Of a stretch of DNA of 40,000 nucleotides, positions 1 through 40,000 are shown piece after piece. The position numbers and the translations under genes are program-made. This stretch comes from Clostridia bacterium (GTDB taxonomy: Bacteria > Bacillota > Clostridia > UMGS1840 > HGM11507). Position 1 is the first letter of the stretch. Every line of letters begins with the position of its first letter. The notes beneath the pieces are model-generated. The model was not told the origin of the DNA, did no database searches, and saw only the letters and a list, made by a program, of their open reading frames with translations. Where the stretch lies: assembly GCA_017554615.1 (NCBI GenBank), contig JAFZHY010000022.1, forward strand, positions 73,331 through 113,330, in the 5' to 3' direction.

Positions 1-1
1 A

Positions 2-646
2 GGTATGGGTCCGTCTGTTGTTTCTTCGCTTATAGATAATCATCTTATATCCTCTTTTGCTGATTTGTATTATTTAAAGAGTGAAGACATATCGCCTCTT
101 GACAGGATGGGAGAAAAATCTGCATTAAATATCATATCTGCTATAAATAAATCAATGAATAACGACTTATCTAAACTTATTTTTGCACTCGGTATAAGAT
201 TTGTAGGCTCAAAAACTGCAAAGTCATTGTCAAAGTATTTTAAAAATATGGATAACTTTATTAGTGCCGATTACGAAACCCTTATATCCATTGACGATAT
301 CGGCGAAAAGGTTTCAAAAAGTATTATTGATTTCTTTAGTGATGATAAAAATTTGGAACTTATAGAAAAACTTAAGGTTGCAGGAGTAAATATGGAGTCA
401 ACCGATGTGATAAAAGATGACAGGTTTATTGGTAAAACTTTTGTTTTAACAGGAACGCTTCCAACTTTAAAAAGAGATGAAGCAACAAAGATTATAGAAA
501 GTTTCGGCGGTAAAACTTCTTCCTCCGTTTCTAAAAAAACAGACTTTGTTTTAGCAGGGGAAGAGGCAGGAAGCAAACTTGAAAAGGCAAAAATGTTGGG
601 TATAGATATTATAGACGAAGATGCTTTCTTAGATATGATTAAATAA
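2..646 (+). CDS. ligA: NAD-dependent DNA ligase LigA, C-terminal part (5' end lies outside the window)
   Basis: The reading frame is open to the window edge. The translation shows HhH-like repeats. It ends in a BRCT module (GKTFVLTGTLPTLKRDEATKIIESFGGKTSSSVSKKTDFVLAGEEAGSKLEKA), as at the C-terminus of bacterial LigA. Confidence 0.9.
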   Translation, partial: GMGPSVVSSLIDNHLISSFADLYYLKSEDISPLDRMGEKSALNIISAINKSMNNDLSKLIFALGIRFVGSKTAKSLSKYFKNMDNFISADYETLISIDDIGEKVSKSIIDFFSDDKNLELIEKLKVAGVNMESTDVIKDDRFIGKTFVLTGTLPTLKRDEATKIIESFGGKTSSSVSKKTDFVLAGEEAGSKLEKAKMLGIDIIDEDAFLDMIK

Positions 647-657
647 ATCTTTATATT

Positions 658-697
658 AAAATGCACAAATGATTAAAAGTCGTTTGTGCATTTTTTA
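658..697 (+). terminator. Rho-independent terminator after ligA
   Basis: Stem atgcacaaatg (661-671) pairs with cgtttgtgcat (681-691), with one G-U pair. A T6 run follows, directly after the ligA stop. Confidence 0.75.
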
Positions 698-725
698 CAA
701 AATTAAGTAAAATTTCAAAAAACAC

Positions 726-754
726 TTTACTTTGCTAAATTGATAAAGTATAAT
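726..754 (+). promoter_or_regulatory. Putative sigma-A promoter for the amino-acid ABC operon
   Basis: TTTACT (726-731), a 17-nt spacer, then TATAAT (749-754). It sits about 40 nt upstream of the SBP start. Confidence 0.4.
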
Positions 755-791
755 GTAAATATAACAAAAAAACGAAAAGAGGTTATTTAAA

Positions 792-1610
792 ATGAAAAAA
801 GTTATTGCGTTAGTATTAAGTTTAGTGCTTATCGTTGCTATTACAGGTTGTAACAATCAGGCACAAAACGGTTTAAATGATTATTCAAAATCAGTTGATA
901 ATGCTTTTATTGTTGCTGAAGCAGGTTCTGCAGGGGAAGAATTGGCAACAAAAGATGAATTCTTTAAAAACGCAACATTTACAGCAGTTGATTCTATGGC
1001 AACAGCGCTTATGGATGTTAAATCCGGCTCTGCAGATATAGCGATAGTTGACTATGTTACATCTATCGGCTCTATCGGAGAAGGCACAGATTTTGCTGAC
1101 CTTAAAGTTGTAGAAGGTAAAGACTTTAATCCTGAAGAATACGGTATTGCATTCAGAAAAGGCAGTGATATCGTTCCTGCAGTTAACAAAGCGATTTTAG
1201 AACTTGCAAATGAAGGAACAATGGATAAAATTGCATCTACTTATAAACTTGCTGATTTAATTATTAAAGATGGCAAAGCATATGACGATGCAGTTGTTGC
1301 AGGTGATTTAGATTATATTAAACAAAAAGGCGAACTTATTATCGGTATCACACTATTTGCTCCAATGAACTATAATGATGAAAACGGTAAATTAATCGGT
1401 TTTGAAACCGAATTTGCAACAGCAGTTTGCGAAAAATTAGGCGTTACTCCTAAATTTGTTGAAATCAACTGGAATTCAAAAGAAATTGAACTTAACTCTA
1501 AAAATATTGACTGTATCTGGAATGGTATGACAATTACACCTGAAAGACAGGAAAATATGAGTATTTCAGTTCCTTATATGCAGAATAAACAAGTTATGGT
1601 TAGTAAATAA
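792..1610 (+). CDS. Amino-acid ABC transporter substrate-binding lipoprotein, with domain order apparently circularly permuted
   Basis: - Signal peptide with lipobox AITGC.
- Residues about 38-150 match the C-terminal half of the SBP_bac_3/GlnH fold (EEYGIAFRKGSDIVPAVNKAILELANEGTMDKIASTYKL).
- Residues about 180-272 match the N-terminal half (GELIIGITLFAPMNYNDENGKLIGFETEFATAVCEKLGV...WNGMTITPERQENMSISVPY).
- RBS aaagagg lies upstream. Confidence 0.85.
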   Translation: MKKVIALVLSLVLIVAITGCNNQAQNGLNDYSKSVDNAFIVAEAGSAGEELATKDEFFKNATFTAVDSMATALMDVKSGSADIAIVDYVTSIGSIGEGTDFADLKVVEGKDFNPEEYGIAFRKGSDIVPAVNKAILELANEGTMDKIASTYKLADLIIKDGKAYDDAVVAGDLDYIKQKGELIIGITLFAPMNYNDENGKLIGFETEFATAVCEKLGVTPKFVEINWNSKEIELNSKNIDCIWNGMTITPERQENMSISVPYMQNKQVMVSK

Positions 1611-1639
1611 CTTTTATAACCCAATAAGTTTATAATTAT

Positions 1640-1668
1640 TTCAGTGGGAGAAAATATCTCCCACTGAA
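1640..1668 (+). terminator. Intra-operon hairpin between the SBP and permease genes (possible attenuating terminator or mRNA stabiliser)
   Basis: Perfect 11-bp stem ttcagtgggag / ctcccactgaa with a 7-nt loop. It is followed by aaaattttatgtttt, so there is no clean T-run. Confidence 0.45.
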
Positions 1669-1705
1669 AAATTTTATGTTTTAAGAAAGTGGATAAGTAA
1701 TTTTT

Positions 1706-2350
1706 ATGGATAAAGTATCTATGATTGTTTCATCACTCTTTTTGGGGTTTGAAACAAATTTTTTATTGTTTGTTGTAACATTGATAATAGCAATACCTTT
1801 AGGGCTTCTTATTACATTATGCACAATGTCTAAGTTTACTCCTTTAAGATATCTTATGAAAACATTTGTCTGGATAATAAGGGGAACACCTCTTATGCTT
1901 CAGTTATTTGTTGTTTTGTATGCTCCTGGACTTCTCTTTGATGTTCCTATGAGAGATCGTCTTATGGCGGCATTTATTGCATTTTCAATAAATTATGCTG
2001 CATATTTTTCAGAGATATACAGAGGCGGAATAGAAAGCATACCTAAAGGGCAGTATGAAGCAGGGCATGTTCTTGGAATGTCAAAAGTACAGGTGTTTTT
2101 CAGAATTATCTTTATGCAGGTAGTTAAGAGAATTGTGCCTCCTATGGGGAATGAAATTATTACTCTTGTAAAAGATACAGCACTTGCCAGAGTTATAGGC
2201 GTTATTGAAATTTTAATGGTTGCAGAACGCTTTTCAAAACAAGGGCTTATATGGCCGCTTTTCTCTACGGGGTTATACTTCCTTGCCTTTAACGGTATAT
2301 TAACATTACTCTTCTCATACATAGAGAAAAAACTCAGTTACTATGATTAA
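1706..2350 (+). CDS. Polar amino-acid ABC transporter permease (His/Glu/Gln/Arg/opine family)
   Basis: 214 aa and multi-TM. It carries an EAA-type loop (YEAGHVLGMSKVQVFFRIIFMQVVKRIVPPMGNEIITLVKDTAL) typical of GlnP/HisM-type permeases. Confidence 0.9.
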   Translation: MDKVSMIVSSLFLGFETNFLLFVVTLIIAIPLGLLITLCTMSKFTPLRYLMKTFVWIIRGTPLMLQLFVVLYAPGLLFDVPMRDRLMAAFIAFSINYAAYFSEIYRGGIESIPKGQYEAGHVLGMSKVQVFFRIIFMQVVKRIVPPMGNEIITLVKDTALARVIGVIEILMVAERFSKQGLIWPLFSTGLYFLAFNGILTLLFSYIEKKLSYYD

Positions 2351-2368
2351 ATATCAGGAGATTTATTT

Positions 2369-3112
2369 ATGTCGATGTTAGTTGCAAAAAATATATATAA
2401 AAACTTCGGGAAACTTGAAGTTTTAAAAGGAATAAATTTAGAAATCGGGCAAGGGGAAGTTGTCGCTATAATCGGCCCTTCAGGCTCAGGTAAAAGTACA
2501 TTTTTAAGATGTTTAAACAAACTTGAAAAGGTTGATAAAGGCTCTATCTATGTTGATGGAGATGTTATCTGCGAAAACGGTATATATAAAAGCGATAAAG
2601 AAATAAGAAAAACTATCAAGAAGATGGGAATGGTTTTTCAGAATTTTAATCTCTTCCCTCAACTTTCAGTTCTTCAGAATATCATTGAAGCACCGATTCA
2701 GGTAAATGGCGAAAATAAAGAAGAAGCCATAGAAAGAGCAAAAAAAATACTTGATACAGTGGGGCTTATATCTAAAATTGATGCATATCCGTCTCAACTT
2801 TCAGGAGGGCAGCAACAAAGGGTTGCCATTGCAAGAGCACTTGCAATGAATCCTAAACTGCTTCTTTTTGATGAGCCTACAAGTGCTCTTGACCCTGAAC
2901 TTACAGGCGAAGTTTTAAATGTTATGACTAATCTTGCAAAGGAAAAAAACACTATGATAGTTGTTACTCACGAAATTGATTTTGCAAGAGAGGTTGCAAC
3001 CCGTGTAATATTTATGGACGGAGGGTATATAATAGAAGACGGCACTCCGAGTGAGGTTATAGATAACCCTAAAAATGAAAGAACAAGACAATTCTTAAAA
3101 CGAGTAACTTAA
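2369..3112 (+). CDS. Polar amino-acid ABC transporter ATP-binding protein (GlnQ-like)
   Basis: Walker [10 protein letters not shown], signature [15 protein letters not shown], Walker [13 protein letters not shown], and a C-terminal RTRQFL motif. Confidence 0.95.
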
Positions 3113-3154
3113 ATAATTTCACCTTCATATATTAAAATATGGAGGTGTAATTTT

Positions 3155-3505
3155 ATGTTTTTAGATTTTTTGGTTGGAGTATTTTTAAGTTTTTTTGCAA
3201 TCTACGGTCTTGTGCAGACTATAATCAACATTTTTTCTTACATAGGGGACAGAAGAGTATTTAAAGATAAAACAGTTTATACCGTTGTTGCAGTAAAAAA
3301 TGAGGAAAACCGTGTCGAAAATATTGTTCATTCGCTGCTTTTAAAGGTGCTAAAAGACGATAACGGTGCTTACAACAGAAAAATATCAGTAATAGATTTA
3401 GGCTCAACCGATAAAACAATGGAATTACTTGAAATATTAAAAAATGATAAACCGTATCTTAATGTTTACAGTATAAAAGAATTTGTTGATGAAATAAAAA
3501 AATAG
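3155..3505 (+). CDS. Small membrane-anchored hypothetical protein resembling the N-terminal fragment of a GT2 glycosyltransferase
   Basis: - Strong RBS ggaggtg.
- N-terminal TM helix (FLVGVFLSFFAIYGLV).
- Then TVVAVKNEENRVENIVHSLL...ISVIDLGSTDKTMELLE, which mimics the first beta-alpha-beta of GT-A/GT2 enzymes (NEE...DxGSTD.T).
- The protein stops at 116 aa, before any DXD motif. Confidence 0.6.
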   Translation: MFLDFLVGVFLSFFAIYGLVQTIINIFSYIGDRRVFKDKTVYTVVAVKNEENRVENIVHSLLLKVLKDDNGAYNRKISVIDLGSTDKTMELLEILKNDKPYLNVYSIKEFVDEIKK

Positions 3506-3513
3506 AGTCCAAA

Positions 3514-3550
3514 CCTCCGAAAGCATAATACTTTCGGAGGATATTTTTTA
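3514..3550 (+). terminator. Rho-independent terminator
   Basis: 10-bp GC-containing stem cctccgaaag (3514-3523) / ctttcggagg (3531-3540), followed by ata then ttttt. Confidence 0.8.
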
Positions 3551-3586
3551 GTATATTAAATTATATAAATAATTTAGTATTATATA

Positions 3587-3615
3587 TTGAAATAAAATAT
3601 TTTTTTTGTTATAAT
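3587..3615 (+). promoter_or_regulatory. Near-consensus sigma-A promoter with extended -10, upstream of the SLH/PqqD cassette
   Basis: TTGAAA (3587-3592), a 17-nt spacer, then TGtTATAAT (3607-3615). It lies in an AT-rich intergenic region just after a terminator. Confidence 0.6.
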
Positions 3616-3652
3616 AAACTGAAGATTAAATTTGATATTATGAGGTGGTTTT

Positions 3653-5242
3653 TTGTTTAAGAAAATACTTTCAATAATACTTATGATTTCATTTATATCT
3701 ATACCGGTAGCGGCAGAAGTTTCTTTTAACGATATGGATGAAAATCACTGGGCGTATCCTAATGTTATTAAACTGGTTAATGACGGAACTGTCAAAGGAT
3801 ATGAAGATGGTTCTTTTAAACCTGCAAATACTGTTACAAGAGCAGAATTTGTTAAAATGATAGGCTGTGGTCCAGACAGAAGAGACTCAGATTTTGAAGA
3901 TGTTTCAAAAACTCATTGGGCATATGAATATATTATGACATCAGGTTTTGAAACAGAAGGTAATAATTTTTATCCGTCTTTACCTATAACAAGAGGAGAA
4001 ACTATTGAACTTTTATGGAAAAGACATGGCTCAAAAACAGGAGTTTTAGCACCAAGTGTTATTACTGAGCAGTATCCTCAAAATAAAGATGCCATCTCCT
4101 GGGCGTATAACTATAAAGTTATGATAGGGGATGACGGTCTTAACTTAAGGCTTAATGATACTTTATCAAGAGCAGAAACGGCAACACTTATTATAAGAAC
4201 AAGGGAAACTGATTTTACCAAACCGCAGTCTGATTTTAAAGATATTGTTTCAGAAAGCACAATGAAAACTGTTTTTGAAAGTTATAATTTATTTGATGAC
4301 AATAGAAGTTACTCGCCCGATGCAACTATTACAAACGGCGAGATGGCAAGAGCAGCGTTAAGACTTTTAGAGGATGAATTTAATCTTACATACAGTTCTT
4401 ATCCTGTATCAACCTATTTTGACCATAAGTATTATAAAGATTTATTAATTATATTTGACCGTTGTATTAAAAAAGGTGCAGCAAATAAAGAAATGGCAGA
4501 TTTAAATGCAAATATTGAAAATACTGTTGCTGCATTTTCATTCGCTGCATTAGAAAAAGCAAATGAACTTATCACTTACGGTAATATTAATAATACATAT
4601 AAAGATGTATCGAAAGATATTGAAATCAAAAAGAATATGTTTTTAACCTTTGCGTATGAAAAAGGAATTAAACTTAAAGCAGACGATACTATCGGCGCTT
4701 TAAGGGATGTTACTCACAAGGATATAGCAGCGTTGCTTATTCAGTATGACGCACTGATTGGTTTGGAAACAATTTTTTCTACAAACAGAAACGGAATAAA
4801 TCAGTTTATTAAATATGATGCAAAATTAAATAAAAACATTTCTTTATATCCGTCAACAAAGGACAAGTTTGCCTGTATTGTAGACGGTATAGATAACAGA
4901 ATATATGAAAAGGCTATTGAGGGAGATAACCCTGAAGAAACATATGATTTTGCAAGAGAGTATGGAGAACTTTTTATTTCAAAAGTTTTAAATTATGCAT
5001 CATACTTAAGAACAAATTATGGAATTGAATCAGAAATTCTTGTTTATCCGTCTTTGGTATGGGCATCAGAAAACGAGTTCGTATTAAGAATAGAATGTAA
5101 GGTGCTTTATATTGCAAAGGATGCAACCACAACCGAAGTATTCGGTGATGACCTTGTTATACCGGTTGATGAAAAGATTGTTTCAGGTTCATCATACTTT
5201 GTAGAAGTTGCACTTAATAAAACAGATTTATTTTTTAGATAA
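3653..5242 (+). CDS. SLH-domain cell-surface protein with an uncharacterised C-terminal region
   Basis: - TTG start with RBS gaggtgg.
- Sec signal peptide (…SIPVAA/EV).
- Three SLH repeats (FNDMDENHWAYPNVIKLVNDGTVKGYEDGSFKP..; FEDVSKTHWAYEYIM..; KDAISWAYNYKVMIG..).
- About 340 aa follow with no motif I recognise. Confidence 0.85.
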   Translation: MFKKILSIILMISFISIPVAAEVSFNDMDENHWAYPNVIKLVNDGTVKGYEDGSFKPANTVTRAEFVKMIGCGPDRRDSDFEDVSKTHWAYEYIMTSGFETEGNNFYPSLPITRGETIELLWKRHGSKTGVLAPSVITEQYPQNKDAISWAYNYKVMIGDDGLNLRLNDTLSRAETATLIIRTRETDFTKPQSDFKDIVSESTMKTVFESYNLFDDNRSYSPDATITNGEMARAALRLLEDEFNLTYSSYPVSTYFDHKYYKDLLIIFDRCIKKGAANKEMADLNANIENTVAAFSFAALEKANELITYGNINNTYKDVSKDIEIKKNMFLTFAYEKGIKLKADDTIGALRDVTHKDIAALLIQYDALIGLETIFSTNRNGINQFIKYDAKLNKNISLYPSTKDKFACIVDGIDNRIYEKAIEGDNPEETYDFAREYGELFISKVLNYASYLRTNYGIESEILVYPSLVWASENEFVLRIECKVLYIAKDATTTEVFGDDLVIPVDEKIVSGSSYFVEVALNKTDLFFR

Positions 5243-5253
5243 GGAGTAAAAAT

Positions 5254-5928
5254 ATGGAGTTTTTAAAAAAGACTAACAAACTATTTGGCGTTTTAGCGTG
5301 TATTACCACAATTATAACCAATTTTGTAGTTTTATGTATCGGTACAAGAATTTTAAGAGTTGACTTTTACTATGTTACTCAGGCACTTATCCCATGTATT
5401 ATATCAAGACTTTTACTTATCGTTTGGTGCTTATATTTTGCAATGGGTTATGAGTATGACAGGTCAGCAAGAACATTCTCGAAATACCTTATTCCGTACA
5501 TATTTATAAGTATTATAGTATTGCTTATAGATAAGGAAATGGCTTATTATTTCCTTTTCCACTCTACTATTACACTTTTGGTTCTTATTCTTATGTCCAA
5601 TCTTATAAACCAGAAAAGATTTGCACTAAGAGCAAAGAACTATGCAGATAAGTTGTATCAATTAGATGCACTAATTCGTATATGCATAGCGTTTACTGTT
5701 GTACTTGTAGGGCTTAGTATTCCAATTGCGATAAGAGTTCAGTCAACTGTATATAATGTTACACTTCTTATTTCTGCAATGGTTTCTCAGGTGTTTGTTA
5801 TTGTTGGTATTTATTGTGTTGAGAGTGCTGAAAAGAAATTCCAGCAGTCTTTAATTGAGGGCGAAAATCCTAAACAGGGTGATGAATCTAAAGAAAATTC
5901 TGACGCTGATAATAATGCCGAAAAATAA
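5254..5928 (+). CDS. Polytopic membrane protein, function unknown
   Basis: 224 aa with about 5-6 hydrophobic helices. The C-terminal tail is acidic and Ser-rich (EGENPKQGDESKENSDADNNAEK). An 11-nt gap separates it from the SLH gene. I recognise no family motif. Confidence 0.6.
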   Translation: MEFLKKTNKLFGVLACITTIITNFVVLCIGTRILRVDFYYVTQALIPCIISRLLLIVWCLYFAMGYEYDRSARTFSKYLIPYIFISIIVLLIDKEMAYYFLFHSTITLLVLILMSNLINQKRFALRAKNYADKLYQLDALIRICIAFTVVLVGLSIPIAIRVQSTVYNVTLLISAMVSQVFVIVGIYCVESAEKKFQQSLIEGENPKQGDESKENSDADNNAEK

Positions 5929-5946
5929 ATTAAAAAGGTAAAAAAT

Positions 5947-6801
5947 ATGAAGATATGTATAGCGGATATTAATATCCAACTTGAAGGAGTAATGTATGAC
6001 TATTTAAAATACAGATTAAGAAACTATATTATTCCTGAAGATAAAGAATGCGATATTATTGTAAGATATAAACAAAGTGATAAAATTGATATTCCTGACG
6101 GCGAAATTATGGAAAAAAAAGATTACAAAGTCTTTGCCAAAGGGGATAACTGCTATTATTATTACGACTTATTAAAAGAAGAAACCTGTTCTGCAATAAT
6201 TCGCTTTAACGAAAACTGGACAAGTATTGATTGTGAACTGTTCGATGTTGAAGATTTGGGTGGTGCATCGCTTAATATCCGTCAGTTTAATATGATAGGG
6301 CATATTGTTAAGTATATTATGATAAACCACTTAGGAATGTCTCTTCACTCTTCTTCAATATCATATAAAAATAACGGTATTATGTTTTCTGCCGATTCGG
6401 GTACAGGTAAGTCCACTCATACAAGGCTATGGATGAAGGTTTTTGACGGAGTGGAAATAATAAATGATGATATGCCTGTTATCCGTATGGTTGACGGTGT
6501 GTGGTATTTATACGGATGCCCTTGGAGCGGTAAAACGGAAATTAACGTTAATAAAAGAGTTCCTCTTAAAGCACTTGTTTTTCTCGAAAGAGGCAAGACA
6601 AACGAAATTGAAAGAATTTATGCACCTGAATCTGTGTTTAAAATAATTTCACAAACTATTGTTGCTTCATATAAAGATATTGCAAAAAAAGCACTTGGAA
6701 ATATTTCCAAAATGGTTGAATCAGTGCCTATATACAGATTAAAATGCACAATATCTGACGAAGCACCGAAAGTGGTTGCTAAGGAACTTGATTTAATATA
6801 A
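5947..6801 (+). CDS. HPr-kinase-like (HprK C-terminal domain-like) P-loop protein
   Basis: The core LHSSSISYKNNGIMFSADSGTGKSTHTRLW...IINDDMPVIRMVDGVWYLYGCPWSGK matches the HprK-related pattern (lHas.v...g..ill.G.sG.GKST....L......l.sDD...l....g....g.P). The N-terminal 130 aa or so are unassigned. Confidence 0.7.
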   Translation: MKICIADINIQLEGVMYDYLKYRLRNYIIPEDKECDIIVRYKQSDKIDIPDGEIMEKKDYKVFAKGDNCYYYYDLLKEETCSAIIRFNENWTSIDCELFDVEDLGGASLNIRQFNMIGHIVKYIMINHLGMSLHSSSISYKNNGIMFSADSGTGKSTHTRLWMKVFDGVEIINDDMPVIRMVDGVWYLYGCPWSGKTEINVNKRVPLKALVFLERGKTNEIERIYAPESVFKIISQTIVASYKDIAKKALGNISKMVESVPIYRLKCTISDEAPKVVAKELDLI

Positions 6802-6814
6802 AAGGAGAATTTAA

Positions 6815-7081
6815 ATGAAAATAAAAGATACATTTGTTTTAAGTGAAATAGGCGGTAGTTATATAGTTATCCCGACAGGTGTTGAAACAGTAGATTTAAA
6901 CGGAATGATTACCCTTAACGAAACCGGATATTTTATGTGGAATAAAATGCAAAATGATATTACAAAAGATGAACTTATAGATGAATTTTTAAAAGAATAT
7001 AATGTTGACAGGGAAGTTGTCAGTGCCGATATAGACGAGTTTGTGAGTAGTCTTAAAACAATAGGAGCAATTTGTGAATAA
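6815..7081 (+). CDS. PqqD-family protein (RiPP recognition element-type peptide chaperone)
   Basis: 88 aa with RBS aaggag. The motif ITLNETGYFMWNKMQNDITKDELIDEFLKEYNVDREVVSADIDEFVSSLKTIGAI is the canonical PqqD winged-helix signature (LNeta..iW.......t..el...l...y.vd.e....Dv..fl..L...g.i). Confidence 0.8.
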   Translation: MKIKDTFVLSEIGGSYIVIPTGVETVDLNGMITLNETGYFMWNKMQNDITKDELIDEFLKEYNVDREVVSADIDEFVSSLKTIGAICE

Positions 7082-7532
7082 TAGAATTTATAAAACAACA
7101 AAAGAACTGGCACCGTTTATTAAAGAAATGTTGGAAAATAATAAAAGTGTTCAACTTACAGTTACAGGGAACAGTATGTTCCCTTTATTTAAACATTTAA
7201 GAGATTCGGTTACAGTAAAGAGAACTGATGATTATAAGAAATATGATATAATTCTTTATCTTAGAAAAAATGGGGAATTAGTGCTTCACCGTGTGGTAAA
7301 AGTAAAAGATGAGATTTTTTATCTTTGCGGAGATAATCAAATACTCATAGAATATCCGATTTACAAAGACCAGATTATGGGAAAAGTTACTTCCTTTGTA
7401 AGAAAAGGCAAAAGCATTAAAGCCGATAGTTTTATTAGTAAGTTTTATGCAGTTTTCTGGTGTTTTCTCCTTAAAGTAAGAAAACCTGTTATTAAAGCAT
7501 TGTTAAAAATCTGGGGGTTTATTAAAAGATGA
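7074..7532 (+). CDS. S24/S26-family serine peptidase (SipW/Sec11-like signal-peptidase fold) lacking an N-terminal membrane anchor
   Basis: - The GTG start overlaps the PqqD stop by 8 nt.
- Nucleophile box VTGNSMFPLF.
- General-base box LVLHRVVKVKD (His as in S26B, or Lys as in S24/S26A).
- There is no hydrophobic N-terminus. The only hydrophobic patch is C-terminal (FYAVFWCFLLKV). Confidence 0.7.
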   Translation: MNNRIYKTTKELAPFIKEMLENNKSVQLTVTGNSMFPLFKHLRDSVTVKRTDDYKKYDIILYLRKNGELVLHRVVKVKDEIFYLCGDNQILIEYPIYKDQIMGKVTSFVRKGKSIKADSFISKFYAVFWCFLLKVRKPVIKALLKIWGFIKR

Positions 7533-9169
7533 AAAGTAAATCTGCGCTAAAATGGATAATAAATAATTCAAAATCAGTTGTAATTCAACTGGTTTTGTTA
7601 ACATTGATAAGCGCACTGACTGCTGTCTGCCTTGTAGGTTTTACATATTTTAGTAAGCAGGTTGTAGATATTGCTACCAAGTCATCTCATGGGAATTTTT
7701 TAAATAATATCATATGTCTTATATTCCTTATTGTTTTAGAACTTATATTGCATGTTGCATACAGCCGTCTTAGTATTAAAATAAGCGGTAAACTTGAAAT
7801 GAATATTAAAACCAATGTTTTTAATAAATTGCTTAAAAAGGATATTTCGGCTATCTACAATTATCATACAGGCGATTTATTAAACAGAATTACAGGGGAT
7901 ACTTTAGTTATCACAAATTCTTTTGTTAATATAGTTCCTCTTCTTGTTTCTCTTGTTACAAGGCTTACAGGTGCATTTATAATGTTATTCTGGCTGGATA
8001 AATATTTTGCACTTATCTATCTTGTTTGTGGTCCATTATTCTTTCTTACCACTCAGATTTACAGCAAAAAAATGAAATCTCTTCATAAAAAATGTCAGGA
8101 AACTGATGGAAAGGTTAAGTCTTACATTCAGGAAGCGCTTTCAAACATTCTTGTTATTAAAGCGTTTAAAACAGAAAATGCAATATCGAAAGAAACATTG
8201 GATATTCAGAAGGTTAATTACAATTATAAATTAAAAAGAAACACTATCAGTATAGTTGCCAATATATTTGTATATATAGCATTTACATTCGGATATTATT
8301 TTGCTCTTGGCTGGGGTGCATATAAATTATCTTTAAATTTAATTTCTGTTGGTACTCTAACAGCGATGCTTCAGTTAGTATCGCAGGTGCAAACTCCTCT
8401 AAAAGGTCTTTCAGGAATAATTCCTCAGTATTTCCATGCTATTGCATCCAGTGAAAGAATTATGGAAATCGAGGATTTAAAAGAAGATGAAATATCATTC
8501 TCTGACGAATATATAAACAGTTTTAAAGACGAAATCAAGTCAATAGTATTTTCGTCTGTAAACTTTAAATATGACGATAGAAACACAGTAATTGAAGATT
8601 TCTCATATGAAATAGGTGTGGGCGAATTTGTTGCCATAAGCGGAATTTCAGGCATAGGTAAAAGTACACTTTTAAAACTTCTTTTAGGTGTTATAAAACC
8701 ACTGACAGGGGAAATTTATTTTTTACTTAAAAATGGCGAAAAAGTTTATATAAACGAAAAAACAAGAGGCTTATTCTCCTATGTTCCTCAGGGGAATATG
8801 GTTTTATCAGGCTCAATAGAAGATAATATAAGATTTTTTAACGACTCTGTATCAGAAGATGAAATTAAAAGGGTATGTAAAATTTCAAAAGTGGATGATT
8901 TTCTATGTGATTTACCTGACGGTCTTAAAACCATAGTAGGAGAAAAAGGCGTGGGGCTTTCTGAAGGGCAGATTCAAAGGGTTGCAATAGCAAGAGCGCT
9001 TATTTCTGATGCTCAGTTTTTACTGCTTGATGAAGCAACTTCTGCACTTGATGAACAAACAGAAAAAGACTTTCTATGTGAAGTTAAAAAATTACATAGT
9101 AAAACCTGTATAATTATATCCCACAAACAAGCAGCGTTTGATATATGTGATAAAACAATTAAATTTTAA
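7529..9169 (+). CDS. ABC exporter, fused TMD-NBD half-transporter
   Basis: - ATGA overlap with the peptidase stop.
- N-terminal 6-TM ABC_membrane-type region.
- Walker A GISGIGKST, signature [15 protein letters not shown], Walker B FLLLDEATSALD.
- No N-terminal C39 peptidase domain. Confidence 0.9.
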   Translation: MKSKSALKWIINNSKSVVIQLVLLTLISALTAVCLVGFTYFSKQVVDIATKSSHGNFLNNIICLIFLIVLELILHVAYSRLSIKISGKLEMNIKTNVFNKLLKKDISAIYNYHTGDLLNRITGDTLVITNSFVNIVPLLVSLVTRLTGAFIMLFWLDKYFALIYLVCGPLFFLTTQIYSKKMKSLHKKCQETDGKVKSYIQEALSNILVIKAFKTENAISKETLDIQKVNYNYKLKRNTISIVANIFVYIAFTFGYYFALGWGAYKLSLNLISVGTLTAMLQLVSQVQTPLKGLSGIIPQYFHAIASSERIMEIEDLKEDEISFSDEYINSFKDEIKSIVFSSVNFKYDDRNTVIEDFSYEIGVGEFVAISGISGIGKSTLLKLLLGVIKPLTGEIYFLLKNGEKVYINEKTRGLFSYVPQGNMVLSGSIEDNIRFFNDSVSEDEIKRVCKISKVDDFLCDLPDGLKTIVGEKGVGLSEGQIQRVAIARALISDAQFLLLDEATSALDEQTEKDFLCEVKKLHSKTCIIISHKQAAFDICDKTIKF

Positions 9170-9181
9170 CAAGGTGATATT

Positions 9182-11401
9182 TTGACCGCAAACAAATTAG
9201 AAGAATTTGAAGGCATAGTTAACGAAATTATATATACAAATGAAGAAAACGGATACACTGTGGCAGAATTTTTAACATTGGATGAAACGATTACCATTGT
9301 AGGAATTCTGCCCTACATTTACGAGGGAGAAAACCTTAAAGTGATGGGTAATTTTACAAACCATCAGGACTATGGCGAGCAGTTTAAGGTTGAATACTAT
9401 ATAAAAAATATGCCTAAAACCAAAAGTTCTATATATGCCTTTTTATCCTCAGGAATAATTCGCGGGATAAGATGCGCTACTGCTAAAAAAATAGTGGATA
9501 AATTCGGAGAAAAAACTTTGGATATTATAGAAGAAAATCCAGGGCTTTTATCTCAAATAAAGGGAATATCATATGATAAAGCCTTGCAGATTGGCGAGTC
9601 ATACAAAGAGAAAAAAAGCGTTACAGATATAATAATGTTTTTGCAAAAATATAATATATCAATTAACCTTTCGATGAAAATAAGCAAAGTATTAGGAAAT
9701 TCTCCTATAAATAAAATTGAAGATAACCCGTATATATTATGCGAAAAAATTGACGGTATATCTTTTTTAACTGCAGACTCTATTGCTTCTCAAATGGGCT
9801 TTTTAAAAAACAATGTAAAGCGTATAAAAGCAGGGGTAAAATATGTTTTTCATAAAGGCGCATTAAATGGGCATACATACCTTAATGAAGAACTGATAGT
9901 TTCGTATTGTGAGAGTCAGCTTAATGTGTCAGAAACTGAAATTATAAATGCTCTCTTTACTCTTGTTACCGAGGGGGAAATTATAAAAGAAGTAAAAGAC
10001 GAAGCACTTTATTATCTTCCTCTTTATTATATGGCAGAAAATGATATTGCTAATAAACTTCTTTTTATGAATATCACAAAATCTAAAAATTTGTTTTATG
10101 AAAGAGTGTATGATGATATATATTCTCTTAATAATATAACACTTGCCGATAAACAAAAAGATGCAGTAAAAAAAGTATTGTCTAATAAAATAACAGTTAT
10201 TACAGGAGGCCCTGGTACAGGTAAAACAACTGTTATAAATTCTATAATCTCCATATTTGAAAAGTTAGGCAAAAAGGTTACATTAACTGCTCCGACAGGC
10301 AGAGCAGCAAAAAGAATGGCGCAGATATGTAATAAAGAAGCAAAAACTATTCACAGACTATTGGAGGTAACATTTAATAATGGCTTATCAAATGATAAGT
10401 TTGTTAAGTGTGAAAAAAATCCTATATATACAGATGTTTTAATAGTTGATGAAATGAGTATGGTGGATGTTCTTATTTTTAATTCTCTTTTAAAAGCAGT
10501 AAAGAACACCACACGCCTTGTTCTTGTGGGAGATATAAACCAACTTCCGTCAGTAGGAGCAGGTAATGTATTAAAAGATATTATAAATTCAGATAAATTT
10601 AATTGTGTATATCTTGACGAAATTTACCGTCAGGAAAAAGAAAGTATGATAGTTAATAATGCACACGGTATTTTAAAGGGAGAGTATCCTGAAACATCAG
10701 GTAAAAATTCTGATTATTTTATGATTAAAAAAAGCGAAACACAAGATATAATTTCAGAAATTATTTCTCTTTGTAAGGACAGGCTTCCTAATTACTTTGA
10801 AGGAAAAAAAGAACTGTCAATTCAGGTTTTATCGCCTATGAAAAAAACTCATCTTGGCACAATATCTCTTAATAATATTTTGCAAAATGAGTTAAACCCG
10901 CCTTCCAAATATAAAAAAGAAAAACAGTGGGGAAAATATATCTTAAGAGAGGGCGATAAAATAATTCAGACAAGAAATAACTATGATATCCCATGGCAAA
11001 CTCCGTGGGGAGAAAAAGGTATCGGTGTATTTAACGGAGATACAGGGACAATAAAAGAAATAAATAATAAAGAAAAATATATTGTTATTGAATTTTATGA
11101 CGGGAAAATTGCAGAATATGAATTTTCAAATCTTGAAGATATAGACCTTGCATACGCTATAACTGTTCATAAAAGTCAGGGTAGTGAGTTTGACGCTATA
11201 ATTATTCCGTCATATTACGGGCCTAAAAATCTTATGTACAGAAATTTATTCTATACAGCACTTACAAGGGCTAAAAGCCTTGTTGTAGTAGTTGGAAGCG
11301 AAAATGTCGTAAAACTTATGATTGATAATAACATTGAAGCAAAAAGACTTACTTCCTTAAAGGATAAAATAATAAATAACAAAATTTTTGGAGCAGAGTA
11401 A
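9182..11401 (+). CDS. recD2: RecD2-type SF1B ATP-dependent DNA helicase
   Basis: 739 aa with a TTG start and RBS aaggtga. Motifs: Walker A GGPGTGKTT, LIVDEMSMVD, VGDINQLPSVGAG, ITVHKSQGSEF. The N-terminal HhH region is typical of Firmicutes RecD2. Confidence 0.9.
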   Translation: MTANKLEEFEGIVNEIIYTNEENGYTVAEFLTLDETITIVGILPYIYEGENLKVMGNFTNHQDYGEQFKVEYYIKNMPKTKSSIYAFLSSGIIRGIRCATAKKIVDKFGEKTLDIIEENPGLLSQIKGISYDKALQIGESYKEKKSVTDIIMFLQKYNISINLSMKISKVLGNSPINKIEDNPYILCEKIDGISFLTADSIASQMGFLKNNVKRIKAGVKYVFHKGALNGHTYLNEELIVSYCESQLNVSETEIINALFTLVTEGEIIKEVKDEALYYLPLYYMAENDIANKLLFMNITKSKNLFYERVYDDIYSLNNITLADKQKDAVKKVLSNKITVITGGPGTGKTTVINSIISIFEKLGKKVTLTAPTGRAAKRMAQICNKEAKTIHRLLEVTFNNGLSNDKFVKCEKNPIYTDVLIVDEMSMVDVLIFNSLLKAVKNTTRLVLVGDINQLPSVGAGNVLKDIINSDKFNCVYLDEIYRQEKESMIVNNAHGILKGEYPETSGKNSDYFMIKKSETQDIISEIISLCKDRLPNYFEGKKELSIQVLSPMKKTHLGTISLNNILQNELNPPSKYKKEKQWGKYILREGDKIIQTRNNYDIPWQTPWGEKGIGVFNGDTGTIKEINNKEKYIVIEFYDGKIAEYEFSNLEDIDLAYAITVHKSQGSEFDAIIIPSYYGPKNLMYRNLFYTALTRAKSLVVVVGSENVVKLMIDNNIEAKRLTSLKDKIINNKIFGAE

Positions 11402-11405
11402 AAGT

Positions 11406-12113
11406 ATGAATATTTTTAAATTTTTCCTTAATATATTTTATCCGAAAAGATGTATGTTTTGCGGTAAACTTATAGATAATAATGAAGAATACTACTGTTT
11501 AAAATGTTACTATAAATTACCGTTTGTTGAGGAGAAAAGATGCCTTATATGCGGAAGAGAGTTATTTGGAGAAAGTAAACTTTGCGCTCATTGTAAGGAG
11601 CATAAAAGATATATAGATGCAAACTATCCTGTATTTGTATATAAAGGTCTTATCAAAGAGGCTCTTTTAAAATATAAGTTCAAGGGTAAAATGTGGTATT
11701 TTAAGCCTTTCTCTTGCTTTTTATATGAAGAAATAAAGGATAAGGTAAGTAATATTGACTGTATTGTATATCCACCAATAAATAAAAAGACATTTTATAA
11801 AAGAGGTTATAATCAATCAGAACTTATTGCTAAAGAACTATCCCAAAAACTTAATATAAAAATGTTAAATAAATGTATTCTTAAAACGAGAGATAATGAA
11901 AAGCAAAGTCTTATGAGTGGTAAAATGAGATATAAGAATGTAAAAGGCGTCTTTAAGATTGATGAAAAATATAAAAATGAACTTAAAGGTAAGCGTGTCC
12001 TTTTTATTGATGATATTTTAACAACAGGCGCAACTGCCGACGAATGTGCAAAAATGCTTAAAAAAGCAGGAGCACTTTCGGTTGTATCGTCAACATTATG
12101 TATAGCATCCTAA
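11406..12113 (+). CDS. comFC: ComF family protein (ComFC-like phosphoribosyltransferase-fold)
   Basis: Two Cys pairs form a zinc ribbon (CMFCGK...CLKC; CLICGR...CAHC). The PRTase motif is RVLFIDDILTTGAT. I prefer the ATG at 11406. The track's TTG at 11388 is an alternative that overlaps the recD2 stop. Confidence 0.85.
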   Translation: MNIFKFFLNIFYPKRCMFCGKLIDNNEEYYCLKCYYKLPFVEEKRCLICGRELFGESKLCAHCKEHKRYIDANYPVFVYKGLIKEALLKYKFKGKMWYFKPFSCFLYEEIKDKVSNIDCIVYPPINKKTFYKRGYNQSELIAKELSQKLNIKMLNKCILKTRDNEKQSLMSGKMRYKNVKGVFKIDEKYKNELKGKRVLFIDDILTTGATADECAKMLKKAGALSVVSSTLCIAS

Positions 12114-12140
12114 AAAAATGTAAAAATTTTTAAAAATTAC

Positions 12141-12169
12141 TTGTATTTTTATAAATTGTGTGATAAAAT
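12141..12169 (+). promoter_or_regulatory. Putative sigma-A promoter for secG-rnr
   Basis: TTGTAT (12141-12146), a 17-nt spacer, then TGaTAAAAT (12161-12169). The -10 element lies inside the track's longer ORF, which favours the shorter secG start. Confidence 0.5.
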
Positions 12170-12204
12170 ACTTTAAGTTGATAATTTTTATGGAGGTATA
12201 TATT

Positions 12205-12438
12205 ATGGTAACTGCTCTTTATGTTATTCAGATAGTAGTATGTTTAGTTCTTATAATCAGTGTATTATTACAGGAAGGTAATTCAGCTGGTTTATCCGGA
12301 AGTATTGCTGGCGGCGCTGAAACATTTTTCGGCAAAGGAAAAAGTAAAACATTAAACGGTATTTTCAAATCTTTTACAAAAGTTTTTGCCGTTTTATTTG
12401 TTGTTTTATCTTTAGTTTTAACTTTAATTTCTAAATAA
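12205..12438 (+). CDS. secG: Preprotein translocase subunit SecG
   Basis: 77 aa counted from the ATG at 12205, which sits 8 nt after ggagg. There are two TM helices flanking LLQEGNSAGLSGSIAGGAETFFGKGK, the SecG signature loop. Confidence 0.85.
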   Translation: MVTALYVIQIVVCLVLIISVLLQEGNSAGLSGSIAGGAETFFGKGKSKTLNGIFKSFTKVFAVLFVVLSLVLTLISK

Positions 12439-12471
12439 TTTATAAGTCCGGAAAAATAATTTTGTGTTTAT

Positions 12472-12506
12472 AAGCTTCGTCGTCCTGATGAAGCTTTTTT
12501 GTTTTT
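12472..12506 (+). terminator. Rho-independent terminator after secG
   Basis: 10-bp stem aagcttcgtc / gatgaagctt (one G-U pair) with loop gtcct, followed by tttttgttttt. Confidence 0.75.
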
Positions 12507-12523
12507 AAAAAATAAGGAGAAAT

Positions 12524-14632
12524 ATGACAAGAAAAGAAAAATTATTAAATTTTATAAAAGATAATAAGTTTACACCTTTTTCATATAATGAACTGGCTTT
12601 GATGCTTGATGTAAGAGAAGAAGATTTATATGAACTTACCAGACTTTTAGATGAACTTCTCTCCGATAAAAAGGTAACTCTTACCAAGAAGAAAAGATAT
12701 AAATACAATGAAGAAAACGATTTATATGATGGAGAATTTATAGGCCACGATAAAGGGTATGGCTTTATTGTATCAAAAGACTTTGAAAAAGATTTCTTTG
12801 TATCTAAAGAAAACAGAAAGAATGCCTTAAATAAAGATGTTGTAAAGTTTAAAATTATAAGACAGGCATCAGACGAAAAACGCGCAGAAGCAGAAATTGT
12901 AAGCGTTTTAGAGAGAAAAAACCAATCAGTTGTGGGCACATTTTGCAAGAATAAAAATTTTGGCTTTGTAATAGCAGACGATAAGAAATTTGATAAGGAT
13001 ATTTTTATATCAAAAAAGAATTGTTCCTATGCAAAAGACAAGGATAAAGTGGTGTGTCAGATTATTGATTTTGGTAAAGAGGGAAGAAAACCTGAAGGGA
13101 AAATTGTTGAAGTTATTGGCGATTTTTTTGATAAAGGAAATGATGTTCTCTCGGTTATTAAAAAGTATGATTTACCGTATATATTCCCGAAAAAAGTTAT
13201 AGAAGATGCAAAGATTATAAATAAAGAAGTTGGCGTTGATAAAATTAAAGAAAGACTGGATTTAAGGGATAAACTTATAATTACTATTGACGGAGAAGAT
13301 GCAAAAGATTTAGACGATGCAATATCCATATCAAAAATTGAAGATAACACCTATATCCTTGGCGTTCATATAGCAGATGTAAGTTCCTATGTTAAAGAGG
13401 GAAGCGAAATAGATAAAGAAGCGTATAAAAGGGGAACAAGTGTATATCTTGCAGACAGAGTTGTCCCTATGCTTCCCAAAGAACTTTCCAATGGAATATG
13501 CAGTCTTCATCCGTCGGTTGACAGACTCGCTATGTCAGTTTTTATGACGGTTGACAGTAAGGGTAATATAATAAATTATGACTTTAAAGAAACTGTTATA
13601 AATTCTAAATACAGAATGACTTATAAAGAAGTTACAGATATTTTGGAAAACGGGAAAAAGTGTGATAAAAAACTCTATTCTCTTCTTTCGAATATGAAGT
13701 CATTGGCTGAAATTCTAAGGCGAAAAAGAAAAATGAGAGGAAGCCTTGATTTTGATTTTCCTGAATGTAAAATTATATATGATGAAAATAATTTCCCTGT
13801 GGAGATTACAAAGTATAATTTAACTATTGCAAACTATATAATCGAAGAGTTTATGCTTCTCGCAAACGAAACTGTCGCAGAGTATATTTACTGGCAGAAT
13901 AAACCTATGATTTACAGAATTCACGAAGAGCCTGACCCTGAAAAAATTGATAAATTCAAGGTTTTTATTAAAAATTTAGGCTACACATTAAAGGGTGGCA
14001 ATGACGGTATTCATCCAAAAACTCTATTGGAACTATTGGAAAAAATCAAAGGGGATAAGAGTGAAAAAATTATTCAGACAATTATGTTAAGGTCTTTGAT
14101 GAAAGCGAGATATTCGCCTGAAAATAAAGGGCATTTCGGCCTTTCAAGTAAATTTTACTGTCATTTTACATCTCCTATAAGAAGATATCCTGACCTTTTA
14201 GTTCACAGAATTTTAAAGAAAATTTTAAATAATGAACTAAATGAAAATGAAATTGAAAGGTACACTTCATATATAGATAAAGCAGCCGAGCACACATCTG
14301 AAAGAGAGAGAATTGCAGAGCAAAGCGAAAGAGAAACGGAAGATATTAAGAAAGCAATTTATATGAGCGAAAGAATAGGCTTAGAATTTGAAGGGATTGT
14401 TTCCTCTGTTACAGGTTTTGGAATTTTCGTTGAACTTGATAATACTGTTGAAGGGCTTGTAAGATACGAAAATATATATGACGATTTCTACATTTATGAC
14501 GAAAAAAACCACTCGGTAACAGGAGAGAGAAAAGGCAAAAGATATACCATAGGAGACAGGGTTTTAATTAAAGTTATAAATTCTAATCCGCAACTTATGG
14601 AAATAGACTTTGAACTTATAAAAAAAATATAA
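12524..14632 (+). CDS. rnr: Ribonuclease R
   Basis: 702 aa. Cold-shock/OB N-terminal domains are present (GYGFIV, FGFVIADD). RNB catalytic motifs are TIDGEDAKDLDDAIS and HFGL...YCHFTSPIRRYPDL. The C-terminal S1 domain contains GIVSSVTGFGIFVEL. Confidence 0.95.
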   Translation: MTRKEKLLNFIKDNKFTPFSYNELALMLDVREEDLYELTRLLDELLSDKKVTLTKKKRYKYNEENDLYDGEFIGHDKGYGFIVSKDFEKDFFVSKENRKNALNKDVVKFKIIRQASDEKRAEAEIVSVLERKNQSVVGTFCKNKNFGFVIADDKKFDKDIFISKKNCSYAKDKDKVVCQIIDFGKEGRKPEGKIVEVIGDFFDKGNDVLSVIKKYDLPYIFPKKVIEDAKIINKEVGVDKIKERLDLRDKLIITIDGEDAKDLDDAISISKIEDNTYILGVHIADVSSYVKEGSEIDKEAYKRGTSVYLADRVVPMLPKELSNGICSLHPSVDRLAMSVFMTVDSKGNIINYDFKETVINSKYRMTYKEVTDILENGKKCDKKLYSLLSNMKSLAEILRRKRKMRGSLDFDFPECKIIYDENNFPVEITKYNLTIANYIIEEFMLLANETVAEYIYWQNKPMIYRIHEEPDPEKIDKFKVFIKNLGYTLKGGNDGIHPKTLLELLEKIKGDKSEKIIQTIMLRSLMKARYSPENKGHFGLSSKFYCHFTSPIRRYPDLLVHRILKKILNNELNENEIERYTSYIDKAAEHTSERERIAEQSERETEDIKKAIYMSERIGLEFEGIVSSVTGFGIFVELDNTVEGLVRYENIYDDFYIYDEKNHSVTGERKGKRYTIGDRVLIKVINSNPQLMEIDFELIKKI

Positions 14633-14641
14633 GAATTTTTT

Positions 14642-14670
14642 AAAAAAGCCTTTTATTTAAGGCTTTTTTA
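14642..14670 (+). terminator. Rho-independent terminator after rnr
   Basis: Stem aaaagcctt / aaggctttt with loop ttattt, running into a T-run. Confidence 0.7.
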
Positions 14671-14719
14671 TGTTATAATATTTTATCAATATATTACCAT
14701 TTAAAAAAGAGGTTTTTGT

Positions 14720-15589
14720 ATGTGGTTGGCAGATAATTGGAATGATTATAAAATACTTGATACATGTAACGGAGAAAAACTTGAGCGTTGGGGGGAATAT
14801 GTGTTTATCCGTCCTGATCCTCAGGTTATCTGGAACTTAAAAAATAACGAATCTTTATGGAAAAGTGCTCATGGAAGATATATAAGAAGCAGTAAAGGCG
14901 GAGGCAGTTGGGATATAAGCGCAAAAAAACTTCCTGACAGTTGGAAGATATCCTATAAAGACCTTAAATTTATTGTTAAGCCGACTGGGTTTAAACATAC
15001 AGGGCTTTTCCCTGAACAGGCAGCAAACTGGGATTTCATTATGGAAAAGATTGAAAATGCCAACAGGGAAGTTAAAGTTCTTAATTTATTCGGATATACA
15101 GGCGGAGCAACAGTTGCAGCACTATCCAAAGGCGCAAGTGTATGTCATGTTGACGCATCAAAAGGCATTATGAACTGGTGCAAAGATAACGTATATGCTA
15201 ATGGGTTTGAAGACAGAAAAATAAGATATATTGTTGATGATGCAGTTAAATTTGTTGAAAGGGAAATCCGCAGAGGCAATACATATGATGCAGTTATTAT
15301 GGACCCTCCGTCATACGGAAGAGGGCCTAACGGAGAAATTTGGAAACTGGAAGATAAAATTTATGACTTAACAGCGCTTTTAACAGATGTTCTTTCAGAC
15401 AACCCGTTGTTCTTTATTGTAAATTCATACACAACAGGTTTTGCACCTACTGTGCTCTACAATATTTTATCAATGACAGTTAATAAAAAATATAAAGGCA
15501 AAGTTACTGCTAAGGAACTTGGAATTCCTGTTGAAAATTCCCCTTATATACTTCCTTGCGGTTCAACCGGAAGATGGGAAGCATTATAA
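14720..15589 (+). CDS. Class I SAM-dependent methyltransferase (RlmI/RlmK C-terminal domain-like, no PUA domain)
   Basis: Motif I VLNLFGYTGGATVAA and motif IV AVIMDPPSYGRG. The layout resembles the PF10672-type rRNA/large-substrate methyltransferases. Confidence 0.8.
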   Translation: MWLADNWNDYKILDTCNGEKLERWGEYVFIRPDPQVIWNLKNNESLWKSAHGRYIRSSKGGGSWDISAKKLPDSWKISYKDLKFIVKPTGFKHTGLFPEQAANWDFIMEKIENANREVKVLNLFGYTGGATVAALSKGASVCHVDASKGIMNWCKDNVYANGFEDRKIRYIVDDAVKFVEREIRRGNTYDAVIMDPPSYGRGPNGEIWKLEDKIYDLTALLTDVLSDNPLFFIVNSYTTGFAPTVLYNILSMTVNKKYKGKVTAKELGIPVENSPYILPCGSTGRWEAL

Positions 15590-15607
15590 AAACCGGAGGC
15601 TTATAAA

Positions 15608-16453
15608 TTGGATAATATCATAGAAACCAAAGATTTAACATATGGGTATAACGAAAAAGAATATACCACTGTTTTTGAAAAACTTAATATATCGGTAAAA
15701 AAAGGAGAATTCCTTTGTATTTTAGGTCATAACGGTTCAGGAAAATCTACACTTGCCAAGCATTTTAACGGTATACTTCTTCCAAGTGGCGGAGTATGCT
15801 ATGTTAACGGTATTGACACTAAAGACGAAAAGAAAATCTTTGATGTAAGAAAAAATGTGGGAATGGTTTTTCAGAATCCTGATAATCAACTTGTTGCTAC
15901 AACAGTTGAAGATGATGTTGCCTTCGCTCTTGAAAATCTTGGTGTTGAGCCTGAAGTTATAAGAGAAAGGGTTGACGAGGCGTTAAAGTCGGTTGGTTTA
16001 TTTAACAGGCAAAAGGATGCCCCGCATAAATTATCAGGAGGGCAGAAACAAAGAGTTGCTATCGCAGGTGTAATTGCACTTCGTCCTCAGTGCATTGTTC
16101 TTGATGAGCCTACTGCTATGCTTGACCCGTCAGGCAGAAAAGAAGTTATAGATACACTGATTAGGCTTAATAAAGAATATTCGCTTACTATTATTTTAAT
16201 AACTCACTATATGGAGGAAGCAATAGAAGCAGACAGAGTTGTCGTTTTAGATAACGGTGAAATACTTCTTGATGACTCTCCTAAAAAGATATTTGAAAAT
16301 GTGGCTTTGATAAAATCGGTTGGTTTAGATGTTCCTCAGACAACAGAACTTTTATACGAACTGTATAAAGACGGTGTAAAAGTTTCTTTTGAAAATCTCA
16401 CAGTTGATGAATGCGTTATGGAACTTACAAAATTATTGGAGGGAACAAAGTGA
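15608..16453 (+). CDS. ecfA1: Energy-coupling factor (ECF) transporter ATPase EcfA1
   Basis: TTG start 8 nt after ggagg. Motifs: [35 protein letters not shown]. It is followed by a second ATPase and EcfT. Confidence 0.9.
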
Positions 16454-17310
16454 TATTAGAGATTAAAAATTTATCTCACACATATATGCCCGGCACTGCT
16501 TTTTCCACAAGCGCTGTAAAAAATATAAATCTTACCGTTAATCAGGGAGAATTTATCGGACTCATAGGACACAGTGGGTCAGGTAAGTCTACTTTAATAC
16601 AGCATTTAAACGGTCTTTTAAAAGGTAATGACGGTCAAATTTTACTTGACGGTAAAGATATTTTTGAAAATAAAAACACACTCAAGAGTCTTCGTTTTAG
16701 AGTTGGGCTGGTTTTTCAGTATCCCGAAGCACAGTTGTTTGAAGAAACAGTCTTTGATGATATAGCATTCGGCCCTCGTAATATGGGTCTATGCGAGGAA
16801 GAAGTTAAAGAAAGGGTTAATGAGGCAATCTCTTTATGTGAAATAAAAGATGAGCATCTTGATAAATCGCCTTTTGATTTATCAGGTGGGCAAAAAAGAA
16901 GAGTGGCAATTGCAGGTGTTATCGCAATGAAGCCTGAGATTCTTATACTTGACGAGCCGACAGCAGGGCTTGACCCGAAAGGAAGAAAGAAGATATTATC
17001 AAGTATAAAAACACTTCATAAAAAAACAAATATGACGGTTATTTTAGTTTCTCACAGTATGGAAGACATTGCAAACAATGTTGACAGAATTGTTGTAATG
17101 AATAATGGAGAAATTGTTATGGACGCTTCTCAAAAAGAAGTGTTTTCACGAAGTGAAGAACTTGAAAAAATCGGTCTTAGTGTTCCTCAAGTTTCAAAAG
17201 TTTTTTCAAAACTTAAAAAAAAGGGGTATGATATTCCTGATGATGTGTATACCATTGACAGAGCAAAGGAAGTCATTTTAAATCTCCTTAAAAGGGGGGG
17301 AAGTATATGA
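16450..17310 (+). CDS. ecfA2: ECF transporter ATPase EcfA2
   Basis: I prefer the GTG at 16450, which forms a GTGA overlap with the ecfA1 stop and has RBS ggaggg. The track's start at 16411 would overlap ecfA1 by 43 nt. Motifs: [35 protein letters not shown]. Confidence 0.9.
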
Positions 17311-18095
17311 TTACAGATATTACTTTAGGTCAATACTATCCTGTCTCATCATTTGTGCATAAATTAGATGCTCTTACCAAAATACTTATAACCCTTATTT
17401 TTATGGTAACCATATTTTTTGTAAAAGGTTTTCTGGGCTTTGGAATTATTCTTTTGTTTTTAATTGTAACAGTTAAAGCATCTAAAGTACCATTTATGTT
17501 TCTTTTAAAAGGGTTAAAACCCATTTTATTCTTTGTTGTTTTAACTTCACTTCTTAATCTTTTTATGACAACAGGGGAAAAGGCATTTACATTTATTATC
17601 TGGGATATTACCTATGAGGGAATATATATGTCTGCCTTTATGGCATTAAGAATAATATTTTTAATGATAGGCAGTTCTCTTTTAACATATACTACATCTC
17701 ATATTATGTTGACAGACGGAATAGAAAAAATGCTAAAACCGTTTGTTAAATTAGGTGTTCCTGCATATGAAATTGCAATGATGATGAGTATTGCATTAAG
17801 ATTTATCCCTACTTTAATAGAAGAAACAGATAAAATAATAAAAGCACAAAAAGCAAGAGGCTCAGATTTTGAAACAGGCGGTCTTATAAAAAGAGGAAAA
17901 GCAGTTATCCCTGTTCTTGTTCCGCTTTTTGTAAGCGCATTCAGACGTGCCGATGAACTTGCAATAGCCATGGAGTCAAGATGTTATAACGGTGGAGTTA
18001 ACAGAACAAGGCTTAGAAATTCAAAACCGGGTATAAAAGATTTATACGCACTTTTGATATTTTCTCTTTTTATGGCTCTGGCAATTATTTTCTAA
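17307..18095 (+). CDS. ecfT: ECF transporter transmembrane component EcfT
   Basis: 262 aa and polytopic. Conserved coupling helices carry KARG (IIKAQKARGSDF) and AMESRCY. ATGA overlap with ecfA2. Confidence 0.9.
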   Translation: MITDITLGQYYPVSSFVHKLDALTKILITLIFMVTIFFVKGFLGFGIILLFLIVTVKASKVPFMFLLKGLKPILFFVVLTSLLNLFMTTGEKAFTFIIWDITYEGIYMSAFMALRIIFLMIGSSLLTYTTSHIMLTDGIEKMLKPFVKLGVPAYEIAMMMSIALRFIPTLIEETDKIIKAQKARGSDFETGGLIKRGKAVIPVLVPLFVSAFRRADELAIAMESRCYNGGVNRTRLRNSKPGIKDLYALLIFSLFMALAIIF

Positions 18096-18128
18096 GATTT
18101 AATTTACTACTGATGAAAGGTTACGGAT

Positions 18129-18866
18129 ATGAGAAATTTAAGGTTTAATATATCCTATGACGGAACTTGTTATCACGGTTTTCAGATTCAGAAAGACTAT
18201 ATAACAATAGAAAAAGTTATAAAAGACGGTGTTTATAAATTAACAGGCGAAAATGTTGATATTATCGGTTGCGGAAGAACGGACGCTGGAGTCCATGCAA
18301 TAGATTATACACTTAATTTTAAAACCAACAGCAGTATCCCGTGTGATAAATTTCCCATCGCTCTTAATACCGTTACACCTTATGATATTTCTTTTTTAAG
18401 ATGTGTTGAAGTTGACGATAGTTTTCATTCAAGATTTTTAGCAAAAAGAAAAACTTATAAATATCTTATTCATACATCCAAATATCCTAATCCGTTTTAT
18501 AACAGATTTGCATATAATTATAAAATTCCACTTGATATAGATAAAATGATAGAAGCAAAAAAATACATTGAGGGCACAAAAGATTTTAAATGCTTTATGG
18601 CACAGGGAAGTCCCATTGTTGATACAGTCCGTACAGTATACGGTATTGATATAAATAAAAAAGACGATTTAATTGAAATTGAAGTATGCGGAAACGGGTT
18701 TTTATACAATATGGTAAGAATTATTGTTGGAACGCTTATAAATGTTGGAAACTCTAAATTTGATCCTGAATATGTAGATTATATTATAAAAAGTAAAGAC
18801 AGGGAAAACGCAGGGATGACAGTTCCTGCCCACGGATTATATCTTAAAGAGGTTATTTATGACTAA
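18129..18866 (+). CDS. truA: tRNA pseudouridine(38-40) synthase TruA
   Basis: Catalytic-Asp motif GCGRTDAGVHA plus FLYNMVRIIVGTL. The ecfAAT-truA synteny is as in Bacillus. Confidence 0.95.
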   Translation: MRNLRFNISYDGTCYHGFQIQKDYITIEKVIKDGVYKLTGENVDIIGCGRTDAGVHAIDYTLNFKTNSSIPCDKFPIALNTVTPYDISFLRCVEVDDSFHSRFLAKRKTYKYLIHTSKYPNPFYNRFAYNYKIPLDIDKMIEAKKYIEGTKDFKCFMAQGSPIVDTVRTVYGIDINKKDDLIEIEVCGNGFLYNMVRIIVGTLINVGNSKFDPEYVDYIIKSKDRENAGMTVPAHGLYLKEVIYD

Positions 18867-20004
18867 AAAAAGAGTACAAAACGATAAAAATAAAAAAAGA
18901 CTTTTAATAAGTATCCTGTTAGTTTTATTTATTGCTTTTTGCGGATACTGTTTAGTAAATAATCAGTTTATAAAATCATTGTATTATAAGTATAACGACC
19001 CTGTATCGGAAAATAATACAGTTATTAATTTGAGCGATAGCTCAACCCCTAAATTTTTAACATTCAAAAACCTTCTTATTAAATATTCTGGTAATAATAT
19101 ATCCGCATATGATATTAAAGGCGAGAATGTTGACTTTAATAAATATTCTGAAATTACTGCCTTAACATCTCATTATACCAATCTTAATATAAAATCATGT
19201 GATAATTATATTATTGCTTATGATAAAGGCAGTACAAACTTGGTGCTTTTTAATAATGATAAAATAATAACCCAGTTATCAGAAAAATCGAATATCATAT
19301 TTGCAAAACCGTTTAACAACGGAGAGTTTATAGTAATCGCTGAAGATGATGATGCTAAAAATCAGGTTATATTATATTCTTCTGACGGTAACCAGAAATT
19401 TATATGGCATTCAGGAGTTAATAATATAGTTGACGCAGCATTTATGGATAAAACCAATAAACTTGTAATTATTACTACTGAACTTTCAACAGGGGTGCTT
19501 AATTCTAAAATAATTTTCTTTGATATAGGCAGTGAGGATCCGTATAGTGAAACGATATTTGAGAATACATTTTTTACAAATGTAAATTTCTATTCAAAAA
19601 ACAAATTAGTTGTTTTAAGCGATATGGGAACATATTATTTTAATGACTCAGGCCAGCATAAACATACATATTCGTTTGATAATAAAATGCTTAATTCGTA
19701 TAAAAAGATAAATAACGGTAATATGGCTTTTGTATTTGGCAGTCAAAGTGGTAACGGCTCGGTTGTAGAAGTTATAAATAAAGACGGGAAACTTCTTGGA
19801 AGATATGAAACCGAAGAAGCAATTATAAGCATCGATGCAACAAAAAATCATATTCTTCTAAGTGGCCTAAGAGATGTTACACTGCTTACCAAAAGAGGAA
19901 GAGTTATAAGAACAATAGAGTATAATAAAGATTTGCAACAGGCATTCTTTTTAAATAATAAATTTGTATTTATCGCAAATTCAGAAATTAGAATTGTTGA
20001 CTAA
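18859..20004 (+). CDS. Membrane-anchored hypothetical protein, probably extracytoplasmic and beta-rich
   Basis: The start overlaps the truA stop by 8 nt. The N-terminus is basic with a single TM helix (LLISILLVLFIAFCGYCLV). About 330 aa of repetitive beta-strand-like sequence follow (recurring hydrophobic-x-hydrophobic runs, D/N-G turns). I recognise no catalytic motif. Confidence 0.55.
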   Translation: MTKKRVQNDKNKKRLLISILLVLFIAFCGYCLVNNQFIKSLYYKYNDPVSENNTVINLSDSSTPKFLTFKNLLIKYSGNNISAYDIKGENVDFNKYSEITALTSHYTNLNIKSCDNYIIAYDKGSTNLVLFNNDKIITQLSEKSNIIFAKPFNNGEFIVIAEDDDAKNQVILYSSDGNQKFIWHSGVNNIVDAAFMDKTNKLVIITTELSTGVLNSKIIFFDIGSEDPYSETIFENTFFTNVNFYSKNKLVVLSDMGTYYFNDSGQHKHTYSFDNKMLNSYKKINNGNMAFVFGSQSGNGSVVEVINKDGKLLGRYETEEAIISIDATKNHILLSGLRDVTLLTKRGRVIRTIEYNKDLQQAFFLNNKFVFIANSEIRIVD

Positions 20005-20019
20005 AAGGTGTGATTTAAT

Positions 20020-20685
20020 ATGAATATATCCTTAGTAGGTTTGATTATTCTTCTTATTATTTTAATTTTTACTGTGTGGGGATGGAAGTCAGGGTTTATA
20101 AAAACCGTCTTTGATGTGTTTTCTCTGGTGTTGGTAATGGGGTTAACAGGTGCGTTTTATCCCCATCTTGCAAAAATACTTATGAACACTCGTTTAAAAG
20201 ATACAATTTATGATTATTTTGTTACGACTTTTACAAGCAGTGTAAATATATCAGAAGAAACATTTGTTAATCTGCCATCATTTATACACGATACGGTGGT
20301 TTTATCAACAGAAAATATAATAGGTCATACTGCAACATCAATGGCAGAGATTTTTACAGTTTTTGTCGTCAATGTAATAAGTATAATACTTCTTTTTATA
20401 TCCCTTTTTATTTGCTCATTCTTTATTAAGAAGTTAGCAAAGTTTATAAACAAGATAATAATAGTAGGGCATATCAATAAGATTTTGGGAGCGATTTTAG
20501 GTTTTTTTCAGGGAGTGTTAATATCCTATCTCATAATATGCGTTATATCTTTTTTTCCCGCTTCCAAAATATATACATATGTGGCAGAAGATATGGAAAA
20601 ATCTTATATTTCAAAATTTATGTTTAATGAGCAGATAAATCTGTTTGGCATACAACCAATATATCCGGAAAGGCTTGGTGAGTAA
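20020..20685 (+). CDS. cvpA: CvpA-family membrane protein
   Basis: 221 aa. The N-terminal pattern LIILLIILIFTVWGWKSGFIKTVFDVFSLVLVMGL and 4-5 TM helices are typical of the colicin V production protein family. Confidence 0.7.
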   Translation: MNISLVGLIILLIILIFTVWGWKSGFIKTVFDVFSLVLVMGLTGAFYPHLAKILMNTRLKDTIYDYFVTTFTSSVNISEETFVNLPSFIHDTVVLSTENIIGHTATSMAEIFTVFVVNVISIILLFISLFICSFFIKKLAKFINKIIIVGHINKILGAILGFFQGVLISYLIICVISFFPASKIYTYVAEDMEKSYISKFMFNEQINLFGIQPIYPERLGE

Positions 20686-20686
20686 A

Positions 20687-21610
20687 ATGTATAAATATTA
20701 TAAAACTTTAGACTCAAAAATTACACAAATCGATGAGTTTCAGCCTGGGTGCTGGATCAACATTGTTAATCCTACTCATGAAGAACTCACATATTTAAGC
20801 GAATCTCATAATATTGATATGGGCTTTTTAAAAGCACCTTTGGATATTGAAGAAACTTCGCGTGTGGAAGCAGAAGACGACCAGACTCTTGTGGTTATTG
20901 ACGTTCCAACTACTGAAACTAACGATAATAAAGTAGTGTTTGAAACCCTTCCTTTAGCGCTTATTATTACTAAAGACTGTTTTGTGTCGGTTTGTACTAA
21001 AGAAACTTCTTCTATAAACAGTTTTATAGAAGGTAATGTCAGAAATGTTTATACCAATTTAAAAACACGCTTTTTAATGCAGATTCTTTATAAAGTTTCA
21101 ACAAGATTTTTATTCTATTTAAAACAGATTGACAGAAGAAGTGCAAATATAGAAAAAGAACTTCATAAATCACTTAAAAATAAAGAACTCATCCAGCTTC
21201 TTGACCTTGAAAAAAGTTTGGTGTTCTTTTCAACTTCCCTAAAGGCGAATGAATCTACTATAAAAAGATTACAAAGAGCATCTTATGTAAATATGTATGA
21301 AGAAGATGAAGAACTTATTGAAGATGTACTTATAGAAACAAAACAGGCTATTGAAATGTCTAATATTTACAGCAGTATTCTAAGTGGTACAATGGATGCT
21401 TTTGCATCAGTTATATCTAATAACTTAAATATCGTAATGAAAGTTCTTACTTCAATAACTATTCTTATGGCAGTGCCTACTATGATTGCCTCATTTTACG
21501 GAATGAATGTTTCAAGCCTTCCTTTTGCAAACTTCTATTTTCCGTTTGGATTATCAGTAGTAACAACTGTTGTAGTTGCATTCTTTCTTAATAAAAGAGG
21601 AATGTTATAG
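20687..21610 (+). CDS. corA: CorA-family magnesium/cobalt transporter
   Basis: YGMNV signature (ASFYGMNVSS) lies between two C-terminal TM helices. I prefer the ATG at 20687, immediately after the cvpA stop. The track's start at 20645 overlaps cvpA. Confidence 0.9.
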   Translation: MYKYYKTLDSKITQIDEFQPGCWINIVNPTHEELTYLSESHNIDMGFLKAPLDIEETSRVEAEDDQTLVVIDVPTTETNDNKVVFETLPLALIITKDCFVSVCTKETSSINSFIEGNVRNVYTNLKTRFLMQILYKVSTRFLFYLKQIDRRSANIEKELHKSLKNKELIQLLDLEKSLVFFSTSLKANESTIKRLQRASYVNMYEEDEELIEDVLIETKQAIEMSNIYSSILSGTMDAFASVISNNLNIVMKVLTSITILMAVPTMIASFYGMNVSSLPFANFYFPFGLSVVTTVVVAFFLNKRGML

Positions 21611-21625
21611 AAAGGAATTTATTAG

Positions 21626-22894
21626 ATGAAAACAAAAAGTGAATTGTCAAAACTTACAGTAAACGATTTAAAGGTAATAGCCAAAGAACTTAATATTGAG
21701 AATATCACTAAATGTAAAAAGAATGACCTAATTGATTTAATAATAAATTGCGAATCATCAAAAGAAATAAAGACAGAGAATGAATCACATTCGGTTGTCG
21801 AAGGGATACTTGAAGTTTTAGACGACGGTTATGGTTTTGTAAGAAGCGATAATTATCTTTCAGGTGCAAATGATGTATTCGTTTCGCCTACTTTTATAAG
21901 AAAATTCAATTTAAAAACAGGGGATTGGATACTTGGAAAAAGCAGAATGCAAAGAGACGGAGAAAAATTTGCAGCACTTATTTATATAGATAAAATAAAT
22001 GACGATTTGCCGGTTGTTGCAATTAAAAGGCAGGACTTTCACTCTCTTACTCCCATTTTCCCTGACGAAAGATTAAAACTTGAAGTATCAAAAAACGGAT
22101 ATCCTATGCGTCTTATCGATTTAATTGCGCCGATAGGAAAAGGGCAAAGGGGAATGATAGTTGCTCCTCCTAAAGTGGGTAAAACAACCCTTATAAAGGA
22201 TATTGCAAACAGTATAACAACCAATAACCCTGAAATAACTTTAATTGTGCTTTTAATAGACGAGCGTCCTGAAGAGGTTACGGATATTAAAAGAAGTATA
22301 AACGCAGAAGTTATATATTCAACATTTGACGAACTTCCTGAAAATCACACAGTAGTTGCAGAAATGGTGCTTGAAAGAGCCATGCGTTTGGTTGAGCATA
22401 ATAAAGATGTTGTAATTTTACTTGACAGTTTAACAAGACTTGCCAGAGCGTATAATTTAACAATTACACCGTCTGCAAGAACTCTGTCTGGGGGTCTTGA
22501 CCCTGCAGCACTTCACAAACCAAAAAAATTCTTCGGCGCAGCAAGAAATATAGAAAACGGTGGTTCGCTTACCATCCTTGCAACATCTTTGATTGAAACG
22601 GGAAGCAGAATGGATGATGTAATATTTGAAGAATTTAAAGGCACAGGTAATATGGAAGTTCATCTTGACAGGAAACTTTCTGAAAAGAGAATTTTCCCTG
22701 CAATAGATATAAATAAATCTGGTACAAGAAGAGAGGATTTGCTTCTTACAAAAAAAGAACTTCTTGCAACATGGAATTTAAGAAGAGCGTTGTCAGAGCA
22801 GAATACTTCTGATGTAACCCAGAACTTTATAAATAAAATTATTTCTACTAAAAATAATGACGAATTGGTAAACTTAATTTCAAAAGAATTTTAA
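21626..22894 (+). CDS. rho: Transcription termination factor Rho
   Basis: Rho_N ([17 protein letters not shown]), the RNA-binding OB domain ([11 protein letters not shown]), Walker [11 protein letters not shown], and the R-loop/Q-loop region (LARAYN, SGG). Confidence 0.95.
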
Positions 22895-22913
22895 AGATAA
22901 GGAGAAAACTTAG

Positions 22914-24659
22914 GTGGCATTTGACGGATTGGTATTAAAATCGCTTATAAATGAGTTTGATAATAAACTTTCAGGCCTTAGAATAGATAAAATTTATCAG
23001 CCTGAAAAGGATGAAATTGTCTTATCTTTAAGAGGGTTTAAAGAAACTTATAAATTATTTATAAGTGCCGATTCCAATTATCCGAGAATAAATATAACAG
23101 AAAATAATTTTAAAAATCCTGATAAACCACCTTTATTCTGTATGCTTTTAAGAAAGCATCTTGCATCCGGCAAGATTTTATCCTTTTCTCAAGAAGGGTC
23201 AGACAGAATTTTAAAAATCTCTGTAAGTTCGTATAATGAACTTGGAGATATGGTTGAAAAACATCTTATTGTTGAAATTATGGGAAGACACAGTAACATT
23301 ATTTTAATTGACGAAAAGAATGTTATTATAGATTCCATAAAGCGTGTTGACTTTACTGTTTCATCAAAGCGTCAGTTACTACCGGGCCTTTTGTATGAGA
23401 GTGCACCTGCTCAGGAAAAAGAGAATTTTAATAGTTTTGATATTAACAGTTTAAGAGAAAAACTGTACTCTTATGATGAAATAAATGCAGATTCATTTTT
23501 AATGGATAATTTTGTAGGTATTTCACCGATAGTATCACGAGAAATTGCATTTAAAACATTTAAGGCTTCAAAAACGTTTTTATTGAAATCAGACCTGATA
23601 CCTAAAGCAGACTTTTTAAATAACATAAATAATTTTTTTGAAAAAGTATCTAAGTTTGAGTTTAGTCCAAACATTTTGTATGATAAGGAATCTATGCCAA
23701 AATTCTTTTCGGTAGTTGATTTAGAGCAATACGGAAGCCTTTATAAAAAAGTTTATATTGAAAGTCCGAGTAAAATGATAGATTTATTTTATAACGACTT
23801 ACACTTTGCAAGAAAAATTAAATTAAGAAGTTTATCACTTGTAAAAACTATAAATAATCATATAGACAAAATAAGAAAGAAAATAGAAATTCATAATGAT
23901 ATATTATTAAATAAAGATAAATATTCAGAATATAGATTAAAAGGGGAGTTATTATCTGCCAATATATATCTTATAAAAGGCAATGAAGATAAAATTAAAG
24001 TATTCAATTATTATGATAACTCTGATATTTTAATAGACCTTGATAAAACTCTTTCACCTGCAAAGAATATTGACAGATATTTTAAACTGTATAAAAAAGG
24101 CCAGAAAGCAATGGAAATGGCTTTAGAGCAAATAGAAAAAGCAAAAAAAGAGTTGTATTACCTTGAAAGCGAACTTACCTTTTTAGAGAATGCCCGTTCT
24201 CAGAAAGATATCGACGATATAAAAGATGAACTTTCAAAGGAAGGGTATATAGATAATAAAAAAACTGATAAGGGAATAAAGAAACAGACAAAATCAGAGT
24301 GTACAACCTATATTACAGATGAAGGTTTTGAAATACTTATCGGTAAAAACAGCAGACAGAATGAGAATATAACCTTTAAGTTATCCAAAGGGTCTGACCT
24401 TTGGTTTCATGTAAAAGACTATCCTGGTTCTCATGTTGTATTAAAGAAAACAAATAAAGAATTTTCCGATAAGGCAATTTTAAAAGCCGCAGAGTTTGCC
24501 GCCTGTTATTCAAAAGATTCAAATGCTAAGGTGGCTGTTGATTATACTATGATAAAATTTGTTAAAAAAATGCCTGGTGGAAAACCGGGAATGGTTAACT
24601 ATACAAACTATAAAACAATAATTGTAAACAAACAAAACGGAGAAGATCTTAATGATTAA
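22914..24659 (+). CDS. rqcH: Ribosome quality-control protein RqcH (NFACT family, formerly FbpA/fibronectin-binding protein A)
   Basis: GTG start with RBS aaggag. The NFACT-N domain opens with MAFDGLVLKSLINEF...IDKIYQP. A coiled-coil middle region follows. The NFACT-R motif is DLWFHVKDYPGSHVVLK. Confidence 0.9.
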   Translation: MAFDGLVLKSLINEFDNKLSGLRIDKIYQPEKDEIVLSLRGFKETYKLFISADSNYPRINITENNFKNPDKPPLFCMLLRKHLASGKILSFSQEGSDRILKISVSSYNELGDMVEKHLIVEIMGRHSNIILIDEKNVIIDSIKRVDFTVSSKRQLLPGLLYESAPAQEKENFNSFDINSLREKLYSYDEINADSFLMDNFVGISPIVSREIAFKTFKASKTFLLKSDLIPKADFLNNINNFFEKVSKFEFSPNILYDKESMPKFFSVVDLEQYGSLYKKVYIESPSKMIDLFYNDLHFARKIKLRSLSLVKTINNHIDKIRKKIEIHNDILLNKDKYSEYRLKGELLSANIYLIKGNEDKIKVFNYYDNSDILIDLDKTLSPAKNIDRYFKLYKKGQKAMEMALEQIEKAKKELYYLESELTFLENARSQKDIDDIKDELSKEGYIDNKKTDKGIKKQTKSECTTYITDEGFEILIGKNSRQNENITFKLSKGSDLWFHVKDYPGSHVVLKKTNKEFSDKAILKAAEFAACYSKDSNAKVAVDYTMIKFVKKMPGGKPGMVNYTNYKTIIVNKQNGEDLND

Positions 24660-26088
24660 AAATTTATCACTGTTAGCCGATTTCTATGAATTCACAATGT
24701 CTCAGGGTTATTTTGAAAATAACCTTAAAGATAAAACAGTAGTTTTTGATATGTTTTTCAGAAGAGTTCCTGATAATGGCGGATATGCTATTGCCGCAGG
24801 GCTTGAGCAACTTGTAGAATATATGAAAAACCTTAAGTTTTATGACGACGATATAGAATATTTAAGAAGTAAAAACTTATTTAGCGAGGAGTTTTTAAAT
24901 TATCTTAAAGAATTTAAATTTGAATGTGATGTATGGGCAGTCAAAGAGGGTACACCTATATTCCCGAATGAACCTATTTTGGTTGTAAAAGGACCTGTTA
25001 TTCAGGCGCAACTTATTGAAACAATGGTTTTATTATCGATAAACCATCAGTCCCTTATCGCTACAAAAGCATCAAGAATTGTAAGAGCAGCCAAGGGAAG
25101 AGCAGTTATGGAATTTGGCTCAAGACGTGCTCAGGGGAAAGACGGAGCAGTCTACGGTGCAAGAGCAGCATATATCGGAGGATGCGTCGGCACTTCCTGT
25201 TCTATAACCGATAAAATGTTTAACATTCCTGCCCTTGGAACTATGGCGCACAGTTGGGTTCAGATGTTTGATACAGAATACGATGCCTTTAAGGCATATG
25301 CAAATGCATTTCCGAAAGATTGTACCTTGCTTATAGATACCTATAATGTATTAAAATCAGGTCTTCCAAATGCTATAAAAGTATTTAATGAAGTTATCCT
25401 GCCTAAAGGTTTCAGGCCTAAGGGAGTGCGTATAGACAGTGGCGATATAACCTATCTTAGCAAGAAAGTTCGTAAAATGCTTGATGAAAACGGATTTTCT
25501 GATGTTAATATTATTGTTTCCAATTCACTCGATGAAAATATTATCCGTGATACTTTGTATCAGGGAGCATGTATTGACATATTCGGTGTAGGCGAAAGGC
25601 TTATCACATCAAAATCAGAGCCGGTTTTCGGCGGAGTGTATAAGTTGGTGTCAGTGTTTGAAGATGGCAGGGAATACCCTAAAATAAAGATAAGCGAAAA
25701 TGTTGGGAAAATTACTAACCCGTCATTTAAAAATCTTTACAGGCTTTATGATAAAAGTACAGGCAAAGCGATTGCCGATGTAATAACCCTGCACGATGAG
25801 GAAATTTGCGAAAACGAGCCTTATGTGTTGTTTGACCCTGAATACACATGGAAGAAGAAAACAATTACAGATTTTAAAGCAGAAAAACTGCTTGTTAAAA
25901 TAATGGATAAAGGAAAACTTGTATACGATTTACCAAAACTTGAAGATATTAAAGAGTATTCCAAAAACGAACTTGATAAAATCTGGGATGAAGTAAAAAG
26001 ATTTGAAAATCCTCATAAATATTATGTAGATTTATCAGATAAATTATGGACTATAAAACAAAAACTTTTAGAAGAAAATTCTAAATAA
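24652..26088 (+). CDS. pncB: Nicotinate phosphoribosyltransferase
   Basis: 478 aa. Motifs LADFYEFTM, EFGSRRAQG, GTMAHSWVQ and RIDSGD are typical of Firmicutes-type PncB. Confidence 0.9.
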   Translation: MIKNLSLLADFYEFTMSQGYFENNLKDKTVVFDMFFRRVPDNGGYAIAAGLEQLVEYMKNLKFYDDDIEYLRSKNLFSEEFLNYLKEFKFECDVWAVKEGTPIFPNEPILVVKGPVIQAQLIETMVLLSINHQSLIATKASRIVRAAKGRAVMEFGSRRAQGKDGAVYGARAAYIGGCVGTSCSITDKMFNIPALGTMAHSWVQMFDTEYDAFKAYANAFPKDCTLLIDTYNVLKSGLPNAIKVFNEVILPKGFRPKGVRIDSGDITYLSKKVRKMLDENGFSDVNIIVSNSLDENIIRDTLYQGACIDIFGVGERLITSKSEPVFGGVYKLVSVFEDGREYPKIKISENVGKITNPSFKNLYRLYDKSTGKAIADVITLHDEEICENEPYVLFDPEYTWKKKTITDFKAEKLLVKIMDKGKLVYDLPKLEDIKEYSKNELDKIWDEVKRFENPHKYYVDLSDKLWTIKQKLLEENSK

Positions 26089-26100
26089 GGAGAGAATATT

Positions 26101-26592
26101 ATGGAACTTAAAAAAAGAATACTTTCTATCGTGGAAAAAGACGCAAAACTTTCAAATAGCGAAATAGCAGTTATGGTAGGTTCTGATGAAGAAAATGTAA
26201 GTAAAATTATGGCAGAACTTGAAAAGGAAAAGATTATATTCGGCTCTAAAACTTTGATTGACTGGGATAAAATCGCAGAAGACAGAGTTACTGCGTATAT
26301 TGAACTTAATGTAACACCTGAGCAGGGAATGGGCTTTGAAAAAGTAGCCGATAACATTATAAGAGAATTTCCTCAGGTAAGTTGCGTAACTTTAATGTCA
26401 GGCGGGTTTGATATACTTGTAGAAATAGACGGAAACAGTATGAAAGAGATTGCTTTATTTGTTGCAGAAAAAATATCTCCTATGCCCGGTATTATCTCAA
26501 CAAAAACTCATTTTGTACTAAGAAAATATAAACAGGACGGGATAATCCTTAATAAAAAAAATAATGACGAAAGAAGAGTGATTTCCCTTTGA
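26101..26592 (+). CDS. Lrp/AsnC-family transcriptional regulator
   Basis: N-terminal HTH (ILSIVEKDAKLSNSEIAVMVG) and a C-terminal RAM/AsnC_trans_reg domain. It is translationally coupled (TTGA) to the downstream aminotransferase. Confidence 0.85.
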   Translation: MELKKRILSIVEKDAKLSNSEIAVMVGSDEENVSKIMAELEKEKIIFGSKTLIDWDKIAEDRVTAYIELNVTPEQGMGFEKVADNIIREFPQVSCVTLMSGGFDILVEIDGNSMKEIALFVAEKISPMPGIISTKTHFVLRKYKQDGIILNKKNNDERRVISL

Positions 26593-27773
26593 GTAATTCT
26601 AAAACACCTAAGGATTTTCTTTCTTCAGTGGTAAGAAATATCCCACCGTCAGGCATAAGAAAATTCTTTGATATAGTAAACGAAATGGAAGATGCAATTT
26701 CTCTTGGTGTAGGTGAGCCTGATTTTGTAACACCGTGGCATATAAGAAATGCAGGAATTGAATCTTTAAAAGACGGGCATACATATTATACATCCAACTG
26801 GGGACTTATTGAATTAAGAGAAGAAATCTCTAAATTTTATGATAGAAAATACGGTTTAAAATTTAACCCTAAAGATGAAGTTTTTGTAACCGTAGGGGGG
26901 AGCGAAGCAGTAGATGCTGCAATTCGTGCACTTGTTGAAGTGGGAGATGAAGTTTTAATTCCTGAGCCTTCCTTTGTGTGTTATAAACCTTGCGTAAATT
27001 TAATAGGTGGAATTCCTGTTCCTATTGTTACAACCCAGGAAGATAATTTTAAACTTACACCAGAAAATCTTATTTCAAAAATAACACCAAAAACAAAACT
27101 TTTAATTCTTTCTTATCCTAATAACCCAACGGGTGCTATTATGACTAAAGAAGACCTTGAAAAAATTGTGGATGTTATAAAGGATAAAGATATAATGGTA
27201 ATTTCTGATGAGATATATTCAGAACTTACATATGGAAAAAAACATGCATCAATTGCTCAGTTTCCTGAAATGAAAGATAAAACTATTATCATTAACGGTT
27301 TTTCCAAGGCTTACGCTATGACAGGCTGGAGACTTGGCTATGCACTGGGCCATAAGGATATTATAAGTGCTATGATTAAAATTCATCAGTATGCAATAAT
27401 GTCTTCTCCTACAACAAGCCAGTATGCTGCCATTGAAGCCTTAAAAAACGGAGACAGCGATATTGAAATGATGAAAAATGAATATGACATAAGAAGAAGA
27501 GTTCTTGTTGACGGGCTTAATAAAATTGGTCTTGAATGTTTTGAGCCTTTGGGTGCATTTTATGTGTTCCCGTCTATAAAATCAACGGGCTTAACTTCGG
27601 AAAAATTCTGTGAAGAACTATTAAAAAGAGAAAAACTTGCAGTTATCCCTGGCTCTGCATTCGGGGAATCAGGAGAAGGGTTTGTAAGAATTTCTTATGC
27701 ATATTCTCTTGAAAAAATAAAGAAAGCATTAATTAAAATAGAATCTTTTGTTAATTCATTAAATAAGGAATGA
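26589..27773 (+). CDS. Class I/II pyridoxal-phosphate aminotransferase (AlaT/AspC-like)
   Basis: TTG start. PLP-lysine motif FSKAYAMTGWRLGY, and PNNPTG. The pairing with an Lrp regulator recalls B. subtilis alaR-alaT. Confidence 0.9.
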   Translation: MSNSKTPKDFLSSVVRNIPPSGIRKFFDIVNEMEDAISLGVGEPDFVTPWHIRNAGIESLKDGHTYYTSNWGLIELREEISKFYDRKYGLKFNPKDEVFVTVGGSEAVDAAIRALVEVGDEVLIPEPSFVCYKPCVNLIGGIPVPIVTTQEDNFKLTPENLISKITPKTKLLILSYPNNPTGAIMTKEDLEKIVDVIKDKDIMVISDEIYSELTYGKKHASIAQFPEMKDKTIIINGFSKAYAMTGWRLGYALGHKDIISAMIKIHQYAIMSSPTTSQYAAIEALKNGDSDIEMMKNEYDIRRRVLVDGLNKIGLECFEPLGAFYVFPSIKSTGLTSEKFCEELLKREKLAVIPGSAFGESGEGFVRISYAYSLEKIKKALIKIESFVNSLNKE

Positions 27774-27777
27774 TAAA

Positions 27778-28266
27778 ATGTCTTTAAATATTGTACTCGT
27801 AGAACCTGAAATTCCGCAGAATACCGGTAATATAGCAAGAACCTGTGCTGCAATAGGTGCAACACTGCATCTTGTTAAACCCTTAGGGTTTTCAATAGAT
27901 GAAAAGCATGTTAAAAGAGCAGGTCTTGATTACTGGCATCTTCTTACTATAAAAACATATGAAAATATAGGGGAATTTCTCGATGTTAATAAAGGTAAGA
28001 AAATGTATTTTGCAACCACTAAGGCTGATAAAACATATTGCGATATAGAATATGAAGAAGATTGTTTCATTCTCTTTGGTAAGGAAACAAAGGGGTTAGA
28101 CGAAGAACTTTTATATAACAATATGGAATATACTCTTCGTATCCCTATGGTAGAAGATGCAAGAAGTCTTAATCTATCTAATTCGGTTGCAATAGTAGCA
28201 TATGAAGCCATGAGACAAAATAATTTTAGGATGCTTAAAAATACAGGAAAACTTACAAAATTTTAA
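27778..28266 (+). CDS. trmL: tRNA (cytidine/uridine-2'-O-)-methyltransferase TrmL (SpoU/TrmH family)
   Basis: 162 aa. SPOUT motifs NTGNIARTCAA, FGKETKGL and LNLSNSVAIVAYEA. Confidence 0.9.
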   Translation: MSLNIVLVEPEIPQNTGNIARTCAAIGATLHLVKPLGFSIDEKHVKRAGLDYWHLLTIKTYENIGEFLDVNKGKKMYFATTKADKTYCDIEYEEDCFILFGKETKGLDEELLYNNMEYTLRIPMVEDARSLNLSNSVAIVAYEAMRQNNFRMLKNTGKLTKF

Positions 28267-28294
28267 AAAGATGTTAATTTTTTAACATATTATG

Positions 28295-28323
28295 TTGAAT
28301 TTATAAAAATAATATAGTAAAAT
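28295..28323 (+). promoter_or_regulatory. Putative sigma-A promoter for pgk-tpiA-gpmI
   Basis: TTGAAT (28295-28300), a 17-nt spacer, then TAAAAT (28318-28323). Confidence 0.45.
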
Positions 28324-28366
28324 AAAAAAGTATGATTTTTATGTAAATAAATTATGAGGTGATATT

Positions 28367-29554
28367 ATGTTAAACAAAAAATCAGTAGAAGATTTACAAG
28401 TTAACGGTAAAAAGGTTTTAGTTCGTGTGGACTTTAATGTTCCGCTTGACGAAAATAAAAACGTTACCGATGATAACAGAATTGTTGGAGCACTTCCTAC
28501 AATTAAATACTTAGTAAATAACAATGCAAAAGTTATTCTTTGCAGCCATCTTGGAAGACCAAAGGGAGAATTTAACGAAAAATACAGCCTAAAACCTGTT
28601 GTTAAAAGATTATCCCAGCTTCTTGGTCAGGAAGTTAAAATGGCAGACGATGTTATAGGCGAATCTGCAAAGAAACTTGCAAGCGAGTTAAAAGACGGAG
28701 AAGTTTTAGTATTAGAAAATGTTAGATTCCACAAGGAAGAAACAGATAATGACAGAGAATTCTCCAAAGAATTAGCATCAATGGCAGATTTATATGTTAA
28801 CGATGCATTTGGAACTGCTCACAGAGCACACGCTTCAACTGCAGGTGTTGCAGAATTTTTACCATCTGCCTGCGGATATCTTATCAAAAAAGAAATTGAT
28901 ATTATGGGTAAAGCATTATCTAACCCAGCAAGACCTTTTGTTACAATTTTAGGTGGAGCAAAAGTTTCTGATAAAATTGGCGTTATCACAAACCTAATTG
29001 AAAAAGTTGACGCTTTGGTTATCGGTGGTGGTATGGCTTACACATTCTCAAAAGCAATGGGTGGCAACATCGGTAAATCAATCTGCGAAGATGATAAAAT
29101 TGAATTAGCAAAAGAACTTCTTAAAAAAGCAGAAGAAAAAGGCGTTAAAATTCTTCTTCCTATTGATAACGTATGTGCTGACGAATTCAGTAACGACGCA
29201 AATATCGTTATGGCTGATTCAGGCTTTATTCCTGACGGATATCAGGGCCTTGACATCGGCGAAAAATCAGTTGAATTATTTAAAGATACATTAAAAGATG
29301 CAAAAACAATTATCTGGAACGGACCTATGGGCGTTTTTGAATTTTCTAACTTTGCAAACGGAACAAAAGCAGTTGCAAAAATCGTTGCAGAAGCAGATGC
29401 TGTTACAATCATCGGTGGTGGAGACTCAGCTGCAGCAGTTGAACAGTTAGGTTATGCAGACCAGATGACACATATTTCTACTGGTGGCGGTGCTTCATTA
29501 GAATTCTTAGAAGGAAAAGTTCTTCCAGGAATTGATGTATTAAACGATAAATAA
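28367..29554 (+). CDS. pgk: Phosphoglycerate kinase
   Basis: [29 protein letters not shown], and GGGDSAAAV...[13 protein letters not shown]. Confidence 0.97.
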
Positions 29555-29579
29555 TACCTTTAAGGAAAGGAAGATTAAA

Positions 29580-30329
29580 ATGAGAAGAAAACTTATTGCA
29601 GGAAACTGGAAAATGAATAAAACCCTAAGCGAAACTAAAGCGCTTATAAACGATATAAAAGGAAAAATCACAACTTTAAACTGTGATGTTTGTATGTGTG
29701 TTCCTTTTACAAACTTAGTAAGCGCAGTAGAACTTGTTGAGGGTACACAGTTAAAAATCGGCGCACAGAATATGCATTTTTGCGAAAGTGGTGCGTATAC
29801 TGGCGAAATCTCTTCAGATATGCTATGCGAAACAGGTGCAACATATGTTGTAATCGGCCATTCTGAAAGAAGAGAATATTTTAACGAAACAGACGAAACT
29901 GTTAATAAAAAGATATTAAAAGCGATAGAAAAAAATCTTATTCCTATCGTTTGCGTTGGTGAATCTTTAGAAGAAAGAGAAGCAAATAAAACACTTGATA
30001 TTATTAAAAATCAGGTAGTAAAAGCACTTGAGGGTGTATCTTCTTCCGATATGGAAAAAGTAGTTTTTGCATATGAGCCAATCTGGGCAATAGGCACAGG
30101 AAGAACTGCAACATGCGAACAGGCTAACGAAGTATGTAAATTTATAAGAGACTGCGTTGAAACATTATATGATAAAAATGTAGCAGACAATATAAAAATA
30201 CTATATGGTGGCAGTATGAATGCAAAAAATGCTGACGAATTATTAAAACAGCCTGATATTGACGGTGGTTTAATTGGTGGAGCATCACTTAAAGCAGAAG
30301 ATTTTGTAACTATTATAGATTTTTGCTAA
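29580..30329 (+). CDS. tpiA: Triosephosphate isomerase
   Basis: AGNWKMN, IGHSERR, AYEPIWAIGTG and YGGS. Confidence 0.97.
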   Translation: MRRKLIAGNWKMNKTLSETKALINDIKGKITTLNCDVCMCVPFTNLVSAVELVEGTQLKIGAQNMHFCESGAYTGEISSDMLCETGATYVVIGHSERREYFNETDETVNKKILKAIEKNLIPIVCVGESLEEREANKTLDIIKNQVVKALEGVSSSDMEKVVFAYEPIWAIGTGRTATCEQANEVCKFIRDCVETLYDKNVADNIKILYGGSMNAKNADELLKQPDIDGGLIGGASLKAEDFVTIIDFC

Positions 30330-30347
30330 CAGGAAGGAAATAGTAAT

Positions 30348-31865
30348 ATGAAAAAACCGGTTGCCTTATTGATCCTTGACGGATATGGGTATAATGAAAC
30401 TGAAAAAGGTAATGCAATTATTGCTGCAGGAGAAGGTAATATTACAGGATATGTTAAAAAGTATCCTAATACATTACTTTCAGCAAGTGGTATGGATGTT
30501 GGTCTTCCTGACGGTCAGATGGGGAACTCTGAAGTTGGACATACCAATATCGGTGCAGGAAGAATAGTATATCAGGAACTTACAAGAATTACTAAATCTA
30601 TATCAGACGGAGATTTCTTTAAAAAGGAAGAATTCCTTATGGCAATTAAAAATTGCAAAGAAAATGATAGTGCTCTACATCTTATAGGTTTGGTTTCTGA
30701 TGGTGGAGTTCACTCTCATAACGAGCATCTTTATGCACTTTTAAAACTTGCAAAAGACAATGGCCTTACCAGAGTTTTTGTTCATGCACTTTTAGACGGA
30801 AGAGATGTTCCTCCTACAAGTGGCTTGGAATATGTAAAAAAATTAGAAGAAAAAATTGCTGAAATCGGCGTTGGTAAAATTGCTACTGTTATGGGCAGAT
30901 ATTATGCAATGGACCGTGATAACAGATGGGATAGAGTTTCAAAAGCGTATGAAGCTATGGTTCTTTTAAAAGGAGATACTGCAAAAACAGCAGTTGATGC
31001 AGTTGAAGCATCTTACAAAAAAGAAGTAGTTGACGAATTTGTTGTTCCTTGCGTTATAGACGGTGCTGAAGCAATCTGCGAAAATTCATCAGTTATTTTC
31101 TTTAATTTCAGACCGGACAGAGCAAGAGAAATCACAAGAGTATTTGTAGACGAAAATTTTGACGGTTTTGTAAGAGAAAAAGGATTTTTCCCTCTTTACT
31201 ATGTGTGCTTAACACAATATGATGCAACAATGCCTAATGTATCAGTTGCATTTAAACCTGAAGAACTTGTTAACACATTTGGAGAAATTATAAGCAAAAA
31301 AGGCTTAAAACAGTTAAGAATTGCCGAAACTGAAAAATATGCCCATGTAACATTTTTCTTCAATGGTGGTAAAGAAGAAGTATACGAAGGGGAAGACAGA
31401 TGCCTTATCGCATCTCCTAAAGTTGCAACATACGATTTAAAACCTGAAATGTCTGCATATGAGGTTAAAGATAATGTTATAGAAAGAATTGAAAAAGACT
31501 TATATGACGTTATTATCTTAAATTTTGCCAACTGTGATATGGTTGGTCATACAGGCGATTTTGATGCTTGTGTCAAAGCCGTTAAAGCAGTTGACGATTG
31601 TGTGGGCCAGGTGGTTGAAAAAATTCTTGAAAAAGACGGTGTTGTGCTTATCACAGCAGACCACGGTAACGCTGACCTTATGTGGAACGAAGAACAGGGC
31701 GTTGTTACAGCGCACTCTACAAATCCTGTTCCGCTAATCGTAATCGGTGCCGGTGATATTACATTAAAAGAAGGAAGAATTTCCGATTTATGTCCTACAA
31801 TGCTTGATATTATGGGCATTGAAAAACCGGAAGAAATGACAGGAAATTCCTTGATTGTAAAATAA
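30348..31865 (+). CDS. gpmI: 2,3-bisphosphoglycerate-independent phosphoglycerate mutase
   Basis: LILDGYG, MGNSEVGHTNIGAGR, SDGGVHSH, and NFANCDMVGHTG...ADHGNAD. Confidence 0.97.
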   Translation: MKKPVALLILDGYGYNETEKGNAIIAAGEGNITGYVKKYPNTLLSASGMDVGLPDGQMGNSEVGHTNIGAGRIVYQELTRITKSISDGDFFKKEEFLMAIKNCKENDSALHLIGLVSDGGVHSHNEHLYALLKLAKDNGLTRVFVHALLDGRDVPPTSGLEYVKKLEEKIAEIGVGKIATVMGRYYAMDRDNRWDRVSKAYEAMVLLKGDTAKTAVDAVEASYKKEVVDEFVVPCVIDGAEAICENSSVIFFNFRPDRAREITRVFVDENFDGFVREKGFFPLYYVCLTQYDATMPNVSVAFKPEELVNTFGEIISKKGLKQLRIAETEKYAHVTFFFNGGKEEVYEGEDRCLIASPKVATYDLKPEMSAYEVKDNVIERIEKDLYDVIILNFANCDMVGHTGDFDACVKAVKAVDDCVGQVVEKILEKDGVVLITADHGNADLMWNEEQGVVTAHSTNPVPLIVIGAGDITLKEGRISDLCPTMLDIMGIEKPEEMTGNSLIVK

Positions 31866-31884
31866 ACTTTTTAGGTAAAATAAC

Positions 31885-31913
31885 TTGTAAAAATATTATA
31901 TATATAGTATAAT
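31885..31913 (+). promoter_or_regulatory. Putative sigma-A promoter for the SRP RNA
   Basis: TTGTAA (31885-31890), a 17-nt spacer, then TATAAT (31908-31913). A second TATAAT sits at 31914-31919. Confidence 0.45.
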
Positions 31914-31920
31914 TATAATA

Positions 31921-32230
31921 TGATATTATCCTGAATTTTTTTTCAGGTTGATATACCAATCCGTACTAGCCGGGGAGTTAGCGGTGCCCTGTACCTGCAA
32001 TCCGCTATAGCAGGGGTGAATATCATTATGAGGGTATTGATAGTGTGGCTGGTGTTTGTAAGTAGTGATGAAGATTTGGTCTTATGCAATACTGTATTGT
32101 GAACCTCGTCAGGTCGGGAACGAAGCAGCGATAAGCAATTTCGTGTATGTGCCCTAAGGTAGCCGAATCCGAGCCGGCTGCAAAAGTTCCGCATATTATT
32201 GATATTCGAGTTCTGATTGTACGGTTTTTT
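31921..32230 (+). ncRNA. ffs: Signal recognition particle RNA, long Bacillus-type (scRNA/ffs); the 5' boundary is uncertain (31921-31960)
   Basis: - A GC-rich island sits in AT-rich DNA.
- gttagcggtgccctgtacctgcaatccgctatagcagggg closely matches my recollection of the B. subtilis scRNA 5' region (GGUAGCGGUGCCCUGUACCUGCAAUCCGCU).
- gtcaggtcgggaacgaagcagc corresponds to the domain IV motif GUCAGGUCCGGAAGGAAGCAGC.
- ccgtac (31961-31966) pairs with gtacgg (32219-32224), followed by T6.
- Classic position immediately upstream of dnaX. Confidence 0.85.
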
Positions 32231-32258
32231 ATTAAATATTCTTGTTGTGGAGGTTAAT

Positions 32259-34097
32259 ATGGCATATCAGGCTTTATACAGAAAATGGAGACCGTCAGTG
32301 TTTGAAGATGTTGTCGGTCAGGATCATATAGTTGATACTTTGAAAAATCAGATAAATACAAATAAAATAGCTCATGCCTATCTTTTCTGCGGTTCAAGGG
32401 GTACAGGTAAAACTTCTACAGCGAAAATATTTTCAAGAGCAGTAAACTGTGAGCATCCTGTTAACGGTAATCCTTGTAACGAGTGTGATACTTGTCTTGG
32501 CATTATAAATAACAGTATATTTGATGTTATAGAAATTGACGGTGCATCCAACAATAAGGTTGACGATATCAGAAATATCAGAGATGAAGTTGTTTACCCA
32601 CCTGCAAACTGTAAATATAAAGTTTATATTATAGACGAAGTTCATATGCTGACAACCGAAGCATTCAATGCTTTATTAAAAACATTGGAAGAGCCTCCTC
32701 AGTATGTTATTTTTATTTTGGCAACTACCGAATTTCATAAAATTCCTGCAACTATTATATCCCGTTGCCAGAAGTTTGATTTTAAGAGAATTACATATAA
32801 TGACACGGCTAAAAGAATTCGCAAAGTTGCAATGGCAGATAACATAGATGTTACTGAATCTGCTGTTAAACTTATTGCTAAAGCAGCAGACGGTTCTTTA
32901 AGAGACGGGCTTAGTAAATTAGACCAGTGCCTTGCATTAGGGCTTACTAAAATTGATTATAAAGATGTTGCCAATATTATAGGTGCTTCTGACCCTGAGT
33001 TTTTATCTAAATTCTGTGATGCTATCATAGATGAAAAAATAGGCGACTCGTATAAACTTTTAGACGACGGTGTTAATATGGGTATAGACCCGTTAAGGCT
33101 TTTTACAGACGTTATTGATTATTTCAGAGACCTTATGATGATTAAAACTTCAAATGATTATTCTCTTATAATAAATAACGAAGAAGAAGTTATAAAAAAA
33201 TACAACGAACAATGCAGTAAATTAACAATATCCCGTCTTCTTAAAATTATCGAAAATCTGTTTGAGGCGCAGAATAATTCCAAATATCTTGCATCTCCAA
33301 AACTTGCATTTGAAACAGCACTTTTAAAAATAGCATCAAAAAACACAAGCACAGATATTGAAACTCTTCTTGACAGATTAGAAAAATTAGAAGAAAAAAT
33401 AAAAGATTTATCACAGGGAAACATTCCTTGTAAAAATTTGTCAGTTGAATTTAATAAAAATACTGCACCTCAAGTTTTTCCGTTAGAATATAACGAAGAA
33501 ACCAAAAAAGAAGAAACAGATGATTTAAAAGAAAGTTCCATAACCCAGATTGCACAGGATATAATTAAAGAAGATGAAGAATATGATTTTTCTTCAGAGT
33601 ACTCTGAAGAAGATGACTATGAGGGTTATACAATTCCAAATGAAGTTAATATTGATAATTTCACTATTAATGATATGCCTGAAAATGCAATCTTAAATGA
33701 TAATACAGAAAATAAAGTAATTGATACAAAAATTGAAGAAAAAGTTGATAGTAAAGAAATATTATCTTATATCAAACTTAACTTTAAAGATTTTTTGGTA
33801 AATATAAAAAACAAAGATATAGGGTTTGACAATATAATGCTCTCAACAGTTATATCACTTGATGATACAGGCATTGTATTTGATTTTGACAATAAAACAA
33901 AACTTGATATTGCTCTTGGCAGTAAATATGATAAACTTATAAAAGAAGCAATAAATGATGTATACGGTATAGAGGTTTCTGTTAAACTTAAAGGACAGGA
34001 CAATGTTACAGAAGATGAAGAAATCGCTTCTGACCCGTTAGACGATTTATTTAAACTTGCAGAACAAAATCAGGTAATATTTAATTTTGAAGATTAG
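32259..34097 (+). CDS. dnaX: DNA polymerase III subunit tau (DnaX)
   Basis: I prefer the ATG at 32259, 5 nt after ggagg. The track's start at 32217 lies inside the SRP RNA. The protein opens MAYQALYRKWRP. It has Walker A GSRGTGKTS, a zinc module (CNECDTC), DEVHML and SRCQKF. The C-terminal linker is acidic and low-complexity. Confidence 0.95.
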   Translation: MAYQALYRKWRPSVFEDVVGQDHIVDTLKNQINTNKIAHAYLFCGSRGTGKTSTAKIFSRAVNCEHPVNGNPCNECDTCLGIINNSIFDVIEIDGASNNKVDDIRNIRDEVVYPPANCKYKVYIIDEVHMLTTEAFNALLKTLEEPPQYVIFILATTEFHKIPATIISRCQKFDFKRITYNDTAKRIRKVAMADNIDVTESAVKLIAKAADGSLRDGLSKLDQCLALGLTKIDYKDVANIIGASDPEFLSKFCDAIIDEKIGDSYKLLDDGVNMGIDPLRLFTDVIDYFRDLMMIKTSNDYSLIINNEEEVIKKYNEQCSKLTISRLLKIIENLFEAQNNSKYLASPKLAFETALLKIASKNTSTDIETLLDRLEKLEEKIKDLSQGNIPCKNLSVEFNKNTAPQVFPLEYNEETKKEETDDLKESSITQIAQDIIKEDEEYDFSSEYSEEDDYEGYTIPNEVNIDNFTINDMPENAILNDNTENKVIDTKIEEKVDSKEILSYIKLNFKDFLVNIKNKDIGFDNIMLSTVISLDDTGIVFDFDNKTKLDIALGSKYDKLIKEAINDVYGIEVSVKLKGQDNVTEDEEIASDPLDDLFKLAEQNQVIFNFED

Positions 34098-34109
34098 GAG
34101 TGAACTATT

Positions 34110-34463
34110 ATGGCAAAAGGAAGATTTCCAATGGGAGGATTTCCCGGCGGTGGAAATATGAATAATATGATTAAACAGGCACAGAAAATGCAGGAAAATC
34201 TTGTTAAAGCACAGCAGGAAATAGAAGAAGCGTCATACGATATTTCTGCAGGTGGCGGTGCTGTTAATCTTACTATAAACGGAAATAACCAAATAACAAA
34301 AATTTCAATCAACCCAGAGGTTGTAGACCCTGATGATGTTGAAATGCTTGAAGACCTTATTATGAGTGCATTTAACGAAGCGATTAAAAAGGTTGAAAAA
34401 GAAAAGAGTGAAAAATTAGGTAAACTAACCGGAGGAATGGGCAATTTTGGGGGCTTATTCTAA
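34110..34463 (+). CDS. ybaB: Nucleoid-associated protein YbaB/EbfC
   Basis: 117 aa. Signature MIKQAQKMQENLVKAQQEI...GGGAV, in dnaX-ybaB-recR synteny. Confidence 0.9.
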   Translation: MAKGRFPMGGFPGGGNMNNMIKQAQKMQENLVKAQQEIEEASYDISAGGGAVNLTINGNNQITKISINPEVVDPDDVEMLEDLIMSAFNEAIKKVEKEKSEKLGKLTGGMGNFGGLF

Positions 34464-34486
34464 AATAAAAATAACCGGAGGATATT

Positions 34487-35086
34487 ATGAACTATTTTGT
34501 TGCACCTCTTGCAAAACTAATTGATGAATTTAATAAACTTCCAGGTATCGGTAAAAAATCTGCACAAAGACTGGCTTTTTATATTCTTTCTAAAGACTTT
34601 TCTTATGTGAAGAATTTTTCTGATGCCTTAATTGAGGTTAAAGAAAAGGTTAATTTTTGTGAGAAGTGTTTTAATGTTACAGATAAAGCAGTATGTGATA
34701 TCTGCCATGACCCTAAGAGAAATCAGAATGTGATATGTGTTGTTGAAAACCCTAAAGATGTTATTGCAATGGAAAATTTAAATGAATTTAACGGTGTCTA
34801 TCACGTTCTTCACGGTGTCATAAGTCCTCTTAACGAAATCGGTCCTGATGATATAAAAATCAAAGAACTTGTTGAAAAGGTAGCAAAGGGAAATATAGAA
34901 GAAGTTATACTTGCAACCAATCTTAATGTTGAAGGGGAAACAACTGCGATGTATATTGCAAAACTTTTGTCTAATTTCGTAAGTAATATAACCCGTCTTG
35001 CAAATGGTCTGCCTGTTGGTTCCGATATTGAATATGCAGATGAAAGTACGCTTCTTAATGCGTTTGAGGGGAGGAGAAAAGTTTAA
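34487..35086 (+). CDS. recR: Recombination protein RecR
   Basis: HhH (LPGIGKKSAQRLAF), a C4 zinc finger (CEKCFNVTDKAVCDIC) and a Toprim domain (ICVVENPKDVIAMENL). Confidence 0.95.
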   Translation: MNYFVAPLAKLIDEFNKLPGIGKKSAQRLAFYILSKDFSYVKNFSDALIEVKEKVNFCEKCFNVTDKAVCDICHDPKRNQNVICVVENPKDVIAMENLNEFNGVYHVLHGVISPLNEIGPDDIKIKELVEKVAKGNIEEVILATNLNVEGETTAMYIAKLLSNFVSNITRLANGLPVGSDIEYADESTLLNAFEGRRKV

Positions 35087-35087
35087 T

Positions 35088-36029
35088 ATGCAAACGAAAA
35101 TTAAACTTGGGAAATCTAAACCTGTTTCTTCGCTTAAATTACCCTTTGATTTTTTTGAAAACCATTTCAGACTACTTTCTGCCAACACTGTTAAAATATA
35201 TATGTACCTTATGTATCTTTGTTCTCTTGGAGAAGTCGAAATAAGTGAAGAAGATATCGCAAAGAAATTATCTCTTGACACTTCTTCTGTAAAAGAATGT
35301 TACATAGAACTTGAAGAATACGGACTTATATCTTTAAATGATAGTACAAATGATTTTGAACTTGTAAATCTTGAAGAGTTTTATAAAAACTATTTTAAGA
35401 TGGGCAGTAAAGAAGTAAAAAAAGAAATCAAGGATAAATCAAAATCTATAAAATTTGATGAAGATTTCAAGAAAAAAATAGGTTTTATAGAAGACGTTTA
35501 CGGAAAAGACTTAAACCAAAATGATATTTTGGAGATATACGATTTACTTACCAATTATAAAATCCCGTATGATGTTTTAATATGTGCAATAGAATACTCT
35601 GCTTCTAAAAATAAAAAGAGTTTTAATTATATTTCCAAGGTTGCCCTAAACTGGAAAGAGTTGGGGCTAAACAGTTATGAAAGTTGTGAAAAATATATTA
35701 CAGACGAAAATTTAGATTCTGACAAACTGTTTAACAATGTTAAAAAAATATTCGGTTTAAAAAGAGAACTGTTTGATGTAGAAAAAACTTTCATAGAAGA
35801 CTGGTATTATAACAAACATAAAACTTTAGATGATATAAAAAAAGCATTTGAATCAACTATTTTAAATACAGGTAAACTTTCTTTCCCGTATCTTAACAAA
35901 GTTCTTACAAATGATAAGACAGTTGAATTAAAGAGGGGAAGTAAAAATATCGGTTTAAATAATTTTAAACAAAGAGAGTATGATTCTAAAGATGTACTTA
36001 ATGCTTTAAGAAAAAAACAGAACAGTTAA
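35088..36029 (+). CDS. DnaD-domain replication initiation/restart protein (DnaB/DnaD-like)
   Basis: I prefer the ATG at 35088, one base after the recR stop. The N-terminal winged-helix-like region contains VKIYMYLMYLCSLGEVEISEEDIAKKLSL. Two DnaD/DnaB_2-type C-terminal repeats are present (DVLICAIEYSASKNKKSFNYISKVALNWKELGL; IEDWYYNKHKTLDDIKKAFESTILNTGKLSFPYLNKVL). Confidence 0.75.
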   Translation: MQTKIKLGKSKPVSSLKLPFDFFENHFRLLSANTVKIYMYLMYLCSLGEVEISEEDIAKKLSLDTSSVKECYIELEEYGLISLNDSTNDFELVNLEEFYKNYFKMGSKEVKKEIKDKSKSIKFDEDFKKKIGFIEDVYGKDLNQNDILEIYDLLTNYKIPYDVLICAIEYSASKNKKSFNYISKVALNWKELGLNSYESCEKYITDENLDSDKLFNNVKKIFGLKRELFDVEKTFIEDWYYNKHKTLDDIKKAFESTILNTGKLSFPYLNKVLTNDKTVELKRGSKNIGLNNFKQREYDSKDVLNALRKKQNS

Positions 36030-36046
36030 ACTGATGAGGTGTTTTT

Positions 36047-37036
36047 ATGTCATACAGCAGTAAGATTTTTAAAAAGGCTTATGAAAAATTACAGGAAAAA
36101 AGGGATAAAAACAAGCAAATTCTTGAGTTAAGAAAAGAAGAAATTTATAATAAAATCCCTGAATATTTAACACTTAAAAAAGAGGTTATAAAACTTCTTG
36201 GTGAGTGTGTTAAAAATATGGGTGTTTACAGCCCCGAAAAAAATGAGGAAATTAAAAAAACTATAAAAGAAGCCGAACAGAAAAAGACTGAATTACTTGT
36301 AAAAAACGGTTATCCTAAAGATTATCTTGACGATATATTTGAATGTAATGAATGTAAAGATACAGGGTATATTGCATCCAAAAAATGCAGTTGTTTAGAA
36401 AAAATACTAAAAGAAATTGCATCGGATGAATCGAATTTATCATATGTTCTTGATAAGAAAAACTTTGAAAATTTTGATTTAAATATGTTTTCAGACAAGC
36501 CGGATGATAGCGGTATTTCTCCAAAAGATAATATGAAAAATATTTTAAATCATACTAAAAATTTTATCGATAACTTTGATAATGCCGGTACAAAATCACT
36601 GCTCTTTACAGGCAGTACAGGTGTGGGGAAAACTTATTTATCAGGATGCATAGCAAAAACACTTATTGATAACGGTAAAAATGTTTTATACCAATCTTGC
36701 ATAAAACTTTCAGAAGTCTTGGATGAATACAAGTTTAACCGTGAAAACGCTATGTATGATACCAAAAGTATTATAAAAGATTTATACGAAATAGATTTAC
36801 TTATAATAGATGATTTAGGAACAGAGTTTAAAACTTCTTATACTCTAACAGCACTCTTTGAACTTATAAATTCAAGACTTATAAATAATAAAAAGATGAT
36901 AATTTCAACTAATCTTTCTGTTCTTGAATTAAAAGAAGTATATTCTGAAAGACTTTTTTCAAGATTTATCGGCGAATTTTTAATTTTAGAATTTACAGGC
37001 GAAGACCTAAGAATTAAAAACATTTTTGCCAAATAA
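36047..37036 (+). CDS. DnaC/DnaI-like AAA+ helicase loader
   Basis: Cys cluster CNECKDTGYIASKKCSC. Walker A GSTGVGKTYL and Walker B LLIIDDLGTE. The sensor region is MIISTNL...RLFSR. It directly follows a DnaD-domain gene. Confidence 0.85.
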   Translation: MSYSSKIFKKAYEKLQEKRDKNKQILELRKEEIYNKIPEYLTLKKEVIKLLGECVKNMGVYSPEKNEEIKKTIKEAEQKKTELLVKNGYPKDYLDDIFECNECKDTGYIASKKCSCLEKILKEIASDESNLSYVLDKKNFENFDLNMFSDKPDDSGISPKDNMKNILNHTKNFIDNFDNAGTKSLLFTGSTGVGKTYLSGCIAKTLIDNGKNVLYQSCIKLSEVLDEYKFNRENAMYDTKSIIKDLYEIDLLIIDDLGTEFKTSYTLTALFELINSRLINNKKMIISTNLSVLELKEVYSERLFSRFIGEFLILEFTGEDLRIKNIFAK

Positions 37037-37064
37037 TATTATTTTTACCAATTAAAAATAATTG

Positions 37065-37093
37065 TTGAATAAGGTAAAAATATATGTTAAAAT
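37065..37093 (+). promoter_or_regulatory. Putative sigma-A promoter with extended -10 for the large SLH gene
   Basis: TTGAAT (37065-37070), a 17-nt spacer, then TGtTAAAAT (37085-37093). Confidence 0.5.
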
Positions 37094-37138
37094 AACAATA
37101 TATGACCTATATAATATATACACTAAGGAGGAAGAAAA

Positions 37139-40000
37139 ATGAAAAACATTAAAAAAGTTTTATCAGTTATTTTATGTGTATCTCTACTGCTTTCAATGCA
37201 GGTTTTTGCATTGGAATTCAAAGATGTTACAAGTGATAACAAAAACAGCGAAGCGATTGACGTGTTATCATCTTTAGGTATCATCAAAGGTTATGAAGAC
37301 GGTGTGTTTATGCCTGAAAAAACTATTACAAGGGCTGAAATGACAACTCTTCTTATGAGACTTCTTAACTTAAGCATTTCAGGTACTTCTGTTTTAGACT
37401 CAGGTTATACAGATGTTGCCAATAACCACTGGGCAGTATACGATATAAAAACTGCAAGTACAATGAAGATTATAAACGGTTACGGCGGAGGTTTATTCGG
37501 TCCTGAAGATTCAGTTACATACGAACAGGCAGTTAAAATGGTTGTATGTATGTTGGGATATGAAATCCAGGCTTTAGATAAAGGTGGCTGGCCTGACGGA
37601 TATATTGCACAAGCCAGAGATTTAGGTATTCTAAAAGGTGCTCAGATGGCACAATCTGAACCAGCCCCTCGTGGCATTATTGCTCAGATTTTATACAACT
37701 CATTAGAAGTAGACCTTATGGCACAGAAAAACAGTTTGAATGATGAATCTAAATCTTATTATATAAATTATGGCCATAATCTTATGACTGATTATATGAG
37801 ACTTGAAAAAATTGAAGGTATGGTTACTGCCAACTCTAAAACAAGATTGGATAATTTAGAGAGTCAACTTTCAGATGATGAGATTGAAATTACACAAAAA
37901 GGCGTTGCAAATAGATATATCGTTGGTAATTTTTACGAAGCAAAAGATATGATTGGTTTGTCAATTATTGCATATGTTAAATATGATGACTACAATATCA
38001 ACAAAATTATTCAGCATATGATGCCTAAATCTAACATTGAAAAGATTGAAATTTCAACACAAGATGAGACAAAAGATATAGTTAGCTTTGATTCTTCTGA
38101 ATTAAGAGTTTTAAATGAAAATACAGGCAGAACAACAGACTATAAAATCAGTGATTCTGCTGTATACATGTATAACGGTAAATCTATTGATAAAGATTAT
38201 CTTTTTGAAGAAGACTTAGCGATTCCAGAGATCGGTTCTGTAACACTTGTTGGTTCAGGTTCAGAATATGATTACATTGAAATTGAAAGTTATAAAAACT
38301 ATGTTGTTAAATCTGTTGACAGCAGTGAATACTTAATTTATCTTGATAATTCAGTAGTGAATACTTCTGAGGCTACATTATATGTTCCTGTTGATAAAAC
38401 AATAGATTATTCTGTTTCAATTAAAAAGAATGATAAAGATATTGCTCTTTCAAGTATTAAAAAAGGCAATATAATTTCAGTTAAAAAAACTATTCCTGAA
38501 GAACAGGTTGGTATTCAGAATATCGAAGTATTAGTATCTGATAATAAAGCAACAGGTAAAATTACAGAAGAAGACGAATCTTATGTAAAAATTGAAAACA
38601 AAGAATATTCAATTTCTGCATCAATCAAAGGCACAGAACTTGGTTCAAAAATTGTCTATGGACAAAGCGGAACATTCTATTTAGATTCATTTGGTGAAAT
38701 AGCATATGCTGAGTTTACTGCCGGAGGAACATATAAATATGGATATGTAATCAATGCAGCCGGAGATGAAAGCGAAGCAAGTATTAAAATATTTGATTAT
38801 AATACAGGAACAGTAAAAATATTAGATTTCCACACTCGTGTTAAAATTAACGGAGGGGACTCTGAAACTGATTTTGAAAAAGTTCTTGCCGCTTTAGAAG
38901 AAGCCGCTTCAAAACTTGAAGATGCTTCAGGTACTCATCTTGATTATGCTCAGCCTATTAAGTATATTTTGAATAATCAGGGTAAAATTACTGACATTAT
39001 CACTGTGAAGTCAACAGATGATGAAACAATGCAGGGTATATTGCATAATGTTAACAGTGTATATTATTCAACAAATAAATACTTTGATGTAGATGATGAA
39101 GAAATCAGAATTGATGACTCTAAAACAGTTATTATTGAAGTACCTCTTAACAGATCTGATTCGAAAGGGTATGCAAAGCGTTCAGTATCTTACTTTAAAA
39201 ATAAGTATCCTTATGAAATTCATGCAATTGGAGAAACAGAATCCGGTTATGCAAGTATAATTCTTGCATATGAACCTAATGTTGACAAAGATGTTTATTA
39301 TAACACTCCAGCATATATCGTTAAAGATAAGAAAGTAGTTTCAGTTGATGGTGACGATAAAACAAGACTTACTTTGATTAACTTCCAGACAGGTGCTGAA
39401 TCAACAGCTTATTGTGCAAATGCTTCATATGTTAAAGATGTAGAAGTAGGGGATGTTATCAGATTCGGTAAAGAAACAAACGGGGATATTAATAAAAACG
39501 TTTATATTTATCTTGATATGAGCGAAGCAAAAGACGGAAATCATCCTAAAGTTGTAAGCAATAAGGGTGAATTGCCATCAAAAACTCCTGTTCGTAGCGT
39601 AGTAATGGATGATGATTATAAAGATCCATATAAAATTAAATCTATAAAAGAACTTTCTTCAGCTTATGCATATGTTTATGCAACACCATATACTGTTTCT
39701 GAAAATAGTTTTGAATTAACTGATTTAATTCCAGGTCATGCAGGATTTGCTACCGATGAAGATGAAGATGGAATTTTTGATAAACCAACATCAATAAGAA
39801 GTTTTGCTGCAAACTCCTCAACAATGTTCTATACTATCAATTCTTCAAATGAAATTACAGTTATAAAAGGCGTTTCAAGTGATGAAAATCCAATGGGACA
39901 GATCTTCTCTTACAAAGAGTATCCGGACTCTAATGATTATGTATATACATTTATAATAAATGATTCACTTAAAGCAGTTTACATTATTAAAGTAGATTAA
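37139..40000 (+). CDS. Large SLH-domain cell-surface protein (S-layer protein candidate)
   Basis: - Strong RBS aaggagg.
- Sec signal peptide (…MQVFA/LE).
- Three SLH repeats (FKDVTSDNKNSEAIDVLSSLGIIKGYEDGVFMP; YTDVANNHWAVYDIKTAS..INGYGGGLFGP; GGWPDGYIAQARDLGILKG).
- About 750 aa of beta-rich sequence follow, without motifs I recognise.
- The stop codon is exactly at the window end. Confidence 0.85.
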   Translation: MKNIKKVLSVILCVSLLLSMQVFALEFKDVTSDNKNSEAIDVLSSLGIIKGYEDGVFMPEKTITRAEMTTLLMRLLNLSISGTSVLDSGYTDVANNHWAVYDIKTASTMKIINGYGGGLFGPEDSVTYEQAVKMVVCMLGYEIQALDKGGWPDGYIAQARDLGILKGAQMAQSEPAPRGIIAQILYNSLEVDLMAQKNSLNDESKSYYINYGHNLMTDYMRLEKIEGMVTANSKTRLDNLESQLSDDEIEITQKGVANRYIVGNFYEAKDMIGLSIIAYVKYDDYNINKIIQHMMPKSNIEKIEISTQDETKDIVSFDSSELRVLNENTGRTTDYKISDSAVYMYNGKSIDKDYLFEEDLAIPEIGSVTLVGSGSEYDYIEIESYKNYVVKSVDSSEYLIYLDNSVVNTSEATLYVPVDKTIDYSVSIKKNDKDIALSSIKKGNIISVKKTIPEEQVGIQNIEVLVSDNKATGKITEEDESYVKIENKEYSISASIKGTELGSKIVYGQSGTFYLDSFGEIAYAEFTAGGTYKYGYVINAAGDESEASIKIFDYNTGTVKILDFHTRVKINGGDSETDFEKVLAALEEAASKLEDASGTHLDYAQPIKYILNNQGKITDIITVKSTDDETMQGILHNVNSVYYSTNKYFDVDDEEIRIDDSKTVIIEVPLNRSDSKGYAKRSVSYFKNKYPYEIHAIGETESGYASIILAYEPNVDKDVYYNTPAYIVKDKKVVSVDGDDKTRLTLINFQTGAESTAYCANASYVKDVEVGDVIRFGKETNGDINKNVYIYLDMSEAKDGNHPKVVSNKGELPSKTPVRSVVMDDDYKDPYKIKSIKELSSAYAYVYATPYTVSENSFELTDLIPGHAGFATDEDEDGIFDKPTSIRSFAANSSTMFYTINSSNEITVIKGVSSDENPMGQIFSYKEYPDSNDYVYTFIINDSLKAVYIIKVD

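Follow-up and report, generated by a model that had tools for sequence, protein, structure and literature searches.

A probable Clostridial relative of the linear polyphosphorylated peptide pathway, linked to an SLH-domain protein

Analysis of the window (the whole 40,000-nucleotide stretch of a Clostridia MAG) revealed four packed ORFs on the + strand at positions 5947–9169, encoding a kinase, a PqqD-type RRE, a peptidase and an exporter, in that order. The locus is probably a divergent Clostridial relative of the RiPP pathway for linear polyphosphorylated peptides (LPPs), which Popov et al. described in May 2026 (Nat Commun; PMC13381572) and defined from 126 mostly Bacilli loci. The first-pass annotation was right to see a RiPP-type logic here, in which a peptide is recognised, modified, freed of its leader and exported; the same functions are found in lppAKBSDN of Paenibacillus alginolyticus DSM5050, which was experimentally studied and is functional without a cyclase (PMC13381572). 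Its guess of an exported phosphorylated linear peptide fits the class shown in that organism. Because of this match, and because LPPs have now been described with the same gene order, its remark that it did not recognise a described class no longer holds, an outcome that the annotation had itself listed as counting against its reading. Its remark that a core-modifying enzyme was missing also had to be revised, as the kinase is the class-defining modifying enzyme in LPPs. The evidence presented here consists of the genes found and their order, the folds and catalytic residues of their products, the recurrence of the gene set in other species and the precursor genes of relatives. By analogy, we infer that the cassette performs LPP-type phosphorylation and RRE-dependent leader cleavage, chemistry that was shown for a homologue with 28% identity (PMC13381572).

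Locus layout and cassette proteins

The features of the locus, all on the + strand, are as follows.

3514–3540, +: terminator-like hairpin with a 10-bp stem (6 G-C pairs) followed by a T run, ending the preceding gene
3587–3615, +: best sigma-70-like promoter match, TTGAAA-17-TATAAT with TG before the second hexamer (11/12 matches, top-ranked)
3653–5242, +: secreted SLH-domain protein, 529 aa (SLH PF00395, E=1e-21)
5254–5928, +: 6-TM protein, 224 aa, with about 6 TM segments by hydropathy and an acidic C-terminal tail
5947–6801, +: putative LppK-like peptide kinase, 284 aa (HprK/PEPCK-fold P-loop; Pfam PF27840 'ScmC')
6815–7081, +: putative LppB-like discrete RRE of the PqqD family, 88 aa (PF05402, E=3.9e-16)
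7074–7532, +: putative LppS-like leader peptidase of the SipW/archaeal signal peptidase I type, 152 aa (TIGR02228, E=8e-9)
7529–9169, +: putative LppD-like MsbA-type ABC exporter, a TMD-NBD half-transporter, 546 aa (ABC_membrane, E=6e-38; ABC_tran, E=4e-23)

The tight packing noted in the first-pass annotation was confirmed from the ORF coordinates, with junctions of 13, −8 and −4 nt: a 13-nt gap containing an AAGGAG ribosome-binding site between kinase and RRE, an 8-nt overlap (GTGAATAA) between RRE and peptidase, and a 4-nt ATGA overlap between peptidase and exporter. The hairpin at 3514–3540 marks the upstream boundary of the operon, and the site at 3587–3615, a consensus match of a kind no commoner in the region than in shuffled sequence, is its probable promoter. 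No terminator-like site followed any gene end from the operon start through 9169. The transcription unit therefore probably begins at 3653, and so extends further upstream than the block 5947–9169 first described. The SLH and 6-TM genes, which immediately precede the kinase and have one promoter-like site in front of them, probably belong to the same operon as the four-gene cassette. Pfam scans of all large ORFs in the window detected no lasso cyclase, B2 protease, radical SAM, YcaO, LanM-type or NTP_transf_5 gene, and precomputed Pfam annotations listed none of these classes in the 9 kb upstream of the window, which bears out the absences reported earlier. Cyclase, B2 protease, radical SAM and nucleotidyltransferase genes were thus absent within about 49 kb, and there was no second RRE near the cassette. 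The surrounding genes are housekeeping genes; this is not a capsule locus.

The 284-aa kinase gave no match to the local Pfam copy and carries the newer family PF27840 ('ScmC') among precomputed Pfam hits. It matched TIGR04249 (ScmC; its best NCBIfam match), TIGR04352 and TIGR04355, each below cut-off; these three models are grouped as 'HprK kinase' in the LPP paper (PMC13381572). A Foldseek search with its AlphaFold model (pLDDT 94) retrieved structures of ATP-dependent PEP carboxykinase and HprK/P at E of about 1e-6 and a probability of 1.00. Invariant residues include H134, S136, G152–T157 (P-loop), N173–D175 and W193, and the SGTGKST P-loop and NDD motifs are invariant. The earlier label 'HprK-like' is supported by this combination of fold match and invariant motifs, and the protein is predicted to be LppK-like on the basis of fold, motifs and shared models.

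The 88-aa protein was PqqD-like, as first proposed, and its best solved relative was the lasso RRE TbiB1. Its N35 and D72 align with the leader-binding N33 and D70 of LppB, and these positions hold Asn in 63/64 and Asp in 56/64 relatives. The protein keeps the Asn/Asp pair that LppB needs for binding the YxxP leader. The RREs of LPP clusters form a monophyletic clade in the RRE tree of the LPP paper (PMC13381572); in pairwise comparison the cassette RRE aligned with the lasso RRE PbaB1 at E=5e-6 and with LppB at E=3e-5, so that LppB is not the nearer of the two. The RRE gene was identical between two strains differing by 1.35% overall.

The 152-aa protein matched Peptidase_S24 (E=5e-8) as well as TIGR02228, in line with its earlier description as an S24/S26-type peptidase. 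It aligned over its full length with LppS (WP_029196374.1; 28% identity, E=5e-15) and shared 37% identity with its closest relative in the data of the LPP paper, Anaerocolumna WP_073589069.1, which sits in SSN cluster 4 of the LPP paper, an unstudied cluster, and beside an RRE classed there as 'other' rather than as an LPP RRE (PMC13381572). S34, H72 and D87 were invariant in 45/45 relatives. The position of LppS D93 is occupied by Glu, a conservative change shared by 44/45 relatives. Scores fell below the family cut-offs (35.6 vs 51.85 bits for TIGR02228; 20.5 vs 190 bits for SipW) and no hydrophobic 19-residue window exceeded 1.5 in the hydropathy analysis, which does not correspond to a membrane-anchored housekeeping SipW-type signal peptidase. 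Since it has no hydrophobic segment, its active site should be cytoplasmic, and we regard it as a predicted SpI-like leader peptidase of the LppS type.

The exporter comprised ABC_membrane (residues 22–291) and ABC_tran (356–505) domains, and the domain scan found no N-terminal peptidase (C39) domain, as had been described. Its top matches, TIGR02204 (E=1.6e-79) and TIGR02203 (E=7e-72), form the 'MsbA transporter' grouping of the LPP paper (PMC13381572), and the protein is accordingly classed by sequence as a likely MsbA-like transporter of the LppD type.

Precursor candidate, SLH protein and distribution

No precursor was found in the window or within the 2–5 kb search range of the LPP paper, and the leader HMM gave no significant match in the window (best E=0.67). 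Applied to the 20.8-kb locus L084, which extends the window upstream and differs from it at 14/11,610 bases, the HMM returned a single significant match (E=0.0055), a 48-aa ORF (MKEYIKPELKLNDIITTECTSAFSFDEWEDIEGLFSGITTFGLKSTKK) with a YxxPxL leader, located 11.5 kb upstream of the kinase and 5.4 kb before the window start. This ORF has a consensus promoter (TTGACA-17-TATAAT), an AAGGAG ribosome-binding site and a hairpin terminator. It fits the leader profile over its first 9 residues only, the Px9Fx[T/A] motif of Bacilli LppA is absent from it, and no homologues were detected outside its own species. Between the two strains it was intact with 13.6% nucleotide divergence, compared to 0.0–2.4% for 18 other genes, and the SLH and 6-TM genes were the next most divergent. 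We consider this ORF, in its own small transcription unit, the likely substrate of the cassette.

Small ORFs with an MK.Y.KP.L leader, one or two per locus, were present in 19/81 related species loci, mostly 150–530 nt upstream of the kinase, and further precursors were found from the SLH side. These precursor genes of relatives encode the lasso/LPP-type YxxPxL leader and lie directly upstream of the kinase. The link to paeninodin-type clusters drawn in the first-pass annotation was right. None of the precursor-bearing relative loci checked by Pfam contained a lasso cyclase or B2 protease.

The SLH protein consists of a signal peptide, three SLH repeats, a region repeating the secondary-structure pattern of the SLH triplet and a C-terminal alpha/beta domain. 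Solved structures matching its model (pLDDT 90), namely Sap and SpaA, were limited to the SLH trimer, and none matched the C-terminal domain. The family of this domain adjoins the kinase in 16 species loci of the kinase-centred set, and homologues sampled from the SLH side had a PqqD gene adjacent in 6/6 cases. The protein is a conserved accessory of the Clostridial variant, of the kind that binds secondary cell-wall polymer. Its 'WAYPNV' stretch was considered as a leader motif and rejected, being SLH consensus with a Pro that is unconserved in the alignment. The 224-aa 6-TM protein matched no Pfam or NCBIfam family, and its homologues adjoin the SLH gene only in the closest loci (L001–L005); an immunity, anchoring or transport partner would be our guess.

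A gene-neighbourhood census was made on the 44 related species loci whose flanks reach 4.5 kb or more in each direction. PqqD was present in 36, the exporter in 27 and the peptidase in 24 of these, and all four genes in 21, so that their adjacency is not due to chance. Kinase relatives occurred in at least 595 species genomes. The family comprised about 3,600 clusters at 50% identity with E<=1e-30 and 16,460 with E<=1e-3, the latter set probably including lasso-associated and other HprK-like proteins. Relatives were often located in polysaccharide loci with Wzz, CpsB, LCP and NTP_transf_5 genes, NTP_transf_5 being present in 8/81 related loci. In Acetivibrio sp. MSJd-27 (GCA_018918095.1) the cassette likewise consists of kinase, RRE, peptidase and exporter, and the SLH and multi-TM genes lie next to it on the other strand. 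We take this strain to be a cultured isolate, and experiments may therefore be possible there.

Proposed pathway and alternative explanations

The proposed pathway would start in the cytoplasm, where the PqqD-type RRE would bind a small ribosomal precursor through its N-terminal YxxPxL leader, and the HprK-fold kinase would use ATP to phosphorylate Ser/Thr in the precursor core. The SipW-type serine peptidase, which has no anchor and carries Ser34, His72 and a third, acidic residue, would then remove the leader as presented by the RRE, and the MsbA-like half-transporter, presumably as a dimer, would export the anionic linear peptide. Once the peptide has left the cell, the SLH and 6-TM proteins may come into play at the wall or membrane, where they could bind or retain it, confer immunity or handle it further. 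In the Paenibacillus system, LppK polyphosphorylates core Ser3, the SpI-like LppS requires presentation of the leader by the RRE LppB in order to cut it (with S29, H68 and D93 tested as catalytic residues), LppD is an MsbA-like pump, and deletion of lppN left the detected products unchanged (PMC13381572).

The first-pass annotation had alternatively proposed that the cassette matures an envelope protein, in which case the RRE-guided peptidase would cut, and the kinase modify, the SLH protein or a different protein of the wall. In Bacillus subtilis the nearest named signal peptidase, SipW, is devoted to matrix proteins, which counts in favour of such a role, as do the position of the SLH gene, which immediately precedes the kinase and follows the same promoter-like site, the association of the SLH family with PqqD in all 6 sampled homologues and, in 16 loci, with the kinase, and two SLH-side loci (L086 and L089) in which no kinase or small precursor was found within 8 kb. 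However, the signal peptide of the SLH protein is of the ordinary Sec type, the protein contains no conserved YxxP leader motif and the peptidase has no anchor, and for these reasons the proposal is unsupported as stated. A Sec substrate would moreover need no ABC exporter, sister loci combine the SLH gene with a genuine small precursor, and the tested homologue LppS cuts an RRE-bound leader peptide (PMC13381572). We therefore consider envelope-protein maturation unlikely, while the relevance of the envelope stands because of the tight linkage of an SLH cell-wall protein to the cassette. Still less probable is that the locus is the decaying remnant of a paeninodin-type lasso cluster that lost cyclase, B2 protease and precursor and makes no product. 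The kinase, RRE, exporter and (in relatives) nucleotidyltransferase do form the accessory set of Firmicutes lasso clusters, and the window holds no precursor, but all four ORFs are intact with overlapping or close junctions, the catalytic residues are invariant and the RRE gene is unchanged between the diverged strains. The four-gene set also recurs in nearly half of the complete loci, the kinase family numbers thousands of clusters, and the cyclase-less set is functional in Paenibacillus (PMC13381572).

A more serious possibility, although one to which we give the smaller share of our belief, is that the cassette acts on a substrate or substrates other than the 48-aa ORF, such as a precursor from another part of the genome or several unlinked peptides, or that enzymes encoded elsewhere (nucleotidyltransferase, glycosyltransferases) add a further modification, so that the product would not be a simple phosphopeptide. 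Our view was limited to about 49 kb of the genome, relatives often lie in polysaccharide loci, and the LPP paper places some precursors and RREs 'elsewhere in the genome' and did not identify the final product (PMC13381572). Against this, the 48-aa ORF was the only leader-bearing ORF in the region seen, it has the signals of an expressed gene, and there was no second RRE nearby.

Under the LPP-like assignment, the module of kinase, RRE, peptidase and exporter occurs widely among anaerobic Clostridia of the gut and rumen, with a different precursor family and with the SLH protein as its constant partner. This partner provides a concrete, testable handle on the purpose of the peptide, namely a role at the cell wall, and the hypervariable, unlinked precursor suggests strain-level diversification. 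Speculatively, a very large branch of LPP-like systems whose architecture differs from that in Bacilli may exist in Clostridia of the gut and rumen. In it, an SLH protein that binds cell-wall polysaccharide (in this clade with the 6-TM protein) would be core, and the precursor could become unlinked from the enzymes, diversifying about ten times faster than the surrounding genome. The product would then be a strain-specific polyanionic peptide held at or acting on the wall via the SLH protein, rather than a free antibiotic. If so, such a wall peptide could serve surface decoration, kin recognition or contact-range antagonism, and the SLH and 6-TM genes may co-evolve with it.

Comparison with known systems

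Paeninodin-type lasso clusters (padeA-C-B1-B2-D-K), on the account of Zhu et al. (2016) given in PMC7533575 and PMC13381572, share with the cassette an HprK-like kinase, a PqqD-type B1 protein, an ABC exporter and a leader motif of the [Y/W]xxPx[L/V] type. In contrast to these clusters, the cassette has no asparagine-synthetase-like cyclase or transglutaminase-like B2 protein and has a serine peptidase for leader removal, and the WxxP-specific PbaB1 has Gly/Gln where the cassette RRE has Asn/Asp. As cyclase and B2 were missing both in the window and in the precursor-bearing relatives checked by Pfam, assignment to this type was rejected. SynChlorMet cassettes (ScmC/ScmD with the radical SAM proteins ScmE/ScmF; TIGR04249, TIGR04248) likewise combine a ScmC-family HprK-like protein with a PqqD-like protein. 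This assignment was also rejected, with scores of 27.3 vs a cut-off of 125 bits for ScmC and 14.8 vs 100 for ScmD and no radical SAM gene in the window; the cassette has a peptidase and an exporter, and no radical SAM/SPASM enzymes nearby. With SipW and archaeal-type signal peptidase I (TIGR02228, NF046067), the peptidase shares the SM-P and HR motifs (GNSMFP, LHRV), and differs in having no TM anchor, in being encoded beside an RRE and a kinase and in scoring below the cut-offs.

The LPP system shares the gene order, K-B-S-D corresponding to lppK-lppB-lppS-lppD, and neither has a macrolactam cyclase. Each cassette protein matched models by which the LPP core was defined (PMC13381572), the RRE keeps the Asn/Asp pair, and the peptidase keeps the tested Ser and His with Glu at the third tested position. 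Relatives of the cassette have YxxPxL-leader precursors and often polysaccharide-gene neighbours. The cassette differs in its host, a Clostridia MAG rather than Bacilli, in its setting among housekeeping genes and in having no lppN (NTP_transf_5, PF14907), and its peptidase is only 28% identical to LppS and nearer to SSN cluster 4. There is no LppA-type YxxPxVL...Px9Fx[T/A] precursor in the window or within 5 kb, the precursor candidate lying 11.5 kb away, and the leaders of Clostridial precursors do not have Px9Fx[T/A]. A further distinction is that SLH and 6-TM genes immediately precede the cassette and probably belong to its operon.

The cassette and its probable transcription unit

The four cassette genes are tightly packed: a 13-nt gap carrying an AAGGAG ribosome-binding site is followed by two overlaps, GTGAATAA of 8 nt and ATGA of 4 nt, the same junctions as those read in the first-pass annotation. 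They form the downstream part of a run of six genes with intergenic gaps of −8 to +18 nt, which begins after the region's top promoter match, and no terminator-like site was found after the gene ends of this run.

Features of the cassette locus and its surroundings
3155–3505: 116-aa ORF with a hydrophobic N-terminal segment and its own terminator at the 3′ side
3514–3540: terminator-like hairpin
3587–3615: top promoter match of the region
3653–5242, + strand: SLH protein gene (529 aa)
5254–5928, + strand: 6-TM protein gene (224 aa)
5947–6801, + strand: kinase gene (284 aa)
6815–7081, + strand: PqqD-type gene (88 aa)
7074–7532, + strand: peptidase gene (152 aa)
7529–9169, + strand: exporter gene (546 aa)
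9182–11401: RecD2-type helicase gene, starting 12 nt past the exporter stop codon
31961–32224, + strand: bacterial large SRP RNA (RF01854, 179 bits), just upstream of dnaX

Because no terminator separates the exporter gene from recD2, transcription of the cassette may extend into the helicase gene. No regulatory RNA turned up at the cassette locus in an Rfam scan. The 116-aa ORF was only weakly similar to the start of family-2 glycosyltransferases (E=1e-3), and it is also a called gene in the two strains compared (L084 and L085). The window sequence belongs to a Clostridia MAG, and its remainder encodes housekeeping functions (an amino-acid ABC transporter, RNase R, an ECF transporter, Rho, RqcH, glycolysis genes and DnaX). 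A search of the window returned no lasso cyclase, B2 protease, radical SAM, YcaO or LanM-type enzyme and no PF14907 nucleotidyltransferase.

Profile searches agreed with the initial reading of the 88-aa protein as PqqD-like (PF05402, E=3.9e-16). The top match of the 152-aa protein was the archaeal-type signal peptidase I (TIGR02228, E=8e-9), with Peptidase_S24 also matched (E=5e-8). Since it has no hydrophobic segment, this peptidase should work in the cytoplasm, as is required of a leader peptidase. The 546-aa exporter consists of ABC_membrane and ABC_tran domains, and its nearest named relatives in the profile search were MsbA-type exporters; because the first domain begins at residue 22, it has no C39 domain, as had been proposed. 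The 284-aa protein gave no match in the local Pfam copy, is assigned to the newer Pfam family PF27840 (ScmC), and matched ScmC and the HprK-related kinases A and B weakly in the profile search. An H-x-S motif, the P-loop SGTGKST and an NDD motif were invariant across 30 of its homologues. Comparison with solved structures by sequence yielded nothing useful, so a fold search was needed. The top solved relatives of the AlphaFold model (pLDDT 94) were ATP-dependent PEP carboxykinases and HprK/P (E~1e-6, probability 1.00), and on account of these motifs and this fold match the original designation as HprK-like stands.

Conservation of the cassette and its neighbours

When one genome per species was scanned, relatives of the kinase were found in at least 595 genomes. 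The 80 loci kept from it, nearly all from Clostridia MAGs (Oscillospiraceae, Acutalibacteraceae and others), together with one Acetivibrio locus gave 81 distinct loci, 44 of which had at least 4.5 kb on both sides. Among these 44, PqqD was present in 36, the exporter in 27, the peptidase in 24 and all four cassette genes in 21, the usual order being kinase–PqqD–peptidase–exporter. The four-gene set first noticed in the window therefore recurs across species and is co-conserved, and its adjacency is no chance arrangement. A full-library profile search placed the size of the kinase family at 3,605 50%-identity clusters at E≤1e-30 and at 16,460 at E≤1e-3, the latter count probably also taking in lasso-associated and other HprK-like proteins.

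Neighbouring genes that recurred in the related loci encoded PF14907 nucleotidyltransferases and Wzz or Wzz-tyrosine-kinase, CpsB, LCP and MatE proteins. Several loci showed arrangements of their own. The exporter–RecD2 adjacency was also present in L004. In L075, L076 and L083 (e.g., L075:3545–4018), a short-form kinase and PqqD directly followed three tandem genes whose products begin with KGFTLVELMIVV, a type IV pilin-like N-terminus, and which would be pilin-like as judged by this motif alone. Secretin-N/LysM and PilT-like genes lay downstream in L045, L050, L052 and L078. In Acetivibrio sp. MSJd-27 (L001–L003, e.g., L002:11889–12791), and in no other locus, a gene for a 300-aa radical SAM protein was located some 210 nt beyond the 3′ end of the exporter gene. 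In L086 and L089, the SLH gene was divergent from PqqD–peptidase–exporter genes, and neither a kinase nor a recognisable precursor was present within 8 kb; hence the kinase is dispensable, or else different modules of the system can reside at separate sites in the genome.

In 16 species loci, the kinase adjoined a member of the family to which the C-terminal domain of the SLH protein belongs. When homologues were sampled from the SLH side (38–44% identical, on unrelated contigs), all six stood beside a PqqD gene, five also with peptidase and exporter, and three within the full set PqqD–peptidase–exporter–(~350-aa secreted protein)–precursor–kinase–SLH. The model of the SLH protein (pLDDT 90) has four parts: a signal peptide, an SLH trimer resembling Sap and SpaA, a region at about residues 195–370 with a helix–strand pattern that recapitulates the SLH triplet, and a C-terminal alpha/beta domain (~372–529) with no match among solved structures. 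Sap and SpaA bind pyruvylated secondary cell-wall polymer. The possibility that the SLH protein is itself the RRE substrate, through the motif WAYPNV, was rejected because its Pro was not retained across 24 homologues. The 6-TM protein was restricted to the nearest clade, its place being taken in the sister clade by a different 5-TM protein.

Precursor families and a candidate precursor

Two precursor families emerged when small ORFs in the vicinity of the cassettes were clustered; both begin with MK.Y.KP.L/I and in the majority of cases are located 150–530 nt upstream of the kinase. Family 1 comprises peptides of 49–66 aa (e.g., one starting MKTYVKPIIDVVELSVRENIAKLP) and family 2 peptides of 34–62 aa (e.g., MKKYIAPELEIMEFELEDVLTISYSDGDIDDGWY), sometimes in two copies, with cores such as SYSDGDIDDGWY that carry Asp/Glu at positions 7–9. 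A leader HMM detected precursors in 19 of the 81 loci. The YxxPxL motif is recognised by lasso-type RREs, and family 2 was considered as a marker of true lasso clusters; this was rejected, the Pfam neighbours being cohesin, DUF559 or unassigned, with no cyclase or B2 protease. Since YxxPxL-type precursors occur and none of the precursor-bearing loci checked by Pfam holds a cyclase or B2 protease, the cassette family is established as a RiPP pathway. In a sister arrangement (L014, L032, L037, L047, L087, L088, L090 and L091), a secreted protein of ~290–365 aa without family assignment (e.g., L087:5497–6594) stands beside the precursor gene, mostly between precursor and exporter genes; it is absent from the window.

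Neither the leader HMM (best E=0.67) nor regular-expression scans found a leader-bearing ORF in the 40-kb window, and the same approaches found no precursor in the nearest syntenic loci (L001, L004 and L005). The near-identical contig L084, which differs from the window at 14 of 11,610 bases, reaches 9.2 kb further upstream and holds one candidate.

Candidate precursor gene
L084:3616–3762 (window ~−5593 to −5447, outside the window), + strand: called gene of 48 aa, MKEYIKPELKLNDIITTECTSAFSFDEWEDIEGLFSGITTFGLKSTKK

The kinase gene, encoded on the same strand, lies 11.5 kb downstream of this candidate, whose product carries an MKEYIKPEL leader. The candidate has its own consensus promoter (TTGACA-17-TATAAT) and its own terminator (a hairpin), and its ribosome-binding site reads AAGGAG. 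It was the sole significant leader-HMM match in the 20.8-kb locus (E=0.0055), in a match of nine residues only. Homology searches returned two same-species variants and no homologues outside the species. Between the two strains, 13.6% of its bases differed, against 0.0–2.4% in the 18 other genes compared; the changes were both synonymous and non-synonymous, with the frame intact and the leader nearly unchanged. The PqqD gene was identical, and the SLH and 6-TM genes were the next most divergent (2.4% vs. ~1.35% for the locus overall), a ranking from a small sample that may mean nothing. With the leader Tyr as anchor, position Y+14 is acidic in LppA (F-E-T), in both Clostridial families and in the 48-aa peptide (T-E-C). 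LppA is cut after Y+15; a corresponding cut in the 48-aa peptide would place the leader end at about residue 19–20 and release an acidic core of ~28 aa carrying Ser/Thr at its start. We judge the chances that this peptide is the precursor of the window cassette to be roughly even.

Relationship to linear polyphosphorylated peptides

The linear polyphosphorylated peptide (LPP) class was defined by Popov et al. (Nat Commun 2026; PMC13381572), starting from an archaeal-type signal peptidase in Bacilli lasso loci. Expression of lppA-K-B-S-D-N in B. subtilis led to LppK-dependent addition of one to four phosphates on core Ser3; LppS removed the leader after Thr-1, only when the precursor was presented by LppB, and S29, H68 and D93 were each essential (PMC13381572). 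The main first-pass suggestion, a phosphorylated, exported linear peptide, was right and has been experimentally shown for a distant homologue (PMC13381572), so that the first-pass view of the cassette as belonging to no described class no longer applies.

The window shares the K-B-S-D gene order of the reference cluster, and its proteins match the models used for that class: TIGR04249, TIGR04352 and TIGR04355 ("HprK kinase"), TIGR02228 ("SpI"), and TIGR02203 and TIGR02204 ("MsbA"). Its peptidase is 28% identical to LppS over a full-length alignment (E=5e-15) and closer to an Anaerocolumna protein (37%, E=4e-29), which belongs to the small SSN cluster 4, unstudied in that work, with the adjacent RRE listed as "other" (PMC13381572). 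Ser34, His72 and Asp87 were invariant in 45 relatives of the window peptidase, and the position of LppS D93 was Glu in 44 of them. Similarity of the window RRE to LppB was weak (E=3e-5; E=0.23 against its structure, PDB 9x8z) and on a par with that to the lasso RRE PbaB1 (E=5e-6). At the two positions where LppB has Asn33 and Asp70, needed for binding a Tyr-containing leader, the window RRE has Asn35 and Asp72, and PbaB1, which is WxxP-specific, has Gly and Gln. The 48-aa peptide lacks the Px9Fx[T/A] motif of Bacilli.

For the organism of the window itself, we infer the LPP chemistry, its substrate and the roles of the SLH and 6-TM proteins. LPP clusters are frequently located in capsule loci, and SLH domains occurred in only 9 of 126 neighbourhoods of the Bacilli set (PMC13381572). 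Compared with the reference cluster, what is new in this variant is a large branch in Clostridia that has precursor families of its own, the lack of the nucleotidyltransferase gene lppN, an unlinked and fast-evolving candidate precursor, and a constant SLH wall-protein partner.
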